A DNA stretch of 64,000 nt. It comes from Trypethelium eluteriae. Lineage: Eukaryota. Position 1 is the first letter of the stretch; the number at the start of each line of letters is the position of its first letter. Positions 1 to 64,000 of the stretch are shown in pieces. The notes below the pieces were generated by a model. That model saw only the letters and a program-made list of their open reading frames with translations. It ran no database searches and was not told where the DNA came from. The translations under genes were made by a program, and so were the position numbers. The DNA lies in the NCBI GenBank assembly GCA_051942245.1, contig JAVECL010000013.1, positions 1-64,000 on the forward strand, written 5' to 3'.

Positions 1-553
1 GGTCGTGTCTGCGTGACGGTTGGTAGGTGGGAGGGTTGGAGAGGAGGAAAGGAGGGATTCAGAGGTTTGGGTTTGACGGAAGAGTCGTGCGTTTGGAAGG
101 AAGAGAGGCGTTATGGATATACCCGGGGATATGTTTTCAAAGACGTGACGAGGGAGCATTGGGTTGGCAGCGCTTGTATGGTCTGTCAAGTCATTTAACA
201 TAGGTCAGGAACAGATAGTTAGTAGCATGATCAATGAAATCCTGATCATGAATTGGTGCCTTCAGGATTACTATCTACTACGGGTAGGTCCGACACACAG
301 TGACTTGTGACGTTCACTAAGCAACCTGAAAGAGCACAGCTTCTTACGGAGATAAACTTTGCTCTCAATTTTAAGCTTCATACGGGAGTTTTGGACAAGC
401 AGCGGCTATTCTATATGCTCCCAACAAACTTTCGGACACTCGATACCCGATGCTCTAAATTTTATACGAGAAGCAGAATGTAATCTTATATCTGTTGCTC
501 TTAATGCAAGCATGCCGAGACTTCATGGTCATTTTACCGTTTCTTCATTTCAT

Positions 554-1836
554 TTACACCTTATGGCCAACATCAGCCAAGCTCAACTTCAAGGAGTCCA
601 GCGCGCGGTCGATGTCATCCCTCTTCGGATCAGTCACGCTGACGCCCATGTGGCCGAACCGGATATACTTGGTCGCAATCTCCTTGTGCAGCCCTGCCGC
701 GAAGATAACGCCGCGCTTCAACAAATTCGGGAGAATTTCCGGAGGTGTGACACCTTCTGGCAAGTACATCGTCGTCATGCCATTGGCCTGATTCTCGGGC
801 TTCGATGCCAGCTGCTTCAGGCCGAGGTCGGTGACGGTCTTTTTGACCTTTTGCGAGGTTGCTCGGTGGACGGCGAACCGTTCAGACAGCGGCTTGGAGA
901 GTATCTGCGTCAGGGCTGTATGCAGGGCATGAATCAGTTGCGGAGACGGAGTAGCAAAGTACGACGCCTTTTTTGCTTCGTAATTTTGCATGACTATGTC
1001 AAATGTGTCAGCTTAGTCAGATTGCTAAGATTTCGGCACACTTAGTGTGGAACTAACTTGGTAGCCAGTTTTGCCAGGACCCAAAATACGATGCGGGCCG
1101 TGTTTTCCTGTCCTTGAATCGCTGAATAGCGCGTCCCGACGCCATGACGATACTGAGACCAGCAGGGCAACCGATAGCTTTTTGGCTTGCAGTGATAACA
1201 GCATCCACTTTCCAATCATCAAATCGGAGCTCCTCACAGCCAACACTGCAGACACCATCTACAATGAGAAGTGTTTCCGGACTGACTCTCTGAACGAGCT
1301 TGGAGAGACCCTCGACTTCACTGAGCACACCGGTAGATGTGTCGACATGCGTAACAGTGATCAGCTTGTACTGTTTTTCTTTCAATGCCTTTTCAATCTC
1401 GTCCAGCTGAGGTCTGTCTCCTATTGGCGCCTTCAATTGAGTCGCTTTGACGCCATAAGTCTCAAAGCAATCTGCGAAAGAATCTGCAAAGTATCCAGTA
1501 TGCAGAACGAGGACTTCGTCACCCTTCTCTGCGAGATTGGCGGCAATTTGGTCCCATCCGAGCGTGCCTGAGCCGGAGATGACGAACGGCTGAGAGGCAG
1601 GGTCACTAGTTTGGAACAGTTTCCGCAGCATGGTGAGGGTTTCTGAAAAGCATTGCACGAAGGGTGGTCCAGTATGAGCTTCACTAAAGATGGCCATCCC
1701 AATTAGCGCAATTTGTGAGATTATTGTATTCGGAGGATCGGAATTACCTGTAGTGACCCATTGATTGCAGCACCTCATCGTCGAACTCTACCGGCCCAGG
1801 TATGAGGAGTGCCGGGTGTGGTGGTTGATTAGACAT
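554..1836 (-). CDS. AGX1: Alanine-glyoxylate aminotransferase (class V PLP-dependent aminotransferase), 3 exons
   Basis: Exons 1836-1748, 1683-1058 and 993-554 are joined by GT-AG introns. Motifs: LLIPGPVEF, SGSGTLGWD, THVDTSTG, VDGVCS, TASQKAIG (PLP lysine), IRFGHMG. Ends GHKV. Confidence 0.93.
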
Positions 1837-2393
1837 TTTGATAGTCTTTTGAACGGATTGTAGACTTTCGTTCTGCTCCGAGCTCCTCAAATGCGGTTTT
1901 CCCAAAGGATCATCGATATCGTCGTCTTTTTCTGACTGGCGCTCGGTGGAAAATGGTGTATTCAACTCAAGGAGGGGTCGCTGCTCTAGGTGTCTCGCGA
2001 TGAGGCTCAAGCGAGGTTTTGCGCGTGGAGCCAGGATGGAAGACGTTGACGCGGCGGGGTAAAGGCGGCGGGCGAAGATTCGGGCGGCCAGGATGCCGGT
2101 ATGATTGGATCTAAGGTAGGTGGTACGTAGCTGCGGAGATCAGAAAGGGACTTTGACGCGTGGGCTTTACAGGACCGCGAATTTATGTTGGGTTGAAGAT
2201 TTTCTCTGCCTGTGTTGACCAGAAACACGCCGGGCGCGCCGGAGCTCCAGAGCAAAGACTTTGCGCCGCTGTCGCATCTCCGCCACTTCAACCTCCACTT
2301 GCTTAGTTCTAGCCTCAACGGTGGACCTCTTCTTTGAAGTGCGATTCTCCTAATTCATGCGCCAGTTTCTGGCGCTGTTATTGGACGGTTGCC

Positions 2394-3156
2394 ATGACTG
2401 CACGGTTGGTCTTGTGCCTGGGTGATCTGTTTGTCCCAGATCGAGCTTCTGTACGTTGGCAGGTTGCGGTATATTTATCACAGCTGACCTTTCCCCTAGG
2501 ATATACCTGCCAAAGTAATTGGAAACACGACTCCATCCACTACAATCTCTTACTTAACATTTCTCAGTTCAAGAAGCTCCTTGCTCCTGGCAAGATTGGT
2601 CAAATCATCTGCCTTGGTAACCTCACCGATAAGGAGACGTACGACTTCCTCCGTGGCATCGCCCCCGATCTGCAGATCGTCAAAGGGGACTTTGACGTCG
2701 AAGCACCGAACCTACCACTGTCCAAAGTTGTGACTCATGGCTCATTACGAATTGGATTCACACATGGCCATACCATCATACCACCCGGGGACTCGGACAG
2801 TCTTCTCATTGCGGCACGTCAGATGGATGTAGACGTTCTCTTCTGGGGGGGCACACACAAGTTTGAGGCTTATGAACTTGAGGGTAAATTTTTCGTAAAT
2901 CCGGGAAGCGCAACCGGGGCAATGACAACGGGCTGGTGGAGCGAAGCAGAAGATCCGACCCCAAGCTTCGTGCTGATGGACGTATGCTCCTCTTTCTCGA
3001 CTGTTCATTACATTCTTCTCAAACTGACACGATCTATAGATTCAGGGCGACGTACTCGTCCTATACGTATACCAACTGCCGAAGGATGCAAATGGGGTAG
3101 AAAACGTTGCGGTCGAAAAGGTTTCATTTCGGAAAAACGCTCAAGGCGGTCAATAG
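2394..3156 (+). CDS. VPS29: Retromer subunit Vps29 (metallophosphoesterase fold), 4 exons including a 15-nt micro-exon
   Basis: MTARLVLCLGDLFVPDRAS / DIPAK (2500-2514) / FKKLLAPGKIGQIICLGNL...GFTHGH...FFVNPGSATGA...PSFVLMD / IQGDVLVLYVYQL. Stop TAG at 3154-3156. Confidence 0.95.
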
Positions 3157-5236
3157 CCCGAGATCTCAGTCTGATGCATTTTCTACGTGACTTGCATCCC
3201 GCGGTAGGGGAGGTCCTCAGTGGCTGACTCTTGCTTGTGACACATCCACCTTGGAGACGGCCCTGGTTCGTGACGACACGGGCTCGGTCGCTCAGGCTAC
3301 TGCCTGACTAGCATTCTCCACGCAGGGCGCCGATGGAGCTACAGCGTCCACAGGCCGTCTCAACCAAGCTCAGGTCCTCGGTTTGATATCTGAAATTTTT
3401 GAAACACATTTAGAAGCCCTTGACTGGACGAAGAGCCTCGATGGTGCTTCGGCAGTAGGATTACTGCGCGCAGAGTATGCTCTAGTACAGACATTCGGAT
3501 TTGAAGGCTTATGTTATGCTAGTCAGCGGATGAATGGAAAGGAAGTCTATCTACGAACTCGCTTGTTTTTCTTGAACTTGCTCGCTAGATTTTGCTGAGT
3601 GTTCTTGGCTACCTGGGTACTCATATGCGATGCATAGATTCGTCGCACCCTACCGTCTACAATTTACATGCAAGGTACGGTGGATGTCGTGACATAGTAG
3701 AATCAGCAGAAAAGGAAGTCGCGGATATCCACAAATATCATTGTATTAGTCAAAACATGTCTTCACGAAACGGTTTCTTCTACTAGCCCAAGTAGTTGAG
3801 TTTAATGAGATCAAGAGAAGGGTATCAAGGCGCGAAGATGTACACAGTCATCCAAGACAGGTTTGGGATCGGATCCGAAACTGTGTCGGACTGTACTCCA
3901 ACTCCCCGTACTATCTTATCGAGCCTATCTGGAATACCAGTGTGTCGGAGCAGCAGCACTGGACTAAGGTTATGGCACGTAGCTATATCAGGAAGTTCTC
4001 TGAGCAACCATTGACTGTCGACCCCTTTTTGGATCCTTGCAGCAAGTACGTCGCTTGTACCCGAGATGCTAGCTTCGGAGAGAGACACCCCATAGTGTGA
4101 TCTCTATGCAGGCCCTCAAGCAATGATGTGCGTTCATAGAGAGGTAATTAGACAAGCGTCTGAATGCAGGCTCGTCAACACTTGCATATGTCGCAAGCAC
4201 TGATGTCAATGACGCTTTCATTAGCATGGGCAGCTGGACAAATGAGCACCCAGCACATCATGAGACCAATAATAATCGCACCAGGGGTGGTAATAAGAAA
4301 TGTCGGCGCTACAATAATTGGGACCACCGTGTATGTAATTTGACCTCTCATATTTCCGTTAAATTCCGAGACTTCCTTGACAAATTCTTCCCTAAGTTTG
4401 AGGACGAGAGCTCATTAAGATATCAAGAGAGGACCTGTTGAAAAATTCCCAAATACCTTTTTTCAGCTCTTTCCAATCCGGAGGGCCCTAGCAAAATATG
4501 GAGCCTTGGGTGCTTGTAATAATATGCCCCGCCGACATTTCTCACTGCCACCCCTGATGATCGGCACCAAGTTGACCGTGCACCCGTGCGATCCTGGGGC
4601 AGGCCACGGGCCCCTTTGCCAGATCGGTTGGCGAGGACCGAGCATTGGGGATTGGACGGATTGGACGCACGCAGGCGCGAATTTTCATCTTCCGCAGTTG
4701 CCTGCATATAATCCCAATCCGGCTCGCCTTAATCTGTTGCTGCGCAAGCTCGACCTCAGCGCCCTGCCCGTTGCCACCAGCACGGTCGAAGCTGGGGGTG
4801 CTGGGGCCTTCTGCGGGATGCGGTCTTTCCCGCAGAGTATCTTGGATGGATGCCAGTACAGTACGGAGTACGGGGTCACGGAGGACCTGATTATGGAGAG
4901 GCAAGAGGGCCTGGACGGTACCTTGCGGTCGCTAGATGGACTAGCGATGTTGGTTGCAAAGTGACGGCCTTTGAGTGATCAGGCCGAAGCCGGCCCCTGC
5001 AGCAGGGCCTGCAGTTCCGGACTGGTTGACCTCGATGCTGCGGCTTGTCGCTTTCTGAAAAGTCGTGTGGAGCGGCTGCCCCATTGCTCTCGCGCTTGGT
5101 GCGGTCGTCGATGGTTCACGCCAGAGCATGCACCCTCACGGATGGAGTATCGAGGGTTCAGGGCTTGCAGAGCCGGTGGCTGCCGCATGTCAGCCGTCTA
5201 TTGGCCCAAGCTACCTGGCTAGTGTCTCGCACGCCC

Positions 5237-5282
5237 CTTGGCCTGCTTGGCCGATGCTTGGCCGATGCTTGGCCGATCCTTG
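5237..5282. repeat. Tandem 11-bp repeat CTTGGCCGATG (3 copies plus partial copies)
   Basis: Read directly: cttggcctg cttggccgatg cttggccgatg cttggccgatc cttg. Confidence 0.9.
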
Positions 5283-5683
5283 CTCCCCGTCTTGTGGCTT
5301 CCCCCACCATCCACCATCCATTCAAAGCCTGCTGCCAGGCCTAGCCTAGATCATTTGCTAAACCAGCCATATATCTCCATCTTCCCCTCATATTATGCTA
5401 TCGTCTCAGAAGACTGGGCCTTGATAACTCGTCCGTTTCCTCTGCTTCTCCACCAGACGTTGCCATTATCATACTCAAGCGGCCCAACACCTCCGTTCCT
5501 CACTCTTCTCTACCATCGTTTCTCGTCTCCACGATCAAATTTCTCTTCTCTACCCTCTTATATCCCCGGCACATCCGGCTCGACCATCAAAGCTGCCATT
5601 TTGAACGCATTCCTTGTCTACTGGGGATCTCAGCTCAAGTTTCACTTCAATCTTCGCCATCTAATTCTTAACACTGTCGAGGC

Positions 5684-6217
5684 ATGTTAGAAGAGATGGA
5701 CTGGTCTCATGACTTTTGCTTGGCCTGTGACAGGCAAACTATGGACGGCGAGACGTATTGCTCTCAGGCTTGTAGACTGGCAGACCTCGAACGTGCTTGC
5801 AGTCTATCACTCTCCTCGACTACCAACTTTCAGAAACCAGCGGCGTCACGGTCAACCTCCCAGAGGAGTCCAACGACTACGAGTAGTGGTTCAGGCTTTC
5901 ATCTGCCTCCCGCTGTAAATTTTGCTGCGTACAAAAGCGGTCACCAAAGCAGCACACAATCGTCTGGCGCAACGATACACAGTCGATCAGCTCACGGCTC
6001 GATGGGGTCCACAGTTCCAGTCCAGGCCTCGACCGCTGGTTCTTTTTCAAGTTCGGAACAACGTCTTACACCCTCTTCTTCTGGCACCTCTCTGTCTTCC
6101 ATGTCATCGTTGGCAAAGGACAGTGTATCCTCCGAGGAGGTCCGTAATGAGCTCCTAGGCTACTACGCTGCCTTTGATCAGACTCGGGACTGGAAGAGAC
6201 GTCGGACACTATTTTAA
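5684..6217 (+). CDS. Ecl1-family (extender of chronological lifespan) zinc-binding protein
   Basis: N-terminal DFCLACDRQT...YCSQACRLAD four-Cys motif, Ser-rich low-complexity body, C-terminal ELLGYYAAFDQTR. The start may be the second ATG (5696). Confidence 0.8.
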   Translation: MLEEMDWSHDFCLACDRQTMDGETYCSQACRLADLERACSLSLSSTTNFQKPAASRSTSQRSPTTTSSGSGFHLPPAVNFAAYKSGHQSSTQSSGATIHSRSAHGSMGSTVPVQASTAGSFSSSEQRLTPSSSGTSLSSMSSLAKDSVSSEEVRNELLGYYAAFDQTRDWKRRRTLF

Positions 6218-9200
6218 AGTACCATCACCTTCGTTGGCAAAGACCACATATTTCAGGCCAACGTCCGATGAAAATTCCCAAAAGACATCAACCGCGGCAA
6301 TGATATTGTCTCATCCGAATCTTTCTTTTCTTCTGCACATGACGCCGTTTACGAACACTTTCTTCACGATCTCCATTTCTCGAATGACTCTTCACACTTA
6401 AAACATCGGAGGCTGTCTATTCTACGGGTTCGGAATATTGCTCCGGCTGTCTTTACTGCAAACCACACTCTTGGCTGGCGTTCACTATGGTGTGGCTTCC
6501 TGTTTCATGTACTCTTGGTGGTGTAAAACTATATCATTGGCGGAAAAAGTTATTGTGCGCGTCGCGCATTGCATGACGCAGCTGCTCAGCAGGGTGTTGG
6601 GCGATTCGGGCATATCGAGGCTGATGGGATAAAGCGTGGATGAATATCCCGACTGATTATGGATAGCAAATTTGGAACTCGCTAAGGCTGTACATCTGTT
6701 CAGGCGGCTTCTGATGCAACTTCTCCGCCGTTCGAGCGGCACGCGAGGCTACCGATCGAAGGTTGGCGTTCCAGGCAACACTTCTTTCGGTGACGTTTCA
6801 GCACACATGCTGGCTACGGTGGAAATTGCCTACAGCCAGCTGATATCATGGATCAGATTACATTGTACAGAAAACATGCAGAACAAATGAGGTGGAAATT
6901 CTACTCTATGTAGCTCAATCTACACAGCCATTGGCAATTAAAAATTGTAACAGATTTTCCTCCCTGGGCAATAATATCTTAATTCCCAAGACAAAGGGCA
7001 CTCAATCTATCAGAGCATGGGGCAAAGCGCCACAAGCGCTTGCGGGAATGGGATTCAAATCCAGTCACCTCGCATTTAGTACCATGTCACAGATCATGGG
7101 GTAATGAGCGTCTGCCCAGGAGAGCACATAGGGAGGACTCAAGTGGTGCAGTGAGGGCCCTAGCAAAGCCATCGGTCTTTGGTTTTGTTCCCGTTTAGTC
7201 AGTATGTTATTTCTCGTACATCCGATACGAACACACTATTCGCATCCTGTGAACAAACACTACCTTTATCCCTGGGATTTTTACTAACAACAATAGTAAG
7301 GGTGTTAGGACGTTATCAGTATTTGAAGATCTCTCCGAGAGGTTACTCTTCTTCAGACCTACGACACCCCCACATTATTGCATGTAGTAGTGAGGCCGAA
7401 TCGACAGCAAGGTGTTGTTTTACGAGCATAATGCAGCGTATTAAATGTATAAGTTTTCCTGGTCCTGTACCGCCACTTCGGTCATCCTGATGATGGCACC
7501 ATAATGCCAGAGGTCGACGCGCCGAAGGATCCATGTCACACTTTATCACCCCACTCGAATTCCCATGAGTTTGGATCCCACGAACAATGAAGCATTTTCC
7601 GAGCCAGTCCAGGCACTCTACCGAGCGTCAGGGCGGCCTTGCAGAGTTTTCTCTCGTCGTGACTTTCGGCATCTCGACAAAGTGGCAATTGTTCCCGCAG
7701 AAGGCCTTCGTGATCTCCACAGCTTGCATCGAAGGCGTGCGTGCGCACGCAAAGGCAAGACAAACAACCTTGCACGATGCGGCTACAGTAGTAGCGCAAA
7801 GAGGGCGACGCAGCTAGTCAGCTACGTACCTGGGCCTGAACTCGCCACCTGTTGTCAACGGAGCATGACCAACCACAGCCATTTCCAAAGCTCGTAGTTC
7901 GATGCTGCGAAAGGACTGTGGGTCCGCAGGGGGCTCCCCAGGTCGCCTCCCAACGGTAAGTTTGCTCGCACGGCCTGCCTTTCAAAGCCTGCATGACTGC
8001 CGGTAGAAAGCTACCAGACAGCTGGCCCGACGCAGCACCCCACGGACGAAAGCAGCTGCACGAAACCAGAGCCCAAAAGTACAGCAAAAAGGAGATGGGT
8101 TCGGTTAGTGGAAAAACCCTCCTTACGGAGTACACGCCAATGGAATCCACTTACGTCGTTGACTTGCAGCTTTCGGAGGGAGCCACAGCCTCCGCGAACC
8201 TCGGCGAAATTTGGTCGAGAGCGAAAAATCCGGCCGTTAATCGCACCAAGCACAAATCCCACGCCAGCCTTTCCCTCTTAAACCCGCCGAGCCCTTTTCT
8301 ATCCCCCCCTAAGGTGCTAATTAGAGATTCTGATGGACGGCGTCTAAACTAAGCGGGCCGAAGCGGACGATGCTAGGCCGACGGGGACATCCGGTCTCTC
8401 GATCGTGACAGTAGCGCTAGACCGGAGATTGCTCGCGTGCGATCCTTTTGTTGTCACTAGTGCTACAGTGCGAAGCCGGCGCGCAACTCCGCGAAAAGCC
8501 AACAAGAAGAAAGGAAAACCAGACGCGGGCGGGCGCGCCCCCACGAAAGGTGCCTGGCTGAAACGGCAGAAGAAGGCAGCAGGGGGAGGGATTCCCCAAA
8601 CAAAGGCGATGATGAAGAGAACCCAATTCCCCGATTCCCGGACCACATTTTTCCCTCTGCTTGCTGCTGCTGCTGGATCGGTACAGCCGAGAATGGCCAG
8701 CTCCCCCAGCACAAGCATGGCAGGGCGGTAATATGGCGTGATGAGAGAGGCTCGAAAATCTCCCATTGCTGTTGGAGCATCGTTCCACGACGTCTGTACA
8801 TGGTACGTGGGCCGGCTGAGGATCTCGGTGCAGATGTCACGGAATTCCCCACGGTCTTAGCGGCCTTGGCCTAGGGACTATCTATTGCCATCTTGGATGT
8901 GAACCATGCTCCTAAGAAGTCGACTTATTGCGCTACTGCCGTTCCTTTGTACGACACGGGAAGACGGATGTAGAAATGTGGAAAGCAGTAAGGTACATCT
9001 CCAAATGCGGTCTTCGAGACTTGCACTACAAACGCCTCAAAGATTTAGGTTCGATTGAAACATGAGCAGATGCATAAATCAGGATGGTCTCCCGTGCTGG
9101 ACTATAGTGTTTGAGCTTCACGTCTGGTCTCCCGCTCCGGCACAACGGATGCACTCTCCAGAACGAAGGAATGCCGAACGAGTTGCCTGACACGTCATGA

Positions 9201-9398
9201 TTAAGATTAAATCTGCAAGACGCGTCTGTTGATGCATCTGCATTGCTCAGCCGTTGTTCGGGCAAAACGTGCGCTTGTGCATGCATACAGGGTTCAAGTT
9301 CGAGAACTGAATGGAGACTCAAGAGGAAAGAATCACGAGGGTTAGTACTTTGGAGGCAAAGGAACGTGAACCTAATTTCAAGTCTCCCGAATAGTCAC

Positions 9399-10696
9399 CT
9401 ATTTTTTCAATGCCTGCTCAGGCTTCTTCTCGAATGCCTTGCACCACTTATCGTATTCCTTGGCGCCTTTTGACATGACGGATTTCATGTCATCTTTCAC
9501 TTCGGTAACTTCCCACTGTTCATCTTCCCAGTTGCCGCCGGCCTGAGACGGGGACCATCCGATGGCCTCCAACGCGTCGGTTTCAGTTGGGGGAACTCCC
9601 GGGCTGGCGAACCGCTTTGCGTCTCGTTCATGACATCTTGAGCCAAGGTACCGCTCAAGGACATCGAGTCTTGGCGAAGGTGCAAAGCTGAGCTTCAGTT
9701 CGTCATCTTTCCCATGCTCACTATTGGTGGATGTCAATCTCTTTGTGGTGGACCTTGAGATCTTTGCTCCCCTAATCGACGAGTACCTGGGCAGTGGTTA
9801 ATCTTTCAGAACTATACGACATCACGCAGAAAACTCACAACCAGACCCCGTCAACTTCGAGAAGACCTCCAAACGGCCAGACGACAGTTGCCAATATGTC
9901 AATTGCAGCTGATACAGGTAGGAGTCCAGTTGCAATGATAGCATCTCTCTGAGCCTTTGATTTGGAGCGAAGCATAGCGTTGATGAACTCGGCACGGATC
10001 TCTTCTTGTGTCCCGGCAACCGATGATGGATAAACAAGGATCATCTCTTCCACACCTACTGTTTTCTTCGTATCCTCCTCTTCGTTTACGCCGTCATCCG
10101 CATGCTTGTCGTCTTTGGAACCGTGATCATCAGAAGAAGCACCGATACGGTTCAAAAACTCCAGATTTGCGCTCTTCGTGTAGGACATAGCCGTGGCGAT
10201 CCCTTTCGTTGCTTTGCTTTTGACCCCTTGCCAGCTCGCCGTCTTGGCCGTGCTTGTTTTTGCAGCTCGAACTTCCTCCTGCCATTTCCGCTGTACCTTA
10301 TGCCTGGACAAGTCAATCTGATGTCAAGTCATGGCAAGGTGAGAGTGCATACACACGCCCTTCCTTTTCCCCTTCAGCGGGCTTTGAGAGCGGAGGTGGC
10401 GGCGGAGTATATATCAAGAATCTCTGGGGAACCGGTGGAGAGGAGGATGAGATATGAAGATGCGGCTTCGGAAAAGGGATCAGGTAAGCTATAAGCTTGT
10501 GGGGATCCCGCGCATAATGAATTGGGTTCGAGGGGTCGTCATCCCCAAAATTCTGGTGTACTCTCTTTGGGGGTGGGGGAGGTTGATAGGACCCGGTTTG
10601 AGGCGCATACGTTGGAGGGGCATAAGCCGGAGGAGCCAAAGGGTTTGTCGATGCTTCGGCATCATGATAGCCTGCAGCTGGTACGTTTTGGTCCAT
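9399..10696 (-). CDS. Fungal hypothetical protein (Pro-rich N-terminus, one hydrophobic segment), 3 exons
   Basis: ORFs 10313-10708, 9835-10311 and 9399-9737 join through GT-AG introns (donors GTATGC, GTGAGT) into one frame: DDPSNPIHYARDPHKLIAYLIPFPKP...HKVQRKWQEEV...AIIATGLLPVSAAIDILATVVWPFGGLLEVDGVWLYSSIRGAK. Confidence 0.75.
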
Positions 10697-11164
10697 CTCG
10701 AATTCCAATGACGGGTTCTACTTTGATAGAAACAAGACGTATAGCAAGCTCTTTCCAACTTTCGGATTCGCAAATAGGGTGCATCCGAAACAATGACGTA
10801 CGGAATGTGGCGTGAGCTCGCTGTGGCGCGCTACCTTAACACATTAAGTTACCCAGCTCTATCTTTATGCGACTCGACCAATCATTATCTGAAACCATTC
10901 TCTGGTACCAACAATCGCGAAGACGTCACCATTCACCAGTTTTGTGACAACGGGCGAACTTCATTCCATCGGAATCTTTAAATCCACGGATTTTGAGACG
11001 AGAATACTGCTGCGCGTTTGTTTAAAGAAGTGTACCTGTCCGCTTTTCGTCTCCAGAACCAAGCTCCTTCCTGCATCTCCCTACCTGAGCTACCTAGGTA
11101 GCCTTTCCATCCCCTACAAACGTACGGAGTATAGGCTACCCGAGTTCACAGACATCCGCGAGAA

Positions 11165-12298
11165 ATGTCCGCCCTCAACAGCCTACTTCGCCTAACCTCC
11201 TATCGCTCGCCATTCCTGAGCACGCTCGTTCCAAGCATTGCATTGTCCTATGGAATCCAGGGACTTGTTGCAGTCCCATCAATTCTTGCCCATTCCGAGC
11301 GCTTTTATGATGCCTCTGGGTCCGTGACATACCTCCTTTGCACGGCTGCTAGCTTATACCTGCCCACCCTTCGAGCTCGGGCCGCTGCAGCTGCGGCTGG
11401 ACAGGCAAAACCAGCTTGGCCAAGTCTCATAGCCAGTCTGACTGGAAATGGGAGTGTCAATGCGTGGAACTGGCGCCAGGTTGCGTTGAGTGCAGCGGTC
11501 TCTCTGTGGGCCATAAGACGTAGGCGCCCCTCGATACCAATTGAAGCTTTGCAGAGTCTAAAGGAGTACCTCCTACCATTTGCGCCCAATAAACTAACAT
11601 TTGCATGCAGTCGGATCCTTTCTCTTCCGAAGGATTTCTTCAGATGGCAAGGATAGTCGCTTCGATTCCATCCGCGATTCAGCTCCCAAATTCGCAGGAG
11701 CATTCTTTGCTCAGGCTACCTGGGTCTCGCTTTGCCTGCTGCCCGTGCTCGCCCTCAACTCCATCCCTGCCACAGCGTTTGCAGCTCTCCCTACTGCCAT
11801 CACAATCACCGATATTGTCGGCCTAGCACTCTACGTAGGCGGAATTAGTTTCGAATCTGTTGCCGACTCTCAAAAGAGTGCATGGGCTCAGGAAAAGAAA
11901 GAGAAGAAACATAGTGAGGAGTTCTTGACGCGAGGTCTTTGGAGCAAAAGCCGACATCCAAACTACTTTGGTGAGAGCACACTGTGGACAGGCATTGCTA
12001 CTACCTCTGCAGGAGTTCTGGCTAGCAGCGTAGGCCAAAGTGCTATAGGTTTGGGTGGTGGAGTGCTGGGTGGATTGTCCGCAGTGACTATGGCCGCGGT
12101 GAGCCCGGCCTTTGTCACCTTTTTACTATTCAAAGTGAGCGGTATACCGCTTTCAGAATCTAAGGTAGGGCGACCTGCGTCTTTGTCATGTCCCCACAGC
12201 TACGCTAACTAATCGGACAGTACGACAAAAGGTTTGGAGATAGGAAGGACTACCAGGAGTGGAAAAAGAACACCCCGATGTTTTTCCCCAAATTATGA
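11165..12298 (+). CDS. DUF1295-family / steroid 5-alpha-reductase-like membrane protein, 3 exons
   Basis: Introns 11520-11610 and 12165-12220. Motifs: SERFYDASGS, DGKDSRFD, ESVADSQK, RGLWSKSRHPNYFGE, VSGIPLSE, YQEWKKNTPMFFPKL. Confidence 0.9.
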
Positions 12299-13540
12299 TC
12301 CAAGCAATGACGTGTAACGAATTTGTTAGATCATCGTTACCAGAGTTATGGCAGACAAAGATCATTCTCGTCGCTTCAGGTTCCAAAACTGACCAAGGTC
12401 CAAAATACATAGCGTAAAAATGACGAACAACTGTCTTCTAAAACCAAGATTCTTTACCAGTGATCCATGCAACAGCTATTCCCAGGAACTTGGCCGAGGG
12501 TTTGCCACGCCTGTCATGCTCCGACACGTTGGTAGTTTCAACTTCACTCTGGGGATCCATGGCAAATGTCAAAATGATCACCTGAGATCCTCAGTTCGCA
12601 TGGCACAGGGTTCGTATGAGACCGGAAGCGGCCGCGACCCTTGCCCTCCCGTGCCTTCCTAATCGCAGATAAGCCCTAGATATCGGGTCACGCCGGCCAA
12701 GCCCTGTCGCAACCTCTTCTCAATCCAAAGCTCGCACCAATAAAACGCATGACGGGCCTCTCGAGAACTGGTTGCCCCCATTAGATCGAACGCTCGATCG
12801 AGAAGGATTCAAATCGCGTCCGGAAAACGTGGCTAAAGGATCCACCCTAAAGCATAAGTGCTAGCGATTCATATGTCCAAGAGCAAGCACTTTCCGGGAA
12901 CGCTCGGTTAGAGCAGTGCTGAACGCCATAAGCCCGCGAAGACTTCATTCCTTCCCTAATGACTCGTAGCTTTCTGTTCGGTCCGGATGTCGGAATAAAC
13001 TCCGGTTATGTCCAGGTGCTATCCTACCTGCCGATTCAAAACGCTACAAGACTGAAACTGATTGGAGGGCCAGCAATACGGCAGTGGCTTACCTGAAAAC
13101 CTACGGTACACCACTGCCTTGCCTCTACCAGCATTTGAAAATGAGTTGGCAATCGAAAACGTTGGGCATCTGCTCTTTACTGCCCAAGGCAATGGTAAGG
13201 CGGGGGGCTAGCTAATGCGAAACATCCCGCGCACAAGACTCCCAAATTGTTTAAACAGCAAAGTTAAATATTCTTCCTTGGAGACGCGGTTCATGCCGGG
13301 GCTTCCGAGCACTTGGAATATCTCATGGAGGTGACCATTGAATTGGAGCTGACAAGGGGTGAATTAATAAGTGTCGGTACCGTTTAGGCGTGACCGAATT
13401 CTTAACCTTCGTGGAGTTGGGAGGCTGCCCAGTAAGATGCACTTATGAGGTAAGAAAAAGCGCTCAGTAGGAGATTATAGTAACGTTAAGACGCTTTCTA
13501 ATTCGATAAGAAGACCGCACGTTTGCCCACTTCATACTTC

Positions 13541-14071
13541 CTTGACGATTTCGTTAGCTTCGCAGCTGAGCGTGATTGTCAATCAGACATACGATTTTGA
13601 GCAGCTCGTGGGGTCCTGGACGAAGGCAGATCTGCTGTGAATATCGGGGAACGAAAATGTTAATAATCATTTCAACCATTCGGGGGCCCCTCAACCGTTG
13701 CCGCCCTGCAATAATAGCCGCTTCTGCGTTCAAACGCGCTTTGGTAAATTTCCTCCGTCTTCATCACCAAGTCTGCTAAATATCAACCTATACCAAAGTA
13801 CGATCGATCGATCGCGTTGGTCAATGCTGTGGACTTTGCGTTCGGTGGCTCTTTTCTCATTCTCTTTGAGCTTCTGCTCGAGTAGCTTGATATGGCCATG
13901 AGCACTGCTGAGGTCCTACTTGATGCTTTCATCCTACCAACGAAGGTTAGTATCCTCATCATGCAGAAGAGTGATAGATGCTTTAAGGACGCTACTATCC
14001 TACGCCCGTTTCGAGATCGCTCTGCGGAGTGGTGAATGCTATCTTACCATGTCCTTGCGATGTTCTGTCAT
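13541..14071 (-). pseudogene. Probable relic of a spliced gene (coiled-coil-like exon with in-frame stop)
   Basis: Canonical-looking introns at 14047-13934 (GTAAGA...TACTAAC...TAG) and 13592-13541 (GTATGT...GCTAAC...AAG). The exon reads DESIK*DLSSAHGHIKLLEQKLKENEKRATERK. Confidence 0.3.
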
Positions 14072-14124
14072 ACCCGCACAATACTTTTCTGTCTTACTGG
14101 CTTTTGTGTCTTAGTTAGCCGTAA

Positions 14125-17100
14125 TCAAGCACACGACAGAAAAGCTTTTTTCCGCCAGTCGAGTCCACTTCGAATCGGAACATTGAAGCGCTTGTCGGCA
14201 TCAACGAAGGTGCCTCTCAGCATCTTGCATTGATCCTTCTCGTCTCTGAGCTTTTCCGATTGCTCATCAGCACTCGGATTCCAATCTCTCCAGTCGTCCT
14301 GTGCACTCATTTCCCAACTCATTATTGATGGTGCTTGGAGCATGAAATGTTGCTCACTACTCTCTGAAGCATAGGAGATCTTGGCATCGAGCGCAAGGAG
14401 AAGGACATCTTTGCCTCCGCATTTCTCGATTACCTTCAACTTTGGGTCGCGATATGATGTGGAATACGGGAAGAAGATTGAGTCCCGCAAGGTTTGGAAG
14501 TTCTCCGTAGCTGACTTGCCCGAAGAGAGGCTATCTGGAAGTCGCAAGCGAAGAATCTTTGTCTGGGATGACAAAGGCGGCAAAGCAATGTATAGGTTTT
14601 CCGAGGTCCAACATGTCAGAATCAAGGGGTACTGAATGGATCCTGAGCATTCATAGGAGATAGTATGGGTTTGATGGGTTCGCTGCAAGAGAAAGCCGTC
14701 GCTGTCGGTGCTGGAGAAATGGAACGAAGACATTGAGACAGTCTGTTTGATGCCGTTCTCGGTCTCCGATGCTATATAGAGGAGGTACAGAAGATCCTGA
14801 CCTGATTCAGAAAACCTGAACTCCTTGCGAACCGTAGCTACAGGGGAAAGCTTGACGTCTGCTGGCTCTGGTAGAATCGTCGATTCTGTACGCCCGGATG
14901 ACAAATGAGTGACCTTGAGTTCCTGGGCCGAGTGACTCCAGACAGCCAATTTTTCGGTCGGATGAAAGGCGCAGACAACGTCAGACCGCTCAGCAGGTCC
15001 TGTCCAGAAGGCATAGATTGGGGATTCTGCGCCGCAGACGAAAAGCATGCAGTGACGCACATGCTGATCATACTCGGAATCGCAACTACTGTCACTCGCA
15101 GAACCATCGTCCGAGTCAGTGTCGTCATAGGCGGAGGAAGTTGTGGACCCAAATGCGGAATCATATTTCGAAGAGCTATCATTCATGGTCAAAGTTTGAG
15201 ATATGCAATGAAAAGCAACCGCGTGCTGATCCCCGGCTTCGTCGTTGCACGATCCAGAAATGGATTTAGACGAAATGCGCCAACTCCCCTGTCCAAGCTC
15301 TTGGTAAGGTTCTGGGATCGAAGCAACTGGCGCTTGTCCCTTGGGTTGTAAGGATGTTAGGCGAAGCGTTACTGGGTCGAAGAAGAAGCATGAGCCTCCC
15401 CAGGCAAATTTCATACTGAATATTTCACTTCCCTTTGTATATTGTACAGGAAGGGGTTCTGTGGGCTGAGAGCCAGCCAAAGGCGTAAGTCCTGATGAAC
15501 CAATGCGTAACTTCAGCCACTGTGGGATGATGCCCATCTTAGTTGGGAGAATTCCAAAAAGGGCCACTGTCCAAGAGTTCGAGGTAGATCGATCTTCCCG
15601 CACGTCCTTAATTGCAAGCTTTGTGAAGATTTGATCTATGGAATTTCCTTGACAAGAATGAAAATTGACCCGTTTGGAGATCCACACGTGCTGGCCAGGA
15701 ATGATCTTATCCCACCCATCATCCATTTTACATTGATTCAATGCAGATGGATAGGAATTTAGGACCGGATGCCATTCCTTTACAAATTTGTGGAGCCCTC
15801 CAATGATTTGTTGCCCTTCTGGTTCATACTCATCGAGCCACATTGGCAGTGGGACCGCATAATTAACGTATTTCTCAATGTCTTGAGTAGTAGGCCCTGT
15901 GGCCTCCAGTGAAAAGCCACCGTGCTCAATCTCACGGTAACGGGCGAACAGATGCGGAGCAACCTTGCTCTGTACCGCAATGCAGGACCAGAAAGCCGGG
16001 CTCTTTACGAAATCGACAATTTGATCGAAAAGATCAGGAGAGTGCTTCACATTATTGAGGTACTGGTGCCAAAAGGTCGCAGCATGCTTCAGGAAGGCAT
16101 GTTCCGGAAGATGGAGTAGCTCTGAGATGTCCTGTTCCTGGTGATATCTTGCATAGTTGAGATAGTTTAGGCTTGACTGGCCGAGCTCGTAGCTCGCTGT
16201 CTTGGAAGAAACAAAGAATTGGTGCAGATCGTCTTTAGCGCCCAAAGTTCTAGGATCCTGTTGAAGGAAGTCGAGGATTGATTTGTGTGCGATCTTGAGC
16301 AGTGGGTCCATTTCATCGCCTTTCGAAGACCGATCGAAGACAATTAGGTTGGAGCTGAGCTCCTCAATGAGTTCTGCCTTTGGCACACGCTTTACTGAAA
16401 AGTCGTGTGGTCCGCCTGCAGACGCTGCTAAGGCATGCGCCAGCTCGCTCAGTCGCAAGGGCTGCACAGCGCCGACAATCATCGTTAAAATTCTCCGTGC
16501 CAGTTGCTGATGTCGCTCTGGCCGTCGTGTTAATTGCTCTAGACTTCGCATATAACAGCCGGTCAAGCCTTTAGGAAACTTTTTAAGCTCTTCATCAATT
16601 TCTTCCTCGCATGTTAAGCCTTCTCCCTCCATCACTCGTAGCATTAATGTAGTCCAAAGGAAGTTACCTTCAGAGGCATTGGTCCAAAACTCCACACAGC
16701 CTTCGCAGTGATGATCAAGCTTATTCTCCATTTGAGCCTTGATGAATACCTTAATATCGCTCAAGAGGCTATCCATTGGCGCCTCGATTGAGTTGACGTT
16801 GTGCTTTTGCATACACGCTCGAATTTCGCGTTCTGGCCTACTGCTGAAGAACCATTTCACAATACCTAATGTCTTGGCCTGGAGTAACCGACTCAAGTAA
16901 CCCAGGAGCTGCTGAGGAGCGCCACATTCATCGAGACCGTCGACAAAGATGTGCACACGACCCACTTGCTTGATGAAAGCCTCCACTACCTCAACGGCGA
17001 TATAGGGGTCCATCAGCTTGAAGTGGTGGTTCTCAAAGTCGTCCTCGTATAATCGGAGGACTTTGTCTGGGATTGATGCGGTGAGTGTAAGTAACTGCAA

Positions 17101-18126
17101 GGCAAGGCATCTAAGAGCGGTGATGGGATGCTTCTTGACGGGATCGCTAAACGAAGAGAAGAATACTGCTGTCTTCTGCCCTTTGTCTTGGAGACTCCGT
17201 ACTACTGTGGAAGTTAGGATTGTCTTACCTGCGCCTGGAGGTGCATTGTACCAGATAGCGGTCGTCTTCTTGGCTTCGTTCCAGGCACGAAATCTAGGGT
17301 TTTCGAACAGCCATTCGCAGGAGTGACCGTAGTGAAGGTCCATGTTCGCTCGGATGTCGCTTCTAACATCTAGATCTTCACAAGCCTTGATCCAGTCCAC
17401 AATCTGTTTTCTCAACTCCTGTTGCTTTTGCTTAGATTGCTGCACGTCTCGCTGTCGACGCATATCAGCCTCCGTCGCCTGGGCAAGCATTTGGACCCTT
17501 TCCTTGTCACGGTGTAGACCTTCTCTGCATTTCTGCCACTCTGCGTACAGTGGCTTGACTATGTTCGAGAGCAGAGTTTTGATGATTTTTCGACTTAGCA
17601 ATTTGGACGCTTTCTGCCAGAATGTGATAATGTTCTTATACGACTCGACAAGAAGACTTTGAAGATCCCCGGACGGTTGATATGCTTGTGCGAACAGCTC
17701 GTAACACTTCAGGAGATGACCGATCTCTTCCATGATGTCCAGCACGGTATCAAAGCATTTGTAGAAGTTCTGGCAGAGATGAAGGACTAAACGTACACCG
17801 CCGTAGAGCAAGACAGCAGCGGCCGGCGCTGCTTGGATCATGATGTCGCATGCTTGGGCATATTCATTTAGTCCGGCCATCAGCGGTCGCAATTTGTCAG
17901 TGATCCGCAGCGTTTTATTATCACGCTTCTGCTTCTTCTCCAGCTCTATAATGAAGGCGGACAACTGCTCTGCACAGTGTGCACCTAGGCCATTTCCCTT
18001 CGCAGATGCTTGTTTGATTACCTCGTTGTAAAATGGAGATCGAACATCCTCGTTCCGCTTGATGTCGGCGATGAACGAATCAATCGCAACTGCGAATGGA
18101 TTACGGTTGGGTAAGGGGACTGCCAT
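14125..18126 (-). CDS. NACHT-domain (fungal NLR-like / STAND) protein, 1333 aa, intronless
   Basis: Helical N-terminal domain typical of fungal NACHT proteins (AAVLLYGGVRLVL...LVESYKNII), Walker A APPGAGKT, Walker B HIFVDGLDEC, WFFSSRP, SEGNFLW, PKGLTGCY, PLRLSELAHAL, AHKSILDFL. The C-terminal region of about 600 aa is beta-rich and lacks clear canonical repeats. Confidence 0.88.
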   Translation of the reverse strand: MAVPLPNRNPFAVAIDSFIADIKRNEDVRSPFYNEVIKQASAKGNGLGAHCAEQLSAFIIELEKKQKRDNKTLRITDKLRPLMAGLNEYAQACDIMIQAAPAAAVLLYGGVRLVLHLCQNFYKCFDTVLDIMEEIGHLLKCYELFAQAYQPSGDLQSLLVESYKNIITFWQKASKLLSRKIIKTLLSNIVKPLYAEWQKCREGLHRDKERVQMLAQATEADMRRQRDVQQSKQKQQELRKQIVDWIKACEDLDVRSDIRANMDLHYGHSCEWLFENPRFRAWNEAKKTTAIWYNAPPGAGKTILTSTVVRSLQDKGQKTAVFFSSFSDPVKKHPITALRCLALQLLTLTASIPDKVLRLYEDDFENHHFKLMDPYIAVEVVEAFIKQVGRVHIFVDGLDECGAPQQLLGYLSRLLQAKTLGIVKWFFSSRPEREIRACMQKHNVNSIEAPMDSLLSDIKVFIKAQMENKLDHHCEGCVEFWTNASEGNFLWTTLMLRVMEGEGLTCEEEIDEELKKFPKGLTGCYMRSLEQLTRRPERHQQLARRILTMIVGAVQPLRLSELAHALAASAGGPHDFSVKRVPKAELIEELSSNLIVFDRSSKGDEMDPLLKIAHKSILDFLQQDPRTLGAKDDLHQFFVSSKTASYELGQSSLNYLNYARYHQEQDISELLHLPEHAFLKHAATFWHQYLNNVKHSPDLFDQIVDFVKSPAFWSCIAVQSKVAPHLFARYREIEHGGFSLEATGPTTQDIEKYVNYAVPLPMWLDEYEPEGQQIIGGLHKFVKEWHPVLNSYPSALNQCKMDDGWDKIIPGQHVWISKRVNFHSCQGNSIDQIFTKLAIKDVREDRSTSNSWTVALFGILPTKMGIIPQWLKLRIGSSGLTPLAGSQPTEPLPVQYTKGSEIFSMKFAWGGSCFFFDPVTLRLTSLQPKGQAPVASIPEPYQELGQGSWRISSKSISGSCNDEAGDQHAVAFHCISQTLTMNDSSSKYDSAFGSTTSSAYDDTDSDDGSASDSSCDSEYDQHVRHCMLFVCGAESPIYAFWTGPAERSDVVCAFHPTEKLAVWSHSAQELKVTHLSSGRTESTILPEPADVKLSPVATVRKEFRFSESGQDLLYLLYIASETENGIKQTVSMSSFHFSSTDSDGFLLQRTHQTHTISYECSGSIQYPLILTCWTSENLYIALPPLSSQTKILRLRLPDSLSSGKSATENFQTLRDSIFFPYSTSYRDPKLKVIEKCGGKDVLLLALDAKISYASESSEQHFMLQAPSIMSWEMSAQDDWRDWNPSADEQSEKLRDEKDQCKMLRGTFVDADKRFNVPIRSGLDWRKKAFLSCA

Positions 18127-18898
18127 GTGCGGTATACGCTATGCTTGGAGTATGACTTGAACCAGATCCAAATCCGTCCGTGCTTCCAGCTTAAAAACGT
18201 CTTCAGCAAGCGACGTGAGGCAGATGTTAAGTGCCAAGGAGAGTGGCTGCGTGGATGCAGTCGGCTTCAGCTGAGGCAAGAAAAGGCTGTGCATACTACC
18301 GTATCGTACGGTGAGTGCTGGCCCTATACCGTAAGACTCACTAGGTATCACTGGTATATCCTGGCCCCCATTTTTCCTAATAGATAGATTGATCCAAGGA
18401 TTGTGGTAAACTAACGTTGCAACGAGCTCCGAGAAGTCGAGTACTGCGTCGCCCGGAAATGATTGACTAGAGTACTCTAACTAACCCTGCAATCTCTGTC
18501 GGAGCGCGCTGCAGCACTCCATTCTGCATGGCAACGCCAAGATATTGACAACACATACAAGTCTATGGTGTGCTAGCTGCAGCGTGCCAGAGCACCTTAT
18601 CCATTGCTTCTCCTACATCCTCCGGTGGAAATTTAGGCTTGTTTGAATAGTTTTCGCCGGGGACTTCAGCGAATCATGGATTACAAGATAGGAGTAGTGC
18701 AGAATATCTTAGAAAGCACCAAGCCGGATGCTATTAATCCGTGCGCTGCATCTAGTACAGCAGACGGCGGATCTTATTCTATTACTTTGCTGTATATAGC
18801 CTCGCTTCCATTTCGTACGCAATTCCTTCCAGATTTCTCTACTTGCTCCCAGCAAATTCAATCTCCCACCGACCGCAACTTCAGCAGCGCGCAGGAAT

Positions 18899-20887
18899 AT
18901 GAACAACATTAACTCTAGTAATGACAATGATCACGACAATGCGAACATTGGCTCTCGCGCCGAACTCCGCATATGGCAACAGCGCTACAAGCGTGACGGA
19001 TCGCAAGAATTTGTCGCTGTCGACTCGCTCGACGGCAGCCAACGATTTGATACGGCCTATGCACTGGTCGTGGAACAATTCTTCACTGCGCGCAACAATC
19101 TGGATCTCAGCAATCTGACCATCAATTCGCCGTACATACTGCGAGCGTTCCGCGAGGTTATTGGCAGCTATCCGACTGTCGCTGCGGACTTCAGCGAGCC
19201 GTTTGAGATGGAGAGCCCGTTCTGAATGCTATTCCACTGTTGGGAAGACCTTGATGTTTATCGAAATGAGCTTGAAGATGATGATGCAAGGGTGCATTTG
19301 AATCTGCTCTTTGGTTTTATGGAGACGGACATAGGGCCGGAGAGAAAACGATGTAGCACGCAGATCAAGAAGGGCCAAGTGGATTTCTCGAGGTTGTGGA
19401 CTATCTATCGCCCTGGCGAGCTGCAAATAGCATACGTCAAGGGACATGCATGGTTGTTACGCTGTATAAAGACAGCTTACGAAGAAAATAAAAGTATAGG
19501 AAAGTTCCTGGAAGTACATTGCACGTATACAGACTTCGATGGCAAAGACACAGGTGAAGCTAAGCACAAGTTCATCGTTCCGCAAAAACGTTTCTTTTCG
19601 AGCGAAAATCCTGCGAACATTACGGACTTGCCTGTCTACCCACGGAAATTTGACACTGGGGAGGACTTGGAGAAGCATTTGACTGGACGCGGGAGGCGCT
19701 TCCTAGCGCTCAATGATGTATGCGTACGTGCGTACGATGGACTGGCGGATTTCATCAAAGAACCTTCACTGGACTTCTTCCATCCAGACATGGCCGATTG
19801 GGACACAGTTTGGTTGCCATACACGGAGACAGGGCGCGTGGTCATTGATCGTAGGACTTTCCAGGAAGACCACAACCTTTCGCAAGTCGCAATCAAGCCC
19901 GACTTACAGAACCTGGACCCTCTGCTCTGCCCGCCCTTTGCCTATGGCTTCAGTCTAGCTCGCAAAGAATGGTGCCGCTTCTTCATCCCAAAGATTCATG
20001 AGATTGACTGGCATGGCGATAGCTTTGACTCGCTCATCCTCAAGCAGAATCAGAAAGCACTGCTACGCGCGCTTGTTTCTTCCCACTCGTTTCCAGCCAC
20101 TGCCCGCGACCAAACCCAGCAGAAAGGCAAGGGCCTGGTAGTCTTGTTGCATGGACCGCCAGGGTCAGGGAAGACGCTGACCGCAGAATGTGCAGCAGAG
20201 CTGACCCATAGAGCATTGATATCCACGTCAATGGCCGAGCTCAACAAGCACAATCGAGCGTGGTACTTCGAATACCGGCTTAAGGAAGTCCTGCAATATG
20301 CAACAATCTGGCAGGCAATAGTCCTAATGGACGAAGCAGACGTGTTTCTAGAGGCACGAAAGGACGACACACCTGATGCAGCCGAGAGGAACGCCTTAGT
20401 AGCCGTATTCCTAAAACATTTGGAGTATTTCTCAGGAATAGTCTTCTTGACTACGAATCGAATCCACGTCTTTGACGCCGCAATGAAGAGCCGAATCCAT
20501 CTCGCGCTTGGGTACAAGACCCCAGAATCCGAAATGCGCAGAGCAATATGGCGGCAAACGCTCCAAGCCATTCCCGCAAAGGATATCGATATGGACATTG
20601 ATGAGACGGTCGAGGGACTGATGGACGAGAGATTGAATGGGCGCGAGATCACAAATGCGATCCATACGGCACGAACTTTGGCACGGTTTGAGGAAAATCC
20701 GCTGATGTTGGAGCATATTAAGACAGTTCTAAATGTGAAGAGCGATTTTGACGTCTCGCTGAAGCGAATGCGCGATCACGCGCTGTCGAGTGAAGGTCCG
20801 AAGGCCGCGCCCTGCATCCGGCCTGTGGTGAGACAAGGGTCATTGATTGGGACCATGACAGATGAGCCAGAAGAAATGGCATCCTGA
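18899..20887 (+). pseudogene. Fungal AAA+ ATPase with long N-terminal domain, interrupted by one in-frame TGA (19223-19225); pseudogene or recoded gene
   Basis: ORFs 18899-19225 and 19226-20887 are in the same frame (..EMESPF*MLFHCW..) with no splice signals around the stop. The AAA module is intact: HGPPGSGKT, IVLMDEAD, FLTTNR, DAAMKSRIH, LNGREITN. Confidence 0.8.
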
Positions 20888-21573
20888 CTGGAGACAGAGC
20901 GCAGCTCTTGAAATCAACAATCGATACGGTGCCTGACGACTGGTTCGAACGAGATGTGCTGGACGTCCTAGCCTCTTGGAGAGCCAAAGAGTCTCCGAAT
21001 AACTTACGAGGAACTTAAGACAAAGACCACAGGGCGAGATGACATCATGAGTGATGTGCACAAAAAGATCATAGCGGAGGTAGAGAAGATCCATTACTGC
21101 CAGCTTTATGCGTAGGTACTTTTCCCGTCGTTTTGAGGACCTCTCTGACGAACTTAGCAGGAAACGGGCCTTCAACGGGCCTTCAACAAGGACAGAAAAA
21201 AAAAAAGTGTGTTAGCAAAGAACGGGAGGGGATCGAAACAAGAGTCCCTGAGCTTGAAATATCAAGGTTCTATCTCTGCTACGTGTCAGCGGGGAGGCCC
21301 CCAGCGACAGGAGAGCTTGGTCTCGTAAATTAATAGAACGATACTACAAGTATGGAATGTAGAAGTCTACCGAGATCCATCGAAATTGCTGATGAGAATA
21401 CCGGATCCGGAAGTACACAATTATGAGAACGACCACACGCCGTACAACCTGACAGAATCCCAACAAGCTTAGTCGAGGTAAGAAACAACCTCTATTGATC
21501 TTGGTATTTCTCCCACCCGTCCAGCTGTGGATGACCAAAGCTGGAAATAAAAACTCCCCAAGGAATATTCATA

Positions 21574-21603
21574 TAGAGAGAAAGAGAGAGAGAGAGAGAG
21601 AGA
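21574..21603. repeat. Imperfect (GA)n microsatellite between convergent 3' ends
   Basis: agagagaaagagagagagagagagagagaga read directly. Confidence 0.85.
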
Positions 21604-21778
21604 ACATGAATGAAGCTTACCAGCTTCATGAATGGAGAAAGTCAGAGAGTAGCAAACATCTCGTTGCAGTCACCCATGTCATATCAATCATTAGAAGATC
21701 CGTATTGCGTCATGACATCCACTCGCATAGATGCCTTCCATACGTAGCCTTGTCCCTTCTCTTTCCCTCCAGATGATC

Positions 21779-23957
21779 TTACTGGATGACCCAAACAACA
21801 CCACCGGATTGAGTCTCCCGCAGGCCCACCTTCCTCGCATTCCCTCCTGCTCCGCGCTCCACATCTCGTCTTCCCTCCTTGTCATGCTCGCTATACAATT
21901 GACCGACCGATCTGACAGCGCGTTCCTGCCGTTCGCCAAGCTCAAAAAGTCCCGTAGCCAACCCATCCACTGTCAACCGTGCCGTGACTTGGTGCGCCTC
22001 GGCCGGTCTAACAGCAAACACTGCCACGGCCGCCAAGACCAGGGAGAAGAGGGCATACAGAAGTTTGAGGCCGACGAGGAAGTACAGCGGGATCTTGGGG
22101 ACACGGGTGAGGAGACCGGTGTTGTTTCGTGACTGTTCGAGCATATTGAGGACGGGTGTGTGGATGCCAGCCGTCAGGGCAACGGCGGCCTTGGAAAAGC
22201 CGTTGGCAAAGGTGTCGGCGAGCTCGTCGGGTGTGGTACCATAAGCTGCAGCAGCGGCAGCGTCGGAGAGGGCGAGGTGACCCACGGCGCTGTTGATGGC
22301 AAAGGGCGCACTGTAGATCGCGCCGTAAGCATTCGGTGCCTGAATGGGATACCACCCTTGTTGCCCGTTGTCGGTTAGGATGGTGCCATTCACCCAAGCG
22401 TAGACGGCAGTGTAGACGGTCATGCTGCAGTTGAGGATAAAGATATTGTCACCACTATAATCAGTTTTAAGGTACCCGCCAGCGGTCATTGTGTTGAAGC
22501 TCGAGGTATGGGTATCCATGGGCGGGAACCCTTTTGACCAGTGCATAAAGTAGGTGGGGTTTTGGAGACTGAACAGTTCGGTTGATTGGGAACCGTAGCC
22601 AATGGGTTGAGTTAGGTTTGCATCTTTGAAGAATTGAATGCCCACGGCAGAATCGTTGGCAGTGGCGGCCACCGTAACCGGGTCAACACCTACCTCTCCA
22701 GAGAAGGTAAAGGAGGGTAAGCTGTACCCCCACGGACAGGAGAAGCCTTCGTCGCTGGCATCCACCTTGCATTCTTGTGTGACAACTTTGCAGGATGTAG
22801 TGACAGATGTGGCGTTTGTGAGGAAATCCAAATCGTCTCCAGCCGTAACATCACCAAGAAAATAAAATTGGACATGATTGCCATCTGCATAGCTATCGGT
22901 GTAAGAAGTAATAGAGGTATTTTGAATCTGATTGGTTCTTGAATTGCCAAGCAATGTTTCGGCTGCCTCCTGGGCGTGGGCTATGCCCTGCTTTGTCAGT
23001 GTCCCATTCGATCCAGCCGTGTAATTCCATTTGACAATGCTGCAGGGATAGTTGCATTGAGCTTGAGCATTAGACGGACATGGAGATGATTCCAAGACGT
23101 CTGTACCGCAATAGCTCGGGTCCAATCCTCGTCCATAAGAAGATACGGGACTACCGTGACGGCTGATCATTGTTTGGTTGACCGGCTCGGTCGCTGCGCC
23201 GAACCACGTTTCTGCTGCGCTTATGGCAAACCTCCAAGCCCAAATTGTTAGCTGAATTTCGAAGACGGTGTGCAGAGAAGGAATTCAAGGCTCACGTATT
23301 GAACACAATAAAGGTGAGCGCGGCACAGGCAATAGAAAGAGACGAGGCTATGCGCTCAGAATTTCTCTATCTATACTTGAATACATCCCATAAGGGCTCC
23401 CACCCTCCTGCGACCAATAGGCTGATCAGAAGAGAGGTCTGATGGGGAGTCGGCAGCTGGCCTGTCTGGTTGTCCCTGGTAGCGTCCAAAATGCGACGAC
23501 CAGCAAAGACAGCAACGACTGCCATAGGATAAGCACTCAAGAAGGGGAGGACCTTGGCCGTCCAAGAAACAATTGCAACCAGCAGACCAGGGTTGAACCG
23601 AATCAGGTAGGCCGAAGTGCCTCCGCTAGATTGGAGCTGGGTCAGTTCACTCAAGACGGTTTGGTTGGCGACGTTGTGACTTAAAGGCGCCTTTAGTAAC
23701 TCCCATCCAGGATCCAGAACCACACGGTAGTGGAAGATGATTGTAAGCAGTACCGCAACAACCACAACCACTGGGATACATGGCAGGAAAGCGCCCACAA
23801 GCAAACGCATGAGGACGCCTCGAATATGGTTAGATGACCCATGATGCAAAGATGTCGGAGAATCCAGTAACTCTACTTCAGTAGCGGTGGTGCCAGAAAT
23901 GACTAGCGGTTCTTTCTCTGACGAAGTAGCTTTCGAAGGAGAAGAAAATGATGCCAT
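21779..23957 (-). pseudogene. Multi-pass membrane protein of unknown function with a large Cys-containing, N-x-S/T-rich extracellular region, interrupted by one in-frame TAG (23367-23369)
   Basis: Exon 1 (23957-23296) reads through WDVFKYR*RNSERIASSLSIACAALTFIVFN into intron 23295-23232 (GTGAGC...GCTAAC...GAG) and joins exon 2 (23231-21779) in frame. Motifs: QLPTPHQTSLLI, TRVPKIPLYFLV, ARLTVDGLA. Confidence 0.7.
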
Positions 23958-25265
23958 GCTGATCAGGCTCCTTCCACCTTTAATGGTATCGAATTCACTG
24001 GTCAGTGTGATCTATGGCACGGCATGCAGAACACAAATGGACAATGTAGGGGAACAGGAAACCGTAGAGCTAGAAACGACGGGCGATCAAATATATGTGA
24101 ATCTCGAAGCGATGAAAGTCCTACCTTGCTCGACTTACTGAGTGCATTCTACGTGTGCCCTGCAGGAAGGCTGAACGTGCTGTCAGCATGATGGGCAGAT
24201 TGAGCCACACTCTACGTGGATAGATAGAGGTAGGTCTCAGTTTCTGGAGCAGCCATCTTCACAGATGAGTGGCTTGAGTTGATGTAGCTGAGGGAAACCT
24301 AGCAGCCGACGAGCGTTGATGCAAATTGGGCCAGGTGGTCATGCAAGTTGACAGCCTAGAGTCCGAAGACGATGATACCCACTGATGGCAGGGAGGCGCC
24401 ATCCAACGTGCGGCGGTGTTCTAGCTCTATATCGTGGCTTTCTTAACCCAGAGAATCTCGACTGGGCGTCGCCATCCCGTAGAAGCATATGCCATGACCG
24501 GATGGAGAGTGAAAAAAGAAAAACACAGAGATCCTCGGAATACCACGTCTTGAATACCAAGAATCTTGCGCCTCTTGTCTTGATTGGGTGCGATTTCGGA
24601 TCGCATCAGTCCAGACTTGCAGAGCTGGGCCTGAGAACGTCGAAAACGCCCAGAGATGCCCCGTGAGGCGATCCAGCGATTCGTGGCTGGAAGGAAAGAT
24701 AAGACGCAAACGGTGATGAAGCTCTGCTATCGCGCAAGGTCAAAAAATAGGGCAGAATGGAAGTAGCGCCGGAGTAGGACTGGTCACGGTGGATCAGCTG
24801 GGCAGATGTGGTGTCGTTTCTTCGTGGCAGCTTCACTACTTCCGATGAGTACCTTAGTAGCTGATAATCCCAATCTCGGGTTACACAACAGAGGTATTTT
24901 ACCCAATGCTTTCGGCCAATGCATTTCGAAAACATGGTCTCCGATAGGGTATAGCACTCGATGTCAGGCCAATTAGAGGATTTTGAGTGACTGAGCTCTT
25001 GAAAATGTAAGATCCCTTGTCCCTTTCCCTCGTTCTTCCGCCTGCTGTATATTGCGCTACATCGCTTCCGACGTGTCGCGGACCATTTTCGCACATATTC
25101 TCGAGACACCGATTACGCCATTGTGATAGGTCAATTGAATTTCTCCTATGTAACAACTGGTCGAGTCGAACCTTCTAAGGACGCTTGCCACCACGCCCAA
25201 CTCCAGACTGGGATATAGGATGAGTGTAAAGAAGCCAGCAACCAGGGTATTAGACGAATATCAAA

Positions 25266-27713
25266 CTACAGCTCCTTTTTGCCTCCATGTTCACTATCCG
25301 GCGTCATCGCTCCACTGTCGGTCTCCCATCCTTCAGGTCCGCTCCGGCGTCGTTGACCTCGTTCCCTCATCGCACCCTTGATCTTCTGGCTGACTTCATT
25401 CATGCCTTCCTTTGAATCTAATGGGGTCAGACCTTGCATCCTGAGACCTCCCGGTCCACCGTTCAGTCCACTCCCTGAGCTGGACCGCGACCGAGCTCGT
25501 GTTGGCGTCGAAAATAAGCCTATATTCGCAAGATTTTTGAATGAATCATTTCGAGGTAAATGCCCATGTGCCGAGGAGCCACCCCCGATACTTGCATCTG
25601 TCTTACGATCTTGAGTCGGCGAAGAAGTGCTCGAATCCACAGAGAAGGTTTCGCTACCTCTCTCCGAACCTGGTGTGCGAGGCGAAGGAGGCTCGACGGC
25701 TTTCGAATCCTCTCGGAAAGGGTCGTGGATGATCCGTGCCTTGTCGAAGTCGGGAAACATCTCGGGGCCCAGCGTATTGATGAGGTCTGTGACTTCAGCT
25801 GCCAGCGCCTCACGCCGCTTTCGGAGTTTGACGAGGGTGTTTCCAGAGGAGGGATTCAAGGATACGACTAGAGGGCGCAGAGACTTGAAGATGTCCATGC
25901 CAATTTCTCCAAATCGGAGTGCCGCGAACGTAATAGCCGGGAAGAAGACGTAGCCGAATATGACGATGACCCAGAGCGGGACAGACTCGGGTATGTAGCC
26001 TTGGATGCGATTCACAGATGTCCACCAAGTCAGTAGGATTGTGTAGAAGGTATACAGCATTGGGGCAAAGGCCATTGAAACAAGCAGCTTCCACGTTGCC
26101 ACAACATCTCGGCCTTGAATTTTGACCGTTGAAGCAGCGAGGGCTTCCTTGGATTTTCGGTTGGATATTAATTTGCCAGCAATGAAGACCGGTGCGAAGA
26201 GAACCAATCCTGGTAATACGCCAGCCGAGAGCACAAAGAGTTTTCCAACTCTCCAGACAAGAGCGAAGAAAACCTTGATCACAGATAACTTAGCGTACTC
26301 TACTTGATGATCTCGAATGTTGAGTTGTAATAGCTGTTTGTTATATGCGAGGACTGATTTCTTAAGGTTGACTATCCTTGGATCGTCTTTATACTTGGTA
26401 TAGCCTTTGACCAGGCGACGATTGAGTTCCACGACCATTGGTAAGGGAAGTTTCTTGTGCTTTGGGTTATATAATCGACGAACTGCTTGTATCAACTAAG
26501 TAATATTTAGCTGGAATGGTCAAGCCTTTTTTTCTTACGTCGGGTGCATACCATTAACGTGTCGTAGTCAGGACTGGTAACAGTCACGGCCACCAAGGCT
26601 TGATAGATGATATCAAGTACTCGCCCAATCGCTTCCCTTCGATTGCCTTGCTTGTACATTTGTACATATTCATCCGGAATCTCGACGGCACTCCCGAACT
26701 CTATGACGGCCCGGGAGCGAAACTTGTGCGCGTGGAAATAGTTCATGCCGACTGGAACGACTTTCACACCACAGTCTGGATTCGCAGCAAGTGCTCCAAG
26801 CGCCATGATTGCTACGCCAGCTAGAAGGTGTTAGCCTTAGATTTAGTATTATGTGGGTTGCCAGACTTCAAACCTTTAAGCGGCAAAAGCTCAGTGCGGT
26901 CATGACTTCCTCCTTCTGGAAAGATCCCAACGCAGCCGCCCTGATTGAGATGCTCAAAGACTGAATCGTACACTTCTGTCTGATCTACCTTTGGTGCATT
27001 TTTGAAAGAGGTCCCCTCGAAGTTACTACTTGCCGTTTGTTTCTGGCCCTCTCCATTAACCCGGTTTATCCCAATATCTGCACCTCCTTTTCCAGTCAGT
27101 TGCTTCAATGCTACGGACCCTTTGAACGGCTTTTTGACTCTTAATTCCTCAGGGCTGATGATTTCTTGGATCTCAGAACTGGCAGCATCATTGTTGACTG
27201 ATGGTAGAACGATAAGACCTCCAACTTGATAACCTTTGTCTTCGAAATTGGTATCGATTCCGCGTATGAGTGTAGGATCGTTATCTGGATCCGGAAGATA
27301 GATCTTGCCTTTCGCTGGTTTTGTCATGTCCATCGCACGGCTAACAGATATAGCACCAGCTAAACCAGAAGCCCATCCTATAAATTTTCTTCGCACCGAT
27401 TTCTCAGCAATAAGGAAGGCGATCCGTCTTTTTGCTTCGCTGCGTACTACCCGCATCAGCATGAGGGGATCTATGAACTAGACGGTATGTCAGTCCTACA
27501 CTGCCCTCTCCACAAGCAGGCCTATCATACCTGATTGGCATGAGGGGCTGCCACAAAAATGACCGGATCACTGCGAGGGATCTTCCAAGAGCTACGGGGA
27601 TGGACTTCTCTGAAGAAGAGGTCCACCACCACTGTCATCACCCATAGCAACACATCGTATGCGAATTTGTTCACTTGGCTCGGCCGGCTCTTTTCAGTAT
27701 TGGTCGCAGGCAT
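25266..27713 (-). CDS. SCT1: Glycerol-3-phosphate / DHAP O-acyltransferase (Sct1/Gpt2-like), 4 exons
   Basis: Exons 27713-27531, 27477-26874, 26820-26552 and 26495-25266. Acyltransferase motifs APHANQFIDP, GIFPEGGSHDR, VPVGMNYFHAHKFRSRAV. The C-terminus KKEL fits a KKxx ER-retrieval signal. Confidence 0.93.
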
Positions 27714-28483
27714 CCTGAGAGGCGGGGACTTTGTTTTTTTCACGTTCGGACTGGTGATAGACAAGTTTGAGTTGTCGACACGACTACCTGATCTGGCATC
27801 CAGGACCGTGGCGATTGGCGCGCATGAGGTCTTTCAAATGCAGGGGGATATCTGCACGCGCTCGACTGAACATATCACAGTAGGTACTGAGTAAGGTACG
27901 AGGATACAAGAATTATGTGATCTTGGTTGAAGAGCTAAAAATGTTGGATCTCAGGATGTGGGGCACATTGTCTTGGGTAGCCAAACGCAATGCGATAGGG
28001 ATCTGAAGCGGCAGTCACGCTTGCGTCATAACCCTCAAAAATAGCATAGAAATAGTTAGGTAATTACTTTTCTGCAAATACTAACTCACTTAATAACACA
28101 AAGCCACACGCTTAGCCTTATCATCTTGAAACAAAATAAAAGCAATAGTCCTTCAAAGTTCCTCCTCCCAGAAAGTAGGGTCCGGCGCGAAAAGACAATG
28201 AAGCTTTTGCAGACCAAAATTTTAAAAAGGGACCGCGCAGTTTCTCATTGCATCCCTTGACCCGAGTGTATAGTACAGGCGCAAAGTACTTAACCTCGCA
28301 AATTGTCTCAGTTCTCAGCTGCTCCAATCCATCCAAGTATCCACCCGTGATAGGAGTCCTGCCGACAAGACGAAGTATTAAATCAGGACACTGCTGACGG
28401 CCAAATATTACCAGAGTCCGTTTCTTGACTCTCAACCTTCAAACCCGTGCCGAAAGCCTGAAAACGCTAGGCGGAAATTGTGC

Positions 28484-30150
28484 TTACGTGTGCTTCGAAA
28501 AGAGGCCATTGAGCATAGAATCGCCCGCGTCGTCAGGATATACGAAGAAGGCGAGTGCGATGATGATGTATCTGCGATAAGTAAGCATTGAATTTTTGCA
28601 TCCATCATTAGCATATACGTACGTTCCAAGACACATAGAGCCTTCCAGATAATTGCTCTTCCCATCTTGTATCAAATAGTTCACCACAAGGACGCTAAGG
28701 AAGAATACTACCGTCTCAAATGTTTGAAAATGGAGTGTCATGGGCTTGTCGATGATCCAGCCGAGAATGACAAGGAAGGGCGTGACGAACAGGGCAATTT
28801 GCATACTGCTGCCAATTGCAACGCCAATGGCAAGATCCATCTTGTCCTTGTAGGCAACGACACAAGCAGTAACGTGTTCGGCTGCATTACCAACAATAGG
28901 GAGGAGGACGAGACCAATGAAAGTCTTCGAGACGCCAGACTCTTCAACAATGCTATCGATACTGTCCACAAGATAATCGGCGCAGACCGCGACCATTATT
29001 GTAACGACGACCAAGGCTACTCCGGCAGCAACAGGGCTCAGAATCTCCGGCTCTTTCTGGTTGTCACCACCATCCTGTTGTTGCTCCTCATCGAAGAGAT
29101 GAGAGTGTGTTTTAAGCTGGAAGAAAAGATATAATATGTAAAGGAGGAGAAGAATGATAGCCGTGCCGTGGGACAGAATGAGAATGTTCTCCTGGCTCGA
29201 GGATTTTGATGTGCTCAAAGCGGCATAGAGCGTGGCCGGAATGATCAACGAGGCGGATGCAACTGCCATTAGCGACGACATTGTGGAGGCTACGGTTGAA
29301 TTGAAGTTTTGCTCTGAGCGCGTTACTCCACCAGCAATGAAACAGCACCCAAGAACCTTGCAAAGTATTAGCCGCCTATAGGGTCCACCTCAGCTTCCTG
29401 AGACTTACAAGGAGAATATTCGACAGAATACTACCAAGCATGCTTGATTGTACAATGCGAATCTGTCCCTGCGTCAAAGCCAGGATGCTGACCTATTTGA
29501 AGATTGTCTTAGCTCGTTTCCCTTGCCCAATTCATGTTGTCTACCCACGATTAATTCCACGGCATTCCCGAACGTCGCATTTAACAACCCTCCTATAGTT
29601 TGCCCAAGTTTTGCCGCAAGCTCTTCCGTCGCGAAGCTCAACAGCGACGCTAGTGGTATGATAGCCAGGAAATTGAGAATGAAGACCGCGGTTGGATTTG
29701 TGCCCAGAGCGCCTGTAATGATACCAGCCGGAACAAATACTAAAAGAACGTTGACATAATTGCTGGCCAGTACCTCCCATGTCTTGTGTAAAGTGAACAT
29801 CGGCCATCGCACCACAGGACTCTCGTGTTCCCAGAGTGGTCGCTCCGAGGAGCTTCCCTGACCACCCAATAGCGGTTGACTTTCGTGGGTATCTGCGCGG
29901 CCGTTTTCAGGTGTGGCCATTGTGACGGTGTTTTGACTGTTCATGCGCCCGGACCTATGACGGGAGTGATGCCGAGAGTGTTGGGATTTATGTCGCTTGA
30001 GTTTGTCTGTTGAGTAGATTAGTAGGTGTTTAGACACAGCAAAATAGCCCTCAAAGCCGTCCTCTTGGTATTGGATCGTGGGACAATCCGGGGCGCAGCA
30101 TGATACAAAGACAATCATTGCTGGAACAGCAGTAACAGCCACGTACCCAT
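28484..30150 (-). CDS. VCX1: Vacuolar Ca2+/H+ exchanger (CAX family), multi-exon with a 4-nt first coding exon
   Basis: Alpha-repeat motifs [15 protein letters not shown] and [11 protein letters not shown], plus [12 protein letters not shown] and DGKSNYLEG. The first exon ATGG (30150-30147) is spliced to 30006, giving MDKLKRHK. Confidence 0.92.
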
Positions 30151-30868
30151 TGCTTTAAGGCTCTAGTAACTCTTGGCAGACGACAATCTAAATGTCTTTC
30201 CAGGCGTATGCCAAGTGAGCACCCGGTCGTAGTGGACAGAGAACGAGTTTGGTGAACAGATTACAGCTGCTGCGGCACAAGTCGGCTTTCAGACGATTAA
30301 GGACGTCGGCCCAATGACAATGAGACCAGAAGACCTCAATTTCAGGGGTTAGTAATGAATGATACAGCGATCAAAACCGGTGAAGAGCGCCGTGGTATTG
30401 TTGACTGCTTTCCAAGAGCTTAGAAGTTCTGACGTAGCCAGTTGTGCTCCGCCCGAATGCCAAGCCTTGGCAAATGAGGTACTCCGTACCAACACTAGAG
30501 TAACCAGGTAAACGCGGGAGCATTTTGACGAAGATTCAAAGTACCGAGTATCTCACAAGATATCATCAAGCTTCGAGTTCGCACTGCCTTGTTAGACATT
30601 GTTTACATACTTCGCTCCAGTAGACACTAAGTGAGCTGATCGCACTCCAAGCACCGGATATCTACCGAGCCAAACGTCACCAAATCTATCATTCATGCCT
30701 CCTTCTGACGGATCCGTAAATCATCAAAACGTAAGTGGTGCCACCGAACGACCGCAACGCAAGATTCAAACTCCCACCATGCCTAAAAACACCATAGACC
30801 ATCCCATGCCCACTGTACAAGAACCAAGATAAACGCCTTCAACCCTATCCAGGATTCTGCGGTGCGCT

Positions 30869-32628
30869 TTATGGCCCTTCAATAGCAGTAGCATCGCGGT
30901 CGAAGGTGACACCCACATGTCGATTCCCTGCAGCATAAATTGCCTCCATGTGCTTCCGCTTCTGCTGCTCTCGTACATCCGAGAGATAGTGGAAGGTGCT
31001 ATCAAGCCCTGCGATCTGTTCCTGGATTGTGAGAGCGCTTGAGTCGTTGCGACGCACAAGCGGGCTCACAAGCTTTTGTCGCAAGATTTCGAGGTTGCTT
31101 TTGAGCTGAAGTAGCTTGGTATTGTGATCTACAAGAACGCGCCTATTGTGCAACGTTCGACCACGTACGCTTGCAAGCAGCTTCTTGTTTCGGTCGAACT
31201 TCTTCAGTTGGTAAGCATTTGCACCCATCAGTCGTGACCACAGAGAGGAGAGCAGTTCGTCTTCCTCACGTTCTTGCTTGTCACTTTCGCGCGATGTAGC
31301 TCGTTGCAAATTGTGGAATTTGCCATCGATCGCCTCGAAGAGTCCAAACAGAACTTGTGCATGCTTAAGTTCGCCGGCAATGCTTTCTTCAAGAACGCTC
31401 AGAAATTCGCTGAAAGTCTGCTGTAACACCCGCAGATTGCGCTTCCTCGTCGGTTGGCCAAGAACACTAGTCAAAAGCTTCTCAGTGGTAGAGGGTAGGC
31501 CGTCTGCATTTTCCAGCATGCCTGTCCGAGCAAGCATGTCATGGAAATTGTCGTATGCGGTTGCTAGCGTTCCCGGAGGAGCTGCGGAGATTGTTGCCAG
31601 TTCACGTTTTGCCCAATCTATGACGAGGAGAATGCTGATCGTGGTTAGGATGTATCATGTTGTTATGTGAATCAACTTACCCATCCACGTCTAGATCCAC
31701 GTGTGCAAAAAACTTCGTGAGCTCGTGGGCTAGATCTTTGAAGCTCTTGCTAAGGTCATCCAGCTCATCCACAATGATTGGCGCCGAGGTCATGTTGGAG
31801 GAACGCATGCTCTCCCCAAGGTCCCAAACGGCAATTCCTGTATCCTGCAGATCGCTGATCTGCTGTATTCCATGCTCAGAGTAGTGTATTAGCGGCTCAA
31901 AAGATTTTGCTAGGCCGGCTACCTTGACCAGATCTGGGGCAGGACCAAAAACAGGAATAGAAGTGAGCTTCACGGAGAGTAAAAATGCAACGATGCCGAG
32001 GATTATCATCATGATCGCTGACGTTCGGCTTTGGAAGAGGTTGTCAAATTTGGCTCGAGCCCATGAGAGCGCTGCCTCGTACGGCTCAGTGCGATGCTGG
32101 ACTTCTGCGCGGAGAGCGAACCGAATGTCTGTTATGTTAACAGCTGCCTCAATGGGTAATCGATTGAAGCTTACAGTTGTTTGTGTTTTCAGGAAGAGGC
32201 GCGGCTTCGCCAGCACGCGTCACAGGTGCCTCATCCATTCCACCGAACGTCTGAGCAAAGTCGGTTTGGCCTTCGGGATAAGGATCTTCACTCTGCCTTG
32301 GTGAGCGACCCTTCTCTGGCGAGGAAGGCAGAGGTACGTTTGCTGGTATTGTTAAATCACCTTCATCGGCACTCTCGTAGCGGGGGCTGGAGTGATGCGA
32401 TCCGGATTCTGTCCCATGTCGTGACCCTGCGCTCTTGAACCACCCACTGCCAGTTTTCCGCCATGCTGGCGGAGCCCATTGCACTTGTTGATCTGGTTCT
32501 GACTCCGAATACTCCGAGCGAAAGCCAGAGTGACAAGATGGCATGTCAAATAGTGGAGAGCGCTGGTCACGGTCGGAATGTTCAAAGTCTTCAAGAGACG
32601 CGGCGATTGATTGATGGTCGTCCTGCAT
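30869..32628 (-). CDS. Fungal hypothetical protein (disordered N-terminus, one transmembrane segment, coiled-coil C-terminus), 3 exons
   Basis: ORFs 32149-32628, 31677-32216 and 30869-31537 are linked by introns. Motifs: WAPPAWRK, IRFALRAEVQHRTEP, PDLVKVAGLAKSFEPLI, LRQKLVSPLVR. Start context GCCACAATG. Confidence 0.75.
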
Positions 32629-33373
32629 TGTGGCAGGTCTATCGCGCAGAGACTCGTTTAAGGCGCTTTATCAAGGAGATTGGGGCATACAAACATTAAA
32701 TGTATGCTCAGGACTTAGAGGTATTAGGCGAAGGCGGAGTATTATTATCATAGGTGACGCGAAAAAGTAGGAGTGAGAAACAGGTAGTGAGTTCTTTGTC
32801 GTATCTCACGCAATGACAAAGATGATCCTTCGTGGGATGTCTGGACAAATTTGTCGCAGACTTGCCGGTCGGTGGGCATTGCCTGAGGCTTCCTCACATC
32901 TAGGACGTGATTAACACCAGCCCCGCGGCCAAGAGAGGTGGACGTGAAACACACGAGGCTGGGAAGACGTGCTGCACTGCGGGCTTGTCGGGCGTTGATT
33001 GGCCGCCGCATCCCGCCGGTAAACATCACTGCAAGGCACGGTGGCACGGGGCACCGCGGCCTCGCACCTCCATCCTATCGTCTGGTAACGTTCATGTAGA
33101 AAAGGTCGAAAGTAAGCATCTGTCCGTGAGCGCTTGTCTCCTGGTTTGAGAGAGGGATGCCTTTGTTCATCTTGTGATATAGCTACGATCCCGCCCATTC
33201 GCTGTCCCCTGATACCAAAGTTATCCAATCGTTCATACGTGGTACATCGATCTGTCCGTTTATTGCTGAGGCTACAAAAAGAACGGGACTAGATCCCTGA
33301 AATGAACCTCAAGTTTTTGAAGGCTATGGGATTGTGAGCGTCATATCTGTAAGGGCCACTGGCGTAAAGAAAC

Positions 33374-33396
33374 ATATATATATATGTGTGTGTGTG
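33374..33396. repeat. Compound (AT)n(GT)n microsatellite in a divergent promoter
   Basis: atatatatatatgtgtgtgtgtgt read directly. Confidence 0.8.
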
Positions 33397-33683
33397 TCTC
33401 CATAGGGAAAGCGAAGTCTGCAATAACCATATTGCGACGAACGGGAAGTGCGGACTTCTGGCAGAGGGACAGGCTGCGAAGATCCATTAAGATATTTGGG
33501 TGGTATATGTAGGTACCTGGTTAGTAGGTGGGTAAGATGGTAGATTATATCTCCCGCACGTTTGGCAGGAGACGCGGGACCGCACCGGGAAAAGCGAAAT
33601 GACGCACTCTCGTGCCAGAACTTTTCAGCATTTCCAGCCAACCTCTTCTACACAACACCGGGTCAACCAAAAAATCCGCGAGA

Positions 33684-34400
33684 ATGGGCCGCGTGAGGCA
33701 GAAAAAAAAGAACAGATCCTCTCTGCCCAAAATCAGACAAAAGCGTAAAAGTACTCGACCGATCATTCCCCAGCCAGAGATTGCCAAGGAGTGGTATGTC
33801 AACTCCTGTCATGAGTTCGCTTTTCAGCACTGATAGTGATGCAGGAATTACAAAGAGACAGCGTCGAGAAATTATGCCCGCTTAGGCTTAAGCGCAAGAC
33901 TCAACCAACTCAGTGGAGGAATCGAAAAGGACAAGAGTTTCCAGTCTTCCGACCCGAGTCGTTCTACAAGCACACAACTCCGTATCAAATCTCAGTTCCC
34001 AGCCGAACTTCTACCATCAGAGGCGCGAATAGAACGAGATCCGAAAACAGGAAGAATTGTCAAGGTCCTGGATCAAGGCGAGCGTCATAAGCCTAATCCA
34101 CTAAACGATCCACTGAACGCGCTTGGAGAGTCGGACTCAGAAGATGGGGAAGCACTGAGTATAGGGGATACAAATGGCCAGACACCGCTTGTACGGCAGC
34201 TCGAGGATCGCGCATCTCGTGGAGAGCGTAGGAACAAGCGGAAGCAGAGTGCGCGAGAGGTCGCGTGGGTGCAGGCGCTTGTTAAGAAGCACGGCGAGGA
34301 TTACGACAAGATGGTGTGGGATAGAGAACTGAATCCTATGCAGCAGAGCATGGGTGACATCAAACGGAGAATTCAGCATTGGAGAGACAGCCAAGAGTGA
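33684..34400 (+). CDS. NOP16: Nucleolar ribosome biogenesis protein Nop16, 2 exons
   Basis: MGRVRQKKKNRSS...IAKEW, intron 33794-33844, then NYKETASRNYARLGL...NPLNDPLN...LVKKHGEDYDKMVWDRELNPMQQSMGDIKRRI. Exon 2 is missing from the ORF track. Confidence 0.88.
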
Positions 34401-36006
34401 CGAGGCCTTTGGTAGTTGGCTTCCTACGCTCAGCGACTTTCAATGGGTCGCAGAAATATTGGTGTTGCCTCATCCTTGGATGTGCTAGAGCGCAGGACAT
34501 CGTCCTGATGCTGGTCACCTATCTTCAATCTTCATCAGTGGAGTAAGATTTCAGTGACCAGAGACCTAAAGCGTGTGGAAAAGCGCTACGATAGCCTGGA
34601 GAACAATGAGACATGCATGATATGATGACAGATGCTGAGGGATTGCAAGAGCCTTAAAATCCAGCTCATTGGGTCGGCAAGAGGGCAAGGGGAACACTCA
34701 GGATAGTGTCGCAGATCCATATGGTACCTGCACTGCGGAGTACGCTACACCCTTTCCTGCTGTATCACCAGAAGAACCATTGACCGGAGATCAAGCTGAA
34801 AGTGGGCATCAGGATTGGCACGCTGAGGAAGTCAATTACATAGTTCTGACGAGTCGAGCAGAGACTGCAGAAATTTCTAACATCGCTGGCTTCGCCCTTT
34901 TTTTTTTTCTTGCCAAGCAGACTAATCCGAACCTATCCGCGTTCCAGTGTTACCTGTGTGTCGTGACTCGAGCTGGAGGTCGCGAAGGAAGCACGACGGA
35001 ATTCGTGGTTGGTAGCGTTATCGCACAAGCGTTATTAGCCCATCATGGCCATTGCCGCAGTTTGACAGGCTCGACCGTCGGCTTGACCAATCAGGTCAAG
35101 GTAAGCTCACGCCATCCCCGGTCTTATCTCAAGCGCCCCTTCTAGAAAACTGCTAGAACTGCAGGTCCCCAATCTGAGGAAGCACGCGTATTCGGGCTGC
35201 GATCCATCCTTAATCCTTGCTGCCCTGCTCGCTTGGCCTGCGCGTTAAAGATTGAAGTATCTGCGGATTGACTGACCAGATCAAGTGAAGGGAAATGTCT
35301 TATATCGTTATCCTTCGACGATGCAGCGACTACGAGACCGCAAGCGAGATCTTTTGCTATCTCAAACTTCACGAGCCATCCCGTTCCCCACACAAGACTA
35401 CTCAGCCGCGCCTGGTCTCGTGGCGAGGAGGGATATTTTGCACCAACCCACGCCGTTGGTACCCGCGGCCAAGGCTTTCTGCACTTGTCCCCAGGGGGCA
35501 GGTTAATGTGCTTAAACGAATGCCAATCCCCGAACCCTCGTTCTAGCAACATGAGCGCGGCAACTTATCGCTGCTTGGACAGTTGGCCGACCTAAGTTCA
35601 GGTCTGCTCTGCATGGAGGGGGCTGGAGCGTCCCGACTGGCTTCCTCCGAATGAGAGACCCTTGATATTGCGCCTGGCCCAATTCATGACCTCTGCGTAT
35701 TTGTGGGCCTGTAATATGGCTCCGGCCATGATTGACAGTAAGCGGGAAGACCGAATCCAGGCCATGCTTTGACCAGCCGTGGAGCTGGGCCTTGCGCCGG
35801 TCAGGACGAGGTTACAGCGAGGGGTGTGTTCCGGCCCAGCGAAGGAGTCGCTTTAAAGTAACGAGCATTTCCTGGGTCTCTCCAGGGCGAAGAATCTTTC
35901 GTTCAGATCCAAATCTCGCGGTGCCGTTGTCCTTCCTATCAATAAGACCTGGAGAAGTTCGCGCCTCCGGACGACAAATTTGGTCACTCCAGTCTATCTT
36001 GCTACC

Positions 36007-37979
36007 ATGGAAAAGGACGGCTACGCTGTCACTACCGACCCCGAGTCACCCCCACCCCCTCCTAACTATGCCAACGATCGCAAAGGCTCAGTCTTGGGAG
36101 AGGCTGCCGATCTCTACGGTAGTGTCCAGACTGCGGAACATGTATAGATTCCTAGCAAACAGCTATGAGGACGACTGCAGAATCTGACTCGAGTTTTTAT
36201 AGTATGGATACGTTGAACGAGGTCTAAAGAGTAGACACATTCAGTTCATTGCCCTTGGCGGGACCATTGGCACTGGTCTCTTTCTAGGTAACTCATTGTC
36301 GCTAAGTCCTTGCTCTCAGACGAACGTTAATGGTTTTTAGGTATTGGCGGAGCCTTGGCAAACTATGGGCCGCTTTCTATTCTTTTGGGTTACACCTTGA
36401 CTGGTTTCGCCATCTTTGCCATGATGCAATGTTTGGGAGAGATGGCGACATGGCTACCTTTACCCGGTGCCATTCCTCAAATGTGTGCCCGTTATGTAGA
36501 CCCTGCTATGGGTTTTGCTGTCGGATGGAATAATTGGTATTCCTCTGCTCTCACGCTTTGCGCCGAAATTTCCGCAGCTGCAACGGTTATTGGTTTCTGG
36601 AATGACGACATTAATCCAAGTGGTAAGCTATATTCCAGGGCAATTGGACCTTTGATATACTTGAGCTAAATTGTATAGCATGGATCACAATCGTGATTGT
36701 CCTAATCATATGCCTGAATATCTTCGCGGTATCGATTTATGGTGAAGCTGAATTTTGTTTCGCGGCCGTAAAGCTCGTTACCGTTCTTGGCCTGTTGATT
36801 CTGTAAGCTTTGAGGCGAGTTGAGCATTGCTGGTTTCACTCTAACAATTACTCCCAGATCCCTTGTCCTCATGCTGGGTGGTGGACCCAATCACGACCGA
36901 CTTGGTTTCAGATATTGGAAACATCCATATACGTCCATGGTGGCCTTGCCATTTGGCACAAACCCGAACACAGGACGTTTCCTGAGCATGTTCTCCACGC
37001 TTGCTAATGCGGCGTTTGCTTATGGAGGTGTCGAGATGGTTGCTGTCGCTGCTGGTGAAGCCGAGAACCCACGCAAGAACATCCCAAAGGCTGTCCGCCG
37101 TGTCTTCTGGCGGATCCTTTTCTTCTACGTCCTCGGTTCCCTGGCGATCGGTGTGACTGTGCCTTACACTGCCCCAAGCCTCACTAGCGATGGCCCAGGT
37201 GCACGATCATCCCCGTGGGTTATCGCGATGGTGAACGCTGGTATCCCGGCATTGCCATCAATCATCAACGCCGTTATCCTTACATCAGCCTCTTCATCCG
37301 CCAACGCTTTTCTTTACACCGGATCCCGTTATCTTTTTGCGCTTGCCCAGAACGGACAGGCACCGGCCCTTTTCCTCAAGTGTTCCAAGACTGGTGTTCC
37401 CTGGTTGTCTGTGGCTTTCACTGCATCCTTCTCGCTGCTCACTTACATGTCTGCCTCCGCCGGATCCTCCACTGTCTTTGGCTGGTTCCAGACGCTCACA
37501 ACAATTTCCTCCCTCTTCACTTGGGTGTCCGTATGTGTCGCGTATATCAGATTTCAAAAAGCATTGGCAGCACAGAATGTGGACCGAAACTCTCTGGTCT
37601 TCAAATCTCCGTACCAACCGTACACTGCATACTTTGCCCTGATATTCTTTTCGATCATCATCCTTTTCAACGGCTGGGAAGTCTTTACTACTACCGACGG
37701 TGTTAAGAACTGGGACACTCAGGATTTCGTCACGGCTGTAAGTAGCTAGAACCAAAGTAATGATGACTCACGAGACAAAGTAGCTGACGAATGTCTTAGT
37801 ACGTCGGAATTCCAATCTACTTTGGCTTCTACCTGTTTTGGAAAATCTTCAAGAGGACGAAAGCGGTCAAGCCAAGCGAGGCGGACATCTGGACCGGCAA
37901 GGCCGCCGTGGATGCCGAAGTCTGGGAAGAGAGGGTCCCACACAATCTTCTGGAGAGGGTATGGTTCTGGATTGCGTGA
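36007..37979 (+). CDS. Amino-acid permease (APC/YAT family; proline-permease or Dip5-like), multi-exon
   Basis: RGLKSRHIQFIALGGTIGTGLFLG, MQCLGEMAT, YGEAEF, DRLGFRYW, AGEAENPRKNIPKAVRRVFWRI, KSPYQPY. Stop TGA at 37977-37979. Confidence 0.92.
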
Positions 37980-38777
37980 GGGAGGGGTTATGAACTCGAG
38001 TAGGGGGACGCCGAATGAATTCCAATTCATGTAATGAAAAAAAAAAAGAGAAAATAACGATTCAATAATAGACAAGTTCTTAGCACCGTCAGTAGAATGC
38101 CTTGCTCGCGCGACGTGAACTGTCTCTATTAATTGTCGTCACAAGGTGCACGCAATCCATACTCCGTAAAAAAGCAATCAAAGATCTCAAACGAATGTCG
38201 TTCTTGTTCTAAGTTAATACTAGCCACCGCAAAGGTACATATTTACCTACTCTCAGCAAAGACCGTGTGAAGTTTGTTCAACCCAGTACAAGACAAATTC
38301 ATCAGAATCCCTTCCCTTTATCGATCTCGAAATACTCAAATGGAGCAGAATGATCAGCAGTCTAAGATTTTCTTGGAATAAAGGGAATCCAAATGTTCCT
38401 CTGACGATCACGACTCCCAAGCTGAGAGACTGGTGACGTCCCACGCTATCACCAACGCAAATTGGTTGCTTTGGCTACTCAAGTCCCTGCAATCTGCGAC
38501 CAGGCTATCCTCCACGTTACGCGGATTAGAGTCCGTGAGATGTGGGCATGTTGACCGCATATCTGGGTTTAACTCTTGCGGGACTTCGCAGGGCGATTCG
38601 GCCGCTCACTAGGTAAGCGTGACCAAGGTAGACATTAGGATCTGGCATGCACGCAATCGTTCCATCGATCGGAAAACTCTGTGGGACACACTTATCCTGT
38701 GTCACGCAGGAACAAAAGATCTTTCTTCGCTGGAGATACCACGCTTCCGATTGTTTGCTCGACCACGTTTTCCAGTT

Positions 38778-41700
38778 TCAATGCCCGACATGGCTCGCAA
38801 AAGCGGTCGACAAGCTGCGTGCATCCTCTTCCACGATGCGGTTCCCGCCGTATCCGGGGACAGAGGGATGACCCTCGACGAATTGCTTCAGACGATCGCT
38901 CTGGCTCAGGCTCGGCTGCTTGTTGATGTCGTGGAGGCTGAGCCCACCCAGGCTGACGCCGCCTTTGCCATCTACGGTGCTTGTGCCGTTCGTGATGTCG
39001 GTGAGCTCGCTTGCTGCCACCGATTCGCCCGCGACACTGCCTGCGACGCCGGGGTTCTTGCCCTTTCCGCCATACCCGTTCCGACCGGCAGGAAGCGTTG
39101 GCCATGTGTCGGCGAAGCCGCCGAACATGGGTGGGTAGTTGGGCTGCACACCGATGCCGACCCCGCCGAGGGCGGAGGAGGATTGTACGGAGGAAATGTC
39201 GTCGGGGATGTAGCTCGCAACGGAGCCGTTCTCGCCAAAGTCCTGGCGAGGAGGATGGCGTCCGTTCATGCCGCGGCCAGCTGCCATGTTCGAAGCGTGT
39301 TGGTAGGCCATTTGATACCGCTGAGGTCCGCGGTAGCTTTGCTTTGGACGGCTGAATTGGAGAAGCGAGACCTGCAAATTAGATAGAGGGCCTTCGACTA
39401 AGCAGTTGCGTTCCTTGAAGTGCAGCAAGAGATAGTGCCAGAGTGGATGCTTCGATAAGACTTTCGGATTTCCCAAAATGACCAAGCCGTACTTTGCTCG
39501 TGTAAGGGCGACGTTGAGACGACGGGGGTCGCTAAGGAAACCAATTCCTTGGTGATCGTTCGAACGAACGCATGAGAGCACGATGAAGTCTTTCTCACGA
39601 CCCTGGAACGCATCAACAGAGGCGACCTCGATTTCCTTATAGGATTCCTTCTTGAAACTGCCGGTGGCTTGCATGGAACTAACGACATAGCTACGCTGAC
39701 CTTCGTAGGGCGTGATTATGCCGATATCTTCAGGATGAACGCCAGCTTTGAAAAATCGAGTCACAATCTTCTCAACATTCGAGGCCTCGGTACGATTAAG
39801 ATACGAAGTTCCTGAGGCAGAGATTTCCTCATTTCCAAGGTTGGTCCAGAACATCATTGGAGCATCAACAACCGGCCAAGGAAAGTCAACATCACGGCGT
39901 AAGCGTTGCTGCATGGTTACGCCGTTTTGTAGAGAACCCTCATAGAACATATTGGAAGGAAACTCCGATAGACAAGGATGCATGCGATACTGAACCTGGA
40001 GCCGAATCGGGGCGAGGCCAAGAATGACCAGTCGCTCGAAAAGAGATTGGTTCAGCCCTGCTTTTGCTGCCTTTTTGTTCATAATGACTGGCCCCAACTG
40101 TTGATGATCACCAACCAAGACTACCTGCTTGCAACCAAGGACGAGCGGAATCATACATTCAGGTTCAGCAGATTGAGTAGATTCGTCGATGAGGACAGTC
40201 CTGAATTGGAACTTGGCGAGGCGAGGATCTCCAGCGCCAACGCAGGTACAGCATATGACGTCGGCATGCGTGAGAATCTCACGCTCGGCATTGCGGGTCA
40301 GTTGCTTAAATTTCTTCTCATCTTGGCTCGATAGCTCTCCGAGTTCGTTCTTCAGCTGATTGAGCTTGTTGAGCTCCGTATTCGTGTCGTTTATCCTGAC
40401 CTGCTGATGGAGAGACAGGAAACCCACAGGGGATTCAACATCTTCTCGCGATTTCGCTGTGACGCGCACCGTCTTCAAGCCTGTACGGTGGATTCGCTCG
40501 CATAGTTGATCTACGGCAACGTTGGAAGGTGCGCAGACTAAGACCTGGCCACCATTGATCTTTGCAAGGTGGTAGATTATGGTAGCAGAAGTGACAGTCT
40601 TTCCGGTGCCTGGAGGCCCTTGGATCAAGCTCAGCGGCTTTTGAATGACACTCTTGACGGCATTGATCTGGCTGGCATTCAGGTCCGGCAGGCCAGGAAC
40701 ACTGAATTTTCGGGGAATTTGTGTTTTCATCGGAGCAGCTGCTACCTCGTGTCCAAGCAAGCGATGGAAAATATATCCCGAGACGCTCATCTCATCAATA
40801 GCGAAAGTCTTCATGGCATGCTGCATGCGATCAAAGGATGTTGCCTTCCAGACGTAGTCCGCACTGAAGTTGTGCGTACATTCGGTCGGCACAGACTTGT
40901 GGTCTCCTTTGGTACGCAACTCGATTGTGACTTCATCAGATTGGTTGTTGGGGATTTTGATAACGTATCCAACGCCCTCCCAATGCGACCGCAGCTCACC
41001 AGTGTATCGTAGGCGCATTTCATCGCCAACAGCCAGTTTGACATCACCGAGCTCCAATTTTGGCAGGACGAAGCTCGCAAGATGCTTGTTGTTCAAGCCA
41101 AAATCCCAGCGAACAATGAGGCCATCCTGTGATTGTGACTCTTTGAGCTTCTTGTCGTAGTCCGCCTCGATTTTGACTAAAGGCCCAAATACATTCTGAT
41201 ATTGATAAGCGTCGTCGTATCGGAGAAGGACAGGCGCTGGCTCATCATCCACACCGGCTCCCTTTTCCAGATCAGCAACAGTGGCATTGGAGTTTTCTTT
41301 CCACATTTCCTCGAGTTTCGCAATCATTTGTGGGCTAAGATGGCGGGCGCGGAGCTGTTCTTGATCTGAAGGAGCGCTGACGAGCCATGGTAGGAAGGAG
41401 CGATCCTCGATCAAAGGTTGCCATCTGGAAGTATCCCAATTCATATCCTTTGACGAAGGAATTGCTGCGCAGGGCTGGCGGCATAACAATACAACGACTG
41501 TGTCCGATTTGGCGGGGATGAAGCCAAGTAGAAAGACATTTTTCGTACCGCAATTATAACATTCCAAGATAGTGTCACCTAGTGAGGAGGCAGGATGAAG
41601 CTGAACCTCCTTGTGACGAGCCCGGACGAGGTGATTAATGATATGGGACGACGAAGTATTGCCGCGAGCACTGCAAAACCATTTGTTGCAGGCCAGACAT

Positions 41701-42073
41701 TTGACCACACTACCCGAGTTATGAATACCGCAGTAGCTAAGATTGATTAATTTAGCAAGCTAGTCTTCACCTTGTTTGGCTTCTGAGAAACTTACGCGCA
41801 CGCGTGGGAGGGGAGTTCGACTTCTTCTTCTGGCTTCGGCCCTGGCTTGCCGTTGGCACCATCGACGGCCATACTAGCCATGCTCTCCATGTCATCATCG
41901 TCAAAGACGTCGGTCTCTTCATCGTCATCTACTCTGCGACGGCGAGACCCACCGCCAAGCCCAGCTCGTCCATGGTCGAGGATGCTTTCATCATCCTCAC
42001 CGGCGTTGATGGCAGAAGCAGAGTCGGCGATAAGGTGATTTCCTAGGTGCGTGAAGGCGTCACCATCCATCAT
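38778..42073 (-). CDS. UPF1: Nonsense-mediated decay SF1 RNA helicase Upf1/Nam7, 2 exons
   Basis: Intron 41795-41737. CH zinc domain (HACAYCGIH...CNKWFC...LECYNCG), [49 protein letters not shown]. Confidence 0.97.
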
Positions 42074-42464
42074 ACGATGCGCCAGGCTGTAAGCTGGTAG
42101 ACGTCAAGGGCGTGGTTGGAGTAGGAGGGAGATCTCAATAGTTAAGGAAGGCTGTGGGCGTGCGAGCGTTTGTGGCGGGAAATCTGGGGCGTTTTCCCAT
42201 GCGGCAAAGTGCAGCACAGTGCGGAGCTGCCTGAGCATAAACCGGTAAATAGTTATAAGGTGCACGCAAGTGAACGCGAAAAGGAAAGTAGGTATGAGGA
42301 ATCAGTGGGAAGCACCGATTGTCACCCTGGTACGGTAGAGCAGTCATTGAAGAACCCCTCGGTCCCGCGAACCTTGCCGGCCGTGCGACGCCTGCTGAAT
42401 TTTTGCCCTCCTACTCCTCCACGAAGCTTGCGCGTTGCTTCGCGCCTACATTGCAACACACGGC

Positions 42465-43414
42465 ATGCTTGTAAGAATATCTTGAATCTTTCTCTCCATA
42501 TTCCATGGCTAACTCTTTCGTAGCGTAGACAAGCGCGTCAGCGACGGGATTATCTCTACCGCCGAGCACTCACACTACGGGACGCTGAAATCGCACAAAA
42601 ACGAGCGGCACTCCGAGCCTCCCTTGCTTCAGGAAAGCCTCTCGACCCAGCTATTGCAAACGATAAATCTCTTCGCCAGGATTACAAATACGATGAGTCT
42701 CGCGCGGATCGCACAACAGAGGAAGAGCTTGGTTTAGATGATGAATACGCCCACCTCAGTGGCATAGTCGACCCCCGTGTGCTCATTACCACCTCGCGTT
42801 CACCTTCTAGTAGGCTAAGCGCGTTCGCAAAAGAGATCCGCCTACTTCTCCCGACTTCGATACGCTTGAACCGTGGTACTCTCATCCTCCCTAATCTGGT
42901 TTCTTCTGCCACAGCCTCGGCGCTTTCAGATATCGTTATCCTGCACGAGCATCGAGGCACACCAACGGCCCTTACAATTTCTCATCTTCCTCATGGACCT
43001 ACCGCATCGTTCTCTCTCCACAATGTCCTTCTCCGGCACGATATCCCTGATTCAGCCGCTGGCACAGTCTCAGAATCATATCCCCATCTGATCTTCGAAG
43101 GCTTTACGACTGCATTGGGGAAGCGCATCGTCCAGATCCTCAAGCACCTCTTCCCTCCGCGGGAAACCCTCACCTCCAAAAACAAGCTCGGCAGCCGCGT
43201 TGTTACATTCCGCAATTTTGAGGATAGTATAGAGCTTCGACACCACGTCTTTGTGCGCACCGGCTATCAGAGCGTTGAGCTAGCAGAGGTCGGACCGCGG
43301 ATGACAATGAGATTGTTTGAGATACGGCAGGGCACGGCCGAGAACAAAGACGGCGACGTGGAATGGAGACTCAATCAGTACACTCGGACCGCCAAGAAGA
43401 AGGATTACCTCTGA
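42465..43414 (+). CDS. IMP4: U3 snoRNP / SSU processome Brix-domain protein Imp4, with a 6-nt first exon
   Basis: ATGCTT, intron 42471-42523, then RRQARQRRDYLYRR...DDEYA...ITTSRSPSSRL...HEHRGTP...ELAEVGPRMTM...YTRTAKKKDYL. Confidence 0.95.
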
Positions 43415-44618
43415 TTCGAAGAAAGTCGATCAGCAACCCAGTCAGCCTACACAAACTTGGAGTGTCTTTATTGTTGCATTCACACCTCTGGAGCCCAGGT
43501 CTCTATCAATGCATCTATAGGTGTTCTGGGAAAAGGAAGATCTGCATTGTGCTGGCATTCGGTTCTGGTATATCTTTGGAATCGAGGTGGGACGTCCCTC
43601 TAGGTACAACGTGCAAGAAGGTGCAGGAGTGGCAGCGATTCAGCTCCTATCTTGGCAACGCACGCGGCAGCACGACCTGCCTCGGAGCTGAGCTACCTAA
43701 CGGGCCAGTATTGGACCGAAGATGACCACTGAACAGCCACCAACCACTTCAGTATGCATGCATCACGCACACCATCGCCCAAATGGCAGCAGTGCAGATG
43801 TCGATTTTTAATTAGGTCGCTGCAGACTGCATGCACGTCAGCACTGCATTCATGCTCCGCGAAGCCCCTGGACACCATGAGAGTTGCCCCGGATAATGCA
43901 CCGAGTGGCGCATGCTCGCCTACGTCATGCAACTTGAATGACTCGCTTCTTTAGTATAACGTGCCCTTGGCACCCCCGGCGATGCTGCTTCTTCCGAGCC
44001 GGTTGTTCCCTAACGTGCTTAATTCCCGCAACACTTGGAGTCCAGTGTACGTCTTTTAGGCTCACCGATTATAGGCATGACTACGATAGCTTGTACGGTT
44101 GGCTGGAGGGAATTCAGGTAAAATGGATGCCTGCATAATGGGTACACGTAATAAAGGGAAAGTAACACAAATTACACATGCATGTGATTTTTGACTTTAT
44201 GAGGGTGTCCGTTTCTATCTTAATCAAAGTTTCACCTCGAGGTATCCGGTTGATACTGATTATTGCCTTCTCAGTAGGAATGAAAGTCTGGGTCGGCGAA
44301 TAGCAACGGTGTATTCAAGGATATCAGAAGCGAACAAAAATCGTTAAAAAAAGACGAGGATCCGGGTCGGAACACCAGGTGTCACCGTCCTTTCTCTACA
44401 AATGCGTTCTCGACGACTGGGCATGTTCATTGTATATTGTGACTGTACGTCGTTGATTGCAGTAGCTTGCTTGTGAAATTGCCGGATGCGTCCTCGCACT
44501 CACGGCATTCTGGTATCATCCCTAGATTAACTACTAACAACTCCCCTGAACGCCATAGTATGCATCGACTTATCGACCAGGATACATATGCAATGCTACG
44601 GTCAAGCCGTAAGGATCT

Positions 44619-45965
44619 TCATTCAGTGATCACAGCGGTTTGCGGAGCTGCCTTCTCCTTAACCAATTTCTGTTGCTCCCGCACAAGGCCGTACTGGACA
44701 GCTTCGAGGACGTTGTTCACTGTGGCCTTTGGCGTGAACTTGGGTTTCGTGCCCTCTTTATACACACCTGTCCGTACAAGAATGGAAAACCACGTGTTTT
44801 CAGCATGGCTGTTGAACTCGTTGGTTCCCCTAATATCGGACTCTGGTGTATCACCAACAAAATAGACTGTGTCAGGGGGTTGATCGATGCCGTGTGTGTC
44901 TTTGCGCCATTGCTGAAGCAATCTCGTCGCAAACTGGAAGGTACCGATTTGAGGCTTACCAAATGCCGTGGTCTTGAGTTCCTTCCCGGTAACCGCTTTG
45001 AACATAGCCTCAAGGGAAGCCCGGAGGGCGCCCATACCGATGCGAGAGAGCTCATGGGAAGTGGACCAGATGACATCGTTGTGCGAAAAGAACACCGGTG
45101 GACCTTCATCAAAAGTCTCCGAACGAGTACCCAAACGTCCCTTCTTGGACATGAGAAGGTCAAGGATGATTTGTTGATCCCCGGCCCAGTCCCTGCTATC
45201 TGCAAACACAAAGATGGCCTCGATCTCAACTTTATTGAAGTTGCGAGCGCGCGAGTTTTCCCATTCCTCGTCAGTGAGTTTGCGGAAAGGGGTTGTGTCT
45301 GTATTATCCTTGATGATATCGCCAGGGGTGACGACGTCCTTGAAGCCGTAGCCCTCGGCGACGTGTCGACACTTCTCCCCCTCGCCACCAACCACTAGAA
45401 CAGTGCTATATTTTTGAGCCATTTCGCGCATCGGTGTGTGGCCGCAGATGAATTGTCCTGGCGAAACTTCTATTTCCAGCTGATCACTGAGCTGCCTACA
45501 TCGTTCTTGCTCGGTTTTACCACCGCCATTGGTAACGAAGATGTATGGACTGAGACGTATAAGTAAAGACTTCTCTTATGCAGCATCTTGTGAGACGTAC
45601 ACTTTCACGCCATATTGATTCTGTCCATTTAGAAGCTTCATGGCTTCGATAGCCTCTGGAATGGGCTTTCCTCCACGGATGAGCACGCCGTCAATGTCGA
45701 AGGCATAGGCAAATCGATCCGTCACTTGAGACTCAGGGGGCGTCGATGGGCTCTCAGAACGCAGAGTATATTGCTCGAGCTCATGCCTAGCAAGCTCAAT
45801 CGACGCAGCTACTTCGTGGGCATCGGAGGGGGCCATGAGATGCTTTTCAGGCACGACGACGGTAGGACCTTTAGTGAGGTCTTGTCCAGCGGCATCCTGT
45901 CCACTAAGCCGCCTAACATGGTTTCTCTCTGATTGAGGAGGCCTCAACGTGGCAGAGACCGACAT
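44619..45965 (-). CDS. HAD-superfamily class IIA hydrolase (CECR5/HDHD5-like), 2 exons
   Basis: Motif I FAYAFDIDGVL, motif II FVTNGGGK, GKPQ, motif IV YFVGDTPESDI, SILVRTGVY. One intron near 45549-45600. Confidence 0.9.
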
Positions 45966-48008
45966 GTTGCTGTGTTGAGTGGAAGCCACGACGGTGTGGT
46001 GGATCAAAAGGACTAGGGTATATTCTGGTAGAACGGGAAGACCTTAGACTCAGGGTGCTCGCGATTGGAACTGTCTCTCTCTTGAGAAAAGGGACTCGCA
46101 GTCGTGGGAAGGGCGTCTATGATATAAGGGCTTGTCTACAGTGCAGGCCATATTAAAGTCGCTCGTAATGGTCATCACCGATTGTGGAGCCAAAGAACCA
46201 CCAGATGTACAACAAGGTAATCGCCCACAACCACGGTGGGGCAATGTTTGTTGCAACGCAGAATCTGCAGGCGGCGAAGTTTAGCGTCAAGCCTATCTAA
46301 CGAGTGAGAGACTCCTGGCGCATCATTCGTTGCTTGTAAAAGGTATCCCTGTTGTTAGGGCCATATATGGCGTCTCAGAGAGCAGGCGGCGCAGTGATGG
46401 TCCTGGTACCTGTAACGCGTCTGATCGCCCCGCTTGTGATTCGCAGTCAGCAGAACTCTCGTACCGTTTTGTTTTCGTGGGAAGCAGCGGCCTGCAACAG
46501 CGGCAGTAAAGCTCGACGGATCACTCGTGGTCAGTGCCAATGACAAAGCCGAGGGCGCAGAGCGGCACTGACGTCACTCGACAACCAAATTGCGATGGTA
46601 GCCGGCACAAGTCTATCAAGGACAAATGGACTCGAAAATCGAAACTGAAAGCTGGTTGATGCCTACGTACTCGACCTTGGGTGCTTGTTTCGTGGTCGGA
46701 GAGCGGTAAACTGTCCGACGGGAGATGAGCCGGATCATCGATCCACTAGTAGCGGAAATACGCCAATGAACCAAATGCTCCTGATTTGTTGTTCTGAAGC
46801 GGTTGAAAACGCACAATGCACTGCAGAGTCTCCTTGGGCATGGTGCTTAGTCGCGGCCTGGCATTATCACATGTCAGAAAAAGGCCGCCTGCTACAACTA
46901 CTCCTTCCTTGCACTGCAGAGCATTGCAGCATATCATAGGAATGGTGCAAAGAACTGTGACCACCGTGTTCCGCACCTCTGGTTCTAGAATTGGCCTTGT
47001 GCCACGGTCGATGGCCATTGTATGCGCGGTTTTTGACGGTAGAAGTCATCCGAACTACCATAATCGTCTGTCCGCCGTTAATGCACCCGGCCTTCCGCTG
47101 CACCCTTCTCATGGGGATCGCTCGATTGTACGCGGCAGAACTGTTCACCGACAGCAATGACTAATTCATGGCGAAAATTCGACGGAATTGGTAAGTCGGA
47201 CGTGATCTAAGAAGATCAAGTCCGTCGAGCTTAAGAGCAGCTTCGGAACCCAGGACTCCATTGGTGCGGTGGATGCATTAAAGCCTGCTCTCTTTGAGGT
47301 AGGAAGCACATTGAGGTGCCAAGCTGACTGGTTCACAACATAATATACTCCTCGGATACTACGAAACTTCCTTAGGCTTATATTCCAGAAGGCATGTGAG
47401 CCCACATTTGAGAATGTGCCTAAAGTGTGGATTCGCGAAGAGTACTTTGTTTTAGAGACTGTGCCAGCCTGACGAATGGCGACCTTACACCGATGAGAAG
47501 AACATTCAATACAGAACAGTTTTCAAGCACTGTACGGCAAGAGATCAGCCCGGCAGGAACCCTCATTGAATGAGCACAAAATGGATGCAAAAATTTTTTG
47601 GGTTCGACACCTAACGTTGAATTACAACAGGGGATGCGGTATTGATGTTCCCGTCGTGAGTATCACGTGATTTGCTATTCGCCGCATTTTACATTTCAGG
47701 AGGTACCTACCTCATGAACGTCGTCACTGTTGTGTGTACAAAATGCGATCTAGCCTACGGGAAGAGCACCTTGGATTAGTGAGAATCATTCTCCGTGGTA
47801 ACCGCATCGGCATCCGAGAGCTAGGGAGCCTATCTCAGGCCTGTGGCGTGTACCCATTCTCTGCATATCGTCTCCTACCCTAGTCAACGGGCACTTGCAG
47901 CTAAGAAGATAACTTACAAACCTCTCTCTTTTATGGGGGTACCTTGATCTAGTACTCAGGTTCTGCCCAAAAGCAGAAGAGAAGAAAAAGCAAATAGAAA
48001 AAGGGAAC

Positions 48009-49799
48009 ATGAATTGGACAGGTGGAAAGCTACAACGACATAAGCATAGTGGCAACGGGCGTATCAATAGACAAAAGGCCTTTTTCGCTAGGCAAAGGAC
48101 TAATTTACAGAACGCTCCACTGTCAAATTCGACGCCAACCATCCCTTTCTTTCAGAACGAGAAGCCCTCGGGTCACGTCTCTTCACTGGTAGACCTTAAT
48201 TTATCAAGGCCGGAACTAATAAGTCAAAAGGCCAATAAATGTATTCAACGTGGCAACAAAGAATCGCTTACCTCTACTGTAAGATTCGAAGGTCGAGTGA
48301 AGAAACGCAAAAGACAGAGTAAGTACGGAGAGGCCTCAGTCAAACCTTACCTTGACGAGGACACCTTTCTGGGGATCTGCAAGGAAGGACAGGGATTGAG
48401 TGTTCCTATCAAGCCCCTCCTTTTTCGTTGCGGTCTTGGATACTGACGAATACTGGCTTTAGTAAGCGACCGCGGACTTTCCTCGAGGGGACAAGATTCT
48501 GAACCACTAGGTGAGGTAGAGACTTGCCGCAAAAGACTCCTGGAACAGGGCGATTGGCTAGAACTTGCGCCTACTCGTCCGCTACAGGTACATTTCTCAC
48601 GGCAAGAAAAGCGATACCGGTTCGGAAAGAGGCGAAGGATTGGCGAGGAGTTTCGTCCAGCTGAGAAGATAAGGACCCGGTTGCCGGTCCTAGACGATGA
48701 TGTTTCTAAGGAAATCCCTCTGATGAGCGGTGCGTTTAATAATGTGGTGGAGCCCGTTCATGTACGGATCGGAAAAGACGCCCTCGCTACCGAAACCCGG
48801 GTCTCGGGTCAGAGTAGTGTGAATAATGAGCATACTCCCCAACGTGATCCCTCCCCAGATTCGATGTTACTAGATGCCGAAGAGACGAACGAGCTAGAGG
48901 GTGAGCAGCCGACACCCGCTAAAGCATACGAGAGAAGTGCTGGAAGCATGTCCACAGATGCGGAGGTATGGACTTTAAAAGCATCCCGGCCTTCCACCAG
49001 GCATATCCAAGGTTCCAATTCAGCCCATTCCAACGACCAAGATTCAGTTCGAGAAGACCATCAAATTTTTCAGGGTATATCAACGGAGCGCGACTGGACA
49101 AGGATCTCCACAGCATGCGATAAATTAGAAGGCTTCCTTGGCTCCTCTCGCAGTGACCTGAAAGACGGGAGCCCTGAGCAGCGACTGGTTTTCCCTACCC
49201 CAGATCTTGATTCACGAAGCGTCAATACCTCTAGAGTGGAATCGGAAGACCAAGCAGAAGGTCTCGAAGAGACCAATTACGCCTGGAGGGCTTTCCTACA
49301 TTTGCCAAATGAAACATCTGAACTTGCACTTGGCTCTGCGCGCACTCAAGGCAGTTTGTCCATGAATATAACAGAGGATAGGGAAACGTTAGCTTCACAG
49401 CACCCAGCATGCGCCATGGGATCCCGCTTCGGCACTACTTCTGCCGAAGGAGCTTCTCAAGAACTGAATAGTTCAGGAACAGGAGTTCCTGTATCAAGCA
49501 ATTACCCCCAATTGGAGGCGAGGGAGAGGCCTGGTCAATCTCCGCGAACATTCCGCCATGCTTCACTTGAGCGATTGCAAATACTTGAAAGAGTATCATC
49601 AGAGCGGTCTCCAGCAGAATGCGACGAGGATCTCTGGAAGAGATTTGTATTCGGCAACGAAAGCGAGCATGAAACGCAAGTACTTCCACATCGTCCTGGG
49701 CAGGTTCCTTCTTCATCAGGAAATGGTATCCCTCGAGCCTCGACATGGTCGATTACGCCTTTGGCGCTGAAAAGCTCATCACTCAATTCGCCCGTGTGA
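48009..49799 (+). CDS. Ascomycete hypothetical protein, largely disordered, 2 exons
   Basis: Starts MNWTGGKLQRH...RQKAFFAR. Intron 48319-48462 (GTAAGT...TACTGAC...TAG) joins in frame to RKRLLEQGDWLELAPTRP...FGKRRR...LWKRFVFG. The true 3' end is uncertain. Confidence 0.65.
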
Positions 49800-52700
49800 T
49801 TTCTGGGCCTTTCCAATAGGAGTGTCCCACGCTGTAGCACAGTTGAAGCAGTTTCTCCTTAGTTTCTGCTGGATCTACTTGCAACAACATTTCAGATCTA
49901 CAGCCAATGGAAGTATGAGCACAGTTTGCCGCTCTTCGGAAAAATAGAACGCCTGGGTGCGCCTTTTACAAAGTGCAACGAGGCCGCAACCGGAACACTC
50001 GGCAAAGCCGCTTTTCGTGGATTTAAGGACCATGCGACCCACACGCTGAGCTGATTCGCTTATTCTGTCGCGACACAGGATTCGAAATCTACAGGGTACC
50101 GTCTAGAGCCTCGGACAAGATCGAAGTGCTGAGTAAGAAGCACGCTTGTGGGGAGATGAGAGCCACAAGAAGCATGCATGTACGTCCTCTTTGTTATTTA
50201 GTCTGCAGTATGTCCTTCTACACTAGTAGCATCACCTCAGTTTCTTGAAATATGATAGCGCTGTGCAATAGCAGCATCCATTGACAGTCAGAAGACAATA
50301 ATTGCGAGGGGGCTGGCAGGGCTGACAGTGGGTCTTCGTGAGCCAGATATATATTGAAAACAGCTTCACTCTCATTGCAGTGCTCAAGCTACCAAGTTTG
50401 AAATTTTCTTTCGAAACCGCGAACTGCAGATCTGGTGGACAAAATGATCTGAAACGCTGTTGGGCTATGAATGGAAACGGGTCCATGCACCCCACAATCT
50501 CCCCATGTTTGTTCTTGGCTGCACATCATCCTTTTCCCTGCAAAAATTTTCAGGCAATGGCCCGAGCTCACAATGAGACACTGTGGGGTTCCTGCAGCCT
50601 TATCCAGATTATTCTGGAAATATGCTCAGCGAAAGACTCGTTTCCCGCAAAACTTTCTGCACACTGCAATTTTCCAATAAACTCTCCCAAATTTAATCTT
50701 TAGGCTTATTTCACAGCGCACTAGGAATGACAATTGTCTAAAATAGCAGTGGATACCACAGTAGCGGTCAGGTGTTGGACCAATCGCGACCCTAAAATTT
50801 ACTATTTTCCAGCGAATGCTCGGCAGTTCCCGCCACTCGGTGCCTTGGACGAGAACGGCCAACTCAGACTTTTTACACCGCTATTCAGTCACGTTGCGCT
50901 GAGCTGACAACAAAGGTGTCCTGAAATGGTGAACATTCACGGCAATTGGCCCACTAGCACCAACCGAGACTCGTAACGCTCGTTGAGGAGTATGGGCTTG
51001 GATCGCACAAATGCCGTCAAAGTACGTCGGGATCACGAATGTAACGGGGGCCAGCTCTCACTTGCTGTGGGTGGGAGCTGGGGTCTGGCTCCTGAAAGGC
51101 TGTGCTGTGCTGCGACCACCGCGACGGATTCATCAAGCAGGATGTCAGCAACCCGCGCCAACCTTGTTTCCGTTGGGAGTGCGCAATAATATGCGACAGC
51201 TGCGCAACATCTTCCCACTAGCCACGCCATGAGGATTAATTATCAAACCAGACCAGCAAAATAATCGCCGGTTATCCCGGCTCGAGCGGTAATATAAGGC
51301 ACATTAAGCGCAAGAGGATCGAGCGAGAGAGATCTCCCTTACTTAGCAGGTCCTAGGTCAGCGATAACGTCTGCTAGTGAGCTATCTCGACCACGACGCA
51401 GGGCTGTATATCGGCATAATACACACTACTTGTGTGTAGCACTGTCGGCGAGCAAGCTCGGTGAGAGGCAGCGACAAAGCGTTATCTTCATTCGGAAGGT
51501 CTAATCAGCCAATAGTATCACCAATGCTTTTGGTATGACGTTGAAGCACGATATCATTTATTGACTTACCTACTCTGGGGCCCTGGCAAGCCAAGCGCTA
51601 TGCACGCGTGGTCTCGGCAGATCCGCGGCGGGCCACCTGGAAAGTAACCGGGTTCTCGGAGTTGCGAGCGCCCATCTTTCAGAGCACGGAGTCGGGCGGC
51701 TCGAAGTCGCCCTCTGCCGAGGAATCCACCATCATTCAAGCATCATGCTCCCTCTTTGCTCACTGCAGACAGCGAACATCGCTGCTGGGAACTAGCGGGA
51801 CGCGCGCCGCAAAATCAGTCGCCCGTACTTTGAGGCGTTCCCGCCGCTGTAAGATTTGGGGCTCTGTTTCAGCTGTCATTCGCGGATGCAGAAGGTTTGG
51901 CAGGATGCAGAAATTGCATGAGCATCATTTTTAGCGTTCCACGGCACGAGGTGTCAAGGCGGGTGTCATGGATATTAGTAATCTTACAGCGAAGCAACGT
52001 GTCTTGCCGGGCCCATGGCGTGGCGCGCCTGCCAACAGCCTTCAGGTAGGTATGCAGCTGCTGGTCAGAATTGCGATGGCAGTGGTCAGGCCCGGGAGGA
52101 TGCAGGAGGGTGCAGCAGCGTGCAGACTCTTAGCAAGTTCAATTTGGGTATGGGAAGCGCTGCTGGAGTCCGTAAGGGGCGCTGGTGGTCGCCATGCCTG
52201 CATGTCGCCTGTCCAGTATTGTGCGTACCCGAACAGAAGGCAGTGACTTCGAGAGTCGACGCAGCGTCGCTAAGCTGAATCGGACGATGACGCAGGCCGG
52301 CAGGGGTGGAGGAGGATTGGATGGAAACTTGGCCGCTAGTGCTGCTTCTAGCGTCAGGTACAGAAGGCCGGACGAACAGTCGGCCTCCAGTCGACCTAGT
52401 ACGGAGTACACAGAAATTTCTATATAGCCATCTCTAGGGAGGTACGCGGGTACGCAGCGCAGTCGAAGCCGCTTGCATTGGGCGTCTTCTGCGTTCTGCA
52501 TCCTGCGCGAGTAAGACTGCGAGGCGACCGGCTTCTGCCCTCCTCGCTCTCTCCACCCTTTCTCGCCAACACGCAGCCAGGCTGAAGCCCCAATTCCGCA
52601 GCCTCCCCAGAAGCGAGCCAGGTGAGCCAGCGGAATCGTGGGGAAGGAGATTGCAAGGGTTGGCCGCTGGGCCACGCCAATTTTTTTTGCTCAATCCTCG

Positions 52701-53530
52701 CACCTCGCCTGAGGTCCACTCAGATCTTTGCTTCCCCATTCTCACCCATCACTCCAACATCACCGCCTCACTGCTCTTCTCCACTGCCCATTCCTTGCCC
52801 GCACCCGCCCCCCTGTGGGCCTCTGCCTCTTGCTTAAGATCCACCATTCCATCCTGCTACGCTCATCGCTGACTCCTTTCTGGCCCCCCGGCGCCCTGCT
52901 ACGGTTGACCCAGTCCTACTCTTCTCGCGTGCGCCGCTGCCGCGTTGTCTGTCCTTAAAGTATCCACGCCTGGCAGCGTGTGCTATCTTTGACCCGCCGC
53001 ATTCTACCTTCTGCAGCGTCTGTCAGCCTCACGGCGTGGCCTTGACTGCATCTTTTTAGGCATTAAGCCCTATTCGTCTGCTACTGCAGCTGGATCTACA
53101 ACCACAGGCAAGACCACTGCGGGCCGCCACTAGAAGGGCGCAAGACATCACTCCCAGCATTGTAGGCTAACAACCCCTCCTGACCTCGCGCATCATTCTA
53201 ATCAGACCTACAGAGAATCGTGTCTCCCTAGTGGTCGCATTGCATCTGGCTCGCCCGCCTTTCCCGCTTACCGCGCAAAGCAACTCCAAAACCCCCGACA
53301 GGACGCCAGCGCAGATCAATTAGATTTCGAGCAGCTCGAGCATGGACTAGGTCTACCTGCCTGCACGCCAGTCTCTCCCTCCCCCACCTACGAGTCCATC
53401 CGATTGGCACGTTGAGGCTGGTTACCTTGTACCACACTGCACAAAAAGTTTTGTTTGTCCTTCATCATGCATTTTCCTTGACGCAGGTCGCAAAAAGGCA
53501 ATCGCCTATACTCGAACAACATAGCACATC

Positions 53531-56500
53531 ATGACCGCCTCGTCAGATCCACCGACCGGTTCTTCTACCCTCCATGAGGAAACACGGCCCGGGGGACAGC
53601 TTTCAAAGGACTCTCCTACGCGCAGACCATTTAGTCACAGTGTCAAGGTCGAGACTGAGATACCTATGACGGTAACCCCAGCATCTGCGCTTAGTGCTTC
53701 CTCCCGAAATAGTCCCTCACCACATCCATTGCGTTTGCCCTTGGATTCTTCTTCGACCCCAAATTCCCTTGCTCCAGAGTTTCTTTCGTCATCAGTCTTG
53801 TCACCAACTCCTTCCCTTCCGGATTCTCCTATGTATTCGCTACACATACCCTCTCCAACGTCTCCTCCAAGCGCAATGAGTCAGGCCTTGGCAGGGAGCT
53901 CTCGAACAGGCTTGATCAGAAGATGGTCTCGGGGGGCATCGAACAAGCTCACCCGATGCCGTCCATCAACGTCGAACAAAAACCTGCGCGACCAGAGCGC
54001 AGGACCCGTCATCATGAGGCGTAGGAGCGATAGCAGGACTACCTCAGATCCTCAACATGATGTCTCTGATCTCGAGCTAGATGCTAAAGAGGACGAGAGC
54101 GTCGAGGATTGCAACTCATTATTCAGTCCTGATGCTAAACCACGTGGCCTCGGAATTTCTACACGCACAATTCGACGGCAGGACTCGGATATTGGGGGAG
54201 GCATCGGGCCTACGAGACCTCAAATCCTTCAACAAGGCACAATTCTTACCAAAGTCACTCGAAAAAAGTGCAAAGACCTAAAATTTCATATCAACTATGA
54301 TGCTGCAAAAGTCTACTGGGACCCGACCAAGAGCAGCAAGCAATTCTATATCGACGACATTCGTGACATACGGGTAGGCGTCGAGGCCACCAATTACCGC
54401 CAAGACTTTGGTGTATCTGCTGAGGCCGAGAGTCGTTGGTTCACAATCCTCTATTCTGACGCGAGTCAATCCAAGGGTCGAATGTTGAAGACAATCCATT
54501 TGATTGCTCACACTGATCATGTCTTTAAGCTATGGACTAGGACCCTGGATGGGATCGCTAGGAGCCGAGCCGAAGTGATGGAAGGTCTGGCTGGCCCTGG
54601 TGAGAAATCAATCAAATTTCTTTGGCGACAAGAAATGACAAAGAAATTTGGCCCCGAGCACGCAGAAAGCGAGGAACATATGGACTTGGATGATGTGTAT
54701 CGAATCTGCAGGAGCTTGCACATCCATTGCACCAAGAATACCCTTCGTGCCCAGTTCAGTAAGGCAGACGAGGGCAGCACGGGCTCCCTTCATTTTGAAC
54801 AATTCAAGCGCTTCGTCAAGCGACTGCGGGAACGTGACGACATCAAGCGGATTTTCAAAGATATCCCTCTGACCTCTGCAGAAGGACTGGACCAGTCTCG
54901 TTTCCTAGACTTCCTACGAAATACTCAGGGCGTGGACGTCGACAGTCAAGCAGCACATTGGAAAAGCGTGTTTGAAAAATATGCCACGCTCAATAAGTCG
55001 AGGGTGAGCAGCACTGAACTTGGTTCGGACACACTGGCAACAACGATGGACCTGGCTGGTTTCCGAAGCTTTCTTTGCTCGGACGATAATTCCGCGCTCG
55101 CACAAGCTGGGCCTACGCACCCACTGGACAGACCATTGAATGAGTACTTCATCTCGAGCTCTCATAACACCTACCTTCTCGGCAGACAGGTGGCAGGTGA
55201 ATCAAGCACTGAAGCTTACATTTACGCTCTTCAAAAGGGCTGTCGCTGCATCGAGATCGACTGCTGGGACGGAGCTGATGGAAGACCGGTAGTTATGCAC
55301 GGCCGCACCCTGACTTCGAAAGTTCTTTTCTCGGACTGCATTGACGTTATTGCAAAGCACGCCTTCGTCTCTTCTCCCTATCCACTCATCATCTCGCTTG
55401 AAGTCCATTGCAATCCTGAGCAACAGGCTGCGATGACCCAGATCATGAAAGACAAGTTTGGAGATCAGCTCTTGCTTGAGCCCATCATGACCAACACAGT
55501 CTCACTTCCTTCCCCCGAAGAATTGAAAGGAAGAATTCTCATCAAGGTCAAGGCTTCCAAGTCAGCAGACGAGGGGGCTGTGATGCGCGACATGCCTACT
55601 ACCGGCCGTCAGCGAAGCTTAAGTACACCGTACTCCCAATCCGGCACCAGCGATTGCGCGAGCATCACCACGTCGCCTGTAATATCAAGTCCAGTATCTA
55701 TCAGCCCAACAGAATACTCGGGAACATCCTATTGGTCAGCGCAACGCAGTTCGTTCACATCGGCTTCTGGTACTCCAGCTAGCCCCAGCTCATCCACTGA
55801 AGATAGTGATCTTCAAGTGCCCGCCATTCCTGGCAAAAAGAGTAAAAAGAAGACCAGTAACATTGTCGGTGTTCTCGGCGAACTTGGTGTGTATACTCAA
55901 GGCATTAAATACTCGGGGTTCAAGGCTGCCGAAAGCAGAAGGTACAACCATGTATTTTCGTTTGCTGAACGCACTTTCGAGAATCTTTACCGCAAAGAGC
56001 CCGATAACAAGACGCTACTCGAGAAGCATAACGTCCGATACCTTATGAGGGTCTATCCATCTGGTTGGCGTGTGTTATCGACAAATTTCGATCCGATCCG
56101 TTATTGGCGCTCAGGTGTTCAGATGGCTGCTCTGAACTGGCAAACGTATGATGTTGGCTTACAGATCAACGACGCGATGTTTGCAGCGGGCTCAGATCGG
56201 ACGGGTTACGTTCTGAAGCCAGCAGAGATGCGCCAGTTGAGGTCTCGCGCTGCTTCTGGGCCCGAAAACTCTACCAAGACGGAAAAGAAGCTTGTCAGAG
56301 TTTCAGTGGATATCATATCCGGACAGCAACTTCCGCGGTCGCGAGGTCTGAGTACAGAGGCGAGCATCAACCCATGTGTCGAGTTGGAGATGTTCAGCGC
56401 AGACGACAGAGCTCAAGGCATCGCGGTGGATGAGCGTGGTCGAGACGCTTTGGATCGCAATAGCATCTCAGGACTCGGATCTCCACTTAGGAAAAGCACC

Positions 56501-56932
56501 CGACCGGTCCTAAGCAATGGACATGATCCGGTTTTCGACTCGAACTTCACGCTCAGCCTCGAGACGCAATACCCAAGCTTGGTGTTTGTTCGTTGGAACG
56601 TCATGAACTGTCCTGGTGGACGAAACACTTCTGATCGACATTCTCTCGCAACCTTCACTGCCAAACTGAGCAGTCTCGAAGAGGGATATCGACACCTTCC
56701 CCTGTTTGACGCCAACGGAGAGCAATATCTCTTCTCGACCTTGTTTGTGAGGATTAGGAAGCAGCAACCCACTGTTTCCTCCATGCCTCCTCCCCCTACA
56801 CCCGAATCTCTTGGCTCGCCAGAGTCGGCAAATTTCCTGAAACGTGTCTTTGCCCGAACACCATCTCAGCCTCGGAGGACTACCGACTCGAGTAGCAACT
56901 CCACTTTCAGCCGTACCAATTCAATGAACTAG
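53531..56932 (+). CDS. PLC1: Phosphoinositide-specific phospholipase C (delta-like: PH, EF-hand, X, Y, C2)
   Basis: PH region (FYIDDIRDIRVG), EF-hand region, X box YFISSSHNTYL...CIEIDCWDG...HGRT...SLEVHC, Y box LMRVYPSG...QMAALNWQT...GYVLKP, C2 domain ending GYRHLPL. Confidence 0.96.
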   Translation: MTASSDPPTGSSTLHEETRPGGQLSKDSPTRRPFSHSVKVETEIPMTVTPASALSASSRNSPSPHPLRLPLDSSSTPNSLAPEFLSSSVLSPTPSLPDSPMYSLHIPSPTSPPSAMSQALAGSSRTGLIRRWSRGASNKLTRCRPSTSNKNLRDQSAGPVIMRRRSDSRTTSDPQHDVSDLELDAKEDESVEDCNSLFSPDAKPRGLGISTRTIRRQDSDIGGGIGPTRPQILQQGTILTKVTRKKCKDLKFHINYDAAKVYWDPTKSSKQFYIDDIRDIRVGVEATNYRQDFGVSAEAESRWFTILYSDASQSKGRMLKTIHLIAHTDHVFKLWTRTLDGIARSRAEVMEGLAGPGEKSIKFLWRQEMTKKFGPEHAESEEHMDLDDVYRICRSLHIHCTKNTLRAQFSKADEGSTGSLHFEQFKRFVKRLRERDDIKRIFKDIPLTSAEGLDQSRFLDFLRNTQGVDVDSQAAHWKSVFEKYATLNKSRVSSTELGSDTLATTMDLAGFRSFLCSDDNSALAQAGPTHPLDRPLNEYFISSSHNTYLLGRQVAGESSTEAYIYALQKGCRCIEIDCWDGADGRPVVMHGRTLTSKVLFSDCIDVIAKHAFVSSPYPLIISLEVHCNPEQQAAMTQIMKDKFGDQLLLEPIMTNTVSLPSPEELKGRILIKVKASKSADEGAVMRDMPTTGRQRSLSTPYSQSGTSDCASITTSPVISSPVSISPTEYSGTSYWSAQRSSFTSASGTPASPSSSTEDSDLQVPAIPGKKSKKKTSNIVGVLGELGVYTQGIKYSGFKAAESRRYNHVFSFAERTFENLYRKEPDNKTLLEKHNVRYLMRVYPSGWRVLSTNFDPIRYWRSGVQMAALNWQTYDVGLQINDAMFAAGSDRTGYVLKPAEMRQLRSRAASGPENSTKTEKKLVRVSVDIISGQQLPRSRGLSTEASINPCVELEMFSADDRAQGIAVDERGRDALDRNSISGLGSPLRKSTRPVLSNGHDPVFDSNFTLSLETQYPSLVFVRWNVMNCPGGRNTSDRHSLATFTAKLSSLEEGYRHLPLFDANGEQYLFSTLFVRIRKQQPTVSSMPPPPTPESLGSPESANFLKRVFARTPSQPRRTTDSSSNSTFSRTNSMN

Positions 56933-57964
56933 AGCAGTACTTCGCTCTGACCGCCTTTCATTGTACAATATTTTCTTGTTTTCCTGTACCATGGAGTTCA
57001 GGCCGTTACAATGCTCAAACAGCCAGCACTGGCAGCCGCCCAGGCACGATTTCCATTTGTTGCCGGAGTTCGTTAGGGCTGCCTCACTTTTTTTTTTTTT
57101 TTTCCGAACGCAAATAAGATACCCCACATAGTTCCTCATCTGGTTGGCGTTACGCTGCTTGCGTTAATCTTTCCAGGCATTACGGATGGGGCACCCAAAT
57201 AGACGTACGATATGTACAATAGCCTCGCGGCTCGTACAACTTCTCGCTTTGACCTTCTATTTTCCTTCGTTTCCTTCTTCCTCTCTTACTCTTCAACTAC
57301 AGGTGTGGTCATTAAAGGCTGGACCTTGCGTTCGCTCGTGCCTTTGTAAAGCTTTTCCTTTGTACCGCCAATCCGGCGGTCTTGCTTCGATTCATTTCTT
57401 GCTCCCGTGGAGGAGAACTTCATGCAGCTGATGTTGAATCGTCGCTCACATTGAAGTTTTAAGGCATAGAATTCGGGACGATCATATGTCCGCTCCTCTT
57501 CTCCTTCTTTTATTCAAAAATGACTTCTTTGTACCATGGGGTTCCGGTCGGGTCTGGAGGATTGCGATGCATTAGGGTTCCAATGGGAGGCTAAGGTTGC
57601 TGAATAGCACCTTCTGGCATTTGGTGCATTTGTCAACAAGTTGTAACATAGGCATCACCCTGCAGCCCGTTCAATCAAGTCCGCAGTTGAGGCAAAAGAA
57701 ACTATTTTTGCATGCTCTGCCACTGAAACAAATGAATCCCTGAGATTGATGTCCGTCTGTGACTCGTTTGATGCTAACACACTCAGGATCTCATTTCCTT
57801 GGTATCATATGCCGCCATCAGTCATTGCCCCTATCGGCAATATTGATCCCAAGCCCCGAACCATGCTAAAACCTCCGCCTCAGAACGCCGCGATTCCATT
57901 CGAGCCCTATGCGTTGCTCCTACTCATGACTCGTAGGATCTCCTGCAACCAATCGAAGTCTCGC

Positions 57965-59098
57965 CTATCTGAGCGCCTTCCTTGCGAAGGTAGGCAAGAC
58001 GAACGCCGCCTTATGAACCTCGGCACTATAGTATCGGCACAATTTTTCCTCTTCCTCCTTGCTCCACGTTCGCAATGGCGTTCTCACGTCACGTTCAGAG
58101 TCCTTGCAGCATACCATGAAGCCAATTTGACCGGAGGGATAGGTGGGTATCGTTGTGTAGGCGTATTCGACGACAGGAAATACTTCCTTACACGATTTCT
58201 TAAGCTTGGAGATGAGAGAGAGATGGAGCCATTGGTTCTCAGCTAGCGTAAGTCAGTCAGCACAATCTTGCGTGTTGTCTTAAAGATGAATGATGCGGTC
58301 CTAAGATGCAGTGTTGGGAAAGGTAAGAGGGGGCTTACAACCTTGAGTCGTGATGACGCCGCCGTCACGCAATGCACCACGAAGGAGTTCAAAGTACGGC
58401 TTCTGGAACAAGGATTCGGCCGGACCCTCGGGATCGCTCGAGTCGGTGATAATGACGTCGAACTCATTTGTTCGGTCCCGTAGGAATTCAAAGCCATCAC
58501 CAATGTGAGTCTTAACTGCTGGGTGCTGTACATATCGAGGGTCAGATACTGATTGCAATGATGGGTCGAGGTTCATGTACAGACCTGAAAGCCGACAGAC
58601 ATGCCCGGGAGATACTTCTTGGACAGACGGATTACAGCTTCGTCAATATCGCACAGGGTGGCCTCCTTCACAGTCTCGTGCTTGACAACCTCGCGCAAGA
58701 CACCGCCATCTCCACCACCAATGACGAGCACTTTCTCCGGGTTCGGGTGTGCGTTCATGGCAAGATGTGTGATCATCTCCTGATACCTGCTCTCTTCCTT
58801 AGCCATGCTCTGCCTTCAATTGAAAGTTTCACGTACGAGAATTCATCGCGCTCGGTGCATTGAATGACGTTATCCAATACGAGGACGGTACCATAATCGC
58901 TGGACTCGAAGATGAGGACATCCTGGTACTTGCTTTTCTCATGATGCAAGACCTGATTGACTCTCAGAGTCATGGCCTGACCGGGCCACATGTCAGATAC
59001 CTCGCGAAACCAGCCATCTGCCAATGTCAGAACCTACGGGCCTAGACGAGTGCTGTGGAAGGCCCACCTTTGATTGTTGGATGGGTAATTTCACTCAT
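57965..59098 (-). CDS. SPE3: Spermidine synthase, multi-exon
   Basis: [10 protein letters not shown] / DGWFRE...WPGQAM...KSKYQD...[13 protein letters not shown]...[15 protein letters not shown]...[14 protein letters not shown]...[10 protein letters not shown]...[13 protein letters not shown]. Stop at 57965-57967. Confidence 0.96.
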
Positions 59099-60917
59099 GA
59101 CTGGAGCGGTATCAGGTAAAAGACCTGTCCTCGAGAGGGAGTTGTAGTGTACCCGAGGTAGGTCGTTGGATTGTGTGGTGGTTTGCAGGTAACTCAGCAA
59201 ACTGCACGAGAATTTTTTTTATTTCCTAAAACGCATGGCAACGTGGTGGGGTGCGGGGCGGTCTGGCCACTCTGTGTCACCTTCACGTTCCTGCTCCTGC
59301 CCTGGCGAAGAGTACCTCTTTGCAACTTCTTTTTGGCCACGCCCCAACAATATAAGGTATGTACATGAGTATGGCCGTGATGAGATAGGTACATATAGGT
59401 ACGTACAATAGTGTGACTAAAGTTTTCTCAAAAGATTCACATATAGACACGTGAGCGAATCTTGGCCCGGGCTTAACAAAGCTGACTGGCAATCTAGCCT
59501 GATTGCCAGTTACCGTATTTGATCTTCAACCCACGCCAGGCCACAAAGCAGGACAGAGACAGAAATCAAGTCACTGTCGACTTCCTCTTCAGGAAGACTG
59601 CTTCTACCTGCGTTTGCCGACGAGATCTTTGTCATTTTCGCCCCAGACCTCGGTAAGATCCACTCTGGTACTGAGCGATTTCAAAGCCCGAAAACGTCGG
59701 CATATCTGTCTGTCTCTCTGCGAGTACGGATCGCTGTGATGCGGCTCGGATCTTATCTCTCCATTGCTGGAGGGCAAATTTCCGCTCCATGTCGTGATAC
59801 CGCTTCATTATCTTGCTGCATCTAAGATCCGACCGGGCCATTGACCCAAAAGTGCCAGCACCATGCATTTCGTCTGATACTTCTCCAAAATTTTCTGACC
59901 ACCCTTCGACGCAGCGGAGACCATATCCGTCTATGCGTTACACCTGCGAAAAGCAGCCAAGAAAAATCACTGGCCAATCCTCGGAATCAATAACCGACAA
60001 AAAGCAACCTTTGGATGCTTAGGGTTCACAAAAGCGGACGTCCAATCACGCTGATCCACTGGATTAAGTCTCCGGCCCGCGCCGTTCAACTCGATCAAGC
60101 CACCGAGAGCACGGTTCAGACAGCTAGGGTTAGCGAATTGTAAGGCAAGGTTGCCCGATAAGTACGTCTGCCCTCGTCTCCAAAATATTCCGGACGCACA
60201 GTCAAGGAAACATTTCGCCTGCGCGGTCAGGACAGGGGGGTTAAAGTCATTCTAGAACACACCAGCAATCCCCATGTAGGACCCATGCAGAACACGTATT
60301 TATGTACTCCGTGGTGGGTAGGAGGGGCTGCCAACAGGTACATACGGGAGGCCTGAACCTGGCGCAGAACGCCTAAGAAAGCTCAGAAAGGTCTACGGAG
60401 TACGAACATGCACTTGCCCTGCATCAGGAATGACTCGGCGGCGCAGACCACTAAAAGCTTGATCCACGCAGTGGCTGCCTCGGAAAGTGAGGCCGGGCTG
60501 CACTCTGCACGCGCCAGCCTCGTTCCATCCCAAACCTGCCTCGTGAAGGATGCATACCTTGGAGTTCTGAGCGGAAGAAAGCCAAACGCCACAAAGCCAT
60601 CTCTATGCACGCAATCGCACACACACCACCATTATAGAAGCTTGGACTGTTTTGTGGGGGAAAAAAAAAACAAGTCTTGATATTGCTTGATATTGGGAGG
60701 CTCCTGCGGGGTGGACTAGTCTAGTGGGCACGCCATTGCCCCTTGCGAACAACGAACAAACAAAGTACCTATGGTACGGTAGCTTTTCCCAAGAGGTAGG
60801 TCACGCGCACAACAACCGGTAGTCTCGGCTTCCCCTACTAAAGAAACTCCACTGCTACGGAGCAGACTTGACCCCATGCAGAAAGGAACAAACATCCCAC
60901 CCCACCACGCAAGCACC

Positions 60918-61883
60918 TTACACGTACTTGATGGTCACACCCGAAGCGCCGGACAGGGACGCGCTGGCAATGGTGGAGCCACCGTTTGAAGAGGTCATGT
61001 CAATTATATCAGCGCCGCTAACACCAACGGTGCTGCCGGACTTCGTTGCAGTAGCGCCTGTGGGGGTAAAGGTCAGCATGTGTCTCGTTGTCCGTAGTTA
61101 TCACGTCTTTCGGTGTGTGTAGGAAATCAACGTACCAGTGAAGGAGACAGTGCCAAAGTTGGCGAAGGGGACCTGCTCGGCCTGTCCACCCGAGATCTCC
61201 TCGAAGTCCTCGACGATCCATTCGGCGTTGGTCTCGCAGAGGGTGCCGCTCTGGCCGGAGAAGGTGTGGGAGACGCTGGTGCCCTTGGAGAGGTTCTGGA
61301 TAGTGGCTGATGGTGTGTTAGTATAGAGTTTCCTAAGGAAAGAGGTGTCAAAAGGGAGGTGCTTACCAGTTCCGCTCGTCTTGCTTGTGGCAACGATGGT
61401 CAACTTGACGGAGTCGCCAGAGGAGAAGGAGATGCCGGAGAAGTCGACGGCGTTGGCGGGGTACCACTCGTACCAGGCATCGTAGGAGACTCGTCCGTTC
61501 TGAATGGTGAAATCGAGACCCGTCTGGAGGATGGCGCTCCCGCAAGTGTAGCCGTCAATACCCACCCAGGCGGACGCAGAGTAGGCCGTCCCAGAGTTGC
61601 CACCGGGAGGAGTGCTCACGGAGGGAACGGTGAAAGTTCCCTGAACACCAGTGAAGCCGGAACTGTCGAGAGCAGCACCTGCCCAGTTGGTACTTGTCGT
61701 GGTGGCTTGCTGCTCGGCAGGTCCTTCGACATCGCCAGTGACGTTTGCAGCTCTAAATGGCTTGGAGCCACGTCCACCGGCCAAACGCTTCTCAAACTGT
61801 TCGCGGCGGAGAGCCGTGCGAGGAGCAGCAAAGACCTCGCTGGCAGAGAGCAAGCTAGCAATGAGGGCGGTAGTGAATTTCAT
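60918..61883 (-). CDS. Secreted glutamic peptidase, family G1 (aspergilloglutamic / scytalidoglutamic-like), 3 exons
   Basis: Signal peptide MKFTTALIASLL, basic propeptide, STNWAGA, SAWVGIDG, AILQTG (catalytic Gln), YDAWYEWYP, NAEWIVEDF (catalytic Glu), PFANFG. Introns 61366-61307 and 61135-61058. Ends VTIKYV. Confidence 0.93.
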
Positions 61884-64000
61884 GATGAAGAGCGATTGTG
61901 AATGAATTCAGAGTAAGAAGCTTGACGATAGACAGGTACTGGAAAGCGAGAGATGAAAGAGATGAAAGAGACTTAAGAATGCTTCAGCCTTGACTGGTGA
62001 CGAGAGAAGGAGAATCGAAAGGGACGCCATTGAGACTTATATACATGCCACGCTTCATACAGCCTTGCGGCGTGAAATGTTGATATCTCACCTCTGCTGT
62101 TGTGCTGATCCCAGGATCCCTTGTGAGACTCCTCTGAGCTATGAAGTTCGTAGGGTAGGATGACACCTTCCAGATTCATGTCTACATTGTGTGCTTTTGC
62201 GGTAGCTTCGGAATCCCACCATACATAAGCCTTCGGACCATGTCAACAATAATGAAGGTAAGGGTCTCGGAGGGTCATGAGCATGTGCTCGGCCTAAGCA
62301 AAAGATCGTCTCATCCTCAAGGATCCTGCATGAGGGCTATGCGAGACCCGTGCCGTATAGATAAACAGGGTCCAGCGGCAAAGAAACACTGAATCCGCAT
62401 CCTTTTTAATCCAAGTTTAGCTGTAGCAACGGTGCCGCATGCGCTGGCACGCGATAGAGCCGTGATCAAAATAGACGAATGGATTGTTGATCAGCTGCGA
62501 CAGTTGGTCCTTGATCGCCACCATCCGATCTTCCTATCCGACAACGTTTGCGATGAGTAAAAGATCGACAGCGTCCTTAATGAATGTATAAACAAGTGGG
62601 TGTTCCTGATTGCTGGGATCTGCAGGTGCGATTCCATCCGCAGGGACTTGCTACCTAGTCGCAATCAGCCAAAAGAGCTAGAGAAGCCAGTCGATCCATG
62701 CAAGTCAACCATGGAGCGTGATTGCACAGGAGCATGGGCACTATGGCATGCTTTTGCTCATCAATAATCCTTATCAGCGCAGATTTCGTGAAAGTCTTCA
62801 AGATCTCTTATCAGAGTAACGTATAGAAGTGGGGTTGGCATCCAATCGTGGGTATGGTAAGGCCCGCAGACTTGTCGAGGGTCTGTCCCATTCCGGAGTT
62901 TCCTCCTTCTGATGTTCCTTTGTGAACATCGCGGCATGCAGTTGTTTTGATAACGCCACGTCCAGAACCTGCATAACAAGACCTGAACTCGTTGGAACCC
63001 TTGATGGAGACGAAAGTCAAAGGTTCCCCTCCTCCGATTGGAGCGGAGGATGCGACAAATGTTAGCTAGGCCGTCAGAATCCTAGAGTCACTATCCACGC
63101 TAATCGAGATTTCCAAGCAGATACGACCAAAACATGGGGTCGGGTGACTAGAAGGTACCTTGGTAGAGGATCAGGATGGAGGGATTTGGACAATCATCCA
63201 AGTGTTTCGAGTCGCTTTCGGCGCAACGGTTCTCAGCTGCCTGAGACGGGGTAGGGTCTGCAGGAGTGGGCCTGGGGAAGAGATTAGGCACGAGGGTAGG
63301 GGAGAGTGGGAGAGGTGCCAAGAGCCGGCCAAAGGGCAGACGAAGGTGCGAAGACAGGAAGACTGACCATCCATCGCTTAGCATCGGCCCGGAGCTGCCA
63401 CCGGTCGCCGTCTTTGGCAGGAGCAACTCGGAACAATCGTGGCGAACTACCGAGCCTTTAGCGTCTCCTATCTCACATCGTCGTCTCCTATCAAGCTGCA
63501 AGAACCTCATCGCTAATCAAGTTCATGATGCGGTGTATAGTGTGCGGAGTACATCTCTAGCCAAAAGCAAAGGTGTTTAGATCTCTTTCGCCGGTCTCTT
63601 CCTGAGAATCTCCGGTTTCATTCGGGGAACTTTGCCGGGTCCGCACCCACGCGTAATCGTGATGCCATTTTATGCGTTCGAGACGCGTTTGACCGATCTG
63701 TGGCCGAACTCCAGCGACATGCTACCCGCTTTCAGGCCGTGCCGACACCGTATTGCGCGTTATTGCTGAACAGCTCCAATTTGAGATGGGATTAAATTCG
63801 GCCTGAGCAGCTATAGTTACGATCAAGAGCTCGTCGACACCTTCCTGTGCCCTTACACTTAGGGGTCGTATGTGGCAGAAGTCTCATTAACTATGTCCAA
63901 AACCCCAAATACGATCGAATACGCACATACAATCATGGCCAAAAACCGTAGCGATCGAGAGCTGGCAAGCGTCTCAAGCGCCGACAATCCATATCCCAGA

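Follow-up and report, generated by a model that had tools for sequence, protein, structure and literature searches.

The closest precedent for the gene described here is the 6-phosphogluconate dehydrogenase Pgd1 of Ustilago maydis, in which about 2% near-cognate initiation yields a form with a PTS2 (PMC7214817). The alanine-glyoxylate aminotransferase (AGT) gene that we analyse resembles Pgd1, as that source describes it, in having a PTS2 in an apparent 5' leader that holds no in-frame AUG, conserved near-cognate starts and a putatively cytosolic AUG form (PMC7214817). The two differ in enzyme and in phylum, and the candidate starts of AGT are strong-context CUGs 19 codons apart, whereas those of Pgd1 are an adjacent AGG-AUU; unlike Pgd1, AGT also has a presequence-like segment between the starts, an extension of 66-85 residues and a second conserved motif (PMC7214817).

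Other systems share part of this arrangement. Fungal enzymes with dual starts and mitochondrial and cytosolic forms, such as aminoacyl-tRNA synthetases, use a weak AUG in some species and a near-cognate codon in others, and have, as AGT appears to have, a leaky upper start, a strong lower AUG and a presequence between them; however, they use two starts for two destinations, whereas AGT would use three, with a PTS2 between presequence and enzyme (PMC7049704). In Aspergillus nidulans one gene, idpA, likewise gives mitochondrial, peroxisomal and cytosolic forms, but by alternative transcription starts and a C-terminal PTS1 (PMC3798809). Watermelon Hsp70 has an organelle presequence before a PTS2, and two in-frame starts choose between them, although this is a plant plastid case and the passage describing it mentions neither a non-AUG start nor a third, cytosolic one (PMC3798809). 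Within the same enzyme family, mammalian AGT varies in its distribution between mitochondria and peroxisomes and Magnaporthe AGT1 is peroxisomal; both have a C-terminal non-canonical PTS1, and the passages on them mention no N-terminal PTS2 or non-AUG start (PMC3798809, PMC3338719). In a search of mainly open main texts we found no published non-AUG or PTS2 extension of a fungal AGT, though tables of ribosome-profiling and non-AUG surveys may list the gene, and five peptide strings from the extension had no occurrence in the literature searched.

Results

The AGT gene and its surroundings

The window, that is, the whole stretch of DNA analysed, comprises 64,000 nt of Trypethelium eluteriae (assembly GCA_051942245.1, contig JAVECL010000013.1, positions 1 to 64,000). 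The gene and its 5' region are laid out as follows.

554..1836, minus strand: AGT/AGX1 coding region, three exons; the protein ends in GHKV
1747-1684 and 1057-994, minus strand: AGT introns
2092..2393, strand-neutral: interval of about 300 nt to the head-to-head gene; shared 5' region, the neighbour beginning at 2394 (+)

By domain and homology the gene product is a class V aminotransferase of the AGT/AGX1 type. It matches Pfam PF00266 (Aminotran_5) with an E-value of 7.7e-18 and 65 bits against a cut-off of 21.5, its homologs in the protein search carry the name alanine-glyoxylate transaminase, and in the predicted monomer fold the core has pLDDT mostly >90. The closest named record, P0001 from Viridothelium virens, has no mismatches to the spliced core and one residue different in the extension described below. 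The AGT query found a single match in its own genome.

The AGT transcription start most likely falls within 2092..2393. The head-to-head neighbour (2394 onwards, +) has a calcineurin-like phosphoesterase domain, presumably of a VPS29-like protein, and also stands beside AGT in 33 of the 80 related loci; only about 300 nt are left for the promoters of both genes. Elsewhere in the window, an ORF at 5672-6217 (+), which we take to resemble the Ecl1 family, has an N-terminal CxxC...CSxxC motif and is preceded by a long region that is GC-rich and then pyrimidine-rich.

A conserved coding extension upstream of the AUG

The AGT frame continues above its normal start, with the following elements.

2140..2142, minus strand: in-frame stop TGA bounding the extension
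2089..2091, minus strand: site 1, distal CTG in ATC-CTG-GC; putative start of a 469-aa form (presequence, PTS2 and AGT)
2035..2091, minus strand: 19-residue presequence-like segment between the starts (LAARIFARRLYPAASTSSI)
2032..2034, minus strand: site 2, proximal CTG in ATC-CTG-GC; putative start of a 450-aa PTS2 form
1987..2013, minus strand: PTS2 nonapeptide RLSLIARHL, fitting (R/K)(L/V/I)x5(H/Q)(L/A)
1939..1962, minus strand: NTPFSTER motif, after the PTS2; N, T and P invariant in 23/23 rows of alignment A2
1837..1938, minus strand: variable acidic/polar linker, with no in-frame Met in relatives
1887..1913, minus strand: out-of-frame ATG and 8-codon upstream ORF, ending above the main AUG
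1834..1836, minus strand: canonical AUG (AAA-ATG-T), start of the 384-aa form

An earlier sequence-only reading of this DNA had described 101 open codons without an in-frame ATG between the TGA at 2142-2140 and ATG-1836, and two CTG codons in the same ATC-CTG-GC context 85 (CTG-2091) and 66 (CTG-2034) codons up; recomputation returned the same values. The 35 residues that it called acid-free from CTG-2091 are so, the first acidic residue being at position 36, and the 16 residues from CTG-2034 are likewise acid-free and basic. Stop-to-first-Met runs of at least 101 codons number 8 among 518 in the window, and the PTS2 consensus is present in 5.8% of shuffles of the extension. The open frame and the chance odds of the PTS2 are thus not decisive by themselves, and it is conservation in relatives that settles that the extension is real.

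Searching with the extension and exon 1, we found that 61 of 75 protein matches cover at least 63% of the query. A profile search gave 735 matches, the best 120 of which were listed and include Pleosporales, Dothideales, Aspergillus, Penicillium, Talaromyces, Onygenales, lichen fungi, Helotiales and Geoglossum; we take these named records to be Dothideomycete, Eurotiomycete, Lecanoromycete, Leotiomycete and Geoglossomycete. No Sordariomycetes, yeasts or basidiomycetes occur among the named matches in the best 120 of 735; protein records are blind to a non-AUG extension. For related DNA we used the best 80 of 257 stretches from a metagenome scan, which together with the window make 81 loci, and these form 38 clusters at 80% nucleotide identity. 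The query that ranked these loci included the extension, so lineages without it are under-sampled; because of this bias, because the clusters are related to one another, and because we had seen the data before fixing the zones and the start candidate rule, the p-values below are descriptive.

Frame and codons of the upstream regions are under strong constraint in this related DNA. That the extension is conserved protein-coding sequence, and not an untranslated leader, is well supported by these comparisons. Its conserved core is RLSLI(S/A)RHL followed by NTPFSTER, and the PTS2-to-AUG distance is 44-70 codons in relatives. The NTPFSTER motif is about as well conserved as the PTS2; it shows no packing in the monomer model, which is of low confidence here, and could be a processing, phosphorylation or co-receptor site. 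RNA structure downstream of the starts was unremarkable, with z-scores from -0.28 to 1.50 in four windows and no unusual structure below any start in these windows.

The nonapeptide has the pattern of a PTS2

The sequence-only reading had taken the extension to be a mitochondrial presequence. Its account of the residue make-up stands, but it overlooked the nonapeptide at residues 27-35, which is the most conserved element of the extension and fits the PTS2 consensus (R/K)(L/V/I)x5(H/Q)(L/A) (PMC7214817, PMC3798809). A strict match is found in 37 of 38 clusters and in 76 of 81 loci, the exceptional cluster ending in Ile, and in 113 of 136 protein records with the downstream motif. Over the 38 clusters, position 1 is R in 37, position 2 L in all 38, position 5 hydrophobic in 38, position 8 H in 38 and position 9 L in 37; the fixed positions vary synonymously, while position 3 takes five residues, Asp included. 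At the sequence level, this is how a receptor ligand selected as protein would be expected to vary. If the CTGs are used as starts, the nonapeptide lies at residues 8-16 from CTG-2034 and at residues 27-35 from CTG-2091, and in 24 protein records a Met start lies within 13 residues of it. We consider it very probable that RLSLIARHL works as a PTS2, and peroxisomal targeting by the extension appears well supported.

The matching receptor is encoded in the same genome (Pex7, G000:C133, L082), with 3w15_A as best PDB match at an E-value of 2.1e-73 and the next at 6.9e-19; it is 87% identical to a named Pex7. A complex predicted for a stand-in Pex7 (P0151, 87% identical to the organism's own) with the 36 residues from CTG-2034 had a score of 0.03 and a mark of 0.34, in a prediction that used no alignments and had no co-receptor in the model. 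One of six thiolase-family loci scanned reads M-x6-RLSQVTSHL at a putative N-terminus after an ordinary ATG, and the offset of this signal (from residue 8) is the same as in the CUG-2034 form of AGT.

L084 (G000:C1268), about 784-831: thiolase-family gene with N-terminal PTS2 RLSQVTSHL

A different division of labour was proposed by the sequence-only reading, in which the extension is only a presequence and any peroxisomal pool is the AUG form with a weak C-terminal signal; the nonapeptide would then be part of the amphipathic helix of the presequence. In agreement with this, the stretches of 35 and 16 residues read from the two CTGs are acid-free and basic, and a C-terminal Magnaporthe AGT1 fragment ending in QKA sent GFP to peroxisomes (PMC3338719). 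However, presequences keep no fixed His at a set spacing from Arg-Leu, whereas here the His is present in 38 of 38 clusters and position 3 accepts Asp. The C-terminal HKV, which had been called at best a non-canonical PTS1, indeed does not match (S/A/C)(K/R/H)(L/M/A), and a canonical PTS1 end was found in 0 of 59 full-length homologs, whose C-terminal tripeptides vary widely. We therefore find the presequence-only account very improbable. The AUG form may carry a weak non-canonical C-terminal PTS1, but a peroxisomal form would most likely come from the extension, because the PTS2 is its most conserved element, CTG-2034 is the better kept start and the PTS2 lies at residues 8-16 from it.

Two CUG codons are conserved as probable starts

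We counted as a start candidate an ATG in any context, or a CTG or GTG with a purine at -3 and G at +4. Equivalents of site 2, in frame and no more than 13 codons above the PTS2, are present in 37 of 38 clusters (CTG in 20, ATG in 12, GTG in 5), with 1 and 0 in the other frames. For site 1, 14-36 codons above the PTS2, the equivalent is in frame in 31 of 38 (CTG 19, ATG 9, GTG 3), with 3 and 2 in the other frames. Control zones held such candidates in only 2-3 of 37 clusters further upstream and in 0 of 38 downstream. CTG-2034 is thus the better conserved of the two starts (37/38 against 31/38).

Codon choice, counted without choosing sites, goes the same way. In the near zone, which covers the first 13 codons above the PTS2, 20 of 23 Leu codons before G are CTG; the figure is 21 of 41 in the 23 codons beyond and 46 of 212 in the core exon. 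Near-zone Leu not before G uses CTG in 1 of 14; Val-Ala uses GTG in 5 of 5 near-zone cases versus 2 of 33 in the core. The near-cognate starts have A at -3 in 22 of 22 cases at site 1 and 20 of 25 at site 2, and C at +5, a position outside the candidate rule, in 47 of 47 (22/22 and 25/25). The earlier proposal that the extension is coding and CUG-initiated gains from this pattern, in which near-cognate codons are kept beyond what the amino acid needs and CTG, GTG and ATG are swapped only for one another. Both CTGs behave as start codons in these comparisons, and the CUGs are very probably used.

Site 1 is the more variable. In 7 of the 38 cluster representatives the zone searched holds no in-frame candidate for it: it lies just outside the zone in L035, a C follows the codon in L003, it is changed in L052-L054, being present in cluster mates of L052, it is in another frame in the L005 group, and it was not found in L045, L065 and L068, of which L065 is without both sites. 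In L005, L009-L013, L015-L018 and L021 an upper AT(T/C)-CTG-GC persists 50-56 nt above the PTS2, in a frame other than that of the enzyme, as checked in L005 and L021, which suggests that the long form was lost there or its start turned into that of an upstream ORF.

An extension joined by splicing to an upstream AUG exon would need no CUG initiation, and database models use such exons. In P0001 the model starts at an ATG at 2277 and removes an intron at 2170-2006, and a PTS2 form made by alternative splicing is known for Candida Gnd1 (PMC3798809). However, the P0001 acceptor is a GAG inside the PTS2, so that its first three residues are removed, and the same place is YAG in only 6 of 38 clusters. 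There is no conserved acceptor above site 1, with at most 4 of 31 clusters sharing one place, and in 31 of 31 the frame is closed by a stop 2-73 codons above site 1. Nor would an internal Leu stay CTG, or swap only with GTG and ATG. The N-termini of the models also disagree widely between species, as expected since predictors must find an AUG; P0008 and P0015 enter the nonapeptide at another point than P0001. On these comparisons the spliced model is unlikely, and we assign it a very slight probability. The earlier statement that standard annotation would miss the isoform needs qualification, since many models include part of the extension, but they reach it through inconsistent upstream exons. 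In P0001, P0008, P0015, P0097, P0111 and P0120 unrelated N-termini are joined to the extension, and the first three of these cut the PTS2.

Seven records on contigs of 1.5-2.6 kb (P0011, P0039, P0044, P0052, P0056, P0061 and P0136) read through both intron positions with the extension present, P0039 reaching 34 residues above the PTS2. They are probably spliced mRNA, because nearly every genomic locus has intron 1, although L068 is without it, and the existence of intronless genes in some lineages weakens this argument. The RNA records, 3 contig records from two small-share runs, include none over the extension and count neither for nor against the model. In the predicted monomer fold of P0001 the extension is low-confidence except for a helix at residues 31-42; little follows from this, because the first three PTS2 residues are missing from P0001.

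The segment between the starts resembles a presequence

The presequence make-up that the earlier reading saw from CTG-2091 recurs in relatives. Between the starts, a span of 12-25 residues, there are 0 acidic among 594 residues in 31 clusters, against 22 of 594 just upstream (p 3.9e-7). The hydrophobic moment is 0.57 versus 0.42 upstream (p 2.8e-4), and Arg is modestly enriched (88 versus 62, p 0.03). Processing-peptidase sites follow a rule of Arg at -2 or -3, and R-x(1-2)-[YF]-[PS], a motif picked after viewing, occurs in 12 of 31 segments versus 3 of 31 controls.

These features could be read in two ways. Both CUG forms might be peroxisomal, or the longer one ambiguous, with no real mitochondrial isoform and site 1 serving as a redundant entry. 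This would fit the greater lability of site 1 relative to site 2 and the PTS2, and the PTS2 is retained in the CUG-2091 form (residues 27-35); in Pgd1, two near-cognate codons give one peroxisomal form (PMC7214817). However, a redundant start needs no spacer free of acidic residues and with a raised hydrophobic moment, nor would it account for the excess of the R-x(1-2)-[YF]-[PS] motif over controls. We regard the reading with two peroxisomal forms as fairly unlikely. A mitochondrial destination for the longest form, from CUG-2091, is instead probable given the composition of the segment, and is made less certain by lineages in which that start has been lost or disrupted.

ATG depletion and start contexts point to leaky scanning

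The main ATG has a purine at -3 in 37 of 38 clusters. Where site 1 is an ATG its context is weak, with a pyrimidine at -3 in 8 of 9, whereas site-2 ATGs have a purine there in 9 of 12. The extensions hold only 2 out-of-frame ATGs in 8835 nt over the 38 clusters, versus 123 in 14850 nt of core (8.3 per kb), and a count this low was reached in 0 of 500 synonymous resamplings (means 31.6 and 20.7). The window's ATG-1913, in poor context (T at -3, A at +4), is one of these 2. Down to the normal AUG, relatives have no in-frame Met in 2110 codons. Read together, the ATG depletion and the start contexts are the sequence marks of leaky scanning through the upper starts to a strong AUG.

We also considered that the same three forms are chosen mainly by alternative transcription starts, as is known for idpA of Aspergillus nidulans (PMC3798809). 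The mostly good context of the site-2 ATGs speaks for this: little would leak to the lower AUG in those lineages, so that output should shift to the PTS2 form or a second transcription start would be needed. In contrast, ATG is depleted in all frames, the site-1 ATGs are weak and CTG has been kept in preference to ATG, all of which implies that scanning has to continue past the upper starts; selection mainly by transcription start seems to us quite improbable.

In L024, L037, L039, L041 and L043 the usual Met before Q-x-x-H-P is lost, and a good-context ATG 13 codons further up seems to replace it.

Discussion

We propose a ladder of three starts that would lie on one shared mRNA. Scanning ribosomes would start with low efficiency at CUG-2091 and next at CUG-2034, most of them initiating only at AUG-1836. 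The 469-aa product of CUG-2091, with a basic, acid-free presequence before the PTS2, would go to mitochondria; the 450-aa product of CUG-2034, with its PTS2 at residues 8-16, would go to peroxisomes via Pex7; and the 384-aa product of AUG-1836, without either signal, would be mainly cytosolic. Transamination of glyoxylate to glycine would thus take place in up to three compartments. The ladder as a whole, with three starts and three compartments reached by leaky scanning, has in our judgement a somewhat better than even chance of being correct. A broader version has a somewhat less than even chance: we suggest, tentatively, that the ladder of two CUGs and one AUG, with a presequence stacked on a PTS2, extends across the main filamentous ascomycete classes sampled, with ratios set by start-codon stringency and re-set by lineage.

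If true, the AGT leader would be a form of non-AUG PTS2 targeting in which two separated near-cognate starts select stacked mitochondrial and peroxisomal signals, and for which we found no example in print; AGT would be the second fungal enzyme with non-AUG PTS2 targeting. The leader would also be a natural three-output reporter of start-codon stringency. For databases, the N-termini of many AGT models are spurious, some of them cutting into the PTS2.

For the fungi themselves, the ladder would make start-codon stringency the determinant of how glyoxylate detoxification is divided between mitochondria, peroxisomes and cytosol, a division that stress could shift. Exchange of CUG, GUG and weak AUG for one another, or loss of the upper start, would let lineages adjust the ratios. 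This would be a fungal counterpart of the changes of location seen in mammalian AGT, whose presequence is made from an upstream AUG, and it predicts the sites at which moulds and lichen fungi convert glyoxylate to glycine.
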